A stretch of 64,000 bases of DNA from Eledone cirrhosa (Eukaryota). Within the stretch, counting starts at the first letter, position 1; every line of letters starts with the position of its first letter. Both the position numbers and the translations under genes were made by a program. Below the pieces are notes generated by a model, which was not told where the DNA came from, ran no database searches, and worked only from the letters and a program-made list of their open reading frames with translations. Shown here piece after piece: positions 1-64,000 of the stretch. Location of the stretch: positions 65,348,001 through 65,412,000 of the forward strand of contig OZ024744.1 of assembly GCA_964016885.1 (NCBI GenBank), in the 5' to 3' direction.

Positions 1-39
1 AGATAGATGTTAAACGATGATGATGATGATGATGATGAA

Positions 40-1190
40 AGGAAAAGAAGGTTCACAAGAAAGTAAGAAAGCAGGATGAAGAAGTCAAGAAGTTGTGTGA
101 GAAAGTAGCTCTTGAACGTTCGTCATCCAGCTCAGCTATTATTAATGATGATGATGATGATGAAATCTTCAAGTCAGCACCACCCCAAAAGTCATTGTGA
201 ATAAAGTCTACTCTCAACACCACTCTTGTTGCCACGTAGGAACAGGAGAAACTACCTGTACAACAAGCAAGTTGTTCTTACATTGCAGATTTGAAGAGTT
301 TTGGCCACAGTGTGTCTGAACTCTCAGTTTCAGTTTCCTCCCTCAACTGTTTATCGAACAAGAACCAATCACTGTAAGAGGATGGCTCATGAAATTGAGT
401 TATCCACTTTCCCACTTGAAGACAGATTCTGGTTAGACCTCCACTGGGATGGAGAATTGTTACCATCGGCTTCCTTATCCAGCTCACTCAATGATTGGAT
501 TGCAGTTTTAGTTAGAGGAAAAGGAAAGGAAGAGCTCTTAGGTGTTCTGATTACAAGAGATGGAACCAGACAACAAATTGCGGAAGTTGTTTTGAAGGAA
601 ATTCAATGACTCAAAATTGAGATAGAATAATTGGTATGTCCTTTGACACGACCACCAGTAACACTAGCAATCATCGTGGAGCCAATACAAACATTGAAGC
701 AGCTCTGAAAAAATTCCCCGTGTGCTGGCTTGCCTCCATCACATTCTTGAACTACTTTTGAAGAAAGTCTTTGAGATCGTTTCCCCGTCATCTCATCCCG
801 GTATCCCATTGTTCAAAAAGTTCCAGGAACAATGGGACTCCATTATAAGTCTCATTAGTAATACACTGGGTAATTGCTGGCCTTGTGCCTAACGTAGAAA
901 CAATTATCAAACTATCCTGGACAATGATAAACCCATGGCAAATTTTTATGTACTGCTTTATGGAGATCATCTCTGAAAAAACTATGTCAAGTTTGTAAAG
1001 CTCTCCTTTCTCTATCTTGGTGGTTGGCTATCTCCTCAGTTCTCCTCAGTCCCAGGAGCTTACCACTAGGCTTGTTGGATGGCTAAGGCCATCTATGTGT
1101 TCAAGATAGTTTTGTTCGAAGAACAACTCAAGTTTACAACACATATGTCAAGAGATCTACAAAAAGTGATTTCTGGTTATAAATTTCATT
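40..1190 (+). pseudogene. Decayed DNA transposase fragment, hAT superfamily (hATm-like)
   Basis: Frameshifted and stop-interrupted motifs LHWDGELLP, KEELLGV, GMSFDTTTSNT, HHILELL and PGAYH.ACWMAKAIYVFKIVLF. Subfamily assignment is from memory. Confidence 0.65.
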
Positions 1191-2139
1191 CATAAAAAGT
1201 ATCTTCTTTCTTTAACCCCAACACTATTGTGTATTTTGAACATATTCCTTCTGCTTATTTTCATTTCATATGTCTGTTTATCATCATATCAACAAGTCTC
1301 CCAGAGGATGAAGGGGCCATTTCCAGTAAGAAATTTTATTCATAAAAAGTGTTTCTATAACCCCAATATCATTGTGTATTTTCATTTCATTTCATTTCAT
1401 TCTGTTGTGTGGTTTCTTCATGGTATTCAGTAAAGTGAACAGAATGGACAATATACCACAAACCAGATTTTAAAAAAAACATCATAAATAAAAAAAATGT
1501 AAAAGTGTGCAACCAATAAACATTATTTGCTATAATTTGGTATACTTTGATATTTCATCAATTTGAACATAGATATAATCGACATGAGTATAATTGGCAA
1601 TGGTTTGCAAAATGAAACACCTTTACATATATTCATATACACATGCGGAGATGGGACTGTCTGTTTTCCATTGTCTTTGTCCTGTATGCCCAGTATTTTG
1701 AATTCATATTCTAAAGACTTAGCCATGTAGGCTTTTTTTTTTTTTTTTAACTATCATATAGTAGACATCAGACTGCCTGGAGTGTCTTCCTCTATTTTCC
1801 CTTCTTACCTTTTCTTCTTTGTCTGCACATTGGACAACAGTCCATATTATTCTCTTCTGTTTTACAATTTCTCTCATATATTTTTCAGTTTATGCATTTG
1901 AGATATTTGATATCAGTTGATGCATTTGAGATACTTTTTCTTCTGTATTTGTGTAAAATTGTCTAAAGGCATAATTTGTTTAGCAGTTTTGCTATGTGAC
2001 AATGTGCACTGGAATGAATGGTATCAACCTTAATTTACCAAAACTGTAGTGATTTCCAGAGGTTGACTGAGGAGATGGGACTGTCTGTCTTTATCCTGTA
2101 TGCCCCCTATTTTGAATACTTATATATATGTCATGTAGG

Positions 2140-2333
2140 AGACACGGTAAAAAGGCACCCAGTCCCACTGTAAATGTGGTTGGTGTTAGGAAGAGCATCC
2201 ATCTGTAGAAAACCTGCCAGATACGGTCCCATACTAGTGAGACAGTCACCCGATCAATCTTGCCTCAAGAGGGACAATTCCCATCTAACCCATGCTAGCG
2301 TGGAAGATAGACATTAAATGATGATGATGATGA
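2140..2333 (+). mobile_element. SINE / LINE 3' tail ending in (ATG)n
   Basis: ggtgttaggaagagcatcc...acccatgctagcgtggaagatagacattaaatgatgatg. Related copies at 21940-22140(+), ~45300-45530(+), 59346-59512(-), ~61460-61725(-), plus tails at 1-38 and ~49940-50140(-). Confidence 0.75.
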
Positions 2334-2749
2334 TATACAAGTATTTATACATATGTATATTCATATACATGCATTACACATGGATGGATGCATATGCCAG
2401 TTGCCACTAATGTAATTAATAAAATCCAGCAGTGACACTATGTCTTCCCCTATAAACGTTGTCTATATCTTGTCCAAATATAAAGTTTGGGTTGGGTTGG
2501 GGGGTCATGAAAAACTATCTCAAAATGTCATCCCTGCTATGCAAGCATGTAAAAATCAGATATAAAAATGATGAGTCACACACATCTCTGGAAAATCATG
2601 TGGTAAGAGACTTTCACGAGAGGTTGACAGCGGGACTGCAGAGAAGACATCCCCCATCTCAAGCAAGTGTTTGTGGCTTAATGGATGGTTAATATGAAAA
2701 ACAGGTTTAAACTTAAAGATAAGTCTCCAACTGAATTAAACATTAGGTC

Positions 2750-2985
2750 TTCTTCTCCCACTTATTCCTGAGAGAGTCGTGGGGGGCAGGCAGAGTCCTC
2801 AAACACTCCTTCCAACGGGTCCTGTCACAAACAACAGTCTCCAACTGATCTGATCCGGCTGGATCCCCAAACATGACCAGCCAAGCTCATGGATGTTACC
2901 CAACCATCTTGCTGAGGATCTACCCCTGGGTCTCTTACCAGTTGGTTTTGCATGTAAAATCTGTCTAGTGATTCTTTCTTAAGAC
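2750..2985 (-). mobile_element. RTE-type LINE 3' fragment (family also at ~47640-47835 + and ~62805-63235 -)
   Basis: The family encodes the RT C-terminal motif TGRRPR(G)RPRARWLDNI. The three copies align by eye. Confidence 0.75.
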
Positions 2986-3184
2986 ACTATGTCAAAATAT
3001 ACATACATATATATATATATTTTAAATATAGATTAACACACGATCAAAGATTTTGATGAAAACAGATTTGAAAAACAAAATAATTAATATTGAACCCTCA
3101 CCCACCAAAAAATTAAAGCATTTTAGTAAACAAAAAGAAAAAAAAACAACCAAATAACAAGGTGTAGTTTATGAGTATTTACAG

Positions 3185-3190
3185 TTTATT
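3185..3190 (-). promoter_or_regulatory. Candidate distal polyadenylation signal (AATAAA) for a minus-strand transcript
   Basis: tttatt on +, followed on the minus strand by a long U/GU-rich downstream tract (about 3120-3160). Confidence 0.4.
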
Positions 3191-3467
3191 GTTATTAATA
3201 CATTCACAAATGTCATTTCTCATCAATATATGAAATATTTCTATACAATATGCATCATAAGTGATCAACTATGAAATGATTGAGAGAGAGAGAGAGGAGG
3301 GTAGGAAGAAGAGACAGCCTGAAGGGCAGGGGGGAGAGAAAGACAGAGTGAGGAGGAGGAGTGAGGGAGGAAAAAATTAAAAATCAAATAAATAAATTTA
3401 AAAAAAATTTATTTTATTTTATTTTTTTTTAAAAAAGGCCATATATGGGCATGTATGCTTATTTAAA

Positions 3468-3511
<44 letters not shown>

Positions 3512-4134
3512 TTGAATGATGTGACAAAAAGCAGATTGTATTCAGCCATTAATAATGTTAAAAGCTGCAGTCTAATTCTTCTATCTTTTTTTTACCTTCT
3601 CCCACACTTCCTTCATGTATTAGTAGTGATAAGAGTTAGAGGCTAGTGTTATACATGGTTTCCATTGTAATGATATACAAGGTAGAATGAGTGTACAAAC
3701 TACAGGTGTACCCATCATATGTCTGTGTGTGTCCGTGTATGTGTGCTTGTATGTACATGTGTGTGAGTGCATGTATGTATTTATATGGCCCATCTCTTAG
3801 TGACAGAGGAGTTAGCAATGGTAGTAACAGCAGCAATGCAGTAACAAAAAAAACAAACAAAAAAAATGTGGGGAGCAGAGCCTTGAAAGGTTTTGTTTGG
3901 CCAATTAACAAAAAGAAAGAAAAAAAAAAGGGGGGGGGGGGATGGATTAAGGTTGGTAGCAGGGCAGTATGTTATTGTGTAAAGACTGATATACTGTATA
4001 GCTATTTATATTCGGCTGGCTTCTAAACTGAAACCCCCCACCATGTAACTCATATTGTTTGATAGTTAATATATATATGTATTAACTCAATCAAAAACAT
4101 TTGATAGGAACCATAATTATTGCTAAGGTATAAT

Positions 4135-6150
4135 AATAATTGTTTCTACTTTAGGCACAAAGCCAGCAATGTTGGGGGAAGGGGTAAGTCAATTAAATCA
4201 ACCCCAGTGCATTACTGGTGCTTTAGTATATCGACCCAGTAAGGATGAAAGGCAAAACTAACCTTGGCAAGATTTGAACTCAGAACGTAAAGGGCTGTAA
4301 CTATGCCACAATGCATGGTGTCCGACGCTCTGTCGATACTGCCAATCCACTACCCTAATAATAATAATGGCTTCTAATTTAGGTAATATGAGAGGCAGGG
4401 AAGTTGATTATTTTGATATTCCCTCTCCTCCCCCACACCCACACATGCTCAGTATTTGGCTGACACTTTATTTTATCAAACTCAGAAAGAAGGATGAACG
4501 GCAAAATAAGTTGACCTCAACAGGATTTGAACTCAGAATGTAATGAACTGGAACAAACACAACAAGACATGACATCTGATGCTTCAATTATTCTGCCAAT
4601 CTGGTCTGAAACTGACCCATTTTTATGAAACAAAACTGCTCATTTTTAAATTTTTGTACTTTATATTAAAACCTTCCATTATAATTCTATTTAAGAAAGT
4701 TTTGTTAAGTAGTGCTTCAAACAACTAACTGATCAAAAATTTAGTTATCTCGTTAAATTCAAATTTTCAAAATTAATACACTGTATTTCATTAGAAATAT
4801 GGTGACAAAAAGAGGGTAAAGTATAACAATTTCTTACATAGGCACAAAGACAGAAATTTTGGCAGCAGGGAAGGTTGCTTATATCAATCTCAGTAGATGT
4901 CCGATTACTTTGAGACAGGAAAGAAAGTTGATTTCAGCAGGATTTCAACTCAGACAGTAAAGAACAAAAACAAATACCTCAAGCCATTTTGGCTGATGCT
5001 CTAATGATTCTGCAAATCAACAACCTGAGATAATAATTTGTAACTTTGGCATAAGGACATCAATTTTGGAAGTGAATGTAGTTGAATATATTGACCTAGT
5101 ATAAGACTGATACTTTATTTTCTTGACACCAGAAGATGAAAGACAAAGTTGACCCCTGCAAGATTATTATTTCTAACTATGAATTTTGAGGCAGGGAAGT
5201 TATCGATCCCAATAGTTGAACTGGTACTATCCCACCCAGAAAGATAAAAAGGATAGTCAGTCATAATGGTATTTGAATATAGAATATGTAAAAGAATGTA
5301 ACTAAATACTGCAAGTTATTAGTTGCTTTACCAATTCAGCCATCCACCGCATTGGTAATAGTAGTAGTTTTTAACTTAGGCACATGGCCAGATATTTGAA
5401 GTGAAGGGAATAGTCAATAAAATTGATCTCCAGTATTCGACTGGTACTTAATCGACCTCAGAAGAACGAATGATAATGTTGACCTCAGCACATAAAGGGC
5501 CATAACTAAATGCCACAAAGGATATGGTCCAATGTTCTAACCATTCTGCAAATCCACCATCCTTTTAATAATAAAGGTAAGATAATATTCATTTCTTAAA
5601 GTATGAAATTGAAGGATACTCTAATGTATGAAATAGCTATTACATTTGTTAATTACAAAATTGTGACATATCTTTTCCAAAAGAAGGTATTAAAGTGATA
5701 AAAATTAAGTATTTGGCAAGAAAACTCAAAATAGATGTTTGTCTTGGTTTGGCAAGGTTATATCTAACATAGGCACCAGGTCATAGATTTTTTGGACAGG
5801 GTGTAATTGACTTAATCAATCCAGTATTTTACTGCTTCTGCTTTTCATTAATTTTGGAAAGCTAAAAGACAATCAACCAAAGGAGTTGAACTTAAAAATG
5901 TTGAAGGGTTGCTATAACTGAAGCCCACATGCATTTCAGCTATTTTTCTACCTAGATGAAATATTTATTTCTTACGTTCATACAAAACAATAAGCTTCTC
6001 AGGGAAAGGTGTATTTGATTGAATGAACTCCCCCAGAATAATGAAAGGCAACATTGATGATCTCAAGGGGATTTAAACTCAGAATGTAGAATAGACATAA
6101 CTAAATACTGCAAGGCATATTGTCTGGCATTCTTCTATTCCTGCCACCCT
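4135..6150 (-). mobile_element. Cluster of about 8 same-orientation degenerate tRNA-derived SINE copies
   Basis: Repeated ttaggcacaag...gatgaaaggcaaa..gacctc..caggatttgaactcaga (reverse B box) units, each the reverse complement of the copy at 58925-59116. Confidence 0.8.
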
Positions 6151-6925
6151 AGTAGTTGTAATAACAACAATGAGGAAATATTACTAACTTATGTCTCGGG
6201 AGTGGAGAAGGAAATACATTTATTTTTAGTCTCAAAATGTTTTTTTTTTTTTTTAAATTCCCTGGATTGTGAAAATTTTTAGTTATTTTTTAAGAAATAC
6301 ATAAAAATCTGAAATTCTCAAGAGCCCAAGTTATTTAAGTAAAAGTAAAATATTTTCTCTACAAACTATAAAGCCATAGAAATTAAATATCTAATGAGTA
6401 AGTAGCATTTAAACATGTATTAACAAAATAAAAAATAACAAAATAATTCAATAAATTTATAAGATTTGTTTGTGGTGGGGAATAAGAGGTTGGGGAGGAG
6501 GGTGTTATTAAACCATTTCAAAACTAAGTTTCAAAGGAGAACTGTAAAATCATTTGTTAATGGAGTTTTATATAAAGAATTGTCTTATTTAACAGTAATA
6601 GTTTGACTGTTGGTGAGTGCAAGTGTGTATGTATGTATGTGTTTTAAAACCACATGCAAAAAAAAAAAAAAAAAAAAAAAATTACATTTTATTTTTTAAA
6701 GTTTAACAAGACAGGAATTAATGTATATTAATTAGTGCAATTAATCTGATAATCCAAACTACCACTTTAGAGATATCACAAAAAGAAAATAAATAAATAA
6801 CATACATAAATCTTCCCCATTATATGATAACATGTAATTATGAGAATGTGTAATAAAGGGTGCACATTTTAGAGGAGCAGAGGGGAAACAAAAATCAGTT
6901 TTGTGGAAAAACCTCACCAGTCTCT

Positions 6926-7132
6926 TTAACCATTTACATTACTCTATATTTACTATTATATTTTCACGGTAAAGACTTTACTTCACATAATGTCGAATCT
7001 ATGAGATTTTGATATTATTTATTTTGAGAACAATACCTTAACATCAGTATGCACGGCTGGTTACAGCCAGTTTGAACAGAGAAGCGAGAGAATTCTGGCT
7101 GTATACGGCCAGTTTAAATGCTAATGGGTTAA
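6926..7132 (+). mobile_element. MITE family 1 copy (TTAA-flanked, piggyBac-like)
   Basis: Same internal sequence as 40713-40925. Left TIR partly deleted. Confidence 0.8.
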
Positions 7133-7681
7133 CATAATCCCAAAACATTAACTTTTCTTTCTCCGTAATAATGAATAGACCAAGCAGGACTGAACAGTTC
7201 TTTACTTGAGAAGAAAAAAAAAAAAAAAAAATGTAAGGAATTTTTGAATTACAATTGTTTATTTCAAATAATTTAGCAAAACTTTTTTGTTCAATTGAGA
7301 AAAACAAATTATTCCACTATTTCTTTCAAATATTGCTAATTAGAGGTAATTAGAGGTCAGGGGAGATGTTAACAACATAAAATAGAAACAAAGTAAAATA
7401 TTCTATACTTTATTATTATTATTTTTATTATGGCTTAGTGAGGAAAAAAATGCCAATACTCGTTACCTCTTTTCATGGCCTCTGAAACTGGTTGGGGTGG
7501 GGTGTTGAGTGATGAGAGAGAGAGAGGAAAGTATCCCCAAACCAGAGACCTGCCTGAATTATTACAACAGAATGAATTCTGTTAATGGTGCCCAAAAACC
7601 AGGAGACAGATTAAGTGTAGTGTACCATCAAAAAGCTCAACATTTAAAAATAAAAGCATGAGTGAATATATGAGGATAGAC

Positions 7682-7685
<4 letters not shown>

Positions 7686-7713
<28 letters not shown>

Positions 7714-7763
7714 ATCTGTATAGATATATATATATTATATCAATATATATAAAATATCAATAT

Positions 7764-7800
<37 letters not shown>

Positions 7801-7853
7801 CAATATCTATATATATATATATATATTATATCAATATATATATAATATCAATA

Positions 7854-7910
<57 letters not shown>

Positions 7911-8078
7911 GAAGTAATTCCGTCGGAAAGGTCCAGGAAAAAAGAGTGCTCTATGTAGGTTACAGAGCTTATTAGTTATGTAATAAACAACATAAGATAA
8001 TTATTTCATTTACCAACAAGATAATTATTTCAAGAAACCACTGGTAAATGAAATAATTATCTTATGTTGTTTATTACA

Positions 8079-8118
<40 letters not shown>

Positions 8119-8216
8119 CAATATAATATCAATATATAATATCAATATATCAATATATATATATAATATCAATATATATATATATATATCAATATATATA
8201 TATATATATATATATA
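7686..8216. repeat. (TG)n/(TA)n microsatellite with a ~180 bp insert carrying a perfect 43-bp inverted repeat
   Basis: Arms at 7973-8015 and 8042-8084 are exact reverse complements. Confidence 0.9.
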
Positions 8217-9220
8217 GCATTAGTGACTATATACTTACATACTACTAACTATATAATAGAAAAAGCAATAGTGTGTGTGTGTTTAATACATGTTTTATAA
8301 ATGGCACAGACACAAAAAAGCAGCTTTGTTTCAATTTAGCTGGGTTTTTTTTTAATTCAAACTTATTTGAAAACTTATTTGTTTAAAATTTCTTACAAAT
8401 ATAAAAATAAAATTCTAAAAGCATGGATGTTTTTGTTTTTTTTTAAATTGCTATCAAAAATAGAAATAGCAGATAGCATTTTTATTTGGGTTTATTTTCT
8501 TCATCATTTTCTTTAAAATTCTTTGTTGCTATCATTATCATTTCAATTATTGTTTTGTTAATACTACTACTATTAATTTTTTTTAAATGCAATTTTGGAA
8601 GGGAATCATTAAACCTATTTGAGAGTTGGTTAATTTTGGAATGGGGGAGGGAAGAGTAATTAAACATTAAAATAAATGACAGAAAGAGTTTTGAGTTTTG
8701 TTTTGTTTTTCAGCAGAGTACACACGATCTATTAAATGTGTGGAAAACTTAGAATTAGAAAAGTGACTTGGGTGAAACATATGTATACACACACACACAC
8801 ACACACACACTTATATTTACTGAGATTACTTTGCTGCTGATCACACAACTCAGGGACCAATTGCAAAACTCAGAGCAGCAACACAATTATATACTCTACT
8901 TTGGTATTCTGCAATTTTTCATCGTGTTTGCAAATCCAAACATATGTACATTATATATACAATATATAATATATATATACATATAAATATTATATATATT
9001 ATATATACAATATATAATATATATATATCATCGTTTTTACATCTGCTTTGTCATGCTTTTATATATATATAATCAATTTTACACCCATAACACACACATC
9101 ACCAAAGTTCTTTTTTTTTTAACTTGAAATTTTCCCAACACCCACACACACAAATAACTTGATATGGCTATGAAACACACTAAATAAACCAAAAAGATAA
9201 CTAACACCTAAGAGAAATGT

Positions 9221-9415
9221 TTAACCAATATCTCTTGATACCAAACTGCCCCTGGTTCTACATAAGAAACTTTATTTTTATCTAAAAGCATCCCATCAAT
9301 TTGATAATGAGAAATTTAGTTATGTTACTAAATCTTTCCAAATTCTTGATTATTTTCAAAATTATTTGAAAATCATAGACTGTCTTTCATTAGAAATATG
9401 ATAACAAAGGGGTTA
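9221..9415 (+). mobile_element. MITE family 2 copy (older, TTAA-CCC type ends)
   Basis: ttgataccaa...ttcattagaaatatgataacaaaggggtta. Related copies at ~4600-4820, 18845-19034, ~34100-34246, 36402-36796, ~45530-45711 (reverse) and 60328-60853. Confidence 0.65.
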
Positions 9416-10817
9416 GATATAAGAATATTTGCCTAACTAAATATAAATTAAACAGTAGCAATAGTAACAGTATAAAGAATTGTTTCAGAGATTGATCAAG
9501 TTACCAACATATACATACATATTAAGGCATTGCAATTTGTCTCCACTCAACTGATGAACCAAATCACATACATGTAGACTTATATCACATAGCCAGCTGT
9601 AATCTAGGGGGGGGGGGAGCTAGAGAGTCAGTTTGGCAGCGCTTTCTTTTAAAATTTCTTGGACCCATCTCTTGTTGGGTAATGCAGCACATACAGATTT
9701 TATTTTTAAAGAAGTTAAAAGTAATGAATGAACATTATGAGAGTGAGAAAAAAATTAAGAGGACACATGCAGTATTAAACAGGTTCATTACTATATATGA
9801 AGTATTTCTTGTAGGTATAATTTAAATAATATTCAAACCAATTTTTGGCATTTAACAACAGAAAAATAACAAAAAATTTATGTAAATTGAGTTTCAAGGC
9901 AGTTTTGAAAACATTGTGACAATATTATAAACATTTTTTTAAGGACTAAAAGCCCAGGAGGCATATGAAAAAATAAAAGCTAGTGTTTTATAAAAAATGT
10001 TTAGTCTTGAAAGACTTTCACTAAAAGCTTTCTTTTATTTGTTCAAACTTCACCTCTAGTTTCTTTGACCATTAACTAAAGAATTTCTGGCATAGAAAAG
10101 AATATTACACTCATTCACTGATGAAAGTGTTAAGACTGAACATTAAGAATGTTAGATTTTATTTCTTCATATGCACTGCCTGGGCTTTTGAGTCATTTTA
10201 AAAACTAAAAATTTAATTATATCTTAAAGATACATAAATATTGCCAAAACTGGTAATCTTTGTAATAAATGTTTGCAGTTAGAAATCTTTAAATTAACAT
10301 GAAAATAAAACCCTTTATAGAAACTGATACTAACAAAAATGTAAAAAAAACAACATTACTATTACTTTTAGTAAAGTAATAGTAATGTAAAAGTAAGACA
10401 TTGGAATAATAGATATTTTAGAATCATCTCATCTGCAATAAAAAAAACCTACTACCTTATAATAAAGACCAGATTCTTGACCAAGGAACAAAGTACATTA
10501 CGAAAAGCTTGTTTCAGAACAATTTCATTAAATATAAAAGAAGGTGGCAATTAACATATGTGTGTGTGCATTTATAATTATTGTTTATGACAAAATAACT
10601 GCCCAAGAAATTTAAAGAAACAAACCAAAAATAATGGAAATGTATCGAGAAGGAATAGGCTAAGCAGTTGATAAATTAAAGAAACGGATTTATTGGATTC
10701 TTAGCATGGAAATGACAAGCAGAAACATGCACACCACACATGTATGTGTGTGTGTTAAAGTGATGGTATTACTTTGAGAGATGTTCAAAGAATATGGTAT
10801 TGTTGTATATTTCTACA

Positions 10818-10875
<58 letters not shown>

Positions 10876-10919
10876 CACACACACACAATCATTTATATGC
10901 ATATATTTACATATATATG

Positions 10920-11260
10920 TAGGACCTGCATCGTTCTGATGACAAGTGCTCTACTTGATTCAATCAACAGAACTGCCTGCTTGTAAAATTAACACGTCTG
11001 GCATGGACAGCCCGTCTGATAATGAAGTGACTGAGCATTCCACACACATACATGTGCACCCATAACATAGTCCTCAGGAAGATTCAGTGTGATAAGGCTG
11101 GCCCATTGGATTACAGGTACAACTCATTTTTACCATTTGAGTGGACTGAAGCAACATGAAATACAGCCTCTTACTCAAAGACAATGTGCTGTCCAGTCCG
11201 AGAACTTAACTCATGCCTTTACAATCATGAGCTGAACACCCTAACCACTAAGCCACACGC
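10920..11260 (-). mobile_element. tRNA-derived SINE (second family)
   Basis: Minus strand begins gcgtgtggcttagtggttagggtgttc (A box). Related heads at ~19895-20080(+) and ~36550-36750(-). Confidence 0.7.
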
Positions 11261-11354
11261 ATATATATATTTTCACACACACACACATATTTACACCTAT
11301 TTATATAAAGATTCAACTTGAACTACCAATCAACTAAAACTAAGGTGTATGTAT

Positions 11355-11393
<39 letters not shown>

Positions 11394-11914
11394 TTGTAAT
11401 TTTGAAGTTCATTCTGGTGGCATGCAGAAAATAGGGTTTCCATGCACACAAGTAATCCAAGTAAAAAATAATGCATTTACTACAAGCAAAATATAATTGT
11501 TTGTGATGCAGCCAATATGTGAATCCTTAAAAAAAGGGATCTTACAAACAATGCAACTAATTACCACATACCAGTAGACTTAAAAAGGAAACATACCCCC
11601 CCCCCCCAAAAAAAAAACAACAATATTTAAAGAGTTTTAATATGATTGGCATGGATTTGGAAATGTTATTTGTGTTTAAGCTGATAAATGACAAAGCAGT
11701 ATCAGCAAGATATTATAATAGAATGGATGTTAGCAGAAACATCATTGAAGTGGAACTTAACAATTCTTAAAGATAACCTAAATTAACTTTCAGGCTTCAA
11801 AAGATTAACTCTTAACTGAATGGAAGATTAAATATTGTGTTCACTGAGGGAAGATCTTTTTCTTTTTTTGTTCTAAAAAAAAAAAAAAAAAAAAGAAAGG
11901 CAAATAATGATAAT

Positions 11915-12132
11915 AATGCTTCCTTAATTTAGGCACAAGGCCAGCAATTTTTTCCGGGGAGGGTAAAATTGATCAAATCATCCACAGTACTTGACTGGTA
12001 CTTTACCGACCACAGAGAGATAAAAAGGCAAAGATACCATGGCAGGATTTGAAATCTGTACATAAAGGGTCGTAACTAAATGCTGCAAAGCATTTTGTCC
12101 AACACTAATGATTTTGTTGATCCACTGCCCTA
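11915..12132 (-). mobile_element. tRNA-derived SINE copy (same family as 58925-59116)
   Basis: ttaggcacaaggccagcaat...ggcaggatttgaa...tccactgccc. Other copies at ~13810-14020(-), ~34450-34625(+), ~42500-42750(+) and ~63875-63947(+, 3' half). Confidence 0.75.
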
Positions 12133-12885
12133 ATAAAATAAGGAAAAATATAAGTCAGTCCAACCAACAAACGTTTAAGCCTAACAATGCAAGAACTAAG
12201 AATGTGTACAGAATATCTGAGAATGTTGAGACTTGATGAGCATTTAGTAATGAGCAACTAAAACATGTGTTCATAGAAAAGCTTAATTTTATTTTAAGTT
12301 ATCACCATAATTAGTGTTCTTCTAACAGTCATTAAAACAAAACAGTAAAAAAAAATGAAAAAAAAATAAAGAATGACAATAAAAGTAGTAGTGGCTATCA
12401 GTTTTTTTTCTTTTTCTATTTTTATATATTAATATTTTTCTTAGCAAATAGCACCAATTCAATAATGTATCCCAAAAACTTGTATGGGATTCATGGCAGG
12501 AAGTATATAATGGTATCACATAACAGTTATAGTAAACAGAAGTAGTAGTAGTAAGTAGGAGATAATAAATGAAATAAATTAACTAATAATTACACAGGAA
12601 ATAATAAATCTTGAGAAAAGGAAATCATTATACACACCAAAGTAGTGCTTAATATAAATATCAAATATTAACTATAAATAAAAAGAAAATTAATTTACAT
12701 TAATATCAATATTAAATTATATAAAAAAATAACAATTTATAAATTTAATATCAATGATGTTAACTATAAAAATACATTCAACCCAAAAACTCTCCACCCC
12801 AAAGAAAAAAAAAACAACAAACAAACAAAAGAGAAATTAAAAAAGAAAAGAAAAGAAAGAAGAATTCTACAATTTGTTTTCGGGA

Positions 12886-12891
12886 TTTATT
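12886..12891 (-). promoter_or_regulatory. Candidate polyadenylation signal (AATAAA) for a minus-strand transcript
   Basis: tttatt on +, followed on the minus strand by a long U/GU-rich tract (about 12800-12865). Confidence 0.35.
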
Positions 12892-13204
12892 TACAAACTT
12901 GGTCTTCATGTCTTCAAAACAAAACAGACACAATTACTCACAGAAAAGTTTTCAATGTTTACAGCATAGAAGAAACTAGTTTCTAATGACTTAAGACATC
13001 TGCTGTCAAACTGAACCTGACTCAAAGTAGTAGCTGTTCACTAGTGTATTGATTGTTTGGCAGCACTCAGCTTGGTCTTATATTAATTTCACCCTCAACT
13101 ACAACTTAGACCACAACAATACATTATTAGGATATTTACATATTCGAAGACCTAAGCAGAATACCACAGCTTACTTAATCCTTCACCATTCTATACTCAT
13201 TTTT

Positions 13205-13238
13205 ATATTCTATATACATATATACGTGTGTGTATGTG

Positions 13239-13271
<33 letters not shown>

Positions 13272-13400
13272 GTATATATATGTATGTATATATATGTACG
13301 TATATATATACACACACACATATGTATGTATATATACACACACACAGATATATATATGTATATATATATATACATATATGTATATATATACACACACATA

Positions 13401-13444
<44 letters not shown>

Positions 13445-13511
13445 TTTGTATCATCATCATACGTGTATATATATATACACACACATTTATTTCCTTTCTC
13501 TTTTCTATGGA

Positions 13512-13550
<39 letters not shown>
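13205..13550. repeat. (TA)n/(CA)n compound microsatellite
   Basis: Direct reading. Confidence 0.95.
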
Positions 13551-13551
<1 letters not shown>

Positions 13552-14579
13552 CGTGAAAAGAGTCGGTCATCTTTTATTTTAAGGTAGAAACCAGAACTAC
13601 AACACAACCACACTAAATCAACAATTTACTATTTCTCATTTAGGTAATAATAATTTACAAATTAGACACGGGATCCTAGACAGTTCAAGTAAGTGTCATC
13701 TCGTTTGCCCAAGGATAGAATACAACACTAAACAGTGAGATAGTACTTATGACATCAGAACTCAAGTGTTTGATACCTTATATAATAGCTTCACCATCAA
13801 GTATATAATAATTTTTTCTAGTATTGGCACAAAACGTCCAATTTATGGGAAGGGGTAAGTTAATTATATTGATCTCAGTACTGAACTGGTACTTTATTTT
13901 ATTGACTCTTGGAAGGATGAAAGGCAAAGGTTGACATTAGTGGGATTTGAATTAAGAACGTAGAGGGATGTAACTATATTCCACAAAACATTTCACCCAA
14001 CACTACAGATAGTCAATCCAAAGATAACTGGTATAACCAATATTGATGCAATGATCAACTTTCACATTAACAACAAAATATAGGTTTCTAAGACTAAGAC
14101 AGTTACAATTAAACCAACTTTACCCTATTAAATATGCCTCTGTGTTTGTGTGCATGTGTGAATGCAGGTTCCATCCCATAATAATAATAAAAATAATAAT
14201 TTTAATGAATAAATAATCAATGATAGTTTTAAGGTCTATTTATTTAAACTTTTCATTAAACGCTAAAATATTTTTTCTATGTGAATTTTATAAAAAAAAT
14301 AAATAAAAAAAATTGCAATTTGAAATGCAGGTATAGAATTAAAGAACCAAGAGATTATATGTGATGTATGTTTTCTTTCTTATGAGGAATAAATGAAAAC
14401 AACAAGAGGTCCATGGTTGAAATATCAGTAACATGTAAAAGTTATCTCAGGAGGTTCCAGCAGTTTTAAAGATACACAATCCCCATTATAACATGTAGAA
14501 TTCTACAAATATGGTTTCATGAACAGGTGTTGTTGATGCCAGTGTTTGTGAGACAGAGACAGAGAGAGAGAGAGAATAT

Positions 14580-14642
14580 TTACACACACACACACACACA
14601 TATAATATATATATATATATATATACATACATATATATATAT

Positions 14643-14687
<45 letters not shown>

Positions 14688-14698
14688 TATATACATAT

Positions 14699-14731
<33 letters not shown>

Positions 14732-14905
14732 CATACATATATATATATATACATACATATATATATACATATATATATATATATACATACATATATATAT
14801 ATACACACATATATATATATATATATACATACATATATATATATATACATACATATGTATGTATATATATATATACATATATATATATATACATACATAT
14901 ATATG

Positions 14906-14937
<32 letters not shown>

Positions 14938-15238
14938 CATACATATATACACACACATATATATATATATATACATATACATACAAATACATATATATAC
15001 ATATATATATATATACATACAAATACATATATATACATATATATATATATACATATATATACATATACATACATATACATATATATACATATATATACAT
15101 ATACATACATATACATATATATACATATACATACATATATATATATATACATATATATACATATACATACATATATATATATATACATATATATACATAT
15201 ACATACATATATATATATATATATATACATATACATAC

Positions 15239-15273
<35 letters not shown>

Positions 15274-15286
15274 CATATATATATAC

Positions 15287-15323
<37 letters not shown>

Positions 15324-15944
15324 CATATATATATACATATATATATATATATACATATATATATACATATATATATATACATATATATACATATACATAC
15401 ATATACATATATATACATATACATATATATACACATATATATACATATATATACATATATATATACATATGTATATATATATATGTATATATATATATGT
15501 ATATATATATATGTATATATATGTATATATATATATATGTATATATATATATGTATATATATGTATATATATATATATGTATATATATATATACATCTAT
15601 ATATATATACATATATATAAATATACATATATATACATATACACATATATACATATACATATATATACATATATACATATATACATATATATACATATAT
15701 ACATATACACATATATATATATACACATATATATATATACATATATATACATATATATATATATACACATATATATATATACACATATATATATATACAC
15801 ATATATATATATACACATATATATATATACACATATATATATATATACATATATATATATACACATATATATATATACACATATATATATATACACATAT
15901 ATATATATATACATATATATATATACACATATATATATATACAC

Positions 15945-15977
<33 letters not shown>

Positions 15978-16008
15978 CACATATATATATATACATATAT
16001 ATATATGC

Positions 16009-16039
<31 letters not shown>

Positions 16040-16060
16040 CATATACATATATATATATGC

Positions 16061-16091
<31 letters not shown>

Positions 16092-16214
16092 CATATATAT
16101 ACATATATATACATATATATACATATATATACATATATATACATATATATATACATATATACATATATATATATATACATATATATATATACATATATAT
16201 ATATACACATATAC

Positions 16215-16245
<31 letters not shown>

Positions 16246-16670
16246 CATATATATATATACATATATATATATACATATATATATACATATATATATATAT
16301 ACATATATATACACACATATATATATATATACATATATATACACACATATATATATATATACATATATATATATACATATATATACACATATATATATAT
16401 ACATATATATATATATACATATATATACACATATATATATACATACATATATATATATACATATATATATACATATATATATACATACATATATATATAT
16501 ACATATATATATACATACATATATATATATATACATATATATATACATACATATATATATATATACATATATATATACATACATATATATATATATACAT
16601 ATATATATACATATATATATACATATACATATACATATACATATATATATACATATACATATATATATAC

Positions 16671-16702
<32 letters not shown>

Positions 16703-17011
16703 ATATATACATACTACACCTGATGTACCCCTTCCATACACATGCGTATCATGACTCGTGCACTGTTCATTTTCCTGATGTTTGTGCATTGCCCTATGTA
16801 CTGTACATGCACTTTTTTGATGAGTTGTGGTGCACCTGGGCACTGTACACAATATTTCATTATTGTTATCATTATTATATCATGACTCATACACTGTTCA
16901 TTTTCCTGACATTTGTACATTATTCTATGTACTATACATGCACCTTTGATGAGTTGTAGTGCACCTGAGCACTGTACACAATAATTTCATTATTATTATT
17001 ATTATACATAC

Positions 17012-17042
<31 letters not shown>

Positions 17043-17243
17043 CAAATATATATATATATACAAATATATATATATAAACAAATATATATATATATACAAA
17101 TATATATATATATATAAATATATATATATATACAAATATATATATATATACAAATATATATATATATACAAATATATATATATATATACAAATATATATA
17201 TATATACAAATATATATATATATATACAAATATATATATATAT

Positions 17244-17280
<37 letters not shown>

Positions 17281-17968
17281 CACATATATATATATATATA
17301 CATATACACATATATATATATATATACATATACACATATATATATATATACATATACACATATATATATATACATATACACATATATATATATACATATA
17401 CACATATATATATATATATATATACATACATATATATATATACATATACATACATATATATATATACATATACATACATATATATATATACATATACACA
17501 TATATATACATATACACATATATATATATATACATACATATATATATATATATACATACATATATATATATATACATACATATATATATACATATACACA
17601 TATATATATATATACATATACACATATATATATATACACATATATATATATATATACATACATATATATATACATATACACATATATATATACATATACA
17701 CATATATATATATATACATATACACATATATATATATACATACATATATATATATACATATACACATATATATATATATACATATACACATATATATATA
17801 TACATACATATATATATATACATATACACATATATATATATATACATATACACATATATATATATACATACATATATATATATATATACATATACACATA
17901 TATATATATACATACATATATATATATATATACACATATATATATATATATACATATACATACATACA

Positions 17969-18009
<41 letters not shown>

Positions 18010-18105
18010 ACATACATATATATATATACATACATACATATATATACATACATACATACATATATATACATACATACATACATACATATACATACATATA
18101 TATAC

Positions 18106-18190
<85 letters not shown>

Positions 18191-18243
18191 CGAATACATA
18201 TACATGTATACATATACACACACACACATATATACACATACAC
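14580..18243. repeat. Compound TA microsatellite with CA interruptions; island at 16713-17003
   Basis: Direct reading. Produces the YI-rich pseudo-ORFs. Confidence 0.97.
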
Positions 18244-18528
18244 TTTTAAGTTACCATCAACTGTCTTTAAAAATAAAAATAAATTTCTAATATATTAATT
18301 ATGTCTAAAACTAAAATAAAATAAAAATCAAGATACTCATGTGATAAAGTTAATTTGAAAAGTTGAGGTTGTTGAAAATGTGATAACTAAAAAAAAAAAA
18401 TCATAAATTCATGGATTTCACTAGGAGCCAATGTCATAGACAGATAATGTAGAAATAATTCTGACTTTGCATAAATCTCAGACGGAAACAGAGAATCTTA
18501 TAAAACGAGTTCATTTTATTGGAATAAT

Positions 18529-18745
18529 TTAACCTTTTAACATTTACATTACTCTATATTTACTATTGTATTTTCATGGTAAAGACTTTATCTTACATAA
18601 TTATCTCGAATCTGAGATTTTGATGTTATTTATTTTGAGAACAATACCTTAACGTCAGTGTGAGCGGCCACTTACAGCTGGCTTGAACAGGAAGAGGTGA
18701 GAGAATTCTGGCTGGATATGGCTGGTTTAAATGCTAAAGGGTTAG
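18529..18745 (+). mobile_element. MITE family 1 copy
   Basis: ttaaccttttaacatttacatt...aaatgctaaagggtta. Confidence 0.85.
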
Positions 18746-20084
18746 AACATATGGGTAAGCTAAAGCCAAAGATATTTATTAAAAAAAAAAAAAATCAAAA
18801 AAAATCATGCATATCATGGAAAAAGTTTTTAAAGTATATTTTTTTAAACCCATTTGATACCAAACCCACCAAAAGCTGTCCTATATTTTATGGTAAAACA
18901 CTAATTTAAAAAATGGTCAAACCTGCCATTTTAATTTTAGTTAAGAAATTTCTAAGTAATGTTTCAAACATCAGCTTATTAATTGATAGACTTAGGCAGT
19001 ATATTTCATTAGAAATATGGTAACAAAAGAGTTAACAGTGTTACACAGAAACAAAAGATTTAATGGTGTCACATATCACTGTATCTATAATAATAATTAA
19101 AAAAATAAATAGATAAAAAAATGTTCGCTAGGAGAGTAATAGCAACCAATCAGTGTCTGCATCAGTTTGAATAAACAATGGGCAGTAATGGTTTCTCTAA
19201 AGTTACTGGTTTGGAAACAGGGTTAACATTAAAGATGACAAGTTGGGTTTTATAAGATAGTTTTACTACAATGCAAACGCTTGCATGTGTGTATGTGTGT
19301 GTAAACACTTACACACACATATAGAAGAGGTCTAACAGTACTAACAATGCAAAAGTCCCAGCATTTTGTATTCTACGCTCTCCTTGCAGATGGCTCTGCA
19401 GAACACTATGGTTTAATTTTGTGGTAGTTTCAGGAAGCATGTGTTGAAGTAAAAACTAGATACACTATTAGCCAACTCCAGCCCTTCATTACAAGGAGAC
19501 CGATTGATGAAGTGATTCAATACAACAAATGCACAGACTTTAAAATCATAACTACGAAAGCACAAACTGAGCCAGTTTCTCATTTTAGTCTTCTGACAAA
19601 GGATTTTTAGACTCTAAATATTGGCACAGGTAAATAAAATAACAGGTGACAAACCAACATCTTTGTTGCCCTTCAAATAACTTACCACTTTATATACTAA
19701 CACAATACTTCAAGCAAACTATAACACACACATATAGATATGTGTATGTATATATATATATATATATATATACACATACATACATATATAGATACGTATA
19801 CAGACAATACACATATACATACACACACACACACATACATCATATACAGAGAGAGAGAGAGACAGAGATATAGATATACATATATATACATATAGTGGGA
19901 GGCATGTGGACTAGTGGTAAGGGCCCTTTATGTTCTTGAGCAAAACATTTCATTTTACGTTGCTCCATATACTCAGCTGAAATTGGGTACCAGCAATAGT
20001 TGGAGGTTTAACCCAGCGGTGGACTGGCGTCCTGTCCAAAGGATAAGCACTGGCCAAATGAGCCTTCTGGCTTAAGACAGACTT

Positions 20085-20730
20085 TAGACACATATAGATA
20101 TACACACACATACATACATATACACCTATACATACATATATACACCTATATACACCTATATATATATACATATACATATATACATATAAATACATACATA
20201 CACACATACATATATATATACACACATACATACATATACACATACACACATATATATATACACACACACACATACACATATATATATATATATACATATA
20301 TACACATACATATATATATACATATATACACATACATACATATATATACATGTATACATATACATACATATATATACATGTATACATATACATATATATA
20401 TACATACATATACAAATACATACATATATATACATATACATATATTTGTATACCATATATATATACAACATGATACATATATATACATACATATATACAT
20501 ATATATACATACATATATACATATATATACATACATATATACATATATATACATACATATATATACCATATATACATACATATATATACATATATACATA
20601 CATATATATACATATATACATACATATATATACATATATACATACATATATACATATACTTACATATATATACATATATTTATACATATATATACATATA
20701 TATATATTATACAAATACATATATATACCT
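20085..20730. repeat. (TACA/TA)n microsatellite
   Basis: Direct reading. Confidence 0.95.
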
Positions 20731-20739
20731 ATTTAATTG

Positions 20740-22140
20740 CCCTTCAGGCTATAACAGAGGAGTTCAAGACCAGCTGCTCATGGGAACTCCTATATGCAGA
20801 TGATCTAACTCTCATAGCTGAATCTATGGCTGAACTAGGAAGCATGGCCTAGAATCAAAAGGCCTTAAGTTAACTTGTCTAAGACTAAAGTTCTAGTTTG
20901 TAGAAAGGAAAATAGGGCACAGGTGTCCTCAGGGAAATGGCCATGCTCAGTGTGTAGGAAAGGAGTAGGCAGAAATTCCATTTTATGTCCCAAATGCAAA
21001 GTATGGGTGCATAAAAGATGTAGTGGGATCACAGGTAAACTATCTAAGAACATAGACTTTATATGTGGCCGAAGCTCAGGTGCAATAGGAGGCAAATGTC
21101 CACAGGATACTAGCCCCTTAGTATTGCCAGATGGTTCTATAGAAATTAGTGGACACTTTCCATTACTGGGTGACGAAATCAGCAGTTGGTGGAGGGTGTT
21201 CTGAAAGTACAGTAGCCAGAGTCAAACAGGATGGGAAAAGTTCAGAGAGCTAATCCGCTGTTGGCCACAAACATTTTTCTCTCTAAAAATGAAAGGCAGA
21301 TTGTATGATGCCTGTATATGAACAGCAATGCTACATGGCAGTGGGACATGGGCATTACGTGCAGAGGACCTGCGCAGACTGGAAAGGAATGAAGCATGCA
21401 TGCTCCGTTGGATGTGTAATAATATATACATCTACATACATATACACACATATACGTGAACGGCAAAGCATAAATGAACTAAGTGAGAAATTAGGAATAA
21501 GAGGGATCAGATGCTGTTTACTTGAGAGAAGACTACGTTGGTATGGCCACGTGATATGCGCATGAAAGACGACAGCTGTATAAAAAAGTGCAGGGCGATC
21601 AAATTGATGGTAGTTACGGAGTAGGTAGACCCAGAAAAACCTGGGACGATCTGATAAATTCGGACCTTACACACTTGCACCTCTCTAAGACAATGTCACT
21701 GGACCGAGATCTTTGGCGCTACGCAGTAATACAGAAGACCCGCCTTGCCTATGTACAAAGCGAAACCTACATTCACTAGGCACCTCTTAACCAAATATAC
21801 ACTCCAATCCACTACCCCTACCCTATCCTCCCACCGCTCTCTGTAAAGTTGGTACCACAACATCCAGTCCAAATAAATGAGATGAGATCGAGATCGTGTA
21901 GCTGTCACGAGAAAAAACAGAGTCCACGCTGTAAAAACAGAGTCCACACGGTAAAAAGTTCCCAGTTCCACACTGTAAATGTGGTCGGTGTTAGGAAGGG
22001 CATCCAGCCGTAGAAAACCTGCCAGATAGTCCTATATGAGCGAGACACGGTCACCCGACCAACCTTGCCTCAAGTGGGACAAGTCCCGTCTAACCCATGC
22101 TAGCGTGGAAGAGAGACATTAAACGCTGATGATGATGATG
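20740..22140 (+). mobile_element. 5'-truncated, frameshifted RTE-type LINE with C-rich 3' UTR and (ATG)n tail
   Basis: RT motif ELLYADDL at ~20783, Cys/His knuckle WPCSVCRKGVGRNSILCPKCKVWVHKRCSG, ERRLRWYGHV and GRPRKTWD. Confidence 0.9.
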
Positions 22141-32573
<10,433 letters not shown>

Positions 32574-32932
32574 TGAAGAAAATGACTTAAATATTAACTA
32601 AAAACTGCACAGAACCATGTTGGTGTTAACTGTTGATGGAGTTGACTAAAAGGGACATGACCAACGTCATTGTTAAGAAAACCTATCAGATGAGGTAATT
32701 TTTTTTTTAAAATAAGCCAAACTCAGCTGGAATAAAATACTTAAAACAGAAGATAACATTAAGAAATCAAACATTGACAAAACTCTTCATGTAGAGTGGG
32801 GTGGGTGTTATTTAAATTTCAGTAAGAGATGGGTTTTTTTTCGTTTGTTTTGTTTTTGTTTGGTTTTTTTTCCAAGAATTCCTAGACAAAAGCAAGATAG
32901 CCACGGTTGTGAGTTCAGAATGTAGTGATTTG

Positions 32933-33094
32933 TTATAAAACCTGCTTGGTCAGCCAATCAGTTTCTTGCTCTGAATTATCAGTGGCCTGGTCCCTGTCCT
33001 CAACCAAACTGTGTCGGCTGGATCCAGGCGGACTGCTGATGCCGCTGCTATTGTTGGATCCAATGGATGATCTCCAGCATGGAATCCCAGAATC
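32933..33094 (-). CDS. CDC42BPA: MRCK terminal coding exon: DSGIPCWRSSIGSNNSSGISSPPGSSRHSLVEDRDQATDNSEQETDWLTKQVL*
   Basis: Acceptor tttctattttgcag, phase 0, ends in TAA. Resembles the MRCK tail DSDSPRHSTASNSSNLSSPPSP. Confidence 0.88.
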   Translation of the reverse strand, partial: DSGIPCWRSSIGSNNSSGISSPPGSSRHSLVEDRDQATDNSEQETDWLTKQVL

Positions 33095-34946
33095 CTGCAA
33101 AATAGAAACAGAATGGTATGTTACCATCATACCAAAACTTAAAACCATAGTTTTTAAGAGGTTATTTATTATTATTATTGAGAGAGAGAAAGATGAGAGA
33201 GTCATATTTACACAGTAGGATTGTGATTAACTCTTAACGCCCTGTACTACATGAAACCGCATTAGCAAAACATTCTTGAAAAGTACAAAATAGCAATATA
33301 TCAGTATCATATTGAAATTAAAATCTTTAGTTTACTGCAAATTTTTACAATCTGTTCACTAATAAAGATACTATAAACATTTTATACTAAATGGTTCTTT
33401 CCACTAGATCATTAATAGGTCATAGGTTATGCCATGTAAACATAATTACAAGACATTTTAGCAATTAAAATATGCGTAGGTCTACAAATTTCGGCTAATA
33501 GATGCATGCACACATGCTTATATATAAAAACACTCAAATATTCCTAATATATAAGCACATATACACATATGTATGTATACACATACATTTGAAAAGTACA
33601 AATTCTAAAAGCTAAACATTGGATAAATGCGTGTCTGTACACACACATACCTAAATAGAAAGAAAAATCTAGAAGCTAAAATGTTTATTTGAAAATTTTA
33701 TATTTCAGAGAGAAAAGTAAAATTTCCTAATTTGTAAATTTTAAGGTTTTGAGTGAAAACCACTGCTGACTTTCTCCTCCATTCCTATAACTAAAAATAA
33801 AGATTTGTTTTCTACTTGCAGCCATCAATAAGCACCAACAACAAATGGCTATTCCTTTAGCAGTAACACAATGTCTAAGCAACAATAACCAGATTCAATG
33901 TAGGTTATCAGTGACAATTTTACCACTAGTCAGTCAGTCAAATAGATGCCAGGTTATGATAATTGCCAAAACTGTTATAGTTTTTCATAAAAGTTCACTG
34001 GACTAAACTTGTGTCACTGGTTCATTGACTTTGCAAATTTCAGGCAGGTAATTCAAGTTTAAACCTTGGATTGAAATCTTATTACATGCCAGATAATATT
34101 AGATTTCAGTAGTTAAATATTTGTCTTTTGTTTGGCAGTTGAAAATTAGTTATTTTGCTAAACCACTCATAATTCTTTTTATTATTTTGATAATTAAAAT
34201 ATGGAAGCAGTATATTCTTGTTAGAAATATGGTCATGTAAGGGTTAACTGTTAATCTTTCCACTGACATTTCTAATAACATTCAACTATCCAGCTTACCA
34301 TTTTTCTGAATTGCAGACTTAAAGGCAATGTATTCAAATGGCAAAGGCTACAAGCTAAACCCCAACTACAGAGACCAATTCTTCAATAAGAAATATAATA
34401 CAAAGACTTCTGATACATGTAAGATAAATTTTAACTGACAGAATTAGTAAACTGTTGGATAAAATGCTGTAGCAATTTTTTTGTTCTGGTTCTCTACATT
34501 CTGAGTTCAAATCTCACCAAAGTCAACTGTGTCATCCTTCGGGGTCAATAAAATAAAGTATCAGTCAAGTACTTGGGTCACCTAACCCCCAAATTAGCTG
34601 TCCATATGCCTAAATTAGAAATCAATAATCAGTTCTATTTTGTTCAGTCACTTTAAGTAGGTAAACGCACTAAACTAATACTGATACTCTTTTGTGTGTC
34701 ATGATTGTTATATTTCAAGTATTATGGAGTAATGCTGAGTCTGCAATATAGATTGAATTACTAGTGGAACAATTTCACTTGTAATTTCCAGGTATATTTG
34801 GAGGAATGGTCTGCTAGAATAACATGTCCGCAATACATGAAATGACAACATTTGCATGCTGATCCTATACCTTATTGGGAGTTATACAACATTTTATATT
34901 AAATTTAGAGAATTATTCAAATTCTTATTCTAATTGAGTTCATCAT

Positions 34947-35187
34947 TTAACCCTTTAGTATTTACATTACTCTATATATACTTTTATATTTTCACAGTAA
35001 CCACTTTATTTCACATAATATCGAATCTATGAGATTTTGATTATTTATTTTAAGAACAATAACTTTTTTAAGAATAACTATTTTAATAACTATTTTAAGA
35101 ACAATAACAATATGAGCAGCTGGTTTGAACAGAAAGAGGTGAGAGAATTCTGGCCGGATACAGCCGGTTTAAATGCTAAAGGGTTAA
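34947..35187 (+). mobile_element. MITE family 1 copy with an internal short tandem duplication
   Basis: ttaaccctttagtattta...taaatgctaaagggttaa. Confidence 0.85.
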
Positions 35188-38100
35188 AGTCCATTTCTAT
35201 GCAGGCATGGGTTGGATGATTGTGACAGCCCAAGACAAATGGTATTCAGTTAATGGTCTCCTAACTGGGTGAGAGGACCATGTTTAAAGGTGCATGCCAT
35301 TCCTAACACAAACCACGTTACAGAGTTTATCATCAGCTCTAGAAACAATGTCATATCCTCAACAAAACTAAAGAGTCGTCTTAACCTTATACTATCCCTG
35401 ATTACCAACTGTCTTATAAAATGGACTAGATATATTTATAGTTTAGAAGAAAAAAAAAAAATGATGTATAACAAATTACCATTTTTTTTTCAGCTCTTAG
35501 TTGTGTTTTGTTAAAAATATTAAATGTTTAAATTCTATCTAATTACTAAAATTTTTGAATTGTAATTATTAATTATATACAAAATTTAGTATCAAAATTA
35601 CAACTAATGAAAGAAATATTAGAAATAGAAATAAAATGGTAGAATTTCTATCATATAGGCATACAATTTTGAACAAAATCATCATGCAAGTAAAAAAAGT
35701 TATAAATTTAAAAAATAAAAATCCGATCCATTAGAAGGTGAATATAATGAAAAACCTTGAATATGAACATGCAAAAATAAGAACCAAGTTTGATTTTAAC
35801 TTGATAGCTTATAAATCCTTGGCCATTAAGGTTAGAAGTGAGTAAGACATTAATGAAAGAGTAGAACTGTTCTCCAAACACATTTTATAGTCTTGTTAGA
35901 AAAGATATGAAATAGATTAATATAAATGATCCAAAGAAAACTGGACAATAACAGTTGAAAATACACTACTGAACTTTAAATGAACTAAGGGAATTTATGA
36001 AACAAAATATTAAACAAACTTAAAGTAACCAATAATATTTCAATTGATTTAAAGTTAGACCAATGTCTTAATGAAATTTGTTAGAAAGTGCAGAAGCCCA
36101 TCATATATGAGCATATGTATGCATATATGTGTGCACACATATTTATGTCTGTGTTTATGGCCCATATCTGAATGGTGTGACAAGAAAAAAAAAAAGGATC
36201 GATAAAATATATACTGAAATAGATATGATCTACTAAATCTCCGATGCTCTAACAATTCTGTCAAACTCCACCCACCCAGGATGGATAGTTTACCAAACCC
36301 AAAAGGATGAAAAGCAAAGTTGTCCATGACACTATTTTCAGTCTATTAATAAGAAATAACTGCAGTACATCACTAAAATTTATTTCATTGCATCAAGATT
36401 ATTAACCCTTTTTTGACACCAATCAGCTCCAAACTGCTTTTGGTTCCATGAAACAAAGTCACCCATTTTAAAGGGTTCCTATTTAAATTAAAATCTTCCA
36501 ACATAATTTTATATAAAAACTATATAATATAAAATTTTTATTTTAGTAAGTAGGATCGATCGACTTTCGTCAAATCGGACCGAGGAAACAATGTTTCCAT
36601 CGGTCTTTCCAGTTGCTAGTACTATCTATCGGTTGCAACTCCAGGTAGAAGGAGCAACGTGAAATAAAGTGTCTTGCTAGTTCAGGAATCAAACTCACAA
36701 CCTCACGGTTGTGAATCCAATTCTCTAACCACTCAGCCACACACCTTCCCACCAAATTTTTCATTAATTAATTGAAATATGGTAACAATAGTGTTAATGG
36801 TTTTTGAAAGTCTCCTTACTAACAATAAGTAAAGAGCCAATTAGAAATTTGTAATATTACTATTAATTAGTGTGTGTACATATAGGTTTCTATACTTACA
36901 ACCAGAATAGTCTGGATATTCCTGAGTATAAAGCAAACGTTCATAAGATGACATGATAATCTATAGTATGGATTACGTTTATGAACTGTGAAACTAGACT
37001 ATGTGAAACTGAGTTATAACTATTATACAATTAGTTAAATAATGCTTGGGAAGTTTCTGTCATTACATCGCCTTTTCTAATATATTAGCTATTTTGACTA
37101 ATATATTATGAATTGTCTTAAATAATCAGTATACATATTGATACAGATGGAGATAGGGTAAAGAAAGAGAGAGAGAAGAACGTTGATGCCAGAGGGATAG
37201 TAACAGCATGTGGCAGAAGAAAGAGAATGCCATTTACATGTGTTGATGGCAGTGGGATATGAAGCAAAAAGAAAGAATGTCATTCACTTACAGTATATTA
37301 CTGATAAATGCACGCGCATACATCCAATGCAGCTAGTGGCAGTGGTGGTTGTGGTAAGGTTGGGGGAAAGCGAAAACTAGATAATTTTTAAAAACATAAA
37401 TATCATCATCATTTTACATCCGCTTTTCCCTGCTTGCAAAGGTGGGACAAATAATTCATTCTAAATCGCCAATTATTTAATGCATGCGCTTTAGTGCAAT
37501 TAACTGTTGTCTGCTAAACTGAACAGAACTAAGTTTCCAGCAATTAATAAAGCACAGGATGTAACATTCAATTAGGTAAAAATTTACAGTGTTTAGTTAA
37601 GGATAGTCCTCTAGAAATTCTCTAGAGGCTACAAAATTTACTGATATTTTCGTAAGGGTAGTTAATACCGATAGGCAAGGGAAACAATGAGGAAAAGATA
37701 TCACTAAACCCATTGAATTTAAAGATCTATTAAATTAATGGTATAAATTAGAATAATGATAATTAATGGTATAAAAATTCAAATGATTTAATGAAGAAAT
37801 CAATATATATCAGAGTAATTAAACTTGCAAATGTCTAAAGAATTTCCATGGGACCAGCTAGTTATTATTGTAATTAAAAAAAAAAATTGTGATCTGCAAA
37901 GGAAAAAAAACAAACACTGCAACAGGAACCAGTGAAGAGTTATGGAAAGATAAACCTTCAAATAAAAACAAGAAAGTAGAAAGCAATTTAAAAAAGAAAG
38001 ATTAAAAAACTGAAATTTTTGAAAATATTTCAGAATTAATATTGGAATAAGAAAGGAAAAAGAGAGTTAACTGAAAAGCTCCTTAAACAGGAGGAAGTGC

Positions 38101-38204
38101 AGGGTGAAGCTGAGGAAAGAAAGACTGGAAAGTCATAATCCATGCAAATGGAAACAGGAAGGGGGTATAAAAAAAAAAAAGATACATATGTGTAGTCTGA
38201 CCCT

Positions 38205-38300
38205 TCACTTGTGCCAGGAGGTTTCATATGTGGAAAGGGATCCAACACTTCTATATGGAGCTCCACTTCCCCTAATATGTGACCCTTGGAATTCTTTTAT
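38205..38300 (-). CDS. Candidate alternative terminal coding exon of MRCK: IKEFQGSHIRGSGAPYRSVGSLSTYETSWHK*
   Basis: Strong acceptor (T-tract, ctaac branch motif, ttcttcag). Open in phase 0, matching the upstream donor. GC-richer non-repetitive island. No transcript evidence. Confidence 0.5.
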   Translation of the reverse strand: MKEFQGSHIRGSGAPYRSVGSLSTYETSWHK

Positions 38301-40451
38301 CTGAAGAATGTTAGAAAAAGCCATTTCAAAAGAAAAAAATAAAGACTATGACTAAAGACTAATGTGAAAGAGTTCTTCAAGTGTTAGTTTAGAAATGCCA
38401 AGAATATACAAATCCTTTGTACAGCTGAACTGGACTACAATTCCTTGCAAACAAAACAAAACCTATAAGTATTAAAATAGAAAACTAAAAGGGAGAAAAA
38501 AACAAAGAAAAAGAACCAGTTTAATTTAACTGTATATTTTGGATTTAAAATAAATGCACCAAATCTGTGCCATAAGAAATATCTAAATGGATTGGCATCC
38601 AGCAGTAAAGCACTGCCTTAAAAAAGTCCAACCCATATCAACTTGGAAAAGCAGACATAAGAATGACGAGCAACTATTTCAGTAGCGAATAGAAAAACGT
38701 AAAAAAAAAAATAAAACAGATTAAGCTCAGTTGAATGCATTGAATACAACTGTTTTTATATTATAAAACTATCCATTAGTTTATTAAATTTAAAAAAAAA
38801 AAATGTTAATACCGCTTTTTTTAAACAGCTTTTTAGCAACCAAAAATAATTTTTCATTTCCGTAGAAGAAAAAAAAAAATTATTTTCCAGGAGTTTATAT
38901 ACCAAGAAAAAACAGGTGGTTCTACTTGATTTAAAACTAAAATCACTATAAATTCGAATTTCTAAATGATTATATTACCAAAAATGTAACAACTTGAAGC
39001 ACTAAATCCATTTGAAAGATTTTTTTTCCCCCAAAATAGATTACTATTATTTTTGAAAACCACAGCTCTAGATATGTTTATTATGAACCAACAAGAACGA
39101 AAAAAAAAAATTTTTAATGCAATTTCATTGTCTAACTTAAAACACTAGCTAATCTGATACACATAAACCAATTGGGAATTAAAAACATTTCAAACTTAAA
39201 ACAAAATTGAAAATTACACACACATGTACACCAGGTCTGAACACAGAAGAACCAAACTCCCACTGTCATTGCCTCCGTCCTTCCATTCGAGCGGAACACA
39301 AAAGATGTGATGAACACTTACTTTGTTCTTCTCTTAATCTTTTTTTTTTTTAAGATAATGTGTATAATTTTTTTTTCTCATTTGTCTGATGTATAAAAAA
39401 TATCATGAGATGAATTCCAATATAAACAAACTACTGAGTGATTGAATACATAGAAAACATCCAGAAGAAACAAGTCATTTTGGATAACATAGAATTAATA
39501 TAACTCAATGTTTCATGTATTTTTTCCTTCACATTTTGTTTTAAGTACTCCTTGTACATTCAAAGATGTCTACTAGGAAAACAAGTAATATTTATATATA
39601 GTGAAATCCCATTATAACGAAATTCACGGGCTATTAAAAAAAAAAATTCATTGTTAACGAAAAATTCTTTATAATGAGATCAACTGAAACAAATCGAGTG
39701 TTTATTATTACCTCGAGGATAGAAAAAAAAAAATTCATTATAATGGTATTTGTTATAATGGAATTTTACCTGTATTATATATTTTTTTTAAATCAACAAC
39801 AAAAAGAAGCAAGAATCACTTTTAAAAAATTAAACCAAAAATGTGATATACCACCAGCTTTTAAGAGATTTCATACAGAAGTATATTGACATATCAGTCT
39901 TTAAAGATCATTTATTTACCAAACATGATGCCAAGAGGTGAAATAGCTCATAACTACATAGAAAGTGCTTCTTGGTTTATATTGGGTAAGCTAACTTGCT
40001 AATTCTATTTAAATTGACAAACACACATTTTTAGAGCTAATCTTTGACTATATGTAAACATCTAATTATTATTATTATTTATTTATTTATTTTTGTCAAG
40101 AAACTCATTTAAGACAAGAGTATAATTATGTGTGTCATTGAGAGATATATCCACATGAAGTTCCTTTGTCCAGACAGGTATTAACTGCAAAATTAGCAAT
40201 GTAGAAATAACTTTTTTTTAATGCTATACAAAATAAATTTTTAAAAACTATTAAGAATTAACTTTTAAAACAATAGACCATTAATTACTTTGAAGAATAT
40301 ATCACAAAATCATTCATAAATGGTTTTAAATGAAGAAAAAAGAAGAAAGCATTTTAAAATATTCTCATGATATTTATAATATAAAAAAAATAGGTAGCAA
40401 TATTAACAAAATGTCAGTCTGGAAATATGTCATAGGAACAAACCAACTTAC

Positions 40452-40600
40452 CTCAAATGATTTATATGCACTAATAGAATCTGAAGGATTTGTCTGCTCT
40501 TGGGAAGAATTGGAATTGCTTTCTACAAGTGATACTGATGTAATGGAAGACAAAGGTCTGGATGTGCTTTGCTGCCAACCTCGATTTCTCACACCAGTTC
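40452..40600 (-). CDS. CDC42BPA: MRCK C-terminal tail exon: TGVRNRGWQQSTSRPLSSITSVSLVESNSNSSQEQTNPSDSISAYKSFE
   Basis: Acceptor ctattgtag, donor gtaagt, 149 nt, phase 1->0. Ser-rich like MRCK tails. Confidence 0.85.
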
Positions 40601-40712
40601 CTACAATAGTTCAAAATAATAATACACATGCATGACAATGAGTTTGTGACAACAGAAGGAGTACTAGTCAAATAAATCAGAAGGCTAATATGAGAGGTGT
40701 TTAAAAACACAG

Positions 40713-40925
40713 TTAACCCTTTAGCATTTAAATTACTCTATATTTACTATTGTATTTTCACACAAAAGGTTTTATCTCACATAATATTAAATCTATGAGA
40801 TTTTGGTATTGTTTATTTTGTGAATACCTTAACATCGGTATGAGTGGCCAGTTACAGCCAGTTTGAACACAAAGAGCTGAGAGAATTCTGACCGGTTATG
40901 GCCGGTTTAAATGCTAAAGGGTTAA
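40713..40925 (+). mobile_element. MITE family 1, best copy, with perfect terminal inverted repeats
   Basis: TTAACCCTTTAGCATTTAAA ... TTTAAATGCTAAAGGGTTAA. TTAA ends plus CCC termini are typical of the piggyBac superfamily. Confidence 0.9.
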
Positions 40926-42151
40926 AATGTTAAATAACAAGGAAAACTGGGTACAAAAATTTATTCTACATAAGGTTAGTTTAAAATTACCATGTAGAAA
41001 AATGTAATAAACACAATCAATCCAAAATGAATTGTAATAAGATAATGTAATGTGGTGTGTGCATTTGTTTTGGTGTGAGTACCAGTCAAGTACAGGGGTC
41101 GATTCTTCTACTATATCTCACTCTCTCTATCCTACTCTGGTAGAATCTGCTGTATTCTAACCTGGAGAGGAGATGGGCTCTGCCTGATTTTTAAAAAAAT
41201 ATCCTAGAAATGCTGTATGTCAATATGGTGCCTCTTCAACTCCATCAGGAGGTCCATTCATACATTAATGAATACAAATTTAAATAATAAATATCTTTGT
41301 GAAAGCATGATTCTTTTGTACTGAATGAAATAGCATGCAATATTACTGTTCCGCAAAAAATTTGTTATTAACAAGGAAAGACTTGCAGAAATAAGACTTC
41401 AAGAAATATGGAATTGGGTTTTATAATGATTTTGGAACATTCTTAACATATTCATAGGATATACCCAACATCTGATGTGCAATGTGAAGAAAGAGAGAGA
41501 GAGTTTATGGGCGAGACAATCCAAAACTTGGCCCAAGTCCATTCCACAAATTTGTCACAATTTAAGTTGCAATTATTGCAGTACAACTATTCAGTGATTA
41601 CATAAGTATGGTTTCTATAGAATCTGACCTATCATATGTTACAGATGTGCTCTTCTTATGCCGTTGAGAACATTCTACGTCCTCCACCCCATCTGAGGAC
41701 ACTTCTCTCTTTTCTTAGATAGGATGTTTCCCTTGCAGCATGCTGGTGGGCGTGTGAGACACGGGCGCTCATCAATAAAATATTCTATCAACTTCCATCT
41801 GTATGTTTAGGTTTCATTTTTCTTTATAACTTATATTTTTAATCACGTGACACATACATTGTCATTATACAGACTTAATCCTAACCCTATAGAAGCTGTG
41901 ATATCATCCAATACTGGGGACTGATGATGGGGAGTTTCTTGATTCCTTGTCTCCATTTTTTTTCTGTTCCTTGCACTGTAGATATGCTTATTTTCCTCAT
42001 TGCTTTTATTTTTGTTTACTGTGTCACCTTTTTGCATTCCACTAAGTCTCCATCTCCTGAATTGGTGTTGTGGTGTCACCAGTCTTGTGGTGTCACCAGT
42101 CTTGTGGTGTTGACAAAAAAAAACTGACAAAATTTGTGTATTTATATTTAC

Positions 42152-42302
42152 CATTATAGTGAGAATCTCCACTTGCACTACTGCTACTGGTGCTTGCCGT
42201 TGGCTTTCCACTGGCACCACACATCTGTTCTTGCAACTGCTTCATATTAGGTTGCATTAGATTGCGGACCTTTTGAATTTGTTCTTCAGACTTGGCACCA
42301 GG
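42152..42302 (-). CDS. CDC42BPA: MRCK C-terminal tail exon: PGAKSEEQIQKVRNLMQPNMKQLQEQMCGASGKPTASTSSSSASGDSHYN(G)
   Basis: Acceptor tctactttcag, donor gtaaat, 151 nt, phase 0->1. Open frame whose phases exactly bridge the neighbouring exons. Confidence 0.85.
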
Positions 42303-42966
42303 CTGAAAGTAGACATTTACACTTTAAAATCCTAGTTATCAAAACGGGGGGGGGGGGGGGGGGGGTGAATAGATTTACATATTAATAAACTGGTACTGTT
42401 TATCATGGTCCCACTTCACCTCAGCCCACCATAGTCACACTCTACCTCAGTCCACCATGGTCCTACTCACAATATCACACACCACCTGTCCTTCATTTGA
42501 CAGTATTGGTGGAGCGTCGGACACCATGCTTTCGCGCATAGAGTATTAGCCCTTGTCATTCTCAGTTCAAATTCCACTGAGGTTAACTTTGCCTTACATC
42601 CTTCTGGGATCGATAAAATAAAGCACCAGTAATGCACTGAAGCAATTGCTGGCCTTGTGCTTTATTTTATCAACCCAGTACAGGGTCTATTTAATGGGCT
42701 TTCCTCTCCCCTTCAAATTGCTGGCCTTGTGCCTAAAGTAGAAACAATTATCAACATGAGGCACAATAGCTGTGAGATACACACCCCACTGCACACACAC
42801 AAAGTTGAGAGTAAGAGAAATAGCCATTCCTTACAATAAAAACAACTTCATCTACAAAACTCATGCCCACACCTTGATATAAATAAAATGCATAGGTATG
42901 ATAGAATTAAAACAACAACAACAACAAAAATAACATATGTAAGAAATAAAGATAAAATTGAATTAC

Positions 42967-43081
42967 TTGTCTTGCTCCAGTAGGCAGACCTATCAATGCT
43001 TGCATGCCTTGATCTGGGCCCAGATGTGCAATGTGACTGAAGTTGATTGGTAATGAAATAATACGGGATCTTCTCTCCATC
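42967..43081 (-). CDS. CDC42BPA: MRCK canonical CRIB exon (CRIB-B): MERRSRIISLPINFSHIAHLGPDQGMQALIGLPTGARQ
   Basis: Acceptor ttcttctttccag, donor gtaatt, 115 nt, phase 2->0. Resembles MRCK [27 protein letters not shown]. Confidence 0.92.
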
Positions 43082-43342
43082 CTGGAAAGAAGAACTGGAT
43101 ATGAGATTCTGATTCTCTTTCTTACACACACAAACACAAGCTAATTTACCTCAGTTACTATTAATTAATGTTACACTATTAGATGGCATTAGGTGGTTAA
43201 TATTAGATGTTCTGTTAGAATTTGTAAATGTGAAGCAATGTCTTTGTTATGACAGGAAACATTTTTTTATACTACTAAATAGAGACAACTTTTAGTGAGA
43301 ATGCTATGCATGGATGAATTTATTTTCTTCCTCTGTACACAT

Positions 43343-43372
<30 letters not shown>

Positions 43373-43376
<4 letters not shown>

Positions 43377-43547
43377 GTATAACACTGGAGGGTATATCCG
43401 TAGTAGTAGAGCACTCAGTCCATGAACGAGTTTGGTAGCAGTAGTTCCACAACAGTTAGTTCACCATACCGAGAATAAACCTTTGAAGATCCGCATAAGG
43501 TGAAACAATTGTTCTCGGTATGCTGAACTAACTGTTGAGGAACTACT
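43373..43547. mobile_element. TA-flanked insert with a 36-bp inverted repeat and degenerate hammerhead core; probable Penelope-like element remnant
   Basis: Arms at 43440-43475 and 43512-43547 (2 mismatches). Loop reads TTGAAGA..GAAACAATTGTT. Confidence 0.55.
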
Positions 43548-44099
43548 ATATATATATATATAATCATCATTTAGCGTCTATTTTCCACGCTACCATGGGT
43601 TATATATCATCATCATTTTACATCTGCTTTTCCCTGCTTGCAAAGGTGGGATGGGTCTTATTCAGCACAGCATCTCTCCACTTGTCATATATATATATAT
43701 ATATTAGTTCTGTATGAGCAAGACAACAGGACAACTTGTCTGACACATGTTAGCATGGAAAAAATGTAAAATGATGATGATTATATATATATATATTCAT
43801 ACACACACATACACACATTATTCAAGAGTTGTGAGGTCCAATTTTCTGCAGGTATTTCTGGCCACTTCTATCTTTAAGAGTCTAAGAGTGTATTGCTCAA
43901 TTTTATAAACTACTACTTAATAATTGACTGTTATTACTTACATTTTCTATGTGTTTGGGACGCTCATATTTTTAAATTTCAAACTCTCCTAGCACTTCGT
44001 AAATCAGTTTTTATATATATGAAATTGACAGCCGTAACAATGAATACTTAATACCAGAATAGAGTTTAAATATATTTTATGTCTAACCACAATAAGTTA

Positions 44100-45530
44100 C
44101 TTAGGCGATTAACTTGGCAGTGGAGGAGAATGCACTGAGAGTGTGTTACCCAGAATCAGAATAGGCTGGAAGAAGTTTAGAGACTTGATGCCTCAGCTGA
44201 CAACAAAAGGCTTCTCTCTCAGAGCCAAGGGTAGACTATATGATGCCTGTATGTGAATTGCAATGGCAGTGGAACATGGGCCTTAACCACAGAAGATCTG
44301 CAGAGACTAGAGAGAAATGAAGTGAGTGTGCTCCAAATGGTGTGTAATGTTATTGTGTGTTAATGACATAGCATTAGTGAACTGAGAGGAAAACTTAGCG
44401 TAAGCGGAATTGGATGTAAAGTGCAAAGGGGAAGACTGCACTGGTATGGACATGTGATGCATATGGAGGATAGCAACTGCATAAAAAAATGCAGAGCAAT
44501 CCTAATGGCTGGGACCCTAGAAAAAGGTAGACCCAGAAAGACATGGGATGAAGTAGAAACTAAGCCTTACAACTGAGATGACAAAGGTTCAAGAAAGCTG
44601 GCGCTATGCTGTGATGATGAAGACCTAGCCAGAAGCATATAATATAACCTGACCCATCCATGAACCCCTCCCCTTCCTCCCACTAACACCCACCACCATC
44701 TATCCTCCCCACTACACCTGGCACCCATGTCCCTTCCAGAACCAGCCCATAACTAACCCCCTCTAAAGACTTACATATCCCCACCATTGTCACAGCTACT
44801 CTACTCCTTCACATGCCACTACCACCCATTACCCCCTCACTATCCCCATACCTATCTATATAAAGCACATCCCCTATGCCACTAAATACCCTCACCTCAC
44901 ACACTAATCAGTTACCCCTATCCCTTACCACCTATCTCTCCATCATGCCCCCACCTCTACTATATTGACCAGATCCCTCACACCACTACATCTCCATACA
45001 TTAATCTACCACCCCTACCCTTTACTCATTGCCCTGCCAAATCACCAGACATTAATAACTTCATACCTATCTCCCTCTCCAGAGCTAAGAGGGCTCTATT
45101 GTTGGGTTTAAGACCAACAGCCTCTCTAGTGATGATACCATGAAAATGCACCTGTTACACTCCATAAGGGAGGTTGGTAACAGGAGGATGCCCTGCTGTA
45201 GAGACCATGCCTAAAAGAGTTGAAAGAACCCTTTAGTTGTGTCAGAAACACAACCTCTCTATATTGTCTTATTGATAATATCCCTAGTGCTGGTGATCTA
45301 CACTAAAGCACCCAGTACACGCTGTAAAGTGGTTGGTGTTAGGAAGAACATCCAGCTGTAGAAAGCTTGTCAAACAGAGTTGAAAGGACCCTTTCGTTTG
45401 TGTCAAAAGACAACTTCACCCCTGCACACGATATGACCATATGTAAGTGGGATACAGGCCCCTTGGCCTGTCTGGGAGGTCAGTGGCCCTGCTTCAATAC
45501 TGGCTTGGTCTATGTAAACCCATCTAACCG
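44100..45530 (+). mobile_element. Degenerate RTE-type LINE 3' part with C-rich UTR and tail
   Basis: Homologous to 21170-21750 (aggctggaagaagtttagaga, tggtatggacatgtgatgc, ggtagacccagaaagacatggga). Confidence 0.85.
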
Positions 45531-46382
45531 GCTTGTTATATTTCTAATGAAAGACACTGCATATAATTTTCAAATAATTTTTTTAATAAACAATTTGGAA
45601 GGATTTAGTAAAATAAGAAACTTATTATAAAGCAGGTGTTTGGTATAGAATATAAGGTTCTTACATAAGATTATAGTGGTAAATTTTTAGATTGATATAA
45701 ACAGTTTAAAATAAACTGTTTTATATCATGAATTATGGGTGGTTTCAAACAGGTTGGTATAAAAAGGTTTAAGAAATAATTATCTTTCTTGTTCTTAGCA
45801 CAAGATCAGTTTAATATCAGCGCTAAATATCATTCAGTAAAATTAAAGTTTTGCTGATTTGAAATTTTATTGATATATTTTCTAATTAAGGCCATCATTA
45901 ACTGCCAAATTGTAAATAAAATCTTTATATGTATAAAAAGAAAGATATTTAATTATAAATCTTTACAATTTAGAATTTAGAATAAAAAAAAAAAAAGGGG
46001 GATTAGAAAAAAATACCAAAACATGCAAATGGTTATTAAATTATGAAAATGAATGTAAAACAAAAAAGATGTTAAAGATAATTTGTTGTGCGAAATAATA
46101 AAGTGGAAGCATGAGGAAGCTAGAGGAGAGAGAAAAAAGGCTGGAATTTACATAAAAAATAAAATAAAATAAAATAAAATAAAATTAATAAAAAGGAGCA
46201 TGCTGTCTAGAAATGAGAAAAAGAGAGGTGCAAAAGAAAACTTATAATAGACGAAATAAAACTAAAGCTTGACTGAATAGCAGCAGAGCCCACCAATATA
46301 ATAGTAATAATAAAGTATAATAAATTATAAAAACAAATTTTGCTTTTAAGATTTACTTGCAGCTGAGAGTAACTATGCTTAC

Positions 46383-46481
46383 AGATTGGCTACTGCAGGA
46401 TTGGCTACCTGGTCGGGACGCATATGAGCAACATGGCTGAATGAAAAGGGTGCTGAAATGTCACGTGAACGTCGTTCGCTC
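46383..46481 (-). CDS. CDC42BPA: MRCK extra CRIB exon (CRIB-A): SERRSRDISAPFSFSHVAHMRPDQVANPAVAN
   Basis: Acceptor ttcaaccag after a long CT tract, donor gtaagc, 99 nt, symmetric phase 2->2. Intact CRIB consensus I-S-x-P-x-x-F-x-H-x-x-H. Confidence 0.8.
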
Positions 46482-46520
46482 CTGGTTGAATTAAAGTTAT
46501 TGATAGAGAGAGAGGGATAG

Positions 46521-46562
<42 letters not shown>

Positions 46563-46891
46563 AAGAGAGGGGGAGAAAAAATAAACAAAAGTATTATTTA
46601 GAAAGATGCATGTTAAACAAATGTCTTTATAGTGTCAATTCTGTTGGGCATTTTCATTAAACTCAGATGTAATAATATCTTGAAGGTGGAATTAGTTACA
46701 AAACAGCCATAGTTAAACAAAGTGGCACTTTAGGTTTCAGTTATCTCAATGATAATATTTTTTAAAATATAGTGGAAACTTAACAGATCAACTAGTGGAA
46801 AAGTTTCAAATGTACAAAAAAAAAAAGAAAAAACATTTAATGTAAACATCAGTGAAATATTTCATTTTGTTTTATACTAAATGATATCATT

Positions 46892-47093
46892 TTAACCCTT
46901 TAGCATTTACATTACTCTGTATTTTTACAGTAAACACTATCTCACATAATATCCAATCTACAAGATTTTGATATTATTTATTTTAAGAACAATATCTTAG
47001 CATCAGTATGAGCAGCCGATTATAGCTGGTTTGAACAGAGAAAAGCGAGATAATTCTAGCCAGATATGGCTAGTTTGAATGCTAAAGAGTTAA
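46892..47093 (+). mobile_element. MITE family 1 copy
   Basis: ttaaccctttagcatttacatt...aatgctaaagagttaa. Confidence 0.85.
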
Positions 47094-49446
47094 CGAATAC
47101 CCCGCTTCCAACACCAAACCTGCTCTTTAAAATATTCAATAGAAGGCCAAATAGTTTAGCTCAATGAGCAAAAAAAAAAGAAACTATCACATTTATTCAT
47201 TTAGTATACCTTTAATGGATTACGATTTTTTTTAAAATATTGTAACAAGTTTAAAGAATATTAAGATAACAGTTAAAAATGTAAAAACAAAAAAGATTTT
47301 TCATGCCAAAGCAGACTGCATTTTTAAGACAACTTTAGTAAGCCTTTAAAGAGAGAAAAAACAAAGAAAGACTACAATGACAACACTTGATGCACAAACA
47401 TGGATTATTTAAATTTAGTGCTTTTAATATTTTACTTCTGTAAAAAAAAAAAATGTTTAAATAACATAGAATGTCTTAATATATAACCCTAAAGAATAAC
47501 GAAAAAAAAGAAAAAAATCCTCCAAGTACAAGATTTAAAATATAAAAATAAAAACCTAATGTGAAAATTTAGGTGTATGTGCAGAATTCTACTTATTTGT
47601 CTAAGTGCATGCAGCACAGTAGCCAATGATAATAGTCACCTGGGCAAAACCAACCAGCAGATGACCCAGAGGTAGACCCTGAGCAAGATGGTTGGATAAC
47701 ATCCACAAGCTTGGTTGGTCTTGCTTGGGGATCCAGCCAGATTAATTGATACCATTGCTGCTGACAGGACACACGGGAAGCAGTGTTTGAAGACTGCCCC
47801 CAGGACCCTCTCAGGATTAAGTGGGTGAAGAAGAAGAATTATGTACTGTGTGTGAAAACAATATATTTAAGTGCCATCCTTTGCATCACAGATAAAAGGC
47901 TTCACAATATAAACACCAACTTGAGGCACTAAACATAATGAGATTCAATCCAATACGTTTGTTTACTGATGCTACTAAAGACGATTTGTCATTCCATTTC
48001 CACAAACTAGTGAATATGATTTACTTCTAGTTTAGCACAAATATCTCAATATCTGTGGTCTTGACCATGGTGTGCAGCTCCAATACTGCAGTGCTCTACG
48101 CCTCAAGCCCATCCCTCTCCCCCTTCCCTATTCTTCTGTGACCCTAAAGCTCTTGCCTTTCTCTTTCTCTTCCATTTTCTGTATCTATCATCTGTGATCC
48201 TGCCTCTATTTTTGTACTCCTGAAGAAGAGCTAAAGCCCGACACAGACAAATACGAGATTCTGTTAAAATAGCAGAAACGAATGGATACCTATATTGTGC
48301 AGATGGAATGGCAGGCTCTCTCTATAGAGATGTTTTCAACCAATATGACACCATGGCACATGTACTCTGAATCATCCACATATTTGCCTGTTATGAGTTT
48401 TTGCAGCAAGTCAGAAAAGTGCCAGATCATCATCGTCATCACTATCATCGTTTTTATGTCTGTTTTTCCACATTTACATAGGCTGGACAGGTCCCTTTTA
48501 GCATAGCATCTCTTCAAGATATTTAGAAAAATTGAGTGCTTTAATGATTGTGTATTCTTTTGTAGCAAAGTGCAATGCATGCCACACTAGTTTTAAAAAA
48601 TTTTAATACTTTTTTGAGAGGGGTTAGAAATAGCTGTTATAGTATAATCATTGCTAATGGTAATGAGATCAGCCAGCAAGTGACAGATACGAGGTTGAAT
48701 TTTTGTCAGTTCTCTTCTCTTTAGTAGAGGCGATACATTATATATATATATATCAAAGTGAACAAGATATCATTCAGGGTTACCTTAGCTCTTTACCTGT
48801 TATTACTACTCCAAGAACTACTAATCACAGAACTTTTAGGAAAATACCCTCTGAAAAACCTAAGTATTTTATATATATATATATATATATATATGCCACT
48901 GTTCTTAGTGTAGTATAAAAAAAGCATATTGTTGGCAATTGCTATTGTTTTAATCATAAATGATACTTAAATGATGAAAGGAATGAGGAACCATATCATC
49001 TAAATATGCTAATGTAGACAGGATCTAACTATAGACCACACAACTGGTTCACAAAACAGTGTTGACTAATGCAAACAAAACATGCAACATACACAAATAA
49101 TAAAACAGAATGAGCAAGTTGCACAGTAACATGCATTTTATTACAGCGCAGACTGAACATCTCACACTAAAAATGATGAAAACAGACAAAGATGGTGATG
49201 ATGAAACAAGATGAAAATGAACACAGTGTATGATACAATAAGGACAAACATGACAATTATTAACAACAAACATTATTATAATTCTTAAGACAAAACAATA
49301 TTCAAGAATAAAAAAAAAAAATTAAATAAAATCTATCTGACCAAACAACAGTGACAAAGACAAACTAGGTTTTATCTAACTACAACAAGACTGCTCAACT
49401 CATCGGTTTTTGCAGCCAATGGACACGGTCATGCATCCATCTTGCA

Positions 49447-49783
49447 GTTATATTCTGCCGATCTCCACAGTTTCTCAAAGGGTGCTCTTTACCAAGTGTC
49501 TAAGGCAGCCAGTACATTCACTGTGAAAAAATTAGAGTGCTCAAAGCACGCTGTGCCAGCTCACATGTGAAAAGCATGCAGCCAGCTAAGTGACCACCAT
49601 AATGTTTTAGTGGTTCGTTATATTCTGCCGATCTCCAGTTTCTCCGAGAGTGCTCTTTGCCAAAGTTTCTAAGGCAGTAAGTACATTCACTATGAAAACA
49701 GAGTGCTCAAAGCAAGCTGTATCGGCTTGCATATGAAAAGCATGCAGCCAATTAGGTGATCACCATAATGTTTTAGTGGATCA
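49447..49783. repeat. Diverged two-copy tandem duplication of ~170 bp
   Basis: Both units start gttatattctgccgatctcca (49447, 49617) and end caccataatgttttagtgg. Confidence 0.85.
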
Positions 49784-50322
49784 CATTGACTAGAGCACTC
49801 ATTTGCGTGATGTTTATTTTACTGATATCTGCCAAATCATTCAATTGCATTTTTTTTTTTTTTTTACAACATTGGTTTTACATAAACACAGATACAAACA
49901 TGCACATATATCTAACTATATATATATATTTATATAATTATTTTACATCCATTTTTGATGCTGGCATGGACTGGACAGCTCATCAAGGTCCAAGTTAGTT
50001 TTTATTCAGAGTTATTGTTCTAGAAAGGATGGCAACCACATTTCACTCATACATTCTATTTGGGATATGGTTCCTATGACTGGATTCCCTTTCTTACACC
50101 AACCACTTTACAGACTGTATAAAGAATATTTTATCATAACACTAGCAGGTACTAATCTATGTTGTCTCTGTCCATTGAAGGTAATATAACCAGAAGAGTG
50201 AATAGAAGGGAAAGCAATGTCAGAAGAACCAGACAGAGGGAGCAGATGGAGTGAGACTAGAGAGGAAGGAATGGAAGATAGCTGATGATGGTAGGGTGTA
50301 ATGGGAAGATAGACCGGCAAGG

Positions 50323-53300
50323 TAGGGAGGAATGGGGACGAATGGGAAGAGAGAAGGTGGTTGTAGGGAGGAATGGAAGAGAGAAGGTGGTTGTAGGGAG
50401 GAATGGAAGAGAGGTGGTGGTTGTAGGGAGGAATGGAAGAGAGAAGGTGGTTGTAGGGAGGAATGGAAGAGAGAAGGTGGTTGTAGGGAGGAATGGAAGA
50501 GAGAAGGTGGTTGTAGGGAGGAATGGAAGAGAGGTGGTGGTGGTAGGGAGGAATGGAAGAGAGGTGGTGGTGGTAGGGAGGAATGGAAGAGAGGTGGTGG
50601 TTGTAAGGAGGAATGGAAGAGAGAAGGTGGTTGTAGGGAGGAATGGAAGAGAGAAGGTGGTTGTAGGGAGGAATGGAAGAGAGAAGGTGGTTGTAGGGAG
50701 GAATGGAAGAGAGAAGGTGGTTGTAGGGAGGAATGGAAGAGAGGTGGTGGTGGTAGGGAGGAATGGAAGAGAGGTGGTGGTGGTAGGGAGGAATGGAAGA
50801 GAGGTGGTGGTGGTAGGGAGGAATGGAAGAGAGGTGGTGGTGGTAGGGAGGAATGGAAGAGAGAAGGTGGTTGTAGGGAGGAATGGAAGAGAGGTGGTGG
50901 TTGTAGGGAGGAATGGAAGAGAGGTGGTGGTTGTAGGGAGGAATGGAAGAGAGGTGGTGGTAAGGAGGAATGGAAGAGAGAAGGTGGTTGTAAGGAGGAA
51001 TGGAAGAGAGAAGGTGGTTGTAGGGAGGAATGGAAGAGAGAAGGTGGTTGTAGGGAGGAATGGAAGAGAGGTGGTTGTAGGGAGGAATGGAAGAGAGGTG
51101 GTGGTGGTAGGGAGGAATGGAAGAGAGAAGGTGGTTGTAGGGAGGAATGGAAGAGAGAAGGTGGTTGTAGGGAGGAATGGAAGAGAGAAGGTGGTTGTAG
51201 GGAGGAATGGAAGAGAGAAGGTGGTGGTAGGGAGGAATGGAAGAGAGAAGGTGGTGGTAGGGAGGAATGGAAGAGAGAAGGTGGTGGTAGGGAGGAATGG
51301 AAGAGAGAAGGTGGTTGTAGGGAGGAATGGAAGAGAGGTGGTGGTTGTAGGGAGGAATGGAAGAGAGAAGGTGGTTGTAGGGAGGAATGGAAGAGAGGTG
51401 GTGGTGGTAAGGAGGAATGGAAGAGAGGTGGTGATTGTAGGGAGGAATGGAAGAGAGGTGGTGGTAAGGAGGAATGGAAGAGAGAAGGTGGTTGTAGGGA
51501 GGAATGGAAGAGAGAAGGTGGTGGTAAGGAGGAATGGAAGGGAGAAGGTGGTTGTAGGGAGGAATGGAAGAGAGAAGGTGGTGGTAAGGAGGAATGAAAG
51601 AGAGGTGGTGATTGTAGGGAGGAATGGAAGAGAGAAGGTGGTGGTAGGGAGGAATGGAAGAGAGGTGGTGGTGGTAGGGAGGAATGGAAGAGAGAAGGTG
51701 GTGGTAAGGAGGAATGGAAGAGAGGTGGTGATTGTAGGGAGGAATGGAAGAGAGGTGGTGGTAAGGAGGAATGGAAGAGAGAAGGTGGTTGTAGGGAGGA
51801 ATGGAAGAGAGGTGGTGGTTGTAGGGAGGAATGGAAGAGAGAAGGTGGTTGTAGGGAGGAATGGAAGAGAGGTGGTGATTGTAGGGAGGAATGGAAGAGA
51901 GAAGGTGGTTGTAGGGAGGAATGGAAGAGAGAAGGTGGTTGTAGGGAGGAATGGAAGAGAGAAGGTGGTTGTAGGGAGGAATGGAAGAGAGGTGGTGGTT
52001 GTAGGGAGGAATGGAAGAGAGAAGGTGGTTGTAGGGAGGAATGGAAGAGAGGTGGTGGTGGTAGGGAGGAATGGAAGAGAGGTGGTGGTTGTAGGGAGGA
52101 ATGGAAGAGAGAAGGTGGTTGTAGGGAGGAATGGAAGAGAGGTGGTGGTTGTAGGGAGGAATGGAAGAGAGGTGGTGATTGTAGGGAGGAATGGAAGAGA
52201 GAAGGTGGTTGTAGGGAGGAATGGAAGAGAGGTGGTGGTTGTAGGGAGGAATGGAAGAGAGGTGGTGGTAAGGAGGAATGGAAGAGAGAAGGTGGTTGTA
52301 GGGAGGAATGGAAGAGAGGTGGTGGTGGTAGGGAGGAATGGAAGAGAGGTGGTGGTTGTAGGGAGGAATGGAAGAGAGAAGGTGGTTGTAGGGAGGAATG
52401 GAAGAGAGGTGGTGGTTGTAGGGAGGAATGGAAGAGAGGTGGTGATTGTAGGGAGGAATGGAAGAGAGAAGGTGGTTGTAGGGAGGAATGGAAGAGAGGT
52501 GGTGGTGGTAGGGAGGAATGGAAGAGAGGTGGTGGTTGTAGGGAGGAATGGAAGAGAGGTGGTGGTTGTAGGGAGGAATGGAAGAGAGGTGGTGGTTGTA
52601 GGGAGGAATGGAAGAGAGAAGGTGGTTGTAGGGAGGAATGGAAGAGAGGTGGTGGTTGTAGGGAGGAATGGAAGAGAGAAGGTGGTTGTAGGGAGGAATG
52701 GAAGAGAGAAGGTGGTTGTAGGGAGGAATGGAAGAGAGAAGGTGGTTGTAGGGAGGAATGGAAGAGAGGTGGTGGTTGTAGGGAGGAATGGAAGAGAGAA
52801 GGTGGTTGTAGGGAGGAATGGAAGAGAGGTGGTGGTGGTAGGGAGGAATGGAAGAGAGGTGGTGGTTGTAGGGAGGAATGGAAGAGAGAAGGTGGTTGTA
52901 GGGAGGAATGGAAGAGAGGTGGTGGTTGTAGGGAGGAATGGAAGAGAGAAGGTGGTTGTAGGGAGGAATGGAAGAGAGAAGGTGGTTGTAGGGAGGAATG
53001 GAAGAGAGAAGGTGGTTGTAGGGAGGAATGGAAGAGAGGTGGTGGTTGTAGGGAGGAATGGAAGAGAGGTGGTGGTGGTAGGGAGGAATGGAAGAGAGGT
53101 GGTGGTTGTAGGGAGGAATGGAAGAGAGGTGGTGGTGGTAGGGAGGAATGGAAGAGAGGTGGTGGTTGTAGGGAGGAATGGAAGAGAGAAGGTGGTTGTA
53201 GGGAGGAATGGAAGAGAGGTGGTGGTTGTAGGGAGGAATGGAAGAGAGGTGGTGGTTGTAGGGAGGAATGGAAGAGAGAAGGTGGTTGTAGGGAGGAATG

Positions 53301-56300
53301 GAAGAGAGGTGGTGGTTGTAGGGAGGAATGGAAGAGAGGTGGTGGTAAGGAGGAATGGAAGAGAGAAGGTGGTTGTAAGGAGGAATGGAAGAGAGAAGGT
53401 GGTTGTAGGGAGGAATGGAAGAGAGAAGGTGGTGGTAGGGAGGAATGGAAGAGAGGTGGTGGTGGTAGGGAGGAATGGAAGAGAGGTGGTGGTGGTAGGG
53501 AGGAATGGAAGAGAGGTGGTGGTTGTAGGGAGGAATGGAAGAGAGGTGGTGGTGGTAGGGAGGAATGGAAGAGAGGTGGTGGTTGTAGGGAGGAATGGAA
53601 GAGAGAAGGTGGTTGTAGGGAGGAATGGAAGAGAGGTGGTGGTTGTAGGGAGGAATGGAAGAGAGGTGGTGGTTGTAGGGAGGAATGGAAGAGAGAAGGT
53701 GGTTGTAGGGAGGAATGGAAGAGAGAAGGTGGTTGTAGGGAGGAATGGAAGAGAGAAGGTGGTTGTAGGGAGGAATGGAAGAGAGGTGGTGGTTGTAGGG
53801 AGGAATGGAAGAGAGGTGGTGGTGGTAGGGAGGAATGGAAGAGAGGTGGTGGTTGTAGGGAGGAATGGAAGAGAGGTGGTGGTGGTAGGGAGGAATGGAA
53901 GAGAGGTGGTGGTTGTAGGGAGGAATGGAAGAGAGAAGGTGGTTGTAGGGAGGAATGGAAGAGAGGTGGTGGTGGTAGGGAGGAATGGAAGAGAGAAGGT
54001 GGTTGTAGGGAGGAATGGAAGAGAGAAGGTGGTTGTAGGGAGGAATGGAAGAGAGGTGGTGGTTGTAGGGAGGAATGGAAGAGAGGTGGTGGTTGTAGGG
54101 AGGAATGGAAGAGAGGTGGTGGTGGTAGGGAGGAATGGAAGAGAGAAGGTGGTTGTAGGGAGGAATGGAAGAGAGAAGGTGGTGGTAGGGAGGAATGGAA
54201 GAGAGGTGGTGGTTGTAGGGAGGAATGGAAGAGAGGTGGTGGTTGTAGGGAGGAATGGAAGAGAGGTGGTGGTGGTAGGGAGGAATGGAAGAGAGGTGGT
54301 GGTTGTAGGGAGGAATGGAAGAGAGGTGGTGGTGGTAGGGAGGAATGGAAGAGAGGTGGTGGTTGTAGGGAGGAATGGAAGAGAGAAGGTGGTTGTAGGG
54401 AGGAATGGAAGAGAGGTGGTGGTGGTAGGGAGGAATGGAAGAGAGAAGGTGGTTGTAGGGAGGAATGGAAGAGAGAAGGTGGTTGTAGGGAGGAATGGAA
54501 GAGAGGTGGTGGTTGTAGGGAGGAATGGAAGAGAGGTGGTGGTTGTAGGGAGGAATGGAAGAGAGGTGGTGGTGGTAGGGAGGAATGGAAGAGAGAAGGT
54601 GGTTGTAGGGAGGAATGGAAGAGAGAAGGTGGTGGTAGGGAGGAATGGAAGAGAGGTGGTGGTTGTAGGGAGGAATGGAAGAGAGGTGGTGGTTGTAGGG
54701 AGGAATGGAAGAGAGGTGGTGGTGGTAGGGAGGAATGGAAGAGAGGTGGTGGTTGTAGGGAGGAATGGAAGAGAGGTGGTGGTGGTAGGGAGGAATGGAA
54801 GAGAGGTGGTGGTGGTAGGGAGGAATGGAAGAGAGAAGGTGGTTGTAGGGAGGAATGGAAGAGAGAAGGTGGTTGTAGGGAGGAATGGAAGAGAGGTGGT
54901 GGTAAGGAGGAATGGAAGAGAGGTGGTGGTTGTAGGGAGGAATGGAAGAGAGGTGGTGGTTGTAGGGAGGAATGGAAGAGAGAAGGTGGTTGTAGGGAGG
55001 AATGGAAGAGAGGTGGTGGTTGTAGGGAGGAATGGAAGAGAGGTGGTGGTTGTAGGGAGGAATGGAAGAGAGGTGGTGGTGGTAGGGAGGAATGGAAGAG
55101 AGGTGGTGGTTGTAGGGAGGAATGGAAGAGAGGTGGTGGTGGTAGGGAGGAATGGAAGAGAGGTGGTGGTTGTAGGGAGGAATGGAAGAGAGGTGGTGGT
55201 GGTAGGGAGGAATGGAAGAGAGAAGGTGGTTGTAGGGAGGAATGGAAGAGAGAAGGTGGTTGTAGGGAGGAATGGAAGAGAGACAGTGATGGTTGTAGGG
55301 AGGAATGGAAGAGAGACAGTGATGGTTGTAGGGAGGAATGGAAGAGAGGTGGTGGTTGTAGGGAGGAATGGAAGAGAGAAGGTGGTTGTAGGGAGGAATG
55401 GAAGAGAGGTGGTGGTGGTAGGGAGGAATGGAAGAGAGGTGGTGGTGGTAGGGAGGAATGGAAGAGAGAAGGTGGTTGTAGGGAGGAATGGAACAGAGGT
55501 GGTGGTTGTAGGGAGGAATGGAAGAGAGGTGGTGGTTGTAGGGAGGAATGGAAGAGAGAAGGTGGTTGTAGGGAGGAATGGAAGAGAGGTGGTGGTGGTA
55601 GGGAGGAATGGAAGAGAGGTGGTGGTTGTAGGGAGGAATGGAAGAGAGGTGGTGGTTGTAGGGAGGAATGGAAGAGAGAAGGTGGTTGTAGGGAGGAATG
55701 GAAGAGAGAAGGTGGTTGTAGGGAGGAATGGAAGAGAGACAGTGATGGTTGTAGGGAGGAATGGAAGAGAGACAGTGGTGGTTTTAGGGAGGAATGGAAG
55801 AGAGACAGTGATGGTTGTAGGGAGGAATGGAAGAGAGACAGTGGTGGTTGTAGGGAGGAATGGAAGAGAGGTGGTGGTTGTAGGGAGGAATGGAAGAGAG
55901 GTGGTGGTTGTAGGGAGGAATGGAAGAGAGAAGGTGGTTGTAGGGAGGAATGGAAGAGAGGTGGTGGTTGTAGGGAGGAATGGAAGAGAGGTGGTGGTTG
56001 TAGGGAGGAATGGAAGAGAGAAGGTGGTTGTAGGGAGGAATGGAAGAGAGGTGGTGGTTGTAGGGAGGAATGGAAGAGAGGTGGTGGTTGTAGGGAGGAA
56101 TGGAAGAGAGAAGGTGGTTGTAGGGAGGAATGGAAGAGAGAAGGTGGTTGTAGGGAGGAATGGAAGAGAGGTGGTGGTTGTAGGGAGGAATGGAAGAGAG
56201 GTGGTGGTTGTAGGGAGGAATGGAAGAGAGACAGTGATGGTTGTAGGGAGGAATGGAAGAGAGGTGGTGGTTGTAGGGAGGAATGGAAGAGAGACAGTGA

Positions 56301-56428
56301 TGGTTGTAGGGAGGAATGGAAGAGAGGTGGTGGTTGTAGGGAGGAATGGAAGAGAGACAGTGGTGGTTGTAGGGAGGAATGGAAGAGAGACAGTGATGGT
56401 TGTAGGGAGGAATGGAAGAGAGACAGTA
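50323..56428. repeat. 30-bp purine-rich minisatellite, about 200 units (GTAGGGAGGAATGGAAGAGA[GAA/GGT]GGTGG[T/TG]..)
   Basis: Direct reading, with 27- and 33-bp variant units. Confidence 0.98.
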
Positions 56429-57599
56429 ATGATAACAAGTTTGCTAATAAGAAAGCAGATGATGAATAGTAATAGAGATGAATGATGGTAAAATAGAGTA
56501 ACTAATGACCTGGAGTACAGGGTGTTTCAGCTGAGAGCACAGAAAATGTGAGGGTAGGGTGTATCAAATACAAGATCTGATGCAATCCCTCATACATAGC
56601 TGTTGTGATGGTGGGAAAGAAGTAGAATGATAAGGTAGATGTGGTTCGAATACAGACAGGTTCAATGCAACCCTTGCTGCATGACTGGCATTGTACAGTA
56701 AATGTGTGTGTGTGAAAGATCCAATGCCATCTTGAGTACTGTACAGTGAAAAGGAGGGTGACTGCTAAGAGGGTATCATAGGGGTGGAGGACAGTGATTG
56801 AGAAACTGAATAGGGTCATAGGCAAGAGACTTAACTGTAGATATATACCTCCTAGCCACTATCACTACCCAACATGTTAATATTTCATCATACTTGCACA
56901 GGTTGGCAGCACCACTATAAGCCAGTTATTATGATTCTTTGTTACCTTTGTCAGGTTCAGCCTTCCGTGATCATCTTTACAGGTTCCAAATGTTTTGAGT
57001 ACTTTGCACTTCTCTATACAGCTGTCACCTTCCATACATACCACATGCCTATACCATTTCCAGCTTTTCTCTCAGCTCATTTGTACTCCATTCTTTATGT
57101 ACATGAACATTATACATCTACCAGAGCGTGTTTGATTCATTCCTTCGTTTTTGTAAATTCTCTGCATTTGAGACCAACTCTTCACCAGCATGCAACATCA
57201 CAACACACAAGCACCATATAATCTGCATTTCACTGAACTTCTGGCCCCATGACTATTGTCTCATTAAACACCTGTTTTCCCTGCTAGCAAAGGTTGGATG
57301 AATTGTCACAAAGCTACTGACCTCTCAGACATGCCAGGGGACACATCTCACACTGTAGATGGTACTGGATGCATTTTATCAAGGCACCAGCACTAAAGAG
57401 GTTGTCATATCTTTGACTCAACAGAAGAGACCTCTCAACTCTTTTTGGACATAGTTTCAACAGCTGAATGCCTTTTTTATCACCTTACAGGGTGTACTAG
57501 GTGCATAGAGTGGGAGAAGGGTACTGTGATGATGAGACTAGTTACTAAGGAGTGATTTTATACCAGTAGGTGAGTGTTCTCCAGTACCATATGTTGCCA

Positions 57600-58060
57600 A
57601 TTCTTGCAGTCCTAAGTCATCTCTGTCATGAGATTCACCTTTCTGAGGTTGGGCTTCATTACTTCATCCCAGGTCTTCCTTCGGTTTACCTCTTCCATGA
57701 GTCTCACCCATCGAGATTTCTGTCATCTTCCATATGCATCACATGTCCATACCAATACAGTCTGCATTGGATTCCTCAGAGTTTTATGGCCAGTTCAATA
57801 TGCTACTTTATTAATGAACACTCCAATTGGAGCATGCATACTTCATTTCTTTCTAGCCTTCACAATATTTATGCAGTCAAGGACTATGTCTCAGTGCCAT
57901 GTTGCATTGCAGTTTGTATGCAGGTATCATCCAGTAAATCCTTCACTATCTACTTTGTTGCCAGAAGGAGTACTAACACCCCAAATTTCTTCCAGCCCAT
58001 TCCTACTATTGCTAATACATTTTCGGAGAATCAGGCTGTGTCTACCTTGATCAGTAAATA
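57600..58060 (-). mobile_element. Degenerate RTE-type LINE fragment
   Basis: Reverse complement aligns with the 21170-21750 and 44100-44630 RT 3' regions. Confidence 0.75.
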
Positions 58061-58397
58061 CTATCTAAAACCATACTGAGCCTTTGAAATATTTTTGTAC
58101 TGACACAGTAAAGGTTTTTCAAACTAACTCATGTCCACATCATCCAACCTTGCTATTAAACATCTTCCTTCAAACTGTTAGAAATAGCAGCAAAAATCTT
58201 TCCAAATTACACCCAAATGTTTTAAATATAGAAGGAAGAAGTAGTCCTAGTTGCATTGACTGAAAAATAAAATTGTTACAGGGAGGACAAATTTGATTAT
58301 AAGTCTAATCAATCATGTAACTAACTAGGTGTCTAAACAACAGCATAAACATGTGTCCATAAGAAAACTATATAGACACGCAGCAATAAAATCTCAC

Positions 58398-58503
58398 CCT
58401 TTAGATCCTCTGTCATCATCCCTGGTTTTGAAAGAATAACGTCGCTTTGTACGGCTGGCTTGCCGGAACGTTGTCAGATCTGGAAGAACAGCTTGCTCTT
58501 CAC
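58398..58503 (-). CDS. CDC42BPA: MRCK exon (CNH-CRIB linker): (S)EEQAVLPDLTTFRQASRTKRRYSFKTRDDDRGSK(G)
   Basis: Acceptor ttctgttttag, donor gtgag, 106 nt, phase 1->2. Contains the MRCK hallmark KRRYSF. Confidence 0.92.
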
Positions 58504-58532
58504 CTAAAACAGAACACAAAAATATTCTTAGA

Positions 58533-58742
58533 TTAACCCTTTATCATTTTTATTACTCTATATATACTATTGTATTTTTGTTGTTAAGGCTTTCTCACAT
58601 AATCACTGAATCTATGAGATTTTGATATTATTTTGAGAGCAATACCTTAACATCAGTGTGTGTAGCCGGTTATAGCTAGTTTAAACAGAAAAAGGTGAGA
58701 GAATTCTGGACAGATACAGCCAGTTTAAATGCTAAAGGTTAA
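58533..58742 (+). mobile_element. MITE family 1 copy, 30 bp upstream of the acceptor of exon 58398-58503
   Basis: ttaaccctttatcattt...aaatgctaaaggttaa. Confidence 0.85.
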
Positions 58743-58924
58743 ACAACATTTTTGTTGCTTTTGGTTAACCCCTTTCCCCCTAACATTTTATGGATGAAAG
58801 GCAAAACTGACCTCAGCTGGATTTGAATTCAGAATATAAAGAGCCAAAAGAAATACTGTTAAACATTTCTCTGACATTCTAAAGATTGCCAATCTCACCA
58901 CCATTATAATATATTATAAATAAG

Positions 58925-59116
58925 GGCGGTGGATTGGCAGTGTCGGTAGAGGGTCAGACGCCATGCTTTGACGCATAGAGTTACGGCCCTTGCCATTCTG
59001 AGTTCAAATCCCGCCGAGGTTAACTTTGCCTTTCATCCTTACGGGGTCGATAAAATAAAGTACCAATAATGTACTGGGTAATTTTTGGCCTTGTGCCAAA
59101 AGTAGAAACAATTATA
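58925..59116 (+). mobile_element. tRNA-derived SINE, well-preserved copy
   Basis: A box TGGCAGTGTCGG, B box GAGTTCAAATCC, central gcctttcatccttacggggtcgataaaataaagtacc (recalls a MetaSINE-type core; unverified) and AT-rich tail. Confidence 0.85.
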
Positions 59117-59635
59117 AATATTTGAAGTAACAAACCCATTTTTCGATATATTCAGCTAAATTATTAAAGGATGTTATGAGTTAAAATAACCATTATATGA
59201 AATGAACTCACAATTGTTGATATTAAAATAGAGAAGTACAATATTCTATCTATACTACTGAGTAGTTACTAAAGAGGATTATATTTTTCCAGAACAAACT
59301 TTAATAACTTGACAGTTCAGGGGGAAAAAAAAATGTGTAAATGTATCATCATCATCATCGTTTAACGTCCACTTTCCCCACTATCATGGTTAGACAGGTT
59401 GTCCCATTAGAGGAAAGTTGGGCCAGGTGACAATGTCCTGCTCACACAAACTGTTTCTGGCCAGATTTCTACAGCTGGATGCCCTTCCTAACGCCAACCA
59501 CATTTACAGTGGGAAATACAATTTTTTATTTTTTACACATACATTCACCCAAAATGTAATTTATCTTTAATTTGTTATTTTATATTTTGTTAATTACTTG
59601 TATAAATCTCTTAGAATAAGAAAATAAAAACTTAC

Positions 59636-59723
59636 TAATCTCTGTGTTCTTCAGATAGACAATGTGTTGTGAATCTAGATTACTGAACAAATTCAAGGAG
59701 CCATCTTTGCAAATTGGTTTGGT
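59636..59723 (-). CDS. CDC42BPA: MRCK exon (end of CNH domain): TKPICKDGSLNLFSNLDSQHIVYLKNTEI
   Basis: Acceptor atatttcag, donor gtaagt, 88 nt, phase 0->1. Resembles MRCK VRPLNNEGSLNLLGLETIRLIYFKN. Confidence 0.92.
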
Positions 59724-59784
59724 CTGAAATATGTATATTAAATTATTTTATAGGTTTCATTCTGGAATGTTAGAATTTTCAAAA

Positions 59785-59848
59785 AAAGAGTAGAGGGAGA
59801 GAGAGAGAGATGGAGAGAGAGAGAGAGATGGAGAGGGAGAGAGAGAGA

Positions 59849-59920
<72 letters not shown>

Positions 59921-59925
59921 TGGAG
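59785..59925. repeat. (GA)n microsatellite (CT tract on the gene strand, upstream of the exon 59636-59723 acceptor)
   Basis: Direct reading. Confidence 0.95.
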
Positions 59926-60034
59926 AATAAGTAGATTTGGTGTATGTATTGTTGAAGGCACAAGATAGATTTCAAGATGTAGTGCTTAAGAGCTTCTGGT
60001 AAAGCTGAATGTGACTACAGGTGCAAACCTCAGT

Positions 60035-60245
60035 AATAATTTGTTCTAACACTGGCACAAGGCCAGCAATCTGGGAGAAAGGGGAAGTTGATATTTACCC
60101 CAGTATTTAACTGGTACTTTATTTTATTGACACCTGAAAGATGAAAGACAATGTTGACCGTAGCAGAATTTGAACTCAGACCGTAGGAAGTAATAAATAT
60201 TGCAAAGCCTTTTGTCAGACGTTCTACTGATTCTGCCATTCTACT
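60035..60245 (-). mobile_element. tRNA-derived SINE copy
   Basis: Reverse complement of the 58925-59116 family. Confidence 0.8.
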
Positions 60246-60477
60246 GCTCTGTAAACTGCAGTGATAACAGGAATTAGACAGAAGATATAACTGCTGCTAT
60301 TAATGTATTACATGAAAAAGAAAAAAGTTAAGCCTTTTGATACCAACCTACCCAAAATTGCCTTTAAAGTTTCTTATTCAAATTAAAGTCTTCCAACAAT
60401 TTTATTTTTAAAATGTTTTGTTACAAATACCATCTTAGTAACTGAATTAATTTTTGTAAATCCCTCCAAATTCCTCA

Positions 60478-60697
60478 TTAACCCTTTAGCTTTTACATTA
60501 TTCTATATATATTATTGTATTTTTGTGGTAAAGGCTTTATCTTATATAATTGTCTCACATAATATCGAATCTGAGATTTTGATGTTATTTATTTTGAGAA
60601 CAATACCTTAACATTGGTGTGAGTGGCCAGTTAGGGCTAGTTTGAACAGAAAGAGGTGAGAGAATTCTGGCCAGTTACGGCTGGTTTAAATGCTAAA
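60478..60697 (+). mobile_element. MITE family 1 copy nested in a family 2 MITE
   Basis: ttaaccctttagctttta...taaatgctaaa. Right end truncated. Flanks are the family 2 left and right parts. Confidence 0.75.
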
Positions 60698-60858
60698 TTC
60701 AAATACAGTAAAAAGAGTTTAAAAAAAACAACCAAAACTAAAGCTGCAATAGAATCCTATGGGGTTTGTATCTATTGTAATAAACAAAAAGAGTGAGTTG
60801 ACCAGTTAATGAAGTAGTGAAAAACTGAGAACTGACAAAAAAGTTAAGGGTTACTTAC

Positions 60859-60956
60859 TTTTCTCAGACAAATTGTTTGAATCCAAGCAGTGTTTCTCAC
60901 ATCGTATACAAATATTGAGTTTTCAGCATAACATAATAGATATGGGTGGTTGATGG
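60859..60956 (-). CDS. CDC42BPA: MRCK exon (CNH domain): (T)INHPYLLCYAENSIFVYDVRNTAWIQTICLRK
   Basis: Acceptor attattacag, donor gtaagt, 98 nt, phase 1->0. Resembles MRCK PYLSVYSENAVDIFDVNSMEWIQTLPLKK. Confidence 0.92.
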
Positions 60957-60989
60957 CTGTAATAATAGTAGTAATAATAATGATGATGA

Positions 60990-61203
60990 TTTCTGATTTA
61001 GGCACAAGGCCAACAATTTGGGGGGACGGAGAAAGTCAATTAAATTGACCCCAGTGCATTACTGGTACTCTATTTTATCGACCCCTGTAAGGAAGAAAGG
61101 CAAAGCTAACCTCAGCAGGATTTGAACTCAGAGTATAAAGGAGCACAACTATGCCACAAAGCATATTGTCCAACGCTCTACCGACTCTCCCAATCCACTG
61201 CCC
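60990..61203 (-). mobile_element. tRNA-derived SINE, full-length copy
   Basis: Minus strand reads gggcagtggattgggagagtcggtagagcg...ctgagttcaaatcctgctgaggttagctttgcctttc. Confidence 0.85.
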
Positions 61204-62133
61204 AATAATTCTAATAATAACAAAAATAATACATTTCTCATGTCTAATAATCAACATATAATTCCACGCAGGTATGAGGTGGATGAGACTCGGTTATTTT
61301 GAGAGTTATTCTATAGCCAGATGTCATTCCTTACACCAACATTGACTTGTCTTTTAAGTAAGATACTGATTTCTCATGTTGAACTGCACCAAACTGAGAT
61401 ACAAACAAATGTCACTGGCTACACAGGCAGTGTCAATGTAAAGTGAAGAAATACACACATATCATCATCATTAAACATCTGCTTTCCCTGCTAGCAAAGG
61501 TTGCACAGGTCTACATAGATCAAATCTACCCTGAAGCAAAGCTACTGACCTCCAAGACACTCTGAGGGGTCTGCATCCTGCTTATGTACTATTGAGTGCA
61601 GAGAAGTTGCCATGTCTTTTAAAACAAACTGAATGGTCCTCCTAACCCCTTGTTTGGCAAGCTTTCTACGGCTGGATACCCTTCCTAACACCAACCACTT
61701 TGCAGCATATATTGGGTGCTTTTAATATGCACTAAGGATATTGTCATGTCTTTGACACAAAGGGTCCTCCCAACCCTTTGTTTGGTGAACTTTTTACAGC
61801 TAGATATATTTTTTTTATATGTGATATGCTTCCATCTAGTTTTTGCCTACCAATCCTACTCACATAGCATTGGTCAGCCTGAGGCTATAGTAGAATACAT
61901 GTCTAAATTGCCACACAGCAGATAAAACCCCAAAATACATGGTTGTCAAGCAAAGTTCTTAGCGACACAGCCAGGTTTGTCATTAAGTTTTAAAATATCT
62001 AAGTAGTATACTTTCATCGCTTTAACATATACACAGTATTAGGACAACAACATCAACAGTGGGTCATAATATCAAAATTTATTGCTACGGTGTTGCGGTA
62101 CAGCTGGCTTCTAACTCTCAACTTGAAACTTTG

Positions 62134-62362
62134 TTAACCCTTTAGCATTTACATTACTCTATATTTACTATTGTATTTTCATGGTAAACACTTTACCTCA
62201 CGTAATTATCTCACATAATATCAAATCTATGAGATTTTGAAATTATTTATTATTTGAACAATACCTTAACATAAGTATGAGCAGCCGGTAATGGTTGGTT
62301 TGAATAGAAAGAGATGAGAGAATTCTGGCTGGATACGGCCAGTTTAAATGCTAATGGGTTAA
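62134..62362 (+). mobile_element. MITE family 1 copy
   Basis: ttaaccctttagcatttacatt...aaatgctaatgggttaa. Confidence 0.88.
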
Positions 62363-63594
62363 TATTCTTTATGAAACAGTTGTAAAAGCCTAAGAGGAGT
62401 GTCATGACATTTATTCTTCTGATAGTCATTGATAGTACTTAAAAAAGTTGAATGCACAAATACAAAGAAGCACCATCACTGATCACTATTATAACAACCC
62501 CCAAACAAAAATACATTGAAGCCTATTAAATGTTAATAGAAATAGAGCAGCGCTAAAGGTTTAGGAACTGAAATGAATGGTTATTATAAACAAATCCATA
62601 AAATGACTATTCTGTCTGACATTGGTTTTGATATGACTCACTCACACTTTTATGACTGCATCATCTTCATTTTGTAACAGGTAGCACTGCTACACAGTCA
62701 TCAAGAGATAAACACCTTCCTGAGGAGTGCCAATAAATGTATATACTTGTCTAGACCCAACATGCTCTTCAATATAAAAACTATATTTATCATCATTGTC
62801 GTCGTCGTCTTCACCCACTTATTCCTGAAAGGGTCATGGGGGCAGAGTCCTCAAACACTCCCTAGAACGGGTCCTGTCAGAAGCAACCATCTCCAACTGA
62901 TCTGGCTGGATCCCCAAGCGTGACCAGACAAGCTCATGGATGTTATCCAACCATCTTGCTCGGGGTCTCCTGCCAGTTGGTTTTGGCTGTAAAATCTGTC
63001 CAGTGATTCTTTCCAGAGACATTCTAACCACATGCCCATAGTATCAGAACTGTTATCTCTCAATTCGTAGAAGTAGTGGCTCTACCTGAAGTAACTCTCT
63101 GATCTCCGAGTTATGCATTTTATCAAGTAACATTACTCCAAAGACCTTTCGGAGGAATCCCATTTCGGTCACTTTTATTTGCGATCATATTCCTTTGGTC
63201 ACTACCCAAGATTCATGACCTTGGTTAAGGGTTCGCACAAAATTCATCATCGTCGTCATTTTTCTATGCTGACATGAGTAGATGGGATGTTTTGAGACAA
63301 TGTTTTAGATGCCTTTCCTGACACCAACCCATTTTTTTTAGTCACCTCTTACAAGACCCAGGGATATAGTGTGCCTATTCAAAAAAGTGTGATACATATT
63401 GTAAAAAAAATTTAAAAATTCAGCATTAATATCTTAAAATCAATTTTTACATGCTGGCATGGTTTAGACTCTGACTGTCTAGTTAACTGCGCCGGATCTG
63501 TCTCACAGCGGAACCCTAAAGTATATATATATTTTACAACCTAAGCATTACTGCCCTACATGAAAATTACAGTCACATCACTTTTAATACTTAC

Positions 63595-63675
63595 TGATAG
63601 ATTGTGGATGTGATGGCCACATAAGTTCTTGGCATCTACTTCTTTTTCCACTGTGATCAACATAAACACCCAATG
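63595..63675 (-). CDS. CDC42BPA: MRCK/CDC42BP kinase internal exon (CNH domain): (x)LGVYVDHSGKRSRCQELMWPSHPQSI; the gene continues beyond the window end
   Basis: Acceptor ctcttctttcag, donor gtaagt, 81 nt, phase 1->1. Matches the remembered MRCK CNH motif GIYTDCQGRRSRQQELMWP. The symbol denotes the family (MRCK/gek); paralog assignment is not meaningful here. Confidence 0.9.
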
Positions 63676-64000
63676 CTGAAAGAAGAGGAGAAAATAAAAC
63701 CTTGAAGTAAAATGTCAATCAAAATTGTTTGACTATTAACACTATTTGAGTCCTTCATTTAGTACAGTTTTAGTGTACTTATAGCACAAACCTATAATAT
63801 GAGTATGCATATATAATTGTAACACTTCTATTTTACCACCAAAATATGAATATGAGACATATTTTATTAGAATACAGGGTAGATAAAATAAAGTACCAGT
63901 AATGCCCTGGGTATTTGCTGGCCTTGTGCCAAAAGTAGAAACAATTATATTTTATTAGAAACAAAACAATTAAATAGAAATTAAAATCTATGATGTGAGG

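Follow-up and report, generated by a model that had tools for sequence, protein, structure and literature searches.

MRCK kinases are recruited by Cdc42 rather than activated by it (PMC3940853; PMC8489921; PMC8412110), and reviews list Rac1 as a further GTPase that they bind (PMC3940853; PMC8489921). The CRIB motif has the consensus I-S-x-P-x(2-4)-F-x-H-x-x-H-V-G, followed by a C-terminal extension, and its core is described as tolerating a change at one or two positions and as necessary for tight binding, for which it does not suffice by itself (PMC8847673). In C. elegans, the MRCK CRIB is reported to bind weakly, and avidity in the dimer is proposed to make up for this (bioRxiv 10.1101/2022.03.11.483953).

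The order kinase, coiled coil, C1, PH, CNH and CRIB of the single-CRIB proteins (MRCK, Gek and MRCK-1) is presumably also that of the gene described here. The annotated MRCK isoforms of molluscs and brachiopods additionally share with it an extra CRIB exon, the place of that exon and its missing extension, and the inclusion or skipping seen in them would apply here too. Jawed-vertebrate MRCK-alpha (CDC42BPA) also has a second CRIB, encoded by an optional exon that, as here, preserves the frame and has a core and no extension. Variants of human MRCK-alpha in the GTPase-binding region were reportedly described by Tan et al. in 2003.

The window, that is, the whole 64,000-nt stretch of DNA that was analysed (G000:C28:65348001-65412000), belongs to the 3.0-Gb genome of Eledone cirrhosa. 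The C-terminal end of MRCK can be read there from nine minus-strand exons, each with AG and GT at its borders. These exons and the features around exon A are:

63595..63675, minus strand: CNH-domain exon (exon model and comparison with MRCK)
60859..60956, minus strand: CNH-domain exon with the end of Pfam CNH (Pfam CNH and exon model)
59636..59723, minus strand: CNH C-terminal exon (exon model)
58398..58503, minus strand: upstream exon, basic segment after CNH; ends in phase 2, its donor being common to A and B
46503..46580, minus strand: TC-rich tract ending ~20 nt before the exon A acceptor, candidate splicing-regulator site
46383..46481, minus strand: cassette exon A (99 nt, phase 2-2), encoding a CRIB core that lacks the C-terminal extension and, after it, a short linker
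46384..46408, minus strand: 10-nt direct repeat (copies 46408-46399 and 46393-46384), which creates the context of an "internal donor" in exon A
42967..43081, minus strand: exon B, canonical MRCK CRIB and extension, 115 nt, phase 2-0; in every complete record examined
42152..42302, minus strand: first tail exon after CRIB-B (exon model)
40452..40600, minus strand: second tail exon (exon model)
32933..33094, minus strand: last coding exon, up to the stop codon (exon model)

The gene is identified as MRCK by CNH exons in and beside the window and by kinase-domain exons on the same strand, 100-125 kb beyond its upstream end. The latter are eight minus-strand exons (G000:C28:65512171-65536751) encoding an N-terminal kinase domain of the DMPK family; they are 67-94% identical to O. 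bimaculoides P0009 and are linked to the exons of the window by position and strand, not by a transcript. All ten matches of an O. bimaculoides CNH-CRIB fragment (P0012) in this genome fall inside the MRCK locus. The CNH domain is followed by the CRIB, as in MRCK and Gek, and C1 and PH domains ahead of CNH are seen in the O. vulgaris orthologue. The closest named protein is Octopus vulgaris MRCK, with a per-exon identity of 57-94%.

Half of the 11.9-kb intron directly upstream of exon A is occupied by a 30-bp purine-rich minisatellite (50335-56422, ~203 copies, 93% matches). Degenerate AT microsatellite fields lie downstream of the MRCK stop codon, at 22143-31817 (9.7 kb) and 14598-18240 (3.6 kb). 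Broken reading frames at 20869-21776 (plus strand), the first piece with a PHD-type zinc finger, and similar pieces near 44113-44573 are taken by us to be LINE retrotransposon remnants. Fragmented frames at 164-900 (plus strand) presumably resemble a DNA-transposon protein; the piece at 295-606 has no Pfam match. The TC-rich tract at 46503-46580 is a possible splicing-regulator site, although such microsatellites are common in the window.

The two CRIB exons agree in coordinates, frames and peptides with the original prediction, which had described them as paralogues with phase-2 acceptors. Exon A is bounded by tcaaccag|G and CT|gtaagc and exon B by ctttccag|G and CAA|gtaatt, with an intron of 3301 nt between them. 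The CRIB-core pattern occurs twice in the six frames of the window, compared with no occurrence in 100 first-order Markov simulations of it. Exons A and B share 45 of 73 aligned bases. The same residue is encoded by 16 of 24 codons, 11 of these 16 by different codons, which bears out the predicted retention of residues despite synonymous divergence. Exon A has the properties of a cassette: it is bounded by AG and GT, its length is a multiple of three, and the frame stays open to the same stop with it (349 residues) or without it (316 residues). Its inclusion puts a second CRIB core 33 residues ahead of the canonical CRIB.

The isoforms of relatives agree with this anatomy. For their sorting, 158 lophotrochozoan MRCK records were hand-picked from 346 collected proteins; fragments ending before the end of CNH or starting after it (P0008, P0009, P0013, P0014, P0275, P0276, P0323-P0325, P0332), vertebrate proteins, and representatives without a species name other than P0105 and P0116 were set aside. 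Both CRIBs are present in 111 records and only B in 44, while two do not contain the region and one ends just after A. The B-only count includes P0105 (43 + 1), which our script had labelled A and which has a B-type motif by sequence. Many of these records duplicate one another between databases and most are computational gene models, which makes the count by group the better measure. Exon A occurs in 26 of 30 groups; each of the remaining four has a single record. Of the 17 groups represented by several records, 16 show both include and skip forms. O. vulgaris, oysters, Mytilus, Mercenaria, Haliotis, Babylonia, Littorina, Physella, Aplysia, the chiton Liolophura and the brachiopod Lingula all have both forms. 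In O. vulgaris, CAI9734871.1 and CAI9734872.1 include A and CAI9734870.1 skips it; the corresponding include and skip forms are XP_078315965.1 and XP_078315967.1 in Crassostrea virginica, XP_064603051.1 and XP_064603052.1 in Liolophura, and XP_013414269.1 and XP_013414273.1 in Lingula. All 10 include/skip pairs place the insert, 28-43 residues long, at one and the same junction, and in Aplysia the junction residue switches between Phe and Leu, as a phase-2 junction predicts.

Both forms also occur in two Logan clusters that group with Octopus (SH-aLRT 100 in a quick full-length tree), on contigs of 4.1-6.7 kb with no introns in their ORFs. These contigs are probably spliced mRNA, because the whole MRCK frame lies on so short a contig. 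Two sequence runs (X1 and X2, from one sample of one study) gave contigs that span introns and repeats and behave as genomic. The prediction of a live, frame-preserving cassette is thus upheld by include and skip forms in relatives, the Logan clusters among them, and by analogy exon A is presumably spliced in Eledone as it is there. Further splice diversity at the A/B site was seen in the heterobranch snails Aplysia (P0089 and P0272 versus P0274) and Elysia (P0087), namely an optional segment of 6 residues immediately ahead of CRIB-A and, ahead of CRIB-B, an acceptor variant that differs by one residue.

Exon A is already in the public annotation of many molluscs; it is neither a cephalopod invention nor a lineage novelty. 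The novelty first attributed to the two-CRIB kinase is lost by the standard that the original prediction itself had set, since such isoforms are annotated across molluscs and in Lingula. The database records of the molluscan isoforms bear isoform numbers only, and a search of the open-access literature, with subscription journals mostly outside its scope, yielded no description of a second CRIB in a molluscan MRCK.

At the level of the motif, the two exons are not equivalent. CRIB-B has seven of eight core residues exact (Leu for Val), possesses the extension and reaches 24.2 bits with Pfam PBD, above the cut-off of 21.3 bits. CRIB-A has six of eight (Met for Val and Arg for Gly) and reaches 13.7 bits, below the cut-off; the cephalopod CRIB-A keeps all six residues of the I-S-P-F-H-H frame. 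The extension, a point overlooked by the original prediction, is missing from CRIB-A in 26 of the 26 groups that have A. Across molluscs, A and B also differ at fixed positions, with an acidic residue before Ile and Ser/Thr for Asn before Phe. The linker after the A core is one codon shorter here than in O. vulgaris and O. bimaculoides, which have a different sequence at this place. The sole CRIB in proteins of the C. elegans MRCK-1 type corresponds to CRIB-B with its extension. CRIB-B also aligns through core and extension with the CRIB (PBD) structures of PAK1 and PAK4 (5upk, 2ov2, 1e0a, 1ees; best E 0.0014), whose aligned chains carry Gly at the second position past the second His. The PAK extension has no counterpart in CRIB-A. 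None of the eight structure matches to CRIB-B was an MRCK CRIB chain.

The Arg at the usual Gly position of CRIB-A is encoded by CGT (46420-46418). In 104 distinct CRIB strings from the collected proteins, the position two past the second His holds Gly 86 times, Thr 15 times, Arg twice and Glu once; all Thr strings are vertebrate second CRIBs and both Arg strings are cephalopod A. Gly is also found at this position in the three other pattern-matching CRIB loci of this genome, and the non-cephalopod CRIB-A keeps it, whereas the cephalopod CRIB-A has Arg. In this sample, which does not contain Nautilus, the Gly-to-Arg change is specific to cephalopods and to CRIB-A. The substitution from which a changed affinity or specificity had been predicted is thus real, and among the 104 distinct strings it is confined to the cephalopod CRIB-A; it would weaken or retune the accessory site without abolishing function. 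Return of the Arg to Gly by A-to-I editing was considered and rejected, as the codon CGT has no A.

In vertebrates, a search among 51 candidates gave 24 amphibian-type, three ray/skate and one Polypterus proteins. Two CRIBs are present in 11 of the 24 frog and toad MRCK-alpha records, one in 12 and none in one, and an optional second CRIB is also found in the MRCK-alpha of the three rays/skates and of Polypterus. With these two-CRIB records in frogs, rays and Polypterus, the premise of a single CRIB in known MRCK proteins fails for jawed-vertebrate MRCK-alpha. Four frog models (P0290, P0292, P0293, P0295) end right after the CRIB or contain no CRIB. No mammalian two-CRIB MRCK record was retrieved, the single pig record having one CRIB; a single CRIB was also seen in one Ixodes, two Saccoglossus and three Patiria records, a sampling that, with the pig, is too thin to prove other isoforms absent.

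As in the cephalopod A, the Gly is lost in the vertebrate second CRIB, where Thr replaces it. The latter is encoded by an exon of ~62 residues downstream of the constitutive CRIB, whereas A lies upstream, and the two cores are 35% identical. The opposite positions and this low identity suggest two independent duplications, so that the vertebrate and the molluscan/brachiopod extra CRIBs are likely to be separate in origin, although few outgroups were sampled. A wider scenario adds to these two gains, upstream in molluscs/brachiopods and downstream in jawed-vertebrate MRCK-alpha, a loss of Gly in vertebrates and cephalopods that was frozen by selection, and sees in them a convergent splice switch in which GTPase recruits the kinase, or in how many do; taken as a whole, this scenario is doubtful. 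Three divergent MRCK-like proteins (P0125, P0133, P0137) contain, 58-71 residues past their first CRIB, a further motif that is CRIB-like and degenerate and has no second His-Gly; they possibly represent a third independent doubling.

In a tree of only 23 columns, the molluscan A cores form one split (UFBoot 96). The A cores of Lingula and of P0116 have the same position in the protein and fall outside this split; the vertebrate second CRIBs form one group, and the placement of this group, of Lingula A and of P0116 A is not settled by so short an alignment. On the basis of the molluscan split, the A duplication is older than the chiton-conchiferan split and probably older than the mollusc-brachiopod split, a depth of over about 530 Myr. 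P0116 and P0255 are JGI records of an MRCK whose tandem CRIBs are separated by 33 residues, close neither to the named molluscs nor to Lingula, and may extend the duplication to another phylum.

Selection on A is argued from protein identity and from the codon differences between A and B. The A core is identical at 23 of 23 residues to O. bimaculoides P0012 and to the Logan clusters P0001 and P0002, and at 22 of 23 to O. vulgaris P0011. In comparison, the B core matches the Logan clusters at 20 of 23 positions and the neighbouring exons match at 16/28 to 27/34, so that the A core is the more conserved. Its near-total conservation among cephalopods takes in non-consensus positions, and across the four cephalopod lineages compared Arg is fixed.

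We consider it somewhat probable (roughly 0.55) that exon A is an ancient MRCK cassette, included or skipped in relatives, which adds a core-only CRIB likely to act as a weak accessory site for Cdc42/Rac. All functional steps for CRIB-A are predictions from its sequence. With A included, an MRCK dimer would have four GTPase-binding cores instead of two, and the extra cores would provide avidity and a stronger or longer membrane recruitment, rather than a catalytic switch. A WASP sensor relocated better once its CRIB was doubled, and for other sensors the use of several domains succeeded only in part; the tandem WASP-CRIB was also pre-localised at the membrane, which the authors ascribe possibly to lipid binding (PMC10234108). 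The effect of an extra CRIB may be small, because deletion of the CRIB of C. elegans MRCK-1 is reported to give a mild phenotype in one tissue (PMC11634028). Among the Ras-family loci of this genome, no uninterrupted Cdc42 or Rac was found in the 12 translated of 41 matches. Two tandem genes, L016 and L017 (G000:C14:30219382-30226865), lie ~7 kb apart and are, as we take it from sequence features, RhoA-like.

A different use of the exon had also been predicted, in which an internal donor at 46409 makes A and B mutually exclusive, or the transcript ends with A as its alternative last exon; either would give kinases with A only. The sequence of the exon A region does contain the internal CAG|gtagcc as well as the read-through CTG TAA, and splicing from the short donor keeps the frame of the tail. 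However, in none of the 156 records with a CRIB region is A spliced to the tail unless B lies between them, and the 111 records with A and B contradict a mutually exclusive pattern. The GT of the internal donor is the Val codon after the core, and its context stems from the local 10-nt repeat, which is absent from O. vulgaris; the Q-V at this site is not kept in several other molluscs, which have Q-I, Q-L, Q-K or S-F. The O. bimaculoides model XP_014785818.1 (P0012, 454 aa) ends at the read-through stop, and frog MRCK-alpha models include tail-less forms. Such a stop is nevertheless expected by default, because the donor is a phase-2 GTAAG, and the O. bimaculoides model is N-terminally partial with its tail in a separate record (P0013), which suggests a fragmented annotation. 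A tail-less form ending past exon A is possible, if weakly supported, and A-only kinases in general are very improbable.

CRIB-A may also bind no GTPase at all, as it is below the Pfam cut-off, has lost the extension and, in cephalopods, the Gly. The cephalopod exon would then be kept as a spacer between CNH and CRIB-B, a basic membrane patch, or a phosphorylation or docking site, and it is the conservation of non-consensus positions, together with an Arg where 86 of 104 distinct motifs have Gly, that speaks for such a role. A spacer would have no need of the six I-S-P-F-H-H residues, all of which are kept, and known binders are described as tolerating one or two core changes (PMC8847673), so that we regard this explanation as unlikely. 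Alternatively, CRIB-A could prefer another GTPase than CRIB-B (Rac, RhoQ/J or RhoU), by which MRCK would answer a second GTPase or detect a coincidence. The fixed differences between A and B across molluscs fit this idea, as does the binding of Rac1 besides Cdc42 given in reviews (PMC3940853; PMC8489921), but GTPase specificity is attributed for the most part to the sequence that follows the core on its C-terminal side (PMC8847673), which A does not have; a distinct preference is thus rather unlikely.

The residual interest lies in the likely convergence with vertebrate MRCK-alpha, whose own optional exon lends itself to a comparison of binding, in the fixed cephalopod Arg and in an A exon without extension. 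It is at membranes marked by Cdc42 that MRCK brings about the activation of myosin II. Since exon A gives twice as many CRIBs when included and has remained optional in molluscs and a brachiopod, it would be a plausible tissue-specific dial of this recruitment.
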